From positions 1 to 34,397 of the forward strand of contig CAJBBC010000109.1 in assembly GCA_903951185.1 (NCBI GenBank): 34,397 nucleotides of DNA. The letters run 5' to 3'. This DNA is from an uncultured Actinomycetes bacterium (GTDB lineage Bacteria; Actinomycetota; Actinomycetes; S36-B12; UBA5976). Numbering within the stretch: the first letter of the stretch is position 1; the number at the start of each line of letters is the position of its first letter. Shown one piece after another: positions 1 through 34,397 of the stretch. Made by a program: the position numbers and the translations under genes. The notes under the pieces were generated by a model. It searched no databases. It saw only the letters and a program-made list of their open reading frames with translations, and had not been told where the DNA came from.

Positions 1-2
1 AT

Positions 3-2363
3 GATGCCAATGACAACAATATTGTGGTTGGTTCCGGCCGAGTTACATCTTTAATTGATTTTGGTGATGTGATCATTGCCCCAAGAATTTGTGGCTTAGC
101 TGTAGCTTGTGCCTACACAATTCAAAATTTGGAAGACCCAGTTGCAGATTTTCTTCCAGTTATCCGCGGTTACCACAATGTGACACCATTTAGTGCTACA
201 GAGCTGAATCTAGTTTTTGGATTAATAAAATTACGAATTGCCACAAGTATCACAATGGCTGCAATTCAGTCCGCTAACAATCCAGATAATGACTACTTAC
301 TAATCAGCCAAGATAGTTTTCAAAAACTGATTCAATCACTTAATAAAGTTGATCCAAATTTAGCGCTCTACCGAATTCGCAGTGTTTGTGGATTTGAAGC
401 CAATCCACGCAGTCGTGAAATTCGTCAGTACTTAATGAGTGGCCGAGCTGCAATTAGCGATGTGGTGATGCCGCCGCTTCGAGATGTGCAAAAAATTTGG
501 CTTAACTGGGCAGGCGATAACCCAAATATTCCGAGGCAAACTGAACAAATCTTCACTTTAATGAGTCAAGCGGGTGCAGACCTTGCGATTGGTCACTACT
601 GCGAGAATCGTGAAGTTTACGAGGGCGAAGCATTTTCAGTAGATAGTCCAAACCGACGAACCGTGCACTTAGGTGTGGATTTATTTGCGCCAGCTGGAAC
701 ACCAGTATTTGCAGCGTTAGATGGTGTAGTTGAATATTTCAATGACAATAATGTCCATTTAGATTATGGCCCAGTAATTATTTTGCGTCATAAAACAGAT
801 ACTGGGATTCCTTTTTTCACACTTTATGGACACCTCTCCAGGCCATCCTTAGACAACCTGCATATAGGTAAAGAAATTTCGACTGGCGATTTAATCGCAA
901 CTATGGGCGAAGAGCACGAAAATGTTGGCTGGCCACCGCATACTCACTTCCAGTTACTAACTGACTTATGCGGAATGGGTTTAGATATTTATGGTGTGGC
1001 ACCACTTATTGAATTGCCAGTTTGGCGAAGTATTTCGCCAAATCCAAATCTAGTTTTGCAGATTGCGCAAGGAACTGATGCGCACACATTAATGCCAGTC
1101 GAGGTTTTAGCTCAGGAACGCCAAGTTGTTTTATCCCGAGCATTGAGCTTGAATTTTCAAGAACCGATTGAAATAGTTTCCGGTAAAGGCGCTTACTTAC
1201 ACGATCGTAAAGGTCGTCCTTATTTAGATTTAGTAAACAATGTGGCTCATGTTGGCCATTCACATCCTAGGGTTGTAGCCGCTGGTCAAAAACAAATGGC
1301 TACGTTAAATACAAATACGCGTTACTTAAATCAAAATGCAATTGAGTACGCCCGTTCACTAGCTAGTACTTTTCCAGATCCATTGAATGTTGTTTTCTTT
1401 GTTAATAGCGGATCAGAGGCAAACGATTTAGCGTTACGTCTTGCCCAGGCACATACAAAAGCCAAAGGTGTGATTGCTTTAGATCACGCTTACCACGGAC
1501 ATATCAGCAGCATTATCGATATAAGTCCATACAAATTTGCAGGCAAAGGTGGCGCCGGTCGACCAGATCATGTTCGCGTTGTCCCGACACCAGATAGCTA
1601 CAAAGGTTTACATCGAGGTGCTGATGCGGGTACAAAGTACGCTGCCGAATTTGCGGCACAACTTGCTGACTTAAAGCAACCACTTTGCGCATTTATCAGC
1701 GAATCGATTATTAGTACCGCTGGACAAATAACGTTGGCGCCAGGTTTCTTAAAATCCGCATATGAACAAACGCGCGCGGCTGGTGGTATTTGTATCGCGG
1801 ATGAAGTTCAGATTGGGATGGGTCGGGTCGGCGAGCATTTCTGGGGATTTGAACTACATGGAGTTGTTCCAGATATTGTCACCATCGGAAAACCAATTGG
1901 TAACGGACATCCGCTTGCTGCGGTAGTTACCACACCTGAAATTGCTCAATCATTCTTAACCGGAATGGAATACTTCAACACTTTTGGTGGTAATCCAGTT
2001 TCAGCAGCCATCGGCCAAGCAGTTTTGGATGTAGTTGCAGATCAGGGCTTACAAGCTAACGCTCAAAAAATGGGTAACTACTTAATGGATAGTGTTCGGG
2101 CGCTGGCTAGCAAAATTCCAGTTATCGGTGATGTCCGAGGAAGCGGATTATTTATTGGCGTTGAATTGGTTCTTGACCAAAAAACTCAAGAGCCAGCCAC
2201 AGCAATTACTGCCCAGTTACTCGAATTTGCTAAAAATCAAGGTGTCTTTTTATCTAGTGACGGTCCAGCAAATAACGTACTTAAAATAAAACCGCCAATG
2301 ATTATTAGTAAAACTGACGTTGATTTATTTTTATCAGTGTTTAAAGACGGTTTAACTAAATAG
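3..2363 (+). CDS. Fusion of an APH-like phosphotransferase, an M23 peptidase-like domain and a class III PLP aminotransferase/phospho-lyase (5'-partial)
   Basis: The frame is open to the window edge: DANDNNI...LIDFGD matches the kinase catalytic and Mg-binding motifs. HLGVD, YGHL and HTH are M23 motifs. [13 protein letters not shown] and TIGKPIGNG (PLP Lys) are class III aminotransferase motifs. The true start lies upstream of the window. Confidence 0.85.
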
Positions 2364-2369
2364 CATTAA

Positions 2370-3227
2370 CTACTTATGTAATAAGCCGGCACTAGCAAGT
2401 TTGGTATCACAATCAGTTCCACCCGGAATAGTTGTTTCTGGATTGCGTGCTGGACACACCTGTGAAAAAGCGCAATAGTCACAAAGTTTTGAAACTTTCG
2501 CGTCCCAAGCGGAATTGCTAATACTAGCTTCGCTTTCAGCGCGCATTACGGCTAGCGACTCACCAACTTTTGTAACCAGTCCCCAATCAGCTGGTCGGCG
2601 AACAACTTCTTTGGCATTCAAAAAAATTAATTCAACCTCATCAACATCAATGTCATATTGTTCCTTGTACGCAAGTGCATACAAATAAGGTTGGGCTAGT
2701 TTGTCGTCCACAAACTTGCCTGGACTTTTTCCGGTTTTATAGTCAGTTACTCGATTTATTCCATCTTGAGTAAATCGATCAACTTTGCCAAAGAAATTAA
2801 CACCATTAATTTCTATATTCAGTTCCATTTCCAAATGCTCAGGCTGAACTACTAATTCAGTCGGAGTTTCAAGCGCAAACAAATTTTCCACTGCTTCACG
2901 GACTGAATGTTTCATCTTTAAGTCATCTGCAAACTTTAGATACTCACTTTGTTGTAAAAACTTAGGACCATATTCTCGAAGTATCTCAATGGCAGCTGGT
3001 AACGTACGTTGTTCGCTTGGCAGTCGATACAAACGCTCAATTACATCGTGAGTTATTGAGCCACCTGCTAACGCTGCAGTTGGTGGTTCGCGCCAATTAT
3101 CGATGTAAGAAAAAAAGTATTTCAAGCCACACTGTTGAAAAAGTGCCATCTGGGAATAGGACACTCGTTTAGGAAGTTTGGCATTTGCTGGTTGCTCAAC
3201 TTCAACTTTTAAAAACTTATCGGCCAC
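2370..3227 (-). CDS. PD-(D/E)XK RecB/Cas4-like nuclease
   Basis: SYSQ...QC, G...H, GKVDR...DYKTG, QPYLYALA and C-terminal CDYC-x5-C; SD-like GGAAAG upstream of the GTG start. Confidence 0.85.
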   Translation of the reverse strand: MADKFLKVEVEQPANAKLPKRVSYSQMALFQQCGLKYFFSYIDNWREPPTAALAGGSITHDVIERLYRLPSEQRTLPAAIEILREYGPKFLQQSEYLKFADDLKMKHSVREAVENLFALETPTELVVQPEHLEMELNIEINGVNFFGKVDRFTQDGINRVTDYKTGKSPGKFVDDKLAQPYLYALAYKEQYDIDVDEVELIFLNAKEVVRRPADWGLVTKVGESLAVMRAESEASISNSAWDAKVSKLCDYCAFSQVCPARNPETTIPGGTDCDTKLASAGLLHK

Positions 3228-3260
3228 TGCAGTTACGTCTTTCCAATTTTGATTACTGCC

Positions 3261-3282
3261 AGACTAGTTCAGCTTGCTGACA
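3261..3282 (-). promoter_or_regulatory. RecA-NDp/PafBC-type DNA-damage promoter of the nuclease gene
   Basis: The minus strand reads TGTCAG-caagctgaac-TAGTCT, i.e. TGTCRG-N10-TANNNT, 33 nt upstream of the start codon. Confidence 0.7.
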
Positions 3283-3294
3283 AAAACTGCTAGA

Positions 3295-4935
3295 TCAGAG
3301 CGCTTCGTTAACTTCTTTTGTAATTTTGGTTATTTGCGCCTGCTCCGCTGACCGTTGCCCAGTAGTGCAGACAATCACATGGATTCCCGGGATTTTATTA
3401 GTTCGATTCAACGCACTTACAAATTCAGATTTTGTGGTTACTCGTGCAGCTGGCACACCCAAAGCTTCAGCTATAACCCACAGATCGCGTCCATGTGGTG
3501 TACCAAATATTTGTTCGAAATATTTTGAATAAGCAGGATCGCCCTGTTCTAACTGGCTAAATATTCCACTGCCATCATTATCGACAACAACTACAGTCAA
3601 ATTAGGTTTTACATTAAAATCTGAAATATTTAAGCCTGCCATTCCATGTAAGAAAGCAATATCTCCAATTAGTAAGTAAGTTCGCTGCGTAGCGTTAAGT
3701 GCTACTCCGCAGGCTGTTGAAATTAAGCCATCAATTCCATTTACGCCACGATTCCCAAATACCGTTAATCCAGTTCTGGTTTGGGCATACATTTCAATAT
3801 GTCGAACTGGCCAAGAAGCCGAAATAAATAAATTTGAATCATCGGCAAGTTGATTCCAAAGTTCAACTGCTGTATTCGGTCCCGTTAAAGTCTCTGAATT
3901 TAGATTTTTAATCACTACTTGACCAGCTAGCTGATCCAACTCTTGCCAGGTACTTAACCAACTTGATTCAGCCGGCGTAAGCGCTTGCGGAATGTAATTA
4001 ATACTTTCTTGGGCACTTAAAACCGGATTTGGTAAATCCGAACCAGAGTTGGGTAAGTGAATTGCGATGTGTTTCGGTGTTGATTTAAGTAGTGCTAAAA
4101 CACTGCGTGATAAGCCAATTAAGCCAACACTAATTACTACATCGGGTTTTGGAGTTTTTCCAGTTTGTAAAAGTAATGCGCCATAACTTAAAGCATTATC
4201 TGAACTATGTAACTGCGCCGTAGGTTCCCAAATAATTGGATAGCCAGCAGCTTTCGCAAACTGAGCTAATTTTTCAACCTGCGGCCCCGGGCTTATATCG
4301 CCAACAATTAGTAACCCTCGAGCTGGCAAAGTTAACGGTTTTGATTCAGCGATTACTTCTTTGAATTCAGCAACAGCGACTTCGGCAATTACGGCAGTTG
4401 GATCCGTTGGCATAAGTGGCAAATCAAATTGGGTATTAATGTGAACAGGGCCAAAATGCCCGGTAATTGAGTTTTGAAAAGCTGCATAAATTTGCTCAGT
4501 TGCCGTAGCTGTATCCACTTGGGTTTTTACAAAATTTTCAAACATGCCAGGTTGGATAGTGGTTTGCGGAGCACTATTTCTGCGGACCGCAGCTAATCGA
4601 TCCGCACTGAGCACTATTAATGGCACGCCACTGTGATGGGCCTCAACAACGGCAGGTAAAAGATTTGCCACTGCGGTTCCTGAAGTCACGACAACTGGCA
4701 CAGGTCGGTTACTTTTTTTAGCAAGCCCAAGTGCTAAGAAAGCCGCTTCGCGCTCATCAATTCGAGTATGTAACTTAATTCGCCCTTTATTTGCAAGAGC
4801 AGCAAACTGCCAGGCAAGAGGAGCGCTACGTGAGCCTGGGCAAACTACAACATCAGTTACGCCAACTTTAAGTGCGGCTTCGGCAACACAAATAGCTAGC
4901 AGGGTTGCCGGATTAGTAGTTCCATTAGCTACCAC
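3295..4935 (-). CDS. menD: SEPHCHC synthase MenD
   Basis: CPGSRSAPL, DEREAAFLALG, TSGTAVANL, NRGVNGIDG and the GD...DNDG ThDP motif; lies in the men cluster. Confidence 0.95.
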   Translation of the reverse strand: MVANGTTNPATLLAICVAEAALKVGVTDVVVCPGSRSAPLAWQFAALANKGRIKLHTRIDEREAAFLALGLAKKSNRPVPVVVTSGTAVANLLPAVVEAHHSGVPLIVLSADRLAAVRRNSAPQTTIQPGMFENFVKTQVDTATATEQIYAAFQNSITGHFGPVHINTQFDLPLMPTDPTAVIAEVAVAEFKEVIAESKPLTLPARGLLIVGDISPGPQVEKLAQFAKAAGYPIIWEPTAQLHSSDNALSYGALLLQTGKTPKPDVVISVGLIGLSRSVLALLKSTPKHIAIHLPNSGSDLPNPVLSAQESINYIPQALTPAESSWLSTWQELDQLAGQVVIKNLNSETLTGPNTAVELWNQLADDSNLFISASWPVRHIEMYAQTRTGLTVFGNRGVNGIDGLISTACGVALNATQRTYLLIGDIAFLHGMAGLNISDFNVKPNLTVVVVDNDGSGIFSQLEQGDPAYSKYFEQIFGTPHGRDLWVIAEALGVPAARVTTKSEFVSALNRTNKIPGIHVIVCTTGQRSAEQAQITKITKEVNEAL

Positions 4936-5969
4936 TGCTCCACCGCCTGCCTAACTGTGTCCGAAACTAATTTAGCCCCACTTGCATACCAAGCTCGAAT
5001 CATTCTTTCTTGCCAAGCTTTCTGCTGGGCTGCCGTAACTTTTTCGTTTGCTGCGGTAAGTAAGTCAGGATCAGGTTTTGGAATCGTCACTGTGATTTGA
5101 CCATTGCGCGGTAGTACCGGGTGCTTAACTAAATCACTTGCGAACAACGCACCAGTTGCTAAACCACAAGCTCCAGCTAAATCTGGCACACTTGCGGCTA
5201 GCACTAATCCGCTGGCTAACCCGATTGAAGTATCTAAACTTCCACTAACTACAACTGGCAAACCAACTTGTTCAATTGCATCGAGAGCAATTCGGGTACC
5301 GCCCATTGGAATTGATTTAACTATCAAAACATCCGCACTATTTCGCAAAGCTTCTGGATCAACTTGTTTTGCTAAACGCAAACCCTCATCTACTGCAATT
5401 TTTACAAATAATTCTGACTTTACTTTTGCACATTCAGCTAACGTTGCACATGGTTGTTCAACGTAATCTAATCCCCCAGCCATAAATTCAAATTGCGGAA
5501 TTATCTCGACAGCTTCTTTTGCACTCCAGGCGCCATTTGCATCTATTCGAATATTTACATCTGAAACACCTAGGTCTTCTAGCTGTAATCGAATAGATTG
5601 GATCCGCACTAAATCTTGGCCAAGACTTTGACCAGGTTCGGCTACTTTAACTTTTAGTGTGGTTAAACCATATTCAACAACTGATCGAAAAGTTATTGCT
5701 GCAGCTAATTCATTCGAAACTGCAGGGATAATCGCATTCACTGGGACGCTCTCGCGAACTGGTGTCGGCCAGTCACCAAATGCAGCTTCAAGTGCGCCAG
5801 CTAACCAACGTCCCGAAATTTCATCATCGTAGTTTTCAAACGGAGCAAATTCACCCCACCCAGCTGACCCTTGAAAAACTAATCCTGTTCTGATTTCAGT
5901 CGAGCGAAATTTCATCGTCAGTGGCAAAGCAAATGCTGTTGCTTGCTCCGCTAAATTTTCGATCGACAT
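4929..5969 (-). CDS. menC: o-succinylbenzoate synthase
   Basis: Enolase-superfamily motifs GWGEFAPF, KVKVA, RIDANGAW, EQPC and DE; lies between menB and menD. Confidence 0.93.
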   Translation of the reverse strand: MSIENLAEQATAFALPLTMKFRSTEIRTGLVFQGSAGWGEFAPFENYDDEISGRWLAGALEAAFGDWPTPVRESVPVNAIIPAVSNELAAAITFRSVVEYGLTTLKVKVAEPGQSLGQDLVRIQSIRLQLEDLGVSDVNIRIDANGAWSAKEAVEIIPQFEFMAGGLDYVEQPCATLAECAKVKSELFVKIAVDEGLRLAKQVDPEALRNSADVLIVKSIPMGGTRIALDAIEQVGLPVVVSGSLDTSIGLASGLVLAASVPDLAGACGLATGALFASDLVKHPVLPRNGQITVTIPKPDPDLLTAANEKVTAAQQKAWQERMIRAWYASGAKLVSDTVRQAVEQW

Positions 5970-5986
5970 ACTTATCCCGCGTATTA

Positions 5987-6919
5987 CTACGGGCGCTTAG
6001 GGAATTGCTTAAAATCTGGTTTACGCTTTTCTTTATAAGCGTTACGACCTTCTTGTGCTTCTTCGCTCATGTAAAACAAAAGTGTGGCATCCCCAGCAAG
6101 TTGTTGAACGCCAGCTAAACCGTCATCCACTGCATTGTGACTTGCTTTAAGCATCCGAAGTGCCAGTGGTGAAAGTTCTAACATTTCGTTACACCACTTA
6201 ACTGTCTCTAATTCTAAATCGGCAATCGGCACAACTTGATTTACTAAGCCCCAGTCATAAGCTTGCTCGGCACCGTACTGACGACAGGTGTACCAAACTT
6301 CACGGGCACGTTTTTGCCCAATGTGGCGAGCAAGTAATCCAGAACCATAACCACCATCAAATGAACCAACTATTGGTCCAGTCTGCCCAAAGCGCGCATT
6401 GTCGGCGGCAATAGTTAAATCACAAACCACATGCAGGACATGGCCTCCACCAATTGAATAACCAGCAACCATTGCAATAACAGGTTTTGGAATTCGGCGA
6501 ATCGCAATTTGTAAATCTAAAACATTTAGTCGGCCAACCCCTGCTTCGGCAATTGCATCATCGCCGATGTAACCATCGTCGCCGCGAATCATTTGATCGC
6601 CGCCACTGCAGAATGCCCAATCACCTTGGCCAGTCAAAATAATTACGCCGACAGTCGGATTATCACGAGCTTCTTCAAATGCGTGAATTAATTCTTTAAC
6701 AGTTTGCGGGCGAAACGCATTCCTTTTCTCCGGACGATTTATTGTGATCTTGGCTATTCCGCGATCTGCACCACTTGATAGTTCAAGTTTTATGTCGCTG
6801 TATTCACCAATAGATTCCCATTTACAAGCAGGGTTAATCGAGGAGTAACTTGGATCGGACTTTGCTGGGCTGCCATCAGCCACCACTGGAGGCAATACGT
6901 ACTTATTTCGAGTGTCCAT
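5987..6919 (-). CDS. menB: 1,4-dihydroxy-2-naphthoyl-CoA synthase
   Basis: [32 protein letters not shown] and EAQEGRNAY motifs. Confidence 0.97.
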
Positions 6920-6970
6920 TTAAGTGCCTTTTGGATTAGTTAGTTTCGCTATCGTTCTAGGCTAGTCACA

Positions 6971-8266
6971 ATGACTCAATCTGACATATCCGGCAAAGTT
7001 GCTCGCAACTTGGTGGCCGTACCGATTCCACCTGGCCCGAGTGGTGTCATTCGGCTTGCCCCCGCGTTGATCCAAGCAATTTCTGGAAATGGTCCGGCTA
7101 TCGCACCGATTCCAACTGGACCGGCTGGCTTGGTGGATTTACTTATGTCGGCATTGAAACCTGATGATCCGGCGTACCCGCTGGAATCTGCTGACATAGC
7201 CGTAGTCTGTTCAACTTCTGGTTCAACTGGAAATCCACGAGGTGTACTTTTAACAACTGCTGCACTAACAAGTTCAGCTGCTGCATTTGCTAAACGTTTC
7301 GGATCTGATTACCGCTGGGTTATGTCTGTACCAGCCCACCGAATCGCCGGTGTGATGGTTTTACTTCGTGCACATTTACATGGCAGTCCTTATTTAGTTG
7401 ATCCATCAACTGGCGGCGGCCGGCAATTTGATCCGGCAACTTTTGCGGCAACGACTTTGCAAGCTGTGCGCGAAAGTAAAGCTGATGGTCGACCTCTAGC
7501 AGTTTCATTAGTTCCAACTCAAATTGGCAGATTACTTGAAGCTGGTTCAGTTGGTATCGAGGCGCTCCAGTCCTACGCTTTAATCCTTAGCGGCGCAGCA
7601 GCTACGCCACAGCCGATGTTAAATCGGTTACGCGAACTTGGAATTAATGTTGTTGTCTCTTACGGAATGACTGAAACTTGCGGCGGTTGTGTTTACGACG
7701 GACAACCGCTCGAAGGTGTAACTATCTCACTTGGCACAAAAGATGATGTTGAACCAGGCCGTATTTCAATTTCTGGACCAGTGGTGGCATCTGGATATCG
7801 ACTACGACCAGATCTAGATGCGGTAACCGTAATTCAAAATAAATTAATGACTCATGATGTTGGAAAGTTAGATACCTCAGGATTACTACATGTACTTGGG
7901 CGGTTAGATGATGTAGTTCAAGTAGGTGGAACTAATGTTTCACTATCCGCAGTCGAAGCACTTTTGCGTCATCACCCAGATATTTCTGATGTTGCCGTAA
8001 TCGACATTGTTGATGAACTCTGGGGTTCAATACCTATGGCTTATGTAAAGTTACGCAATACTTATTCAGACACTGACGCTTTAATTGAATTAATGCGACA
8101 AACTGTCACGGATCGAATTGGCCGGGCGGCAACACCTAGATCGATTCAGATTGTAGATCAGTTACCAATGCTCGACTCAGGAAAAATTGATCGACTATCA
8201 CTTCGATTAAAAGCTGGCGAATCAATTGCTAGCGGCGAAATCCCACACCCAGGAACAGGTAAGTAA
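6971..8266 (+). CDS. menE: o-succinylbenzoate-CoA ligase (short actinobacterial form)
   Basis: AMP-binding motifs TSGSTGNPRG, SYGMTET, GRLDD and SGKID; divergent from menB and abuts menA. Confidence 0.88.
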   Translation: MTQSDISGKVARNLVAVPIPPGPSGVIRLAPALIQAISGNGPAIAPIPTGPAGLVDLLMSALKPDDPAYPLESADIAVVCSTSGSTGNPRGVLLTTAALTSSAAAFAKRFGSDYRWVMSVPAHRIAGVMVLLRAHLHGSPYLVDPSTGGGRQFDPATFAATTLQAVRESKADGRPLAVSLVPTQIGRLLEAGSVGIEALQSYALILSGAAATPQPMLNRLRELGINVVVSYGMTETCGGCVYDGQPLEGVTISLGTKDDVEPGRISISGPVVASGYRLRPDLDAVTVIQNKLMTHDVGKLDTSGLLHVLGRLDDVVQVGGTNVSLSAVEALLRHHPDISDVAVIDIVDELWGSIPMAYVKLRNTYSDTDALIELMRQTVTDRIGRAATPRSIQIVDQLPMLDSGKIDRLSLRLKAGESIASGEIPHPGTGK

Positions 8267-9148
8267 ATGGCGACAAGAGAACAATGGATTGAAGGCGCAC
8301 GGCCACTAACTTTGCCGGCGGCAGTAGCCCCTATTTTACTTGGCAGCGCAATTGCAAAATTTGAAGGCGGCTTCAATCCGATTATCGCAATTCTTGCGCT
8401 TGTAGTTTCACTGGCTTTACAAGTTGGCGTTAACTACGCAAATGACTACAGCGACGGTATTCGCGGCACAGACGCAAATCGCGTTGGTCCAGTTCGCTTA
8501 GTCGGACAAGAGTTAGCAAGTCCAACTGAAGTACAGCGCGCTGCATTTATAAGTTTTGGGCTAGCTGCAGTTGCTGGTCTTGGGATTAGCGTAATAAGTG
8601 ATTTATGGATTTTAATTCCGGTTGGTTTACTTTCAATTTTGGCAGCTTGGTTCTACACCGGTGGTAAGAATCCATATGGGTATGCCGGATTCGGTGAACT
8701 TTTTGTTTTTGTCTTCTTTGGATTAGTCGCTGTAGTGGGCACAACGTTTGCCCAAACTGGTTTTATCTCGTGGGTTGCCGTCTTGGGCGGAATTTCATGC
8801 GGCGCACTTTCGAGTGCGATTCTGATTGCAAATAATTTACGTGATATTCCAACGGACACTCTAACTGGTAAGCGAACCCTAGCGGTCAAACTTGGGGATC
8901 AAAGAACTCGCGAACTATATCGATTTACAATTGTGGTTGCATTTGTAATGCCGATTATCGAATCTTTCCAACCATCTGGTCCGGTTAATGCCTACGTTGG
9001 ATTATTCGCAATTTTGTCTGCTCGTTACCCATTACATTTAATTCGCAGTGGGGTAACTGGCCCAGAATTGATTCCGGTATTAATGTTTACCGGCCGACTA
9101 CTTCTGATTTTTTCAGTGATCAGCAGTATTGCCATTTGGTTTTCTTAA
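8267..9148 (+). CDS. menA: 1,4-dihydroxy-2-naphthoate polyprenyltransferase
   Basis: ARPLTL, NYANDYSDG, NNLRDIPTD and GKRTLAV; multi-TM UbiA family. Confidence 0.95.
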   Translation: MATREQWIEGARPLTLPAAVAPILLGSAIAKFEGGFNPIIAILALVVSLALQVGVNYANDYSDGIRGTDANRVGPVRLVGQELASPTEVQRAAFISFGLAAVAGLGISVISDLWILIPVGLLSILAAWFYTGGKNPYGYAGFGELFVFVFFGLVAVVGTTFAQTGFISWVAVLGGISCGALSSAILIANNLRDIPTDTLTGKRTLAVKLGDQRTRELYRFTIVVAFVMPIIESFQPSGPVNAYVGLFAILSARYPLHLIRSGVTGPELIPVLMFTGRLLLIFSVISSIAIWFS

Positions 9149-10143
9149 TTTAAACCAGAGTACGAATGCAAGCCTTGAATCACTGTATTCACAACGAAGT
9201 AATTGAAAATAATTGCTAAGAAGCCAGCGATGGCAATGTATGCAGCCCTACGTCCACGCCAACCTGCAGTTGCTCTGGCGTGTAAATAAGCCGCATAAAT
9301 AACCCAAGTTATAAACGCCCAAGTTTCTTTTGGATCCCAACCCCAGTAACGTCCCCAAGCGGCTTCAGCCCAAATCGCTCCCGCTATTACCGAGAAAGTC
9401 CAAAGCGGAAACATAAAGGCGTGAATTCGGTAAGCCATTAAATCTAATCGGTCAGCATTTGGTAGTCGCTTAGCTAGTTGATCCAATTTTGTTGCGGTAG
9501 TACTAGCTTTAATCCGATCCTCAGATTTTTCAGCAATTAAATAAAGGCTCGACAGCAGCGCGCCCACGGTAAATGCACCGATACAAACGATTGCAGTCGT
9601 TACGTGAATCGCTAGCCAGTAGGACCGAAGTGCTGGAACTAACGGCGCACTTTCGGTGTACAGCACCGTAATTGCTAAACCAAGAGCTAGTAAAACTGGA
9701 ATCGTGATAAACAAACCAAGCCAACGCAAATCACGCTTTAACGATAGTGCGCAATATGCAGCGGTAATCGAAAAACCTGCAGCAATGGAAAACTCATACA
9801 TATTTCCCCACGGCAATCGATTAGCCGATAGTCCACGCAGTACTAAAGCGCCGCCAATCAAAATAGTGCTCAACCACATCACGGCCATGCCAATATTTCC
9901 CGCACGCCTTCCAGCGCCTTCGGCATTTGAAGTCGTAACTGAAGGAGTTTCTAAAGTTGTGGTTGCGCCCATTTTTAATTGGTGGGAAATCTCAATGGAT
10001 CGATTTTCTGAATTAGAAATAGGTTCTAGCTGGCGACCTTTAGCTAGTGCAACACTGAATGCGACCATGCCTGCAGTCAAAGTGGTCATCGCACCATAAA
10101 TAAGAAGATCGCTTAACTCGGCCAAACTTTGATCTATTTGCAT
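9145..10143 (-). CDS. ccsB: System II cytochrome c synthase, WWD-domain subunit (called CcsB or CcsA/ResC depending on nomenclature)
   Basis: WAEAAWGRYWGWDPKETW, PWGNMYE and C-terminal GLHSY. Confidence 0.95.
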   Translation of the reverse strand: MQIDQSLAELSDLLIYGAMTTLTAGMVAFSVALAKGRQLEPISNSENRSIEISHQLKMGATTTLETPSVTTSNAEGAGRRAGNIGMAVMWLSTILIGGALVLRGLSANRLPWGNMYEFSIAAGFSITAAYCALSLKRDLRWLGLFITIPVLLALGLAITVLYTESAPLVPALRSYWLAIHVTTAIVCIGAFTVGALLSSLYLIAEKSEDRIKASTTATKLDQLAKRLPNADRLDLMAYRIHAFMFPLWTFSVIAGAIWAEAAWGRYWGWDPKETWAFITWVIYAAYLHARATAGWRGRRAAYIAIAGFLAIIFNYFVVNTVIQGLHSYSGLN

Positions 10144-10160
10144 TACAACCTTTTATTCTG

Positions 10161-11636
10161 TTACTTCAAACTTAAAGCTAATTTTTCAATTTCGCTAGTT
10201 AAGCCTGGTGCTTCGGTTTTTGCTAAACCGGCAACTTCACAAAGCGTAGCCCCTTCAGAAGTTTCACTAACCCGTAGCCAAGCTCGACGCCTAGGTACCA
10301 GGAGTGAAAGTGTTAACCCAAAAATCGCTAACATCGAAGCAACCAGTGCCCAGCCTTTACCGTGATCTTGAGTTATTGAAAACGAAGCCCATTCTTTATA
10401 ACCAGTGAACTCAAGCGTTCCTTGGTTTTCGGGTAATTCCCAAGTTTGTCCAGGGATCAACTCTTCAATACCTATGCGCTTCATATTTGTTGTATCTAAT
10501 TTGTACACACTTTGTGGAATGCCATTATCAAGACCAAGATCTCCAAGCCAAGCGCTTAAATAAACAGCGGGGCGATCTGCGGCCGGAAATTCAGATCGGG
10601 GGCCAGTACTAAAGTCAGCACTTAAAGTTGGTAAAAAGAAACCTTGGATCCCAAGTTGTGGCACTGTGTCTGGAATTTTAACCACACCAGTGGAAGTGAA
10701 AGCTCCATCTTGCGGCAAAAATACTGCAGCATCTTGCCAAACAATTTCGCCTGCTTCATTTTTAATTGTGAATTCTGGTGAATAACCATGCCCGACCAAA
10801 TAGACACTTGAACCTGAAACACGTAGCGGTTTATTTACTTGTAATTCAACTTTCTCTACTGGTGAATTAGGTGTACGAACAAGATCGAAATCGGCCTGGA
10901 ACATTCGCGAAGCACCATTTTGCATTCCGCCTCGTTGATATTCGGCGCTGAAATCTGTCAACTCAAAAGCAAAAGGTGAAAGTTCTTCGGGATTGAAATT
11001 ACGCCCCGGTGCAAACGTGTCATATTGCGTAACGTTATTTGCAAATCCAGCGCCTTCACGAACTATAACTGTGCCTTTGTAGCCAGTTGCACCACCAAAT
11101 CCAACTGCAACTAGAACAATAAGTAATGCTAAATGGAAAATTAGATTTCCAGTTTCCCGGGCGTAGCCTCGTTCAGCTGAAATCCAATCTGGACCAGTTC
11201 TAATCCGCCAACCAGATTTACGCCAACTTAGTTCGGCTTTAAGTAAAACGTCCTGCTTCTGGTCGGATACAACCCACTGTTGGTAAGCGGGAAGTCGGTT
11301 TAAATTCGTTGGCGCCTGTGGTGGCAAACTTCTTAACTCTTGCCAATGCACACCCACTCGAGGAATAACACAACCAGCTAGCGAAATAAACAGCAATAAG
11401 TAAATTGCGCCAAACCATGGTGAAGCAAATACATCAAACAAATACAGTCGATCCAATATTGGTCCGGCATCTGGATGGTCACGTAAGTACTGACTAACTC
11501 GAAGTGGCGAAGTACCTCGTTGGGGAAAAAGCGAACCGGGCACACTGGCTAGCGCCAATAAGAACAGCAAAATTAAAGCTGTTCGCATACTAGTTAATTG
11601 CCGCCAAACCCATCGTAAATTCGAACTTAAATTCAA
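10161..11636 (-). CDS. resB: Cytochrome c biogenesis protein ResB/Ccs1
   Basis: WRQLTSMRTALILL, GSLFPQ, FH in a TM segment and a large extracytoplasmic domain; lies between ccdA and ccsB. Confidence 0.92.
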   Translation of the reverse strand: MNLSSNLRWVWRQLTSMRTALILLFLLALASVPGSLFPQRGTSPLRVSQYLRDHPDAGPILDRLYLFDVFASPWFGAIYLLLFISLAGCVIPRVGVHWQELRSLPPQAPTNLNRLPAYQQWVVSDQKQDVLLKAELSWRKSGWRIRTGPDWISAERGYARETGNLIFHLALLIVLVAVGFGGATGYKGTVIVREGAGFANNVTQYDTFAPGRNFNPEELSPFAFELTDFSAEYQRGGMQNGASRMFQADFDLVRTPNSPVEKVELQVNKPLRVSGSSVYLVGHGYSPEFTIKNEAGEIVWQDAAVFLPQDGAFTSTGVVKIPDTVPQLGIQGFFLPTLSADFSTGPRSEFPAADRPAVYLSAWLGDLGLDNGIPQSVYKLDTTNMKRIGIEELIPGQTWELPENQGTLEFTGYKEWASFSITQDHGKGWALVASMLAIFGLTLSLLVPRRRAWLRVSETSEGATLCEVAGLAKTEAPGLTSEIEKLALSLK

Positions 11637-12430
11637 AGTAACCAGCCATCCCAGTTACTTGCCCAAACCCGAAGTGTGATTGTTAATTCATTCCAATACC
11701 CGGTTACTAATAAAAGGCCAATTGCAATTAATAGAATGCCACCAAAATGCATAATGCCTTTTGAGTGTGAGCGAAGTAGCGCCACTGCTTTGACGCCGCG
11801 TTCTAACATCAGTCCGATAAAAATAAACGGTAAACCTAAGCCGAGACTAAATGCTGCGCTAAGGATGGCTCCGCGTCCAGCGCTAGCTTCCGTTAGCGCC
11901 ATACCTTGCACAGCAGCCAGCGTTGGGCCAATACACGGTGTCCAACCAATTCCAAAAGTAATACCCATAATTAGTGCACCGGCAAGAGTCCCAGTCGGAA
12001 TTCGATGTACTCGCACTTCTCGATTAAGGGCTGGAATCAATCCTAAGAAACCTAAACCTAAAATAATTATGATCACACCACTAAGTGTTTGAATTATTTT
12101 TTGTTGCTCGATAAAAAATTGCCCAGCTGCACCGAAAAGTGCGCCGAATGAAACAAACACAATTGAAAATCCGATTACAAAAAGTAGTGTTCCCCAAAAT
12201 GCGCGTGATTTAGTAATCGAAGTTCGTTTGGCATTTGCGCGCGCGCCGGCAATACCCGCTGCATACGAAAGGTAACCCGGTACAAGTGGCAAAACACAAG
12301 GAGAAAGAAATGAAATAACACCAGCAAGCATGGCAAGTGGAATAGCTAGTAAGAGTGAGCCACTACTCACAATCTCAACAACACCAGTTGGAACTACCGA
12401 CATGTTGATCCCCGAAATCGGGCTGAACAT
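11633..12430 (-). CDS. ccdA: Cytochrome c biogenesis protein CcdA
   Basis: SFLSPCVLPLVPGY and GWTPCIGP. An alternative ATG lies 9 codons downstream. Confidence 0.93.
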   Translation of the reverse strand: MFSPISGINMSVVPTGVVEIVSSGSLLLAIPLAMLAGVISFLSPCVLPLVPGYLSYAAGIAGARANAKRTSITKSRAFWGTLLFVIGFSIVFVSFGALFGAAGQFFIEQQKIIQTLSGVIIIILGLGFLGLIPALNREVRVHRIPTGTLAGALIMGITFGIGWTPCIGPTLAAVQGMALTEASAGRGAILSAAFSLGLGLPFIFIGLMLERGVKAVALLRSHSKGIMHFGGILLIAIGLLLVTGYWNELTITLRVWASNWDGWLL

Positions 12431-12432
12431 TT

Positions 12433-12993
12433 CTAGCCATCCTCTAGTACAGCGTTAATTAACAAACGCAATTGAGTCTCGGTGACTGGTCCAAGTATTC
12501 GACCAGCTACCCGCCCACTTCTATCCAACACGAGAGTTGTTGGAGTCGCAGCCGGGCCTAATTTGCCAAAAGCCAAAGTTAGTTTTCCATCTTGATCTTG
12601 GATGGATGGATAGCCAGTTTTAAAGCGCTTATTGAACGCTTGTGCAGCAGCTAGTCCGTCGCGGGTATTTAAACCAATGAATTGAACATCCTGGTTGGCA
12701 AATTCAGTTGAAAGATTCGTTAGCTCAACTGCTTCAGCCCGACATGGTCCACACCAACTTGCCCAGACATTAACGACAATTACTTTTCCTAAATAATTTG
12801 CTAAATCTAGTTGTGCGCCATCAAGTGTGATGCCACTTAGCTGGACAACCTCACCGCGCTGAGCAATATCCAAAAGTGTCATTGCCCCGTTACCAGCTAC
12901 ATAACTTGTTTGGGTATCGCCAGTGGAACTTTCGCTGGTGCCACAGCCAACTAAAAATGGAAGACAAAAAATTACAGCAAGTAACTTACGCAC
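12433..12993 (-). CDS. resA: TlpA/ResA-family thiol-disulfide oxidoreductase lipoprotein
   Basis: NVWASWCGPC and lipobox LVGC. The GTG at 12993, overlapping the end of the upstream gene, is preferred over the TTG at 13017. Confidence 0.88.
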   Translation of the reverse strand: MRKLLAVIFCLPFLVGCGTSESSTGDTQTSYVAGNGAMTLLDIAQRGEVVQLSGITLDGAQLDLANYLGKVIVVNVWASWCGPCRAEAVELTNLSTEFANQDVQFIGLNTRDGLAAAQAFNKRFKTGYPSIQDQDGKLTLAFGKLGPAATPTTLVLDRSGRVAGRILGPVTETQLRLLINAVLEDG

Positions 12994-13633
12994 CTGCAAT
13001 CTTGCTCGCTTTCGCAATCAAGTCAGCTGAAGGTTCAGAATAAACAACAGCTGAGAGTTGATCGCCGTCAAAGACTAAAGAGGTGATTGAAGCTAAATTA
13101 CATTGGCGTTTGCGAGGATCATGTGCGAAACGACGTCCTTCAAAATCTAAGCGGCTAATCCAAATTGGAAGTTGGTGGCTTACTAAAACTGCTTCGTGAC
13201 CACGAGCAAGATCTCGGGCATCATGAACCGCTTTACGCATTCGAGCAGCCACAATTTTGTATGGCTCACCCCAGGAAGGTTTTATTGGGTTATACAAGTG
13301 CCGCCATGCTTTAGGTTGACGTAAGACGCCATCGCCAACTGAAACCCGTTGTCCTTCAAAAATATTTTCAGCTTCGATTAAATTGCCATCGATCCCGATT
13401 TGCAGTCCATGCACATTTGCAACCGGCGCTGCTGTTTGTTGAGCACGCTCTAGTGGTGAACTAACTATTGCCGCAATGTCATGTTTAGCTAAAGCTGCAC
13501 CAGCCCGCGCAGCCATCTCGTGTCCAAGTTCAGATAAAACGTAACCTGGTAAACGTCCGTATAAAACTTTGGCAGGGTTATGAACTTCCCCATGGCGAAG
13601 TAAGTGAACGGTAGTTCGCACTTCGGAAGTCAT
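12986..13633 (-). CDS. Histidine phosphatase (phosphoglycerate mutase-like), Rv0525-type
   Basis: LLRHGE, SSPLERAQQTA and VSHQLPIW; usual position upstream of resA-ccdA. Confidence 0.9.
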   Translation of the reverse strand: MTSEVRTTVHLLRHGEVHNPAKVLYGRLPGYVLSELGHEMAARAGAALAKHDIAAIVSSPLERAQQTAAPVANVHGLQIGIDGNLIEAENIFEGQRVSVGDGVLRQPKAWRHLYNPIKPSWGEPYKIVAARMRKAVHDARDLARGHEAVLVSHQLPIWISRLDFEGRRFAHDPRKRQCNLASITSLVFDGDQLSAVVYSEPSADLIAKASKIAGA

Positions 13634-13635
13634 GA

Positions 13636-15303
13636 TTAAGTCGCGCGACGACGAGCTGCGGAACGTTTACGTGATGGACGCCAACCAACTGCACCAGTTT
13701 GCGCAGCCTCTTCGCGTAAACCAAAACCATGGGTAGCCAATGCATTAATTAGCGATTCAATTGATGCATCTTCTGGAAGTACATCAACACGTAGGCCGTG
13801 TTCTTGGGCAGTCTTTGCAGTAGCTGGTCCAATACAAGCAATGATGCTAGCTGGATGTGGTTTCCCCGCAATTCCAACTAGATTTCGCACAGTACTACTC
13901 GAAGTAAATACCACTGCATCAAAACCGCCACTCTTTATAGCTTCGCGAGTTTCGACTGCTGGTGGTGCTGCGCGCACGGTACGGAATGCAGTTACGTCTT
14001 CAACTTCCCAACCAAGTTCAGTTAAGCCAGCAACTAAAGTGTCGGTGGCGATATCAGCACGCGGTAAGAAAATTCGATTAATTGGATCAACTAATTGATC
14101 AAACTCTGGCCATTCATCTAATAACGCTGCCGTAGTTTGTTCGTCAACCGGAACTAAATCAGGGCGAACACCCATCGCGATTAATGCATCAACAGTTTCA
14201 GCACCGATCGCAGCAACTCGAATACCCGAAAGTGAGCGAGCATCTAAGCCATATTCTTGGAAGCGTTCACGAATGGCTCGCACTGCATTAAGGCTGGTGA
14301 ATACCACCCATTCAAATCGACCAGAGACTAAACCATGTACGGCACGTTCCATTTGTTGTGGTGTGCGCGGTGGTTCAACTGACATTGTTGGTACCTCAAA
14401 TGGAACTGCACCAAAAGTAATTAGTTGTTCGCAAATATCTGCGGCTGAATCTTTAGTTTTCGGAACTAATACTCGCCAACCGTGTAGCGGACGATTTTCA
14501 TACCAAGATGTTCGTTCGCCGGCTGTCTCACCGATAATTACTAAACCTTGACCTGCTTGCTTAGCGAGTTTCACTGCAGCGGGTAACTGTTCCAAAGTTG
14601 AATGTAGTGAACGTTGTTCTACGGTTGCACCATCACGAATAATCGAAACTGGTGTTTGCGGATCGCGACCAGCTTTAACTAAAGCTTTACTTATTTCATG
14701 TGCTCGGTCTGCCGCATTGTGTATTACTAGTGCAACTAATGAGTCAGTGTGTAGTGACCAATCGATACCTGGTGCATCAGCATCCAGAATTCGAACTTCG
14801 CGAGTGCGGCCACCGGTTAATGACATTCCGACATGAGCAGGTACAGCAGTTAGCGCAGAAACCCCAGCCGCAACTTCAAAATTAAGTTCAGCTTGCGCTA
14901 AAGCAGCTGTCTCTAAAGCTAACCGACCATCAAGTACTGGGTCGCCGGAAAGTAAGCGGACAACTTGTTGACCAATTTTGTTTGCATCACTAATCACTTT
15001 TGTACGAGCAGCAAGTGACATCGGAATGCCGTTTGCATCGATGGCGATTAGTACTTGGCCATGAGTAACTTTCTCGGCCAGAAGTACTAAATCAGGATCC
15101 ACTAAAACTACATCTGCCTGTGTCAATAATCTGTGCGCCCGCACAGTTAATAGATCAGGGTCGCCGGGGCCCGCGACTACAAATGAGACTCCAACAGCTG
15201 CAGTAGCCGGTGATGCCATTCCCATACCTACCTTGTTAGTTTCGGCAATATTTGCTTGCGCAATATTGTCTTGTTCCATATTTGGTTCGAAAACATTTGT
15301 CAT
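13636..15303 (-). CDS. hemD: Fused uroporphyrinogen-III C-methyltransferase-like / uroporphyrinogen-III synthase (CobA-HemD)
   Basis: N-terminal AGPGDPDLLT and VVRLLSGDP; C-terminal WVVFTSLNAV, FTSSSTV and CIGPATA. Confidence 0.9.
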   Translation of the reverse strand: MTNVFEPNMEQDNIAQANIAETNKVGMGMASPATAAVGVSFVVAGPGDPDLLTVRAHRLLTQADVVLVDPDLVLLAEKVTHGQVLIAIDANGIPMSLAARTKVISDANKIGQQVVRLLSGDPVLDGRLALETAALAQAELNFEVAAGVSALTAVPAHVGMSLTGGRTREVRILDADAPGIDWSLHTDSLVALVIHNAADRAHEISKALVKAGRDPQTPVSIIRDGATVEQRSLHSTLEQLPAAVKLAKQAGQGLVIIGETAGERTSWYENRPLHGWRVLVPKTKDSAADICEQLITFGAVPFEVPTMSVEPPRTPQQMERAVHGLVSGRFEWVVFTSLNAVRAIRERFQEYGLDARSLSGIRVAAIGAETVDALIAMGVRPDLVPVDEQTTAALLDEWPEFDQLVDPINRIFLPRADIATDTLVAGLTELGWEVEDVTAFRTVRAAPPAVETREAIKSGGFDAVVFTSSSTVRNLVGIAGKPHPASIIACIGPATAKTAQEHGLRVDVLPEDASIESLINALATHGFGLREEAAQTGAVGWRPSRKRSAARRRAT

Positions 15304-15306
15304 ACG

Positions 15307-16011
15307 TTATCCAGCATTCGATTCAGCCATCGCAAGTTGAGACTTACGTTGTTCATGGAATGCCAAAATTTGTAATTCAGTTGCTAGATCGACCCGACGC
15401 ACATCGACACCCGCAGGTACTTCAAGCAGAACCGGCGCAAAATTAAGAATGCTGGTCACCCCATGGCGAACCAGCACATCACAAACTTCTTGAGCGGATT
15501 TTTCTGGCGTTGCAATCACACCAATTGAAACTCCGCTCGAGCGAACTATTTGCGGAAGATCAGCTATTGAACTAATTACTACATTCAAACCAGCTACCGA
15601 AACTTGTTCGCCAACGCGGTTATCGTCTGAATCGAAAAGTCCGACCACTTTGAAACCACGTGATGCGAAACCTGGGTAGCCAGCAAGAGCGTGACCAAGG
15701 TTTCCAATACCAACAATTACAACTGGCCACTGTTGAGTTAAACCTAATGCGCGAGCAATTTGATAAAGCAAGAATTCAACATCGTAACCAACGCCACGTG
15801 TGCCATAAGAACCTAAGAAAGATAAATCCTTGCGCAGCTTCGCGCTACTAACACCTGATGCATCGGCAAGCTCTTCAGAAGAAACTAAAAGGATGCCACG
15901 ACTAGCCATTGAGACGAGTGAACGGTGATACGTCGGTAAGCGATTTACGGTTGCATCGGGGATGCCACTTCGAACACCTTGTGGTGTTTTCGCAACAGGC
16001 GAGACTGACAT
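15307..16011 (-). CDS. rex: Redox-sensing transcriptional repressor Rex
   Basis: IPDATVNRLPTY, LRKDLSFLGSYGTRGVGY, GIGNLG and ILNFAP. Confidence 0.96.
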   Translation of the reverse strand: MSVSPVAKTPQGVRSGIPDATVNRLPTYHRSLVSMASRGILLVSSEELADASGVSSAKLRKDLSFLGSYGTRGVGYDVEFLLYQIARALGLTQQWPVVIVGIGNLGHALAGYPGFASRGFKVVGLFDSDDNRVGEQVSVAGLNVVISSIADLPQIVRSSGVSIGVIATPEKSAQEVCDVLVRHGVTSILNFAPVLLEVPAGVDVRRVDLATELQILAFHEQRKSQLAMAESNAG

Positions 16012-16222
16012 TCAACCAACCTTTTTCGTCCTTATGGCGAACAGATTAGGTGCATATCGGCCAACGTCAAAATTGGCATATTTGCCCAACTTCGTGCTAA
16101 GCAAAACGAGATTTTTGTGTTTGTTACTGGTGTGACTAACGTGACTTAACTCTTGTTTTTACCCTTTAAATTAAGCGATATATCGACGTGCAAAATAAGT
16201 GTGCAGAATCGAAAAAATGATG

Positions 16223-16462
16223 TTAACTAACCAGCGCGCTACGTAGGCGATCTGGATTTACTCGCCATTGGTCATGGACTTTGCCATCCACCAAAGTCAC
16301 TGGGATTGACTCGAAGTACTGATCGGCTAATGCTGGGTTATCCAAAATAGATAGCTCAGTCCAGCCAATTTCTAGGTCAGCACAAACTTGGGAAATAACT
16401 AAGCGGGCATCATCGCAAAGGTGGCAGCCAGGCTTGCCAATTAGCGTCACTCGTGATTCCAA
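16223..16462 (-). CDS. Glutaredoxin-like protein
   Basis: GCHLC motif and IPVTLVDG; SD GAAAGG before the TTG; conserved position upstream of rex. Confidence 0.88.
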   Translation of the reverse strand: MESRVTLIGKPGCHLCDDARLVISQVCADLEIGWTELSILDNPALADQYFESIPVTLVDGKVHDQWRVNPDRLRSALVS

Positions 16463-16526
16463 GAGTTAACCTTTCCGAAATGTCTTATTAAGTTTCGCAT
16501 AGCCTTGTATTACTAACCTATTTAGT

Positions 16527-17330
16527 ATGGCGAGTACTGAGCAGCCGACTCCTCAAATTGTCGCATTTTTCGACATTGATAACACGATTATGCGCGGGGC
16601 CAGTATTTTTCATCTAGCCCGCGGTCTCTTTTCCAGAAAATTTCTAACAGTTTCTGACATCACTAAATATGGAGCTGCCCAAGGAAAATTCTTACTCGCC
16701 GGTAAAGAGAATATTCAAGACATGGCAAGGATCACTGAAAATGCCTTGGCTTTTGTTGCTGGCCGAAATGTTAGTGAAGTGATGGCTTTAGCCGATGAAA
16801 TCTACGACGAGAATATGGAATCTAAAGTTTGGCCTGGGACGATTGAACTAGCCCGAGGACATCTAGCCAGCGGTCACCAAGTTTGGCTTGTCTCAGCCGC
16901 ACCAATTGAACTTGCCGATTTAATTGCGCGAAAACTTGGCTTTACAGGTGCCTTGGCCACAGTAAGTGAAGTAGTCGAAGGCACTTACACCGGAAAGTTA
17001 GTTTCAAAACCGATGCACGGCCCTGAGAAAGCTGCCGCAATAGAGCGGCTGGCGATCAGCATGGAAATAGATTTAGCAAATTGTTTTGCTTATTCCGATT
17101 CAATAAATGACATTCCACTACTTACAAAAGTCGGTAACCCGCGAGCCGTAAATCCAGATAGCCACTTGCGGAATTTTGCTAAATTAGCTAACTGGCCAAT
17201 CCATGATTACCGGCGTCAACGCATCGTTAAGCGCTACGTAATTCCAGCTGGAATTACCACATTGGCGCTGGTTGGTACTCGCGCTGGGTTAGCCATAAAT
17301 TCGAGTCGTAAAAGCGAAAACAGCAGATAA
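16527..17330 (+). CDS. HAD-IB family hydrolase (SerB1-like)
   Basis: FFDIDNT, LVSA, K and AYSDSIND motifs with a hydrophobic C-terminal tail; probably leaderless (TAACCT at 16514-16519). Confidence 0.9.
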   Translation: MASTEQPTPQIVAFFDIDNTIMRGASIFHLARGLFSRKFLTVSDITKYGAAQGKFLLAGKENIQDMARITENALAFVAGRNVSEVMALADEIYDENMESKVWPGTIELARGHLASGHQVWLVSAAPIELADLIARKLGFTGALATVSEVVEGTYTGKLVSKPMHGPEKAAAIERLAISMEIDLANCFAYSDSINDIPLLTKVGNPRAVNPDSHLRNFAKLANWPIHDYRRQRIVKRYVIPAGITTLALVGTRAGLAINSSRKSENSR

Positions 17331-17345
17331 AAATATCTGCTGTTT
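17318..17345. terminator. Perfect 12-bp hairpin at the end of the HAD gene
   Basis: aaacagcagata-aaaa-tatctgctgttt between convergent genes. Confidence 0.7.
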
Positions 17346-17349
17346 AAAT

Positions 17350-17385
17350 AAATTTGGCTGCGGGTTTAATCCCACAGCCTAATTT
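17350..17385 (-). terminator. Probable intrinsic terminator downstream of bS22
   Basis: The minus strand reads GGCUGUGGG-auuaaa-CCCGCAGCC (one G-U pair, which works only on this strand), followed by AU-rich sequence. Confidence 0.65.
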
Positions 17386-17388
17386 AAA

Positions 17389-17481
17389 TTACTTACGACG
17401 TTTTGAACGTGTCTTTTTTAGCATCTTGCGGTGCTTCTTCTTCGCCATACGTTTACGGCGCTTCTTGATAACGGAGCCCAC
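17389..17481 (-). CDS. 30S ribosomal protein bS22 (30 aa; not in the ORF track)
   Basis: GTG start; MGSVIKKRRKRMAKKKHRKMLKKTRSKRRK*; SD GAAAGG; lies downstream of the Rv0500A-like gene as in mycobacteria. Confidence 0.95.
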   Translation of the reverse strand: MGSVIKKRRKRMAKKKHRKMLKKTRSKRRK

Positions 17482-17536
17482 TTAAGACGCCCTTTCGTAT
17501 TTGCTTTAGTTCTTTAAATTATTTTTAGTTACTTAC

Positions 17537-17743
17537 TTAGCCGGCTTCAACAAATGAATCTTGAAGATAGCTATGTACTGCTTGTTCCGGTACTCGGAAT
17601 GAACGGCCAACCCGAACTGCAGGTAGTTCACCACTGTGTACTAAACGGTAGACAGTCATTTTTGAAACCCGCATTGCTGAGGCAACCTCAGCAACAGTTA
17701 GGAAACGAACTTCGCCTAATGGGCGTTCATTTGATGCAGCCAT
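17537..17743 (-). CDS. Small excisionase-like HTH DNA-binding protein (Rv0500A/BdtA-like)
   Basis: FLTVAEVASAMRVSKMTVYRLVHSGELPAVRVGRSFRVP, a conserved chromosomal actinobacterial family. Confidence 0.92.
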   Translation of the reverse strand: MAASNERPLGEVRFLTVAEVASAMRVSKMTVYRLVHSGELPAVRVGRSFRVPEQAVHSYLQDSFVEAG

Positions 17744-17821
17744 TTAAATCGTGACCATTCTGTGTAGTCCCACGTCCGGCTTCCCCTCCGGCGTTACTTC
17801 CACACTTGTACGTAGAAGTTC

Positions 17822-17850
17822 ACTTTAGTGGTGAAAGTGGCTTATGTGAA
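17822..17850 (-). promoter_or_regulatory. Candidate sigma-70 promoter for HTH-bS22
   Basis: The minus strand reads TTCACA-N17-TAAAGT and is overlapped by the inverted repeat CACTTT-N7-AAAGTG (17821-17839). Confidence 0.5.
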
Positions 17851-17862
17851 AGTCGTTTCAGA

Positions 17863-17894
17863 AAGTAACTGGTTTGACGGGAACCCAGTTACTT
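17863..17894 (-). terminator. Hairpin downstream of proline dehydrogenase
   Basis: 10-bp inverted repeat aagtaactgg/ccagttactt 16 nt after the stop codon. Confidence 0.6.
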
Positions 17895-17910
17895 CTCTGG
17901 TTGGCAGTAA

Positions 17911-18840
17911 CTAGCTCTTGGAGGCTAGGGACTTAACAAATAGGGCTAAGTTACTTGGCTTCTCGGCCATCCGGCGCATTAAGTATCCGTACCACTCATC
18001 GCCATACGGTACATAAACCCGAACTTTATAGCCAAGTTCAACTAAGCGCTTCTGCTCTTCTGGTCTTACCCCAAGTAGCATCTGGAATTCGAAGCTGTCT
18101 TTCGCTCGGCCAGTGCGAAGGGCTAATGCCTGGCCAATTTCAATCAGCCTTGGATCATGTGTTGCCAGCATTGGATAGGCAGCTGACTCAAGTAATGTGC
18201 GCATATCTCGAACATAGGCTTTGTCGATTTCAGCGCGCTCCACAAAAGCTACTTCAGGACCCTCAGCATAAGCACCTTTACAAAGACGGATACGCGATCC
18301 TGAAAATGCATGCGCTGAGACATCATCAGATGTTCGGTGAAGTTGCGCTTGCAATACGCCACCGATACTCGGAGTTGTTTTTCGAATTTCATTAAGGATG
18401 CGAAGAGTGGAATCGATCGTGGTGTGATCTTCCATATCGAAAGTAACTGTTGTGCCTACTTCATTTGCCACTTCAACAATTTGCTTGGCATTTTCAAGAG
18501 CGATTTTTTCACCATCAGCACCTAGAGCTTGGCCGACGGCACTTAACTTAACTGAGACTTCAGCCATATGGGTTTGACCAGCAGTATGTAAGGCGCGAAG
18601 TAATTCTTTATAAGCCGCTACCGTCTGGTCGGCTTGGCTTAGATCTAAGGTGTCTTCACCCAGGCGGTCAATCGTGGTGTAAATACCTAGCTGGTGTAAC
18701 TCAGCTACTTTCTTAACTACATCTGCTGTCCCGTAGCCAGCCACGAATCGGTTTACCACCCCTTTACTTAGGGGTGAAGTTGAAACAATCTTTTCTAGTT
18801 TCTTGCTGCGTGAAGCAGACACAAGAATTTCTCGGAGCAC
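17911..18840 (-). CDS. Monofunctional proline dehydrogenase
   Basis: RFVAG, SVKLS, FDMED, RLCKGAY, ATHD, FEFQML and YVPYG...YLMRRMAE. The GTG at 18840 with upstream AGGCAGG is preferred to the longer ORF-track start at 18936. Confidence 0.93.
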   Translation of the reverse strand: MLREILVSASRSKKLEKIVSTSPLSKGVVNRFVAGYGTADVVKKVAELHQLGIYTTIDRLGEDTLDLSQADQTVAAYKELLRALHTAGQTHMAEVSVKLSAVGQALGADGEKIALENAKQIVEVANEVGTTVTFDMEDHTTIDSTLRILNEIRKTTPSIGGVLQAQLHRTSDDVSAHAFSGSRIRLCKGAYAEGPEVAFVERAEIDKAYVRDMRTLLESAAYPMLATHDPRLIEIGQALALRTGRAKDSFEFQMLLGVRPEEQKRLVELGYKVRVYVPYGDEWYGYLMRRMAEKPSNLALFVKSLASKS

Positions 18841-18954
18841 TTTAGCTACCTGCCTAATTGTCATTGGTTGGCTAGTAATAACTTTACGCTGGGTCACTTC
18901 ACGTCGCGCACCGACCAATTGTCGTTTACGCCACATACCTAATAGGCTCTATTC

Positions 18955-19761
18955 GTGCCTGAGTTAAGCCAAGATTTTCCACGTAAATGGGTGGAATTCA
19001 TCGACCCTGATGACGAGACGAATTTATATAAATTAGATCTGACTTGGCTGACTAGCCGCTGGACTTGTATCTGGGGTGCTGGGTGCAAGGGTATTGATAA
19101 AGATAACCCCGATGTTGGCTGCTGCAATTTAGGTGCACATATTGCCGATAAAGATGATTTTAAAAATACGAAAAAACACGCAGCAATGCTTCGCCCAGAA
19201 ATCTGGCAGAATTTTTCTGAGGGTCACAAGAACGGCATGTTTGAAAAAGATGAAGAAGGCGATCGCAAAACTCGAGCCTTCAAAGGCGCTTGTATTTTTC
19301 ATAATCGAAATGGTTTTGATGGTGGCGATGGTTGTGCGCTACATATTTTGGCAATGGAAATGGGCGTAGGTCATCATGAAACAAAGCCACAAGTTTGCTG
19401 GGAATTACCGATCCGCAGAACTTTTGAAAATTTTGAAAGGCCAGATGGTCTCGACACCGTCGTAATTGGTATTGAAGAATACAACCGACGCGGCTGGGGT
19501 GCTGGTGGCGAAGATTTAGATTGGTACTGTTCAACCGCTACCGAAGCACATGTCGGCCGCCAACCAGTTTATGAATCACTCGAAGGTGAACTAACTTCGC
19601 TAATGGGTAAGAAGGCTTACAAAATGCTGGTCGATCATTGCCGAGCCCATGAAGCAGCAATCGCTGCAGTAATGAAAACTGGCGATAAGAAAACTATTAA
19701 ATACTTAGCAATTCACCCTGCCACGCGGGCTAATCAAATAGCGGCTGAGAAGAAGTCCTAG
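18955..19761 (+). CDS. Cys-rich hypothetical protein (possible metal or Fe-S binding)
   Basis: WTCIWGAGC...GCC...ACIF...GCALH...KPQVCW...WYC pattern; probably leaderless (TAGGCT at 18943-18948). Confidence 0.75.
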   Translation: MPELSQDFPRKWVEFIDPDDETNLYKLDLTWLTSRWTCIWGAGCKGIDKDNPDVGCCNLGAHIADKDDFKNTKKHAAMLRPEIWQNFSEGHKNGMFEKDEEGDRKTRAFKGACIFHNRNGFDGGDGCALHILAMEMGVGHHETKPQVCWELPIRRTFENFERPDGLDTVVIGIEEYNRRGWGAGGEDLDWYCSTATEAHVGRQPVYESLEGELTSLMGKKAYKMLVDHCRAHEAAIAAVMKTGDKKTIKYLAIHPATRANQIAAEKKS

Positions 19762-19762
19762 C

Positions 19763-19784
19763 TGTCAGTTCAAGCGTCTACGCT
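19763..19784 (+). promoter_or_regulatory. RecA-NDp/PafBC-type promoter of leaderless radA
   Basis: TGTCAG-ttcaagcgtc-TACGCT, then 6 nt to the ATG. Confidence 0.72.
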
Positions 19785-19790
19785 TAGTAA

Positions 19791-21158
19791 ATGGCCAAAG
19801 CAACGCGAGCTAGTTTCAAGTGCACTGAGTGTGGCTGGACTGGGCCAAAATGGGTTGGACGTTGTCCAGAGTGCCAAGCCTGGAGTTCAGTTACTGAAGT
19901 TTCAGCGGCCCCTACCCAAGCCGGGCTAAGAAGTTCAACTTCCGGAACTACCCCGATACAAAAAGCACGAGCGATAAAAGATATTCCAGTGGGTGAAGTT
20001 GAACGAACTTCAACTGGTTTAGCTGAACTTGATCGAGTCCTCGGTGGCGGTCTAGTTGCTGGTCAGTGTGTTTTATTAGCTGGCGAACCTGGAGTTGGTA
20101 AATCGACTTTATTGTTAGAAGCTGCCGATAAATTTGCCACCAACGGACGTAAAGTCCTTTACATTTCTGGCGAAGAATCAGCCGAGCAAATAAGTATCCG
20201 AGCTAAACGGATCGGCACTAAATCCACCACATTACTTATTGCCGACGAAACTGATTTAGCTGTCCTACTCGGCCATGTTGAACAAGTTGATCCAGATTTA
20301 CTTGTTGTAGATAGTGTTCAAACGATTGCCTCAACCGAACTCGACGGTCGCGCTGGTGGCGTTGCCCAAGTTCATGAAGTTACCCAAGTACTTACCCGTG
20401 CTGCAAAAAGTCGACGGATGCCACTGCTCTTAATTGGCCAATCCACTCGAGATAATTCAGTTGCTGGACCACGTTCATTAGAGCACCTAGTTGATACAGT
20501 CTTAACTTTTGAAGGCGACCGCAGCACGCCACTTCGCTTACTGCGTGCCAATAAAAACCGCTACGGTCCAGCCGATGAAGTGGCTTGTTTTGAACAAGCC
20601 GACGACGGCTTACGTGAAGTTAGCGACCCATCGGCATTATTTAGATCCCAGCGTGATCAAGCAGTACCTGGAACCTGTATCACCATCACGATGGAAGGGC
20701 GTCGCGCCCTGCTCGTTGAAGTGCAAGCACTAACTACAGTCAGCCCATCAAATAACCCAATACGACGAACATCTGGCATTGATAATTCACGCTCGGCAAT
20801 GTTAATTGCGGTGACTGAGCGGGCTGGGCGCCTAAAGCTTTGGGATAAGGATGTGTTCTTATCGACAGTTGCTGGTGCAAAAATAACTGACCCAGGTGCC
20901 GATTTAGGAATGTGTCTGGCAATTGCCAGCGCAGTCCAAGATAAGGCACTACCCATTGATTTAGTTGCAATTGGTGAAGTTGCGCTAAGCGGTGACATTA
21001 GACCCGTTCCTGGAATTAATCAGCGGTTAACTGAAGCCGCTCGACTTGGCTTCGCAACTGCCTTAGTACCTAAAGGCACAAAGTTGCCACCTTCAGCTAA
21101 AGGTCTCAACATAATTGCGGTTGATAATTTAACTTCAGCTGTAAAACGATTCGCTTAA
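19791..21158 (+). CDS. radA: DNA repair protein RadA/Sms
   Basis: C4 zinc finger CTECG...GRCPEC, Walker A GEPGVGKST, KNRYG and a Lon-like C-terminal domain. Confidence 0.96.
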   Translation: MAKATRASFKCTECGWTGPKWVGRCPECQAWSSVTEVSAAPTQAGLRSSTSGTTPIQKARAIKDIPVGEVERTSTGLAELDRVLGGGLVAGQCVLLAGEPGVGKSTLLLEAADKFATNGRKVLYISGEESAEQISIRAKRIGTKSTTLLIADETDLAVLLGHVEQVDPDLLVVDSVQTIASTELDGRAGGVAQVHEVTQVLTRAAKSRRMPLLLIGQSTRDNSVAGPRSLEHLVDTVLTFEGDRSTPLRLLRANKNRYGPADEVACFEQADDGLREVSDPSALFRSQRDQAVPGTCITITMEGRRALLVEVQALTTVSPSNNPIRRTSGIDNSRSAMLIAVTERAGRLKLWDKDVFLSTVAGAKITDPGADLGMCLAIASAVQDKALPIDLVAIGEVALSGDIRPVPGINQRLTEAARLGFATALVPKGTKLPPSAKGLNIIAVDNLTSAVKRFA

Positions 21159-21186
21159 TTTGAATTAAGTGCGACAGAATTAACAT

Positions 21187-21657
21187 ATGCGAGCAGTAAT
21201 ACAACGAGTAGACGGTGCAGCGGTCGAAGTAGCTGGGAAAGTAATCGGTCAATTTTCTGGACCGGGTTTGATGGTTCTGGTCGGTGTAAATGTTGAAGAC
21301 GATATTCCTAAATGTGCCCCGCTTGCCGACAAAATTTGGAAACTTCGTATTTTTGATAGAGCGGCTCTCAATGCAGCAGGTGTAAGTTGCGCGGTTGAAG
21401 CTAATGAAGTTTCAGCTGCTGATGCAAATTTACCAATTCTGCTAATCAGTCAGTTCACTTTATTTGCTGATACAACAAAGGGTCGGCGCCCAACTTGGTT
21501 ACAGGCAGCGCGTGGCGAGCAGGCTGAGCCACTTATTAATGAAGTAGTCCGAGCATTAAGAGATTTAGGTGCCCAAGTTGAAACTGGAAAATTTGGTGCA
21601 GATATGAGAATTTCACAAGTATGCGATGGACCTATGACCGTTTTAGTCGAAGTTTAA
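21187..21657 (+). CDS. dtd: D-aminoacyl-tRNA deacylase
   Basis: MRAVIQRV, SQFTL, KGRRP, FGADM and DGP motifs. Confidence 0.95.
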   Translation: MRAVIQRVDGAAVEVAGKVIGQFSGPGLMVLVGVNVEDDIPKCAPLADKIWKLRIFDRAALNAAGVSCAVEANEVSAADANLPILLISQFTLFADTTKGRRPTWLQAARGEQAEPLINEVVRALRDLGAQVETGKFGADMRISQVCDGPMTVLVEV

Positions 21658-21658
21658 A

Positions 21659-22624
21659 TCAAGCCAAAACAATCGGTGTTTGAGCTGCACTCACACTGTT
21701 AATAGTTAGAACCGCATCAATTGGGGTAGACCGCTTAATTACTGCAAGAGCCACTGGCCCAGATTCAAAATCTTGTACCACTGAAGTAACTATGCCAACA
21801 CTTGCTTCGCCAAATAAAACTTGGTCACCGTGGACCGGTAATTCATTAGTTGACCCGTCCAATTCAAGGTGCACTAAACGACGTGGGGGTTTACCTAAAT
21901 TAACTACTCGAGCGACAGTTTCTTGTCCTCGATAGCAGCCTTTATTGAGATGCACTGCTGGACCAATTAAACCAATTTCATTAGGAATAGTTTTGTGATC
22001 AGTTTCAAAATTTAGTCGTGGAATACCTGCACGGATTCGATGTGCTTCCCAAGCCCAAGTTCCGACTGGATCAGTTAAGTGCTCCGCTAAAGTGGCGCGC
22101 GGTACTAGATACTGCGAAACTTTCCATTGCGAAGGTCGAGCTGCTACATATGGATCATTTTCAAAATTTAAATAATTATCTGGTGAATGCCAAGTTGGAA
22201 ATTCCCCCACCACCCAGCCAGGTGCGCCCACTACTGCAAAATCTGCACTTCGATTGGTAACTTCAACGCGCAACATAAATTTCATTGAATCTAAATACTT
22301 AACTAAATCTTCGGCAGTTCCCGGCTCGACGATTAGCCAAGTAGTTTCGCCGTCATCTATTAAATCCAGATCGTGTTCGATGTGGCCGTGTGGGCTCAAA
22401 ATTAAAGCTTGGGTTGACTTATAGGTAGTCAATAAATCCTGCGTTGTTAAAGAATTAAGCCAGGTATTTCGATCTGGTCCAGTTACGGTCACTACTCCGC
22501 GGTTTGAAAGATCTACTTGCCCATTGCCGGCAACTAAATTTCGTTGCTCTTTAAATGGGTCGCCGTAATGCCAAGGAATGGTGAAATCAGGACTTTGTTC
22601 ATCCATACTCGGCATTGCAGTCAT
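21659..22624 (-). CDS. ygfZ: Folate-binding protein YgfZ (GcvT-like)
   Basis: Signature KGCYRGQE; WHYGDPF N-terminus. Confidence 0.93.
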   Translation of the reverse strand: MTAMPSMDEQSPDFTIPWHYGDPFKEQRNLVAGNGQVDLSNRGVVTVTGPDRNTWLNSLTTQDLLTTYKSTQALILSPHGHIEHDLDLIDDGETTWLIVEPGTAEDLVKYLDSMKFMLRVEVTNRSADFAVVGAPGWVVGEFPTWHSPDNYLNFENDPYVAARPSQWKVSQYLVPRATLAEHLTDPVGTWAWEAHRIRAGIPRLNFETDHKTIPNEIGLIGPAVHLNKGCYRGQETVARVVNLGKPPRRLVHLELDGSTNELPVHGDQVLFGEASVGIVTSVVQDFESGPVALAVIKRSTPIDAVLTINSVSAAQTPIVLA

Positions 22625-22632
22625 GGGAGTAC

Positions 22633-23064
22633 TTAAAGTAACTTTTGGCGGTCAAGGCATTTGGCACATTGGCCGTGTACCGAAACGTGTGCGACATCAG
22701 TTTCAAACCCAACTTTGTCACGAAGGATCTGAACGAATACTTCGGCAACTTCGGCATCAACTGATTCAACTTGAGAACAGGTGTCGCAAACTAAATGGAT
22801 ATGTGAATCTTCTTCAACTGAGTGATAAGTCGGAGCGCCATGACCGATATGCGCATGGGTGACTAATCCGACCTCTTCTAGCACTTCAAGTGTTCGGTAA
22901 ATAGTTGATAAATTCACGGCAGCTGCATATTTTTGGACTTCAGTACACAACTCTTCAGGAGTGGCATGGCCCAAAGTGTTCACAGCTTCTAAAACAAGTT
23001 GACGTTGTGGGGTAATTCGGTACCCGTGTAATCGAAGTACTTCATCCCAATCCAGGCTAATCAT
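22633..23064 (-). CDS. nur: Fur-family regulator, likely a Nur (nickel uptake regulator) ortholog
   Basis: GYRITPQRQLVLEAV, HATP, HAHIGHGAPTYH, HIHLVC-x2-C and C-x2-C closely match my recollection of Streptomyces coelicolor Nur, with the same FABP-nur-ygfZ-dtd neighbourhood. The ATG at 23064 is preferred. Confidence 0.8.
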   Translation of the reverse strand: MISLDWDEVLRLHGYRITPQRQLVLEAVNTLGHATPEELCTEVQKYAAAVNLSTIYRTLEVLEEVGLVTHAHIGHGAPTYHSVEEDSHIHLVCDTCSQVESVDAEVAEVFVQILRDKVGFETDVAHVSVHGQCAKCLDRQKLL

Positions 23065-23596
23065 TTTGCACCTGCGCATTATTTACTTTTGTTAAATGGA
23101 ATGATGCATGTGATTTAAGTGCCACACCTTGCGCGGCCATGTCATAAACCCAACCAATGTGTCCATCCACAAGACCATAAAGGCGCTCACCTGCAGTTAC
23201 TTCTTTTGCACTTGAGGTTCGCATAATTGCATCGGTTTTTAACTCAACACGTGCACCGGTTATTTCAGCGTTAACAATTCCAGTGACCGTAACTTTGCCG
23301 TACCAAGTCTCAGAAATTCCTGTTGGATGATTTAGTAAAAGCTCAACTTCGTTATCTGGCATTGGCCGCCAAAAACCTGACTCCATCGCTAATGGTTCAA
23401 CGCGCTGACCATCGGCATCTAAGCGCCAAGTACGTGACCAATGGATTAAAAAGGGGCGTCCATCATGACTGATGTTTAATTCTTGACCAACTTGTATGTC
23501 GCCATCCATAGTTGGGTATCCGACCACACCAACGCCAACCCAGGTACCAATTAACCAAGATAACGGGGCTAAGTCTGGATGGTATTTAGTACTCAG
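23057..23596 (-). CDS. Nitrobindin/FABP-like beta-barrel protein (DUF1794), probable CTG start
   Basis: ESGFWRP and RLYGLV. The family N-terminal motif HPDLAPLSWLIGTWVGVG is in frame upstream of the ORF-track GTG (23527). The only plausible start before it is the CTG at 23596. Confidence 0.85.
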   Translation of the reverse strand: MSTKYHPDLAPLSWLIGTWVGVGVVGYPTMDGDIQVGQELNISHDGRPFLIHWSRTWRLDADGQRVEPLAMESGFWRPMPDNEVELLLNHPTGISETWYGKVTVTGIVNAEITGARVELKTDAIMRTSSAKEVTAGERLYGLVDGHIGWVYDMAAQGVALKSHASFHLTKVNNAQVQND

Positions 23597-23694
23597 TCTT
23601 GGCCCTTAAATAATTTATAAACCACATAACCGGCAAACCAAGTAATTGCTATTGAAGCAAGTATTAAAAGTCCTGTGTAAAAAGTTTCAACCAC
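23593..23694 (-). CDS. 33-aa single-TM small protein (not in the ORF track)
   Basis: MVETFYTGLLILASIAITWFAGYVVYKLFKGQD*; TAGACT -10 box 6 nt before the GTG (leaderless); its stop overlaps the next gene's start (CTGA). Confidence 0.75.
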   Translation of the reverse strand: MVETFYTGLLILASIAITWFAGYVVYKLFKGQD

Positions 23695-23747
23695 AGTAAT
23701 AGTCTACCGTTATTGGAGTAAGTCTCCATTTATAGGAAGTGCTAAAC

Positions 23748-24191
23748 ATGCCCGTTGATCCAACAGATGCCCAAGTTCGGGATATTTTGCTTACTGCTAA
23801 ATCCGTGGCGGTAATTGGTGTCTCAGCTAAACCTGATCGCGCAAGCCATCAAGTGGCCGCCTATTTAATAGAGCAAACACATCTAGATGTGTACCTAATA
23901 AATCCGGCACATCCCGGCGATATTTTGGGACAGCCTGTTTATCCAAATCTGGCAGCTTTGCCGATTATTCCTGACATCGTTGATGTCTTCCGCAAAGGTG
24001 AGGACATGCCTGGAGTTTTCGAAAAAGAATTTCCGGCGATCGCTGGTGACTGTGCTGGCAAAACATGGTGGATGCAACTTGGGATTAGAAATAATGAAGT
24101 TGCGCAACTTGCACACAACGGCGGCATGCAAGTTGTCCAGGACCGCTGTATCAAAATTGACTACATGCAGTTAGTTCCGCCTGGTCTTTAG
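23748..24191 (+). CDS. CoA-binding protein (YccU-like)
   Basis: VAVIGVSAKPDRASH, INP, DIVDVFR, WMQLG and QDRCIK. The ATG at 23748 has an AGGAAG SD; the GTG at 23739 is an alternative start. Confidence 0.9.
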   Translation: MPVDPTDAQVRDILLTAKSVAVIGVSAKPDRASHQVAAYLIEQTHLDVYLINPAHPGDILGQPVYPNLAALPIIPDIVDVFRKGEDMPGVFEKEFPAIAGDCAGKTWWMQLGIRNNEVAQLAHNGGMQVVQDRCIKIDYMQLVPPGL

Positions 24192-24616
24192 CGGCTAATA
24201 ATTCTTTTACCGAGTAAATACATTTCGCAGCCTAGGCAAATGGCAAAAGCTGCATTTAGGAATGCCGCACCAAGCGCAAAGCCAATCGCGATTAATGCCA
24301 GCCCAGTTGAATTAGCGATTGTCGCAACTAACCCAACGGCTGCAAAAAGAAATCCAACTAGCTGAGCAAACCGAAGTGGCGCTGAATCTTCTAATTCAAG
24401 TGGTGCACTCAATCTCGGGCGAACAAATTTTCGATAAATCCAGCCATAAGGATGGAATTGCAAACCAGCAAATGCACCTAGTCCAAAAACTATTGTTTGG
24501 ATAACAAGTAGCGAGGTAGCAAGTGTTGATGGACTTGTTAGCAGGATTACTGCTAGAACAGTGCTGGTTATTGCTGCACCGAATCTTGGACCGCGTGGGT
24601 CTACTTTTACGTTCAT
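24188..24616 (-). CDS. DUF4395-family membrane protein
   Basis: VDPRGPRFGA, PY...RPRL, EDSAPLRFAQLVG and CLGCEMY. Confidence 0.88.
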   Translation of the reverse strand: MNVKVDPRGPRFGAAITSTVLAVILLTSPSTLATSLLVIQTIVFGLGAFAGLQFHPYGWIYRKFVRPRLSAPLELEDSAPLRFAQLVGFLFAAVGLVATIANSTGLALIAIGFALGAAFLNAAFAICLGCEMYLLGKRIISR

Positions 24617-24618
24617 TA

Positions 24619-24665
24619 TGTTCCTCTAGTTATTTGATAATTGACTTAACTCAAAACTAGGAACA
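24619..24665 (-). promoter_or_regulatory. SD-sequestering attenuator hairpin
   Basis: mRNA UGUUCC-UAGUU (Cys-Ser-stop) can pair with AACUA-ga-GGAACA, which contains the DUF4395 SD; inner UUGA/UCAA stem. Confidence 0.72.
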
Positions 24666-24737
24666 ACACATATATGAAGATGAGCAGCGACCATAATCAA
24701 CAACCCGGCGCTTAGTGAGATATTTGCTCAACGTCAT
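24657..24737 (-). CDS. Leaderless Cys-rich leader peptide, Ms5788A-like (26 aa; not in the ORF track)
   Basis: MTLSKYLTKRRVVDYGRCSSSYMCCS*; TAATTT -10 box 7 nt before the ATG; ends 40 nt upstream of DUF4395. Confidence 0.88.
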   Translation of the reverse strand: MTLSKYLTKRRVVDYGRCSSSYMCCS

Positions 24738-24788
24738 GAGGATTAAATTACCGTGAAAACAAATTTCAATTCAGCCAGATATAACCTG

Positions 24789-24805
24789 TTGCAAACTACT
24801 TGCAG
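24789..24805. promoter_or_regulatory. Candidate Nur-type operator
   Basis: TTGCAA-actac-TTGCAG versus the recalled Streptomyces Nur consensus tTGCaa-N5-ttGCAA, within a divergent promoter region. Confidence 0.4.
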
Positions 24806-24883
24806 TAAGAAGTTTGTGATTTCAAAATCTGAACTATTTAACGTACGGTTTAAGTACTTGATTATTCAGATTTAGGTTAATAA

Positions 24884-25291
24884 ATGAACGGTTCAGCAAT
24901 CCTGGTTGCCAGTCTAATTTTGGCGACACTATTTGGGGTTTATCGATTAATTACTGATGGTCATGTGAAAGCAAAATCTGAACAGCATATTTGGGATACC
25001 CATAACTGCAAAATTGATTTAGGTGACAAAGCAACTCTGTTGCAATTTTCATCGGCTTTTTGCCAGCCTTGTCGAACTACAAAATTACTTTTAGCAGATA
25101 TTGCTTCGAGTACACCTGGAGTAAGTCATGTTGAAATCAACGCTGAGGAACACCTCCCACTAGTTCGCGAACTTGGAATTACTAGAACACCCACAACTTT
25201 CATCCTTGATGCAAATGGCACGATCCGTGGAAAAGCTAGCGGATTACCTAAACGTTCAGAAGTTACGCAATCGCTTGCCGCTTTGTTATAG
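24884..25291 (+). CDS. Membrane-anchored thioredoxin-family protein (ThiX-like)
   Basis: N-terminal TM segment, QFSSAFCQPC and TPTT. Confidence 0.88.
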   Translation: MNGSAILVASLILATLFGVYRLITDGHVKAKSEQHIWDTHNCKIDLGDKATLLQFSSAFCQPCRTTKLLLADIASSTPGVSHVEINAEEHLPLVRELGITRTPTTFILDANGTIRGKASGLPKRSEVTQSLAALL

Positions 25292-25381
25292 CCCTGTTAA
25301 ATAAGTAAAAAGTATCTGAACTAGGCAAGGCACATCAGCCTTGGCTAAACTCGAGACTTAAGCGAATTTAAGTGGGTGGCT

Positions 25382-26089
25382 ATGGCACAGGTTCTTCTGT
25401 TAACCCGCGCGCTCACTCCATCTAGTTCGGTACTTCCTGGGCTTGAATTACTTAGTCACCACATAAAAGTGATGTCACCAGAACCAACTGCGTTGATCAC
25501 TGCTCCTGTTGCCGATGTCATTTTGGTTGATGGCCGAACAGACTTACCAGCCGTACGAAGTCTTTGTAAATTAATGGAAACTACTGGAAACGCTTCACCA
25601 GTTATTTTGATCACCACTGAGGGTGGTTTAGCCGCAGTAAATAACGAATGGGGTTTAACTGATGTTCTACTTGAGTCAGCTAGCCCAGCTGAGATTGATG
25701 CACGAATCAGATTAGCGATTAGTCGAGTGCAAATTGATCAAACTGCCACTGCATATGGCGAAATAAAAGCTGGCGAGTTAGTAATAGACGAGACAACTTA
25801 CAGCGCAAAATTGCGTGGTAAAACTCTTGATTTAACTTTCAAGGAATTTGAGCTGCTCAAATTCTTAGCTCAGCATCCAGGTCGAGTTTTTTCACGTGAC
25901 CATTTACTGCAAGAAGTTTGGGGATTTGATTACTTTGGTGGAACTAGAACCGTTGATGTTCACGTTCGACGCTTACGTGCCAAACTCGGTCCAGAAAATG
26001 AAAACTTAATTGGCACAATTCGAAATGTTGGATATCGCTTCGTTACAACTCCACTTTCTGAAAATGAAAGTTCTACCGTAAACGTCTAA
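25382..26089 (+). CDS. glnR: Orphan OmpR-family nitrogen regulator GlnR
   Basis: [30 protein letters not shown] and [19 protein letters not shown]; directly upstream of mshD as in mycobacteria. The GTG at 25376 is an alternative start. Confidence 0.9.
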
Positions 26090-26091
26090 TT

Positions 26092-27024
26092 ATGCAAATT
26101 GAGCTTTCGGTGCTTCCGCATCTTTCGAGTGAAGAAATAACCGAAGTACTTGAAATTATTCAAGCCGCAACAATTCTTGATGACATGGCTCCACTTTCCG
26201 AACATGTTTTAATTCATTTGCGAATTGGCAGTGATTCGGCAGATGAGCATGTTTTAGCTCGCGATGAAAATAACAATTTAGTTGGCTACCTACATCTAGA
26301 CCGAACTGATGTGGTAGCTGGACCAGTAGTTGAAATCGTGGTTCATCCAACTGCGCGAAATAAAAAAGTTGGTACTCGGTTGGTTGAGTTTGCCGTGAGG
26401 CATCTTGCCGACGCAAGGCTTAGACTTTGGGCCCACGGTGAACTGGCTGGATCATATGCACTGGCTAAGAAAATGGGTTTTACAAAATCTCGAGAACTTT
26501 GGCAGATGCGTCGATCGCTGCTCGCTGAATTACCAAAATATGAATTACCTGCTGGATTTTTATTTAAACCATTTGAAGTTGGCCGCGATGAAGAAAACTG
26601 GTTGAAATTGAATGCCCAAGTTTTTGCCGAACATCCAGAGCAAGGACGGCTTACTAAATCCGATTTACAAATAAGAATGTCCGAAAATTGGTTCAATCCA
26701 TTGGGCTTTATCCTTGCGCAAAATCCTGCCGGCGAATTAATTGGTTATCACTGGACTAAAGTTCACGGCAATAAAGCAAAGTCAGATGAAAAGATTTCGC
26801 ACGGGCATTCCCAGCTTGGTGAAATTTATGTAATTGGAACTGCGCCTTCAGTTCGTGGCGTTGGATTAGGTAAGTCACTAGCACTGGCTGGATTAGATTA
26901 TCTTCGTGGTCAAGGGTTGCCGGCAGCGTTACTTTACGTTGATCGGGATAACTTAGCTGCGATTAAGTTATACGAAAGTATTGGCTTCTCGCACTGGGAT
27001 ACTGACGTGATGTTTCAGGCTTAG
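26092..27024 (+). CDS. mshD: Mycothiol synthase
   Basis: Tandem GNAT domains; WAHG, F.EHPEQG, HWTKVH, GEIYVIG and LYVD.DN. Confidence 0.95.
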   Translation: MQIELSVLPHLSSEEITEVLEIIQAATILDDMAPLSEHVLIHLRIGSDSADEHVLARDENNNLVGYLHLDRTDVVAGPVVEIVVHPTARNKKVGTRLVEFAVRHLADARLRLWAHGELAGSYALAKKMGFTKSRELWQMRRSLLAELPKYELPAGFLFKPFEVGRDEENWLKLNAQVFAEHPEQGRLTKSDLQIRMSENWFNPLGFILAQNPAGELIGYHWTKVHGNKAKSDEKISHGHSQLGEIYVIGTAPSVRGVGLGKSLALAGLDYLRGQGLPAALLYVDRDNLAAIKLYESIGFSHWDTDVMFQA

Positions 27025-27722
27025 TTGTTAAGCGTTATTTTGTCACCGGCAAAATATTGAGTCTTCTCACCGTTTTTAAAAATCCAAACAGATTTATTCC
27101 CTTGGACTTCCCACTGCGTTAATCCACCTACGAGTGCAGTTTCTTCGTCAATTCCGACAACTGTTAAACCTTTTGGTTCTTGTAAATAATGCAAAATAGT
27201 TGCGCCAATTTTTGCAAACATCCGATCAAAATGAGGTAACACTCGAATATTTGGCAGAATTCCAAGTCCACTTGTTGTTTGTTTAGAAATACTTCTTATT
27301 GAGGGAATGTGATTAGCAATTGCCATTGCACCTGCACTGCAGCCAGCTAACGCAGCTCCATTTTGCCAGGCAGCATAAATTGAGTCCCATAATTTAGTGT
27401 CGCGAAGAGTATCGGCTAAGTAATGTGGATCACCGCCAGAAAAATAAATTAATCCAGCATTAGAAATTTTTTCACTGAATTCTGGATTCTGGGCATCGGC
27501 TCGATTGCGAATTAATAGTGGAATTGGATTAACACCTATTCGTTGTGCTTGAGCAATTCCTAATTGCTGCCAATAATTTAAAGTTGATTCGCCTTCGGGT
27601 GCAGCAGCAGTAGGAATTTGAATGTAATTACTTGGTCGTCCAGCGATTAATTTTGCTTCAATCTCGGCCATCACTGGCAAATACTCACCTGAACCAACAA
27701 GTGCAATCGGACCCGGTTTCAA
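27021..27722 (-). CDS. Peptidase S51 (PepE/cyanophycinase-like) protein
   Basis: GSGE, YFSGGDP, GCSAGA (Ser), PHFD (His) and GIDEET (Glu); the TTG start overlaps the upstream TGA. Confidence 0.88.
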   Translation of the reverse strand: MKPGPIALVGSGEYLPVMAEIEAKLIAGRPSNYIQIPTAAAPEGESTLNYWQQLGIAQAQRIGVNPIPLLIRNRADAQNPEFSEKISNAGLIYFSGGDPHYLADTLRDTKLWDSIYAAWQNGAALAGCSAGAMAIANHIPSIRSISKQTTSGLGILPNIRVLPHFDRMFAKIGATILHYLQEPKGLTVVGIDEETALVGGLTQWEVQGNKSVWIFKNGEKTQYFAGDKITLNN

Positions 27723-28882
27723 TTGGAGTCTATTTCCCAGCTCGAACCTTGAGCTGAATCTTTAATAGTGACACTAAGCGAAGTAAGTTGATCGCGAATA
27801 ACATCGGCTTCATCCCAGCGGCCACTCGCTCTAGCCGCTTGTCTGGCTTGGAGTAATACTTCTATATACGGGCCAACTACATCATTGATGTTTACTTTTG
27901 GACTCGCTGCCATTTGGCCAAGTCGAGTGATAAGTGCATGCACTATTGCTCGAGTTTCTAAATCGCGATCTAAATCGTCCAATTCAAGAAGTGCATCAAC
28001 AGCAGCCATTACTTGGCCTGTTTCCAGTAGCTGTTCAACTTCATCAGGCGGTGTAGGTAGATGTATAGGAGAAGTTGCTACAACTCGGGTGACGCCACCA
28101 TGTGCTGCGATTTCTTCAAATGTAGTTTGTTCACCGGCTTGAACTGTCCAAACTTTCTCACCTTTTCGAACTGTTAATTTTCCGCGGCCAAAAACTTTTA
28201 CTTCTTTGGTATCTAAATCGAAACTCACACCAGTGTGTTCATCGATACCAATTATGAAAGTTGATTCCGGTAGTTGCTCTTCAAGGATGCGCATTCGTCG
28301 TTCACCCATGTAGCAATAACGTGTATCGTGCGTTCCACCTTCAGCATTATCAAAATGTGGAACAACTACAGCATCAAGTCCGGTGAATTTACCAAGTATG
28401 TTCAAGCCTTCAAGCCAATATGGATCTTCCCCAGCTTTATAGATTTCATAAACAGGAATTGTTTTTGAGCCGATAGTCAGGGCGGCAGCAGAGGCAAAAA
28501 CTAAAGTACCCACATCAAGAACTTTTTCAAGTTGTTGGAAAATTGCGGTTTCACGCCAGACTCGAAGTGCGTAACTTGGCGAACCTGGTCCAGCAAATAC
28601 CCATTTTGCATTTCGGAGTTGGTTTACTGCAGCGGCAATTCGCGCAGGTGTTTCGCCGATACTTCTTAGTTGTACTGGAGAAGTTTCGATTCCAACGGAT
28701 TTCATAAAGTAATCGGAAATTCGATTAGTTAGTTCATCTACGTTTTCTTGAAAACCAAAAGGAGTGTCTAAAAAATATGCACTATCTGGAGTTGCTTTTG
28801 TGTTGGCCCAAATCTGCTGATGTGGCGTAACCATAGTGGGACTAGTTTCGCCCGAACCCATCACAACAATTTGTCTAGCCAT
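27719..28882 (-). CDS. Peptidase S51-fold hydrolase fused to a CysRS-like C-terminal anticodon-binding domain
   Basis: GSGE, FAGPGSP, FASAAA, PHFDN and GIDEHT; C-terminus RQAARASGRWDEADVIRDQLTSLSVTIKDSAQGSSW; probably leaderless (TGcGAGAAT 6 nt before the ATG). Confidence 0.85.
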   Translation of the reverse strand: MARQIVVMGSGETSPTMVTPHQQIWANTKATPDSAYFLDTPFGFQENVDELTNRISDYFMKSVGIETSPVQLRSIGETPARIAAAVNQLRNAKWVFAGPGSPSYALRVWRETAIFQQLEKVLDVGTLVFASAAALTIGSKTIPVYEIYKAGEDPYWLEGLNILGKFTGLDAVVVPHFDNAEGGTHDTRYCYMGERRMRILEEQLPESTFIIGIDEHTGVSFDLDTKEVKVFGRGKLTVRKGEKVWTVQAGEQTTFEEIAAHGGVTRVVATSPIHLPTPPDEVEQLLETGQVMAAVDALLELDDLDRDLETRAIVHALITRLGQMAASPKVNINDVVGPYIEVLLQARQAARASGRWDEADVIRDQLTSLSVTIKDSAQGSSWEIDSN

Positions 28883-28994
28883 TTTTCAATTCTCGCACTG
28901 TTTAGATCATTGAGCAGATCACGGTTTTGACCAGAATTCAAGGGGTTTAGGCCGATACCGATTGTTAACCTTTATATGTAAGAGTAAACACACT

Positions 28995-31151
28995 ATGTCC
29001 GATTTAGTCGCTTCCCAGCCACCAGCCGTAACGCTGCCTGGCGATCGATATCTGAATCGTGAGTTATCGTGGCTAGCTTTCAATCAGCGAGTACTTGAAT
29101 TAGCGCAAGACGAAAATATGGAACTACTTGAGCGAGTTAAGTACATATCGATTTTTTCAAGTAATTTAGATGAATTTTTCATGGTGCGTGTTGCCGGGTT
29201 AAAGCGGCGAATTGAAACTGGACTAGCCCGAAAAGACTCAAGTGGGATGCAACCTCGTGAACTACATGAAGCTATTTTGGCTGAGAGTTATTCGCAGATG
29301 AAAGAACTCGCAGCTACTTTTAATAATTCTGTATTACCAGCACTTGTCGCAAATGGAATTGAAATTTTACGCTGGGATGAATTAACAGTTGAAGAGCAAG
29401 AGCGCCTAAGCGTACTTTTTGCTGAACAGATTTTTCCAGTGCTAACACCACTTGCTGTCGACCCATCGCACCCATTCCCATATATTTCTGGTCTTTCATT
29501 AAATCTGGCTGTGCTAATGCAAAATCCAGATTCAGATAATGAATTATTCGCTCGAGTTAAAGTTCCGGCCTCATTACCAAGATTTTTTGAAGTTTCTCTT
29601 GAACGTTTTGTTCCACTTGAGGACGTTATTTCAGGGCATTTGAATATGTTGTTTCCTGGAATGAAAATAATGCAGCACCATACTTTTCGAGTCACTCGAA
29701 ATGAGGAACTCGAAGTTGAAGAGGATGATGCAGAGAATTTACTGCACGCCCTTGAGAAGGAATTAAGTCGCCGACGTTTCGGTGCTCCAGTTCGCCTTGA
29801 AGTCGAAAATTCTATTGACCCACACATACTTGATTTGATTGTTAGCGAAGTTGGAGTAGAGCAAAATGAAGTATTCAAGTTAACCGGACCCCTTGAACTT
29901 GAATCTTTAATGGAATTAGCAAAGTTAAAGCGCGAAGATTTGAGTGCGCCTGTTTTTGTATCTCGAACAAGTACCGCTTTGGCCGAGGTGGAATCCTCTT
30001 CAGCACCAGATGTACTCGAAGTTATGCGGCACCGGGATATTTTGCTGCATCATCCATATGATTCTTTTTCAACCAGTATGCAATTATTTTTGGAACAAGC
30101 GGCTGCTGATCCGAATGTATTAGCGATTAAGCAAACGCTTTACCGAACATCAGGCGACTCACCAATCGTTAACTCGTTAATCGACGCAGCGCGAGCCGGA
30201 AAACAGGTGCTAGCTGTCGTTGAAATTAAAGCCCGATTTGATGAGCTGAACAATATCGAATGGGCCCGAAAACTCGAAGAGTATGGCGTACATGTGGTCT
30301 ATGGAATTGTTGGATTGAAAACACATGCCAAACTTTGTTTAGTAGTTCGAAATGATGGTGGAAAGTTAAATCGGTATGTTCATATCGGCACTGGAAACTA
30401 CAATCCAAAAACTGCTCGAGCTTACGAGGATTATGGTCTACTAACTACCGACCCAAAGATTTGTGAAGATGTAGCAAGCTTGTTCAATTTACTTTCTGGC
30501 TACGGAGTGCAATCGAACTACAAGCGATTAATTGTTGCGCCTAAAGAATTGCGTAACACGCTTGTAGAAAAAATTGATCGCGAAACAGCTAATGCTTGGA
30601 TTGGTTTAACTGCCGGAATTCGAATTAAATGTAATTCGATTGTGGACGAAACAATCATTGACGCCCTTTATCGGGCATCTTGTGCCGGTGTAAAAGTCGA
30701 GGTTCTCGTTCGCGGTATGTGCTCAGTTAAGCCAGGAATCCCGGGACTATCCGAGAATATTCAAGTGCGAAGTATTTTAGGTCGCTTTCTTGAACATAGC
30801 CGAGTTTACGAATTCATGAACGCCGGCAGTCGTGAAGTTTGGATTGGCTCAGCAGATTTAATGCACCGAAATCTTGATCGCCGTGTTGAAGCACTCGTAC
30901 AAATTAACTTTCCGGAAGCTTCTTCAATAGTGCAAGTCCTTGACCTTGGATTTGCGCCTTCAACTTCCGCTTGGCACTTAGCCCCAAGCGGTGAGTGGAT
31001 TCGTCATAATCTTGATGCGGATGGCGAACCGCTTATTGATTTTCAGGAATATTTGATAAATAACCATCCGATTGCCAAATCAGGAGCCGATAATCCAACT
31101 CCACGTTTGATTAATTCGATCTTAAATAAGGTTGGTCTAGGTGAGCGATAA
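28995..31151 (+). CDS. ppk1: Polyphosphate kinase 1
   Basis: [40 protein letters not shown] and RFLEHSR. The ATG at 28995 is preferred to the TTG at 28962. Confidence 0.97.
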
Positions 31152-32058
31152 GCGCATCATTGCCGCTGGCGCGGTTGTTACTCGTGAAACTAATGGAGTT
31201 ACAGAATATCTTTTGATTTACCGTGGATACCGGGACGATTGGACTTTTCCAAAAGGAAAAGTTGACCCAGGTGAACATATTATTAGCGCAGCCATTCGAG
31301 AAGTTAGAGAAGAAACAGGATTTGCCGTTCAATTAGGAATACCGTTGCCGATGGCAACTTACCTGAAAAATAATTTAGTTAAAGATGTTCATTATTGGCA
31401 TGCAAAATTACTCGGTGGTACTTTTGTTAAGAATGATGAAGTTATTGAAATTAAGTGGCTAAATTTCGAGAAAACAAAAAAATTACTCACCTACGAACAT
31501 GATATTGAAATACTGGAAGCGGCGGCTCAAGCGGTCGAAACATCACCACTTATTGTCTTGCGACATACCCAGGCCATTAAACGAGCGGAGTGGGCTATAG
31601 CTAAAGATAGTTTGTCCGAGTTTGATGCCAGGCGTCCGCTAACCGCCGTTGGTCGAATTCAAGCAAATGGTTTAGTTCCAGCACTTGCTGCTTTTGGTAT
31701 TGCGCTTCTACACACTTCAGATTCCCGTCGCTGCCGAGATACCCTAGGCCCCTATTCAAGTGCGCGAAGTATCCCAATAACTCTTGAAGAAACTTTAAGT
31801 GAGGAACGTCATCTAGCGGATCCTAAAAAGGCACTTGCCCGAGTTGCTCAAATATTGAAATCGGAATTACCTCTGGCTATTTGTACGCATCGCCCAGTTT
31901 TGCCAACAATTATGGAAGCCTTGAGCGACTCAGTTGAACTATTGAATCCGACTAAAAAGTCATTTGATCCAGCTTTAACCCCTGGATCAATGGTGATCTT
32001 TCATCGGGACATTCGTGATTTAACAAAAGTTATTTCAGTAGAACGGCACATTCACTAA
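31141..32058 (+). CDS. mutT1: NUDIX hydrolase with a C-terminal histidine-phosphatase domain (MutT1-like)
   Basis: Nudix box GKVDPGE-x7-REVREETG; C-terminal LRH, R.L..G..QA, RC..T and CTH. Confidence 0.88.
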
Positions 32059-32075
32059 ACCAAATAGCCGCGGAT

Positions 32076-32924
32076 TTATCCGAAGCGGCCTGAGATGTAA
32101 TCTTCAGTTCGAGTATCTGTTGGATTTGTAAAAATTTTCGTTGTTAAATCAACTTCAACTAAGTGTCCGTATCGCTGACCCCGGTCATCAACTTTTGCAC
32201 TAAAGAAAGCGGTCCGATCAGAAACACGAGCGGCTTGCTGCATATTGTGTGTCACGATAACAACCGTGTAGTCCGAAACCAGTTCAATCATCAAATCTTC
32301 AATTAAAGCTGTCGCGATTGGATCTAGAGATGCACAAGGTTCATCCATTAATAAGATATCTGGCTCAACAGCAATTGCTCGCGCAATACAAAGTCTTTGC
32401 TGTTGTCCACCAGATAGTGCAAAACCACTTTGATCTAATTTGTCTTTAACTTCACCCCAGAGTCCAGCCCGCGTTAAAGCATATTCAACTAAGTCTTCGG
32501 TTTCAGACTTATTCATTTTCATACCGGTAACGCGTGGGCCATAAGCGATATTGTCAAAAATTGATTTAGGAAAAGGATTTGGTTTTTGAAAAACCATTCC
32601 AATTCGGCGACGTACTTCAATGGCGTCAACTGAGGGGCCATAGAGATCGTGGCCGCGATAATCAATTCGACCATCAACACGTGCACCTGGAACTAAATCA
32701 TTCGTGCGATTAAGGCAACGCAGCACTGTTGATTTACCGCAACCGGAGGGACCGATAAAAGCCGTAATTTGATTACGACCAACATCAAGTGTGATGTCAC
32801 GCACGGCATGGAAGTCACCGTAATAGACATCTAAATTACTAATTTCCATAATCGGGTTAAACGTTGCAACACGGTCACTGTGCTTAACCGTCATCTGACG
32901 GGCACCGATACTTGATTCAGTCAT
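32076..32924 (-). CDS. pstB: Phosphate ABC transporter ATPase
   Basis: [38 protein letters not shown] and YISGRFG. Confidence 0.97.
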
Positions 32925-32939
32925 TTTTGCTCTCCCCTA

Positions 32940-33824
32940 TTACCAACGCTTGGCAAACTTATTGCGAATGAAAATTGCGATTGCATTCAAAGTCAACAAA
33001 ATTGCTAGCAATAAAATAATTGCTGCAGCTGCTAGAGTTTTGAATTCTTCTTGTGGTGCACTAGTCCAACCAAATATTTGAATTGGCATAGTGGTAAATC
33101 CAGCTGTTAAACCATTTGGATCGTAAGTGATGAAGACGAGAGCGCCAAGAAGTAATAGCGGTGCTGCTTCACCCATCGCTCTGGAAATTGCCAAAATAGT
33201 TCCGGTGGCAATTCCGGGCACCGCAGCTGGCAAGGTTTGCCGGCCAACAGTTTGTAATTGAGTTGCGCCTAGGGCCAATGACCCATCACGAATTTCTTGC
33301 GGTACTGCACGCAACGCTTCTCGGGTGGTCAAGATAATGACTGGGAGAATTAGCAACGCTAAAGCAAGCGCGCCACCAAATACCACATTCTTATTTTTAA
33401 AACCCATCAGCGACAAAATACCAAGTGTTAACATGCCGTAAAGAATTGCTGGCACCGCAGCCAAGTTTTGTATATTCAATTCAATCGCCCGGTTGTACCA
33501 CTTTGTTTTATCGGCAAATTCTTCTAAATAAATTGCTGAGGCGATTCCGATTGGGATTGCTAGCAGCGCAGTGATTGAAACTACAAATACTGAACCAAGT
33601 ATCGCTGCTCTGGCACCTGCATCTTTTGGTGTGGTGTTGTTGTACTCAGTGAATAAACGTAGGTCATATCGGCCAATACCATTCATAAAAGTAGTGACTA
33701 ACAAAATAACCAAGAACATGAAAGCGACAAAAAGACTGAACCAAAGTACGCCTAAGAAAAGCATTGACTTAATGTTGGATTCACTATTTTTGCTCTTATT
33801 TGTTACGCCGACATCAAATGACAT
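32940..33824 (-). CDS. pstA: Phosphate ABC transporter permease PstA
   Basis: AIYLEE, NLAAVPAILYG, EALRAVP...SLALGAT and RAMGEAAPL. Confidence 0.94.
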   Translation of the reverse strand: MSFDVGVTNKSKNSESNIKSMLFLGVLWFSLFVAFMFLVILLVTTFMNGIGRYDLRLFTEYNNTTPKDAGARAAILGSVFVVSITALLAIPIGIASAIYLEEFADKTKWYNRAIELNIQNLAAVPAILYGMLTLGILSLMGFKNKNVVFGGALALALLILPVIILTTREALRAVPQEIRDGSLALGATQLQTVGRQTLPAAVPGIATGTILAISRAMGEAAPLLLLGALVFITYDPNGLTAGFTTMPIQIFGWTSAPQEEFKTLAAAAIILLLAILLTLNAIAIFIRNKFAKRW

Positions 33825-34396
33825 TAGTAAGCCTCCCGGAAGCGACGTACCAATTTAATACTGATGAAATTAATTAGTAATGTTGAAATGAAAAGTAATA
33901 ACCCAACTGCAAATAATGTGTCGTACTGCAATGACCCAACCCGTGAATCACCAAGGGCGGCATTTGCAATGAAGCCAGTCATAGTTTGAGCGCCTTCAAG
34001 TGGATTAGCCGAAATATTCGGTTTATTTCCAGCAGCTAAAGCCACGATCATAGTTTCACCGACAGCGCGTGAGATACCTAAAACAATTGCAGCGGCAATA
34101 CCAGAAAGTGCGGCTGGAAAAACAACCCGCAAAGTTGTTTGCATTTTATTTGCCCCAAGGGCCATCGAACCTTGACGCATAGCCATCGGCACTGAAGAAA
34201 GTGCGTCTTCCGAAAGCGAGGCAATAGTAGGAATTATCATCACGCCCATAACTAAGCCAGCTGACAGCACTGAGAATGTGCCAATGTCTAGTTGTAGCCA
34301 ACCCTTTAAAACAATTCTGGTCACAAATTCAATGGCAAAAAATCCATACACGACTGTTGGAATACCAGCTAAAAGTTCAAGGACTGGCTTTAATTT
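33824..34396 (-). CDS. pstC: Phosphate ABC transporter permease PstC (5'-partial)
   Basis: The frame is open to the window edge (KPVLELLAGIPTVVYG); SEDAL and SRAVGETM motifs. Confidence 0.93.
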   Translation of the reverse strand, partial: KLKPVLELLAGIPTVVYGFFAIEFVTRIVLKGWLQLDIGTFSVLSAGLVMGVMIIPTIASLSEDALSSVPMAMRQGSMALGANKMQTTLRVVFPAALSGIAAAIVLGISRAVGETMIVALAAGNKPNISANPLEGAQTMTGFIANAALGDSRVGSLQYDTLFAVGLLLFISTLLINFISIKLVRRFREAY

Positions 34397-34397
34397 G

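Follow-up and report, generated by a model that had tools for sequence, protein, structure and literature searches.

The window analysed here is a 34,397 nt stretch of DNA from an uncultured Actinomycetes bacterium. One of its minus-strand open reading frames encodes a predicted 387 amino acid protein in which an S51-type serine hydrolase is joined to an anticodon-binding domain of the cysteinyl-tRNA synthetase (CysRS) type (Table 1). A first-pass annotation, made from the sequence alone, had placed an open reading frame at this position and had proposed this architecture without a synthetase catalytic domain. The frame exists as claimed and Pfam, phmmer and fold searches agree on the architecture. 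The cysteine--tRNA ligase model TIGR00435 scores 25.1 bits with the 387 aa protein against a cut-off of 340, and the match is limited to protein residues 317–383 (model positions 397–464); the class I Rossmann catalytic domain with its HIGH and KMSKS motifs is absent from the protein. Compared with CysRS, the tail lacks the Rossmann catalytic, CP and stem-contact domains that accompany it there, and is joined to the S51 hydrolase instead. The AF2 model of the whole chain has a mean pLDDT of 93.7 and a pTM of 0.81.

Table 1. Positions in the window (nt) and in the 387 aa protein (aa) of the fusion gene, its domains and the adjoining genes.
Feature	Protein position (aa)	Window position (nt)	Strand	Remarks
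mshD		26092-27024	+	TIGR03448, 299 bits
S51 paralogue, downstream		27021..27722	-	233 aa; canonical GGD / CSAGA / PHFD / GIDEET motifs
Whole ORF, S51-type hydrolase + CysRS anticodon-binding domain		27719..28882	-	387 aa + stop; Pfam, NCBIfam, phmmer, AF2
S51-type (class I glutamine-amidotransferase-like) hydrolase domain	1-262	28097..28882	-	fold and triad
Catalytic Ser131	131	28490-28492	-	in register with paralogue
Catalytic His176	176	28355-28357	-	in register with paralogue
Family-specific insert NAEGGTHDT-x2-C after His	179-190		-	
Catalytic Glu215	215	28238-28240	-	in register with paralogue
Linker, length variable across family	263-279	28046..28096	-	lower model confidence, pLDDT blocks 73-88
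Helical subdomain, corresponding to FxxAMDDDFNT helix-bundle region of CysRS	280-331	27890..28045	-	profile match, VIA
C-terminal alpha/beta subdomain (Pfam CysS_C)	332-387	27722..27889	-	Pfam, phmmer, VIA, Foldseek
Anticodon-contact set R347, R351, W356, D360, R363, D375		27758-27844	-	W382 also in subdomain

The hydrolase domain

The N-terminal part displays the class I glutamine-amidotransferase-like alpha/beta fold of PepE and cyanophycinase. Foldseek matches it to 6nqc (E 6.4e-14), to the cyanophycinase 3en0 (E 1.5e-10) and to 6a4r (E 1.5e-10), and VIA gives Z-values of 25.6 (6nqc), 24.1, 23.8 (3en0) and 22.0. The fold is therefore shared, at Z 22–26, with the S51 peptidases CphB (3EN0, 7UQW), dipeptidase E (6A4R, 1FY2) and the acI-B1 peptidase (6NQC). 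The sequence itself is below the Pfam and TIGRFAM thresholds for these peptidases. PF03575 scores 19.5 bits, or 21.1 bits in the genome search, against a cut-off of 23.9, and a precomputed PF03575 match is found for about a third of close homologues among the matches listed. With the cyanophycinase model TIGR02069 the score is 18.2 bits, where the cut-off is 126.6, and the match covers residues 207–256 only. In the predicted model the S51 part is thus clear by fold and diverged in sequence.

The first-pass annotation had read a full S51 triad from the motifs FASAAA (129–134), PHFDN (175–179) and GIDEHT (212–217), and had noted altered loops with GPGSP (98–102) in place of GGD. All four motifs are present. 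An hhalign comparison with the neighboring S51 paralogue (probability 98.3%) places S131, H176 and E215 in register with its CSAGA, PHFD and GIDEET motifs, i.e. the Ser-His-Glu residues are at the positions typical of the S51 family. Across 132 homologues S131 and H176 never vary, and conservation is at least 90% for E215, as for each residue of the run D214-E215-H216-T217. The triad is thereby upheld, and the domain looks catalytically active by its conservation and by its register with a canonical S51 enzyme.

The altered loops are likewise seen when the paralogue is used as reference. The pocket has GPGSP for GGD and an 8-aa insert after the histidine, SAA is found in place of the SAG of S51 peptidases, and the family-specific inserts DTPyGFQeNA, PVYEIYK and NAEGGTHDTRfC are at least 90% conserved. 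Since the pocket differs from that of the canonical enzymes, an Asp-like specificity cannot be taken for granted. A tRNA-reader domain, present in the protein described here, is absent from all solved S51 enzymes.

The linker that follows is variable and partly of low complexity. The Glu motif and the RxxxR motif of the tail lie 105 to 192 aa apart in 107 of the 132 homologues, i.e. those that match both patterns.

The CysRS-type tail

A CysRS-like tail had been proposed at aa positions ~335–387, with a search against the CysRS C-terminal domain as the suggested check. The search finds the match, and the extent has to be revised: the profile alignment spans about 110 aa and takes in the helical bundle as well as the alpha/beta subdomain. 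By homology with bacterial CysRS (E. coli 1LI5/1U0B; PF23493 plus helical bundle), the C-terminal ~110 aa make up the whole CysRS anticodon-binding domain. Pfam CysS_C (PF23493) scores 35.6 bits (E 1e-8, cut-off 23) and 37.6 bits in the genome search. A phmmer search of the PDB gives the CysRS entries 3tqo (E 8.4e-6) and E. coli 1li5 (E 0.0026). With a profile built from the last 120 aa, the matches include CysRS 8qhp, residues 369–486 (E 6.7e-13, 113 positions), and 1li5 (E 9.4e-11).

The model also displays the CysRS arrangement of an alpha/beta subdomain preceded by a helical bundle. VIA aligns residues 274–385 with 3sp1_B 361–480 at Z 8.2. The C-terminal subdomain superposes on that of 3sp1_B with an rmsd of 2.1 A over 51 aa, at a Z of 8.0 that is barely above the 7.5 of unrelated helical matches. 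The top Foldseek match of the isolated C-terminal model is 1u0b_B (E 0.019, probability 0.98), and no match of this model falls below E 0.001. The modest fold scores reflect the small size and helical nature of the domain, and the stronger support for a CysRS-type tail comes from the profile match at E 6.7e-13.

The C-terminal motif had been reported with the same residues and spacing as the E. coli anticodon-recognition set. The spacing R347-x3-R351-x4-W356-x3-D360-x2-R363-x11-D375...G379-S-S-W382 is correct, and in the phmmer alignment with 1li5 the residues R423, R427, W432, D436, R439 and D451 correspond to R347, R351, W356, D360, R363 and D375 at a constant offset of 76. The GCA-anticodon contacts of E. 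coli CysRS (R423, R427, W432, D436 and R439) are thus all retained; D451, also listed in the first-pass annotation, may be a recognition residue as well. In the available portions of PMC12684709 and PMC13449415, Arg427, Asp436, Trp432 and Arg423 of E. coli CysRS are described as contacting G34, and positions 427, 432, 436 and 439 as the anticodon-binding residues that were changed to switch anticodon specificity.

A lack of conservation of these residues among homologues would have counted against the first-pass proposal by its own terms; they are conserved. Only six columns are invariant in the tails of 74 species-level homologues: R347, R351, D360, R363, D375 and W382. Of these, five coincide with the six contact positions that the first-pass annotation listed for E. 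coli CysRS, an overlap with a probability of 1.9e-7 by chance for 120 columns, and position 356 is W, F or Y in 74/74. Counts among 132 cluster representatives are 127 for R347, 124 for R351, 127 for an aromatic residue, 126 for D360, 126 for R363 and 124 for D375. The full contact motif is at the C-terminus in 111/111 genome loci. Selection on the tail, as judged from these alignments, looks like that in CysRS.

The true CysRS of the source genome is encoded on another contig. It fits the CysS_C model worse than the fusion tail does (26.7 against 37.6 bits), and where E. coli CysRS has R427 and W432 it carries K and F. There is one tRNA-Cys(GCA) gene in the genome.

Distribution and gene neighborhood

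The fusion family comprises at least 599 confirmed stretches in a genome scan. It is found in Nanopelagicales, Acidimicrobiia, other Actinomycetota and Chloroflexota, and is common in Acidimicrobiia and Chloroflexota. Going by locus titles, its culturable hosts include Ferrithrix thermotolerans DSM 19514, Dactylosporangium and Kineosporia. The gene is kept in streamlined genomes, i.e. in 23 of the 24 other genomes of the genus. Source annotations of the homologues are “cyanophycinase-like exopeptidase” or “peptidase E”. The first-pass annotation knew of no characterized protein with this architecture, and none was found in the main text of the open-access literature searched. Within the same literature there was no publication on such a fusion protein, nothing that combines “cyanophycinase-like” with “cysteinyl-tRNA” or names 6NQC, and, among the matches listed for PF23493, CysS_C and IPR056411, only the unrelated string “CysSC”. 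The family is conserved yet, in this literature, unstudied, and its sequence features suggest that it probably works on tRNA(Cys) and not on the cyanophycin of the usual annotation.

Contigs from RNA libraries cover the fusion gene; contigs alone are no proof of transcription. Longer fused forms with a membrane region and an SCO1 domain are present in five metagenome clusters. In the 111 genome loci this membrane/SCO1 partner is not adjacent to the fusion gene; one locus (L124) has a homologue of the membrane part 3 kb downstream. A 768 aa protein (P0392) is apparently a frameshifted call.

Downstream of the fusion gene is the S51 paralogue, whose TTG start overlaps the TGA stop of the fusion gene within the sequence TTGA. 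Its orthologue in the PDB is 6NQC (6nqc E 1.6e-63), a peptidase from an acI-B1 Actinobacterium, and homologues of the paralogue are named cyanophycinase by some sources. The paralogue adjoins the fusion gene in 8 of the 11 loci of relatives and in 6 of 80 species-genome loci. In Nanopelagicales the two genes probably share an operon. An alpha/beta hydrolase gene is directly upstream of the fusion gene in 48 of the 80 loci. The conserved partner is thus a second hydrolase, i.e. the alpha/beta hydrolase upstream or, in Nanopelagicales, the S51 paralogue downstream. The alpha/beta hydrolase is generic; its best PDB matches are haloperoxidases and esterases (about E 1e-15) and are confined to its N-terminal third. 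No homologue of it was found in the source genome, which is 90% complete. A complex prediction with the S51 domain (aa 1–262) and the paralogue gave 0.00 in each of two runs, a value that speaks neither for nor against a complex.

No conserved neighbors besides the two hydrolases emerged from neighbor clustering on a reduced ORF set. Genes for a Mn/Zn-type ABC transporter, a heme A synthase-like protein and oxidoreductases recur in subsets of the loci and look like lineage synteny. The mshD gene does abut the gene pair, as had been claimed; mshD and ppk are conserved as neighbors only within the genus.

Possible function

The reading preferred here, which is tentative and falls somewhat short of an even chance, is that of a trans-acting tRNA(Cys)-specific deacylase composed of an S51 serine hydrolase and a CysRS anticodon reader. 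The CysRS-derived domain would read the GCA anticodon in the manner of CysRS and direct the hydrolase (Ser131-His176-Glu215), held on its variable-length linker, to tRNA(Cys). The hydrolase would attack an acyl group esterified to the 3′ end of the tRNA, and a seryl acyl-enzyme would form and then be hydrolysed. Binding to tRNA, action at the 3′ end and the nature of the acyl group are inferred here. The role would be quality control of tRNA(Cys) that is wrongly acylated or carries a damaged acyl group, and the second hydrolase of the operon (alpha/beta type in most lineages, S51 paralogue in Nanopelagicales) would probably process the released product or act in complex with the fusion protein. 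It is conceivable, if doubtful, that the enzyme clears one specific aberrant acyl species from tRNA(Cys), e.g. oxidized cysteine (the sulfinate, an Asp look-alike), persulfide or selenocysteine, which would make it a new class of quality-control enzyme for aminoacyl-tRNA; the idea that cysteine sulfinate would serve as an Asp mimic is purely conjectural.

A chemical precedent exists. According to the available part of PMC9239234, cleavage by S51 enzymes takes place at the carboxyl of an amino acid whose amino group is free, and the S51 hydrolase MccG cleaves an isoaspartyl-nucleotide and so inactivates processed microcin C. The leaving group is a nucleotide on the amino acid carboxyl, and an aminoacyl-adenosine ester is chemically similar as a substrate. 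Unlike the fusion protein, MccG is a single-domain enzyme with a small-molecule substrate, and that part of the source describes no RNA-binding domain in it.

The logic of the deacylase has a precedent too. Free-standing editing proteins that are aminoacyl-tRNA synthetase homologues without the acylation domain occur in all three domains of life (PMC2943090, in the portion available). AlaX, YbaK/ProX and the archaeal ThrRS-ed share the proposed logic of a hydrolase acting in trans on mis-acylated tRNA. The resemblance is in proposed function only, and the hydrolase folds are apparently unrelated to that of the fusion protein. The YbaK, AlaX and DTD families are absent from the Pfam, NCBIfam and fold-search matches of the fusion protein. 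ThrRS-ed combines an editing module with the anticodon-binding domain of the synthetase. We know of no editing factor specific for tRNA(Cys). CysRS is very accurate without editing, so that the need for editing of tRNA(Cys) is not established. A deacylase does not obviously require a partner hydrolase, yet one is conserved, and this counts against the deacylase.

Other explanations draw on the same features. In sequence, a deacylase and a protein with tRNA(Cys) as allosteric ligand, two options of the first-pass annotation, look alike. The variable, partly low-complexity linker fits a tether, and equally fits mere recruitment or a sensor role. If the tail bound tRNA(Cys) as a sensor or switch only, the S51 domain and the partner hydrolase would degrade a peptide, and peptide breakdown would be linked to cysteine supply; the comparison would be with GCN2, in which a HisRS-like domain senses uncharged tRNA. 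The flexible linker, the peptidase- or esterase-type nature of both conserved operon partners and the S51 fold, otherwise known from peptidases, suit such an arrangement. It is unlikely all the same: an anticodon reader by itself has no means of telling whether a tRNA is charged, the S51 pocket is altered in comparison with that of known peptidases, and no conserved transporter or peptide-related neighbor is found. Quite unlikely, although the architecture and conservation behind it are identical to those behind the deacylase, is an aminoacyl transferase, in which Ser131 would pick up Cys (or a different residue) from charged tRNA(Cys) and hand it on to an amine or thiol acceptor instead of water. 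The product would be a Cys-containing small molecule or peptide, which the partner hydrolase would trim or recycle. S51 enzymes act through an acyl-enzyme, trapped in the cyanophycinase entry 7uqw with diaminopropionate in place of the serine, according to its title, and the presence of another conserved enzyme in the operon is more in keeping with a short pathway than with simple editing; against this, the 111 loci show no recurrent acceptor-binding domain and no biosynthetic neighbor besides the hydrolase. The mycothiol version of a transferase, which the first-pass annotation had called attractive for the proximity of mshD and the relation of MshC to CysRS, is weakened because the adjacency of mshD and ppk is limited to the genus and the genome encodes a full MshC of its own (533.8 bits; cut-off 485); the abundance of the family in Chloroflexota and Acidimicrobiia also speaks against it.

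The tail might instead have nothing to do with tRNA, i.e. be a dimerization module, or one that binds protein or other RNA, of an ordinary cyanophycinase-like exopeptidase. The source annotations point this way, and acI papers treat such genes as cyanophycinase (PMC5574706 and PMC12817590, as far as their available text goes). This is very unlikely. The invariant residues of the tail are the base-contacting ones, which is hard to explain without an anticodon ligand, and the TIGR02069 score given above is far below its cut-off. No cyanophycin synthetase over the cut-off was found in the 90%-complete genome (best 100.8 against 850 bits), and no signal peptide is seen, as judged by eye, at the N-terminus, MARQIVVMGSGE...

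If the fusion protein acts on tRNA(Cys), it would be, to our knowledge, both the first tRNA(Cys)-specific trans-acting hydrolase and the first case of an S51 fold working on a substrate linked to RNA, and it would be an extra checkpoint for cysteine-codon translation in two large phyla. We know of no editing site in CysRS itself; if the enzyme does clear an aberrant acyl species, it would supply the proofreading of cysteine codons that is otherwise missing in Actinomycetota and Chloroflexota. On that reading the “cyanophycinase” genes of freshwater acI bacteria would not be about cyanophycin. In the available text of PMC5574706 and PMC12817590, “cyanophycinase” is cited as evidence that freshwater acI/Nanopelagicales feed on cyanobacterial cyanophycin, and the gene meant there may or may not be the 6NQC orthologue or the fusion gene. 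That the gene of the 6NQC orthologue overlaps one for a tRNA(Cys)-reader fusion speaks for a role inside the cell, and the ecological inference of cyanophycin feeding should be kept only after such a role has been tested.

Domain structure of the fusion protein

The fusion protein displays every motif named in the first-pass annotation, i.e. GPGSP at positions 98–102, FASAAA at 129–134, PHFDN at 175–179 and GIDEHT at 212–217, followed at the proposed spacing by R347-x3-R351-x4-W356-x3-D360-x2-R363-x11-D375 and a terminal GSSW382. Analysis with Pfam shows the cysteinyl-tRNA ligase anticodon-binding domain (CysS_C, PF23493) at positions 340–382 (35.6 bits, cut-off 23, E-value = 1e-8) and Peptidase_S51 at positions 7–222, slightly below its cut-off (19.5 against 23.9 bits). 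The NCBIfam cysS model matches positions 317–383 only and, with 25.1 bits, falls far under its cut-off of 340; thus there is no synthetase catalytic domain, in line with the first-pass annotation. The NCBIfam cyanophycinase score is weak (18.2, cut-off 126.6), therefore the protein is not a cyanophycinase equivalog.

The N-terminal half looks like an active S51-type hydrolase. The full-length AF2 model (pLDDT 93.7, pTM 0.81) resembles 6nqc, the acI-B1 peptidase, as well as cyanophycinase and PepE, both by Foldseek (E-values from 6.4e-14 to about 1e-10) and by VIA (Z = 25.6, 23.8 and 22.0, respectively). With hhalign, the fusion family's profile aligns to its canonical neighboring paralogue (probability 98.3%), pairing FASAAA with CSAGA, PHFDN with PHFDR, GIDEHT with GIDEET and GPGSP with GGD; the fusion family carries an insert of 8 residues behind its catalytic His. 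The full S51 triad and altered loops first reported are therefore seen in register with the paralogue. In an alignment of 132 homologues that represent 50%-identity clusters, G98-P99-G100, S131-A132 and H176 are invariant, and conservation reaches at least 90% at D214-E215-H216-T217, H21, E12, H185-D186-T187 and C190. The kept triad motifs, together with the altered loop and insert, suggest that the catalytic machinery is retained and the substrate pocket remodelled; Asp specificity cannot be assumed for this hydrolase.

The C-terminal half corresponds to the whole CysRS anticodon-binding domain, a kinship supported chiefly by the sequence profile, ahead of fold scores. A profile of the C-terminal 120 residues in 74 species-level homologues aligns at positions 4–116 with residues 369–486 of CysRS 8qhp (E-value = 6.7e-13) and also matches E. 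coli CysRS 1li5 (9.4e-11), thus the captured piece runs from the FxxAMDDDFNT helix bundle through the C-terminus. This profile and PF23493 bear out the proposed match to the CysRS C-terminal domain. A phmmer search of PDB sequences finds the CysRS chains 3tqo (8.4e-6) and 1li5 (0.0026). An AF2 model of the C-terminal part alone (pLDDT 91.8) has as best Foldseek match the E. coli CysRS-tRNA(Cys) complex 1u0b (E-value = 0.019, probability 0.98), and as best VIA match Borrelia CysRS 3sp1, with a Z of 8.0 (rmsd 2.1 Å, 51 residues) that hardly exceeds the 7.5 of unrelated helical proteins; both fold scores are modest.

The alignment with 1li5 has an offset of 76 throughout, therefore E. coli R423, R427, W432, D436, R439 and D451 correspond to R347, R351, W356, D360, R363 and D375. 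Passages of two papers describe contact of CysRS Arg427, Asp436, Trp432 and Arg423 with G34, and re-targeting of the anticodon by changes at 427, 432, 436 and 439; the relevant passages do not mention an anticodon role of D451 (PMC12684709, PMC13449415). Thus all six contacts claimed as kept are paired, and five of them have a role in these passages.

Feature coordinates in the window, in its own genome and in related loci
Feature	Position	Strand	Remarks
Fusion open reading frame, 387 aa	27719–28882	-	Translation of the window
S51 paralogue, 233 aa	27021–27722	-	TTG start overlaps TGA stop of fusion gene within TTGA
NUDIX plus histidine-phosphatase gene, after ppk	31141–32058		Pfam
Alpha/beta hydrolase (Abhydrolase_1, GQSWGG nucleophile motif)	e.g. 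L103:5141–6001	+	48 of the 80 loci L064–L143, within L074–L143
CysRS of the window's genome, 465 aa	Contig C119, L002:1486–2883	-	CysS_C match
Third S51 gene, 252-aa open frame	Contig C116:42867–43385	+	Top Pfam S51 match in genome, 106 bits

Conservation and distribution

The only invariant columns in the 74-sequence profile are R347, R351, D360, R363, D375 and W382; position 356 is W in 29, F in 28 and Y in 17. The chance that at least five of six invariant columns, out of 120, coincide with the six proposed contact residues is 1.9e-7; the invariant residues are also conserved in CysRS, and selection on the fusion domain appears to be the same as there. The first-pass annotation had staked its proposal on conservation of these residues among homologues, and they are conserved in 124–127 of the 132 aligned sequences (R347 127, R351 124, aromatic 356 127, D360 126, R363 126, D375 124). 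The strict motif is found at the C-terminus in 111 of 111 genome loci (80 + 31), and 25 of the 132 sequences miss one of two strict patterns applied. The CysRS of the window's own genome, read by eye, has K and F in place of R427 and W432, and its CysS_C score is 26.7 bits compared with 37.6 for the fusion protein in the genome search.

A word-indexed protein search gives at least 7833 significant matches among at least 8000 candidates, named “cyanophycinase-like exopeptidase”, “peptidase E” or hypothetical at source, and an exhaustive search of cluster representatives gives 437 clusters at E ≤ 1e-30. The domain combination is already present in precomputed Pfam annotations, and one cluster has been named “Cysteinyl-tRNA synthetase family protein” automatically. 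A one-genome-per-species scan shows at least 600 stretches, at least 599 of them confirmed. By record title, the best 80 of these are from Nanopelagicales, Acidimicrobiia, Chloroflexia and other Chloroflexota, Limnocylindrales, Rokuibacteriota, Micromonosporaceae, Pseudonocardiaceae, Kineosporia, Angustibacter, Ferrithrix thermotolerans, two Bifidobacterium-labelled MAGs and one Saccharimonadales MAG. The gene is found in 23 of 24 other genomes of the window's genus and in 7 of 16 from other families of the order. Of 401 genomes sampled from the phylum, 95 show some match and 31, the window's own included, a strong full-length one (E < 1e-60); the rest match in the C-terminal part only, or weakly in the S51 part, and four unpublished genomes (G239, G336, G082 and G048) are found in these weak rows only. 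The C-terminal-only matches, in open frames of about 450–700 aa, are probably those genomes' CysRS.

Five metagenome clusters (P0393–P0397) of 1133–1224 aa carry the S51 domain and CysRS reader at the N-terminus, then a multi-pass membrane region (about six hydrophobic segments, crudely counted) and, at the C-terminus, a thioredoxin-fold domain of the SCO1/SenC type that has a CxxxC motif. These proteins result either from loss of a stop codon or from a lineage-restricted fusion; the membrane/SCO1 partner is not adjacent in other loci.

Three studies have RNA libraries with contigs that cover the fusion gene. A metatranscriptome contig of 1246 nt aligns with 27640–28881, i.e. the open reading frame and its junction with the paralogue, and shows 34 differences from the window. 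Its end lies one base short of the start codon ATG at 28880–28882, which could fit a leaderless transcript, although such contigs prove neither transcription nor transcript ends.

Gene neighborhood

In the window the fusion gene lies between a divergent ppk, 80 nt away, and the S51 paralogue; mshD follows the paralogue on the opposite strand, convergent, and GlnR and NUDIX-histidine-phosphatase genes flank the region. The glnR-mshD...ppk-mutT1 order is confined to the genus. Beyond the fusion gene, the stretch 28962–34396 holds ppk and then the NUDIX plus histidine-phosphatase gene. Open reading frames at 32079–34396 (-), also kept in order across the genus, may by inspection be pstB/pstA/pstC; one example homologue has ABC ATPase motifs.

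The paralogue is the orthologue of 6NQC (E-value = 1.6e-63), a PDB entry described as “peptidase from an acI-B1 Actinobacterium”, and adjoins the fusion gene in 8 of 11 relatives' loci; among the 80 species loci (best 80 of at least 600) it does so in 6. In 48 of these same 80 (upstream sequence extends for 900 nt or more in 72 of the 80), a generic alpha/beta hydrolase gene is directly upstream on the same strand at 0–95 nt, often overlapping. This arrangement spans Acidimicrobiia, Chloroflexota, Rokuibacteriota and several Actinomycetes families; a search of the window's genome (90% complete) found no homologue of this hydrolase. The only recurrent operon partner is therefore a second serine hydrolase.

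Some sources call the paralogue's homologues cyanophycinase, an enzyme taken in passages of PMC5574706 and PMC12817590 as a sign of cyanophycin use in acI bacteria. No cyanophycin synthetase scores above cut-off in the window's 90%-complete genome. The third S51 gene could be the genome's real PepE- or cyanophycinase-type peptidase.

Possible function

An anticodon reader would select the tRNA and the catalytic domain would act elsewhere on the same molecule, a design like that of a synthetase or a free-standing editing factor, as passages of PMC2943090 describe these. S51 enzymes are described as cutting at an amino acid's carboxyl where the amino group is free, and one of them, MccG, as cleaving an isoaspartyl-nucleotide (PMC9239234); in chemical terms, an aminoacyl ester on A76 therefore makes sense as a substrate, which for the fusion protein would be that of tRNA(Cys). 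Within the family the inter-domain linker differs in length by nearly 90 residues, which fits a tether. A tRNA(Cys)-directed acyl-tRNA hydrolase is the favored but tentative reading; architecture and conservation are shown, and the steps beyond them are predicted.

Use of Cys-tRNA(Cys) by a transferase had been linked to mycothiol, and mshD is indeed next to the gene pair in the window and retained, adjacent or a few kb off, in 6 of 11 relatives' loci. However, mshD is in only one (L064) of the 80 species loci (best 80 of at least 600) and was not seen in 20 distant phylum loci, the neighborhood is genus-only, and the genome encodes its own MshC (533.8 bits, cut-off 485). Its own MshC and the family's occurrence in Chloroflexota weaken a mycothiol-specific role, and a transferase of any kind is improbable. 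A tRNA-sensing peptidase would agree with the structural matches to 6nqc and PepE, set against the remodelled pocket, and is somewhat less improbable than a transferase. That the CysRS-derived domain serves a non-tRNA role is the least likely, set against the conserved anticodon residues.

The first-pass annotation knew of no characterized protein of this architecture, and our literature search, which covered sources other than subscription journals and supplements, likewise found no paper on it. A synthetase-derived tRNA reader directing a non-synthetase enzyme is a known kind of design, but for such a task this hydrolase fold has no known precedent.
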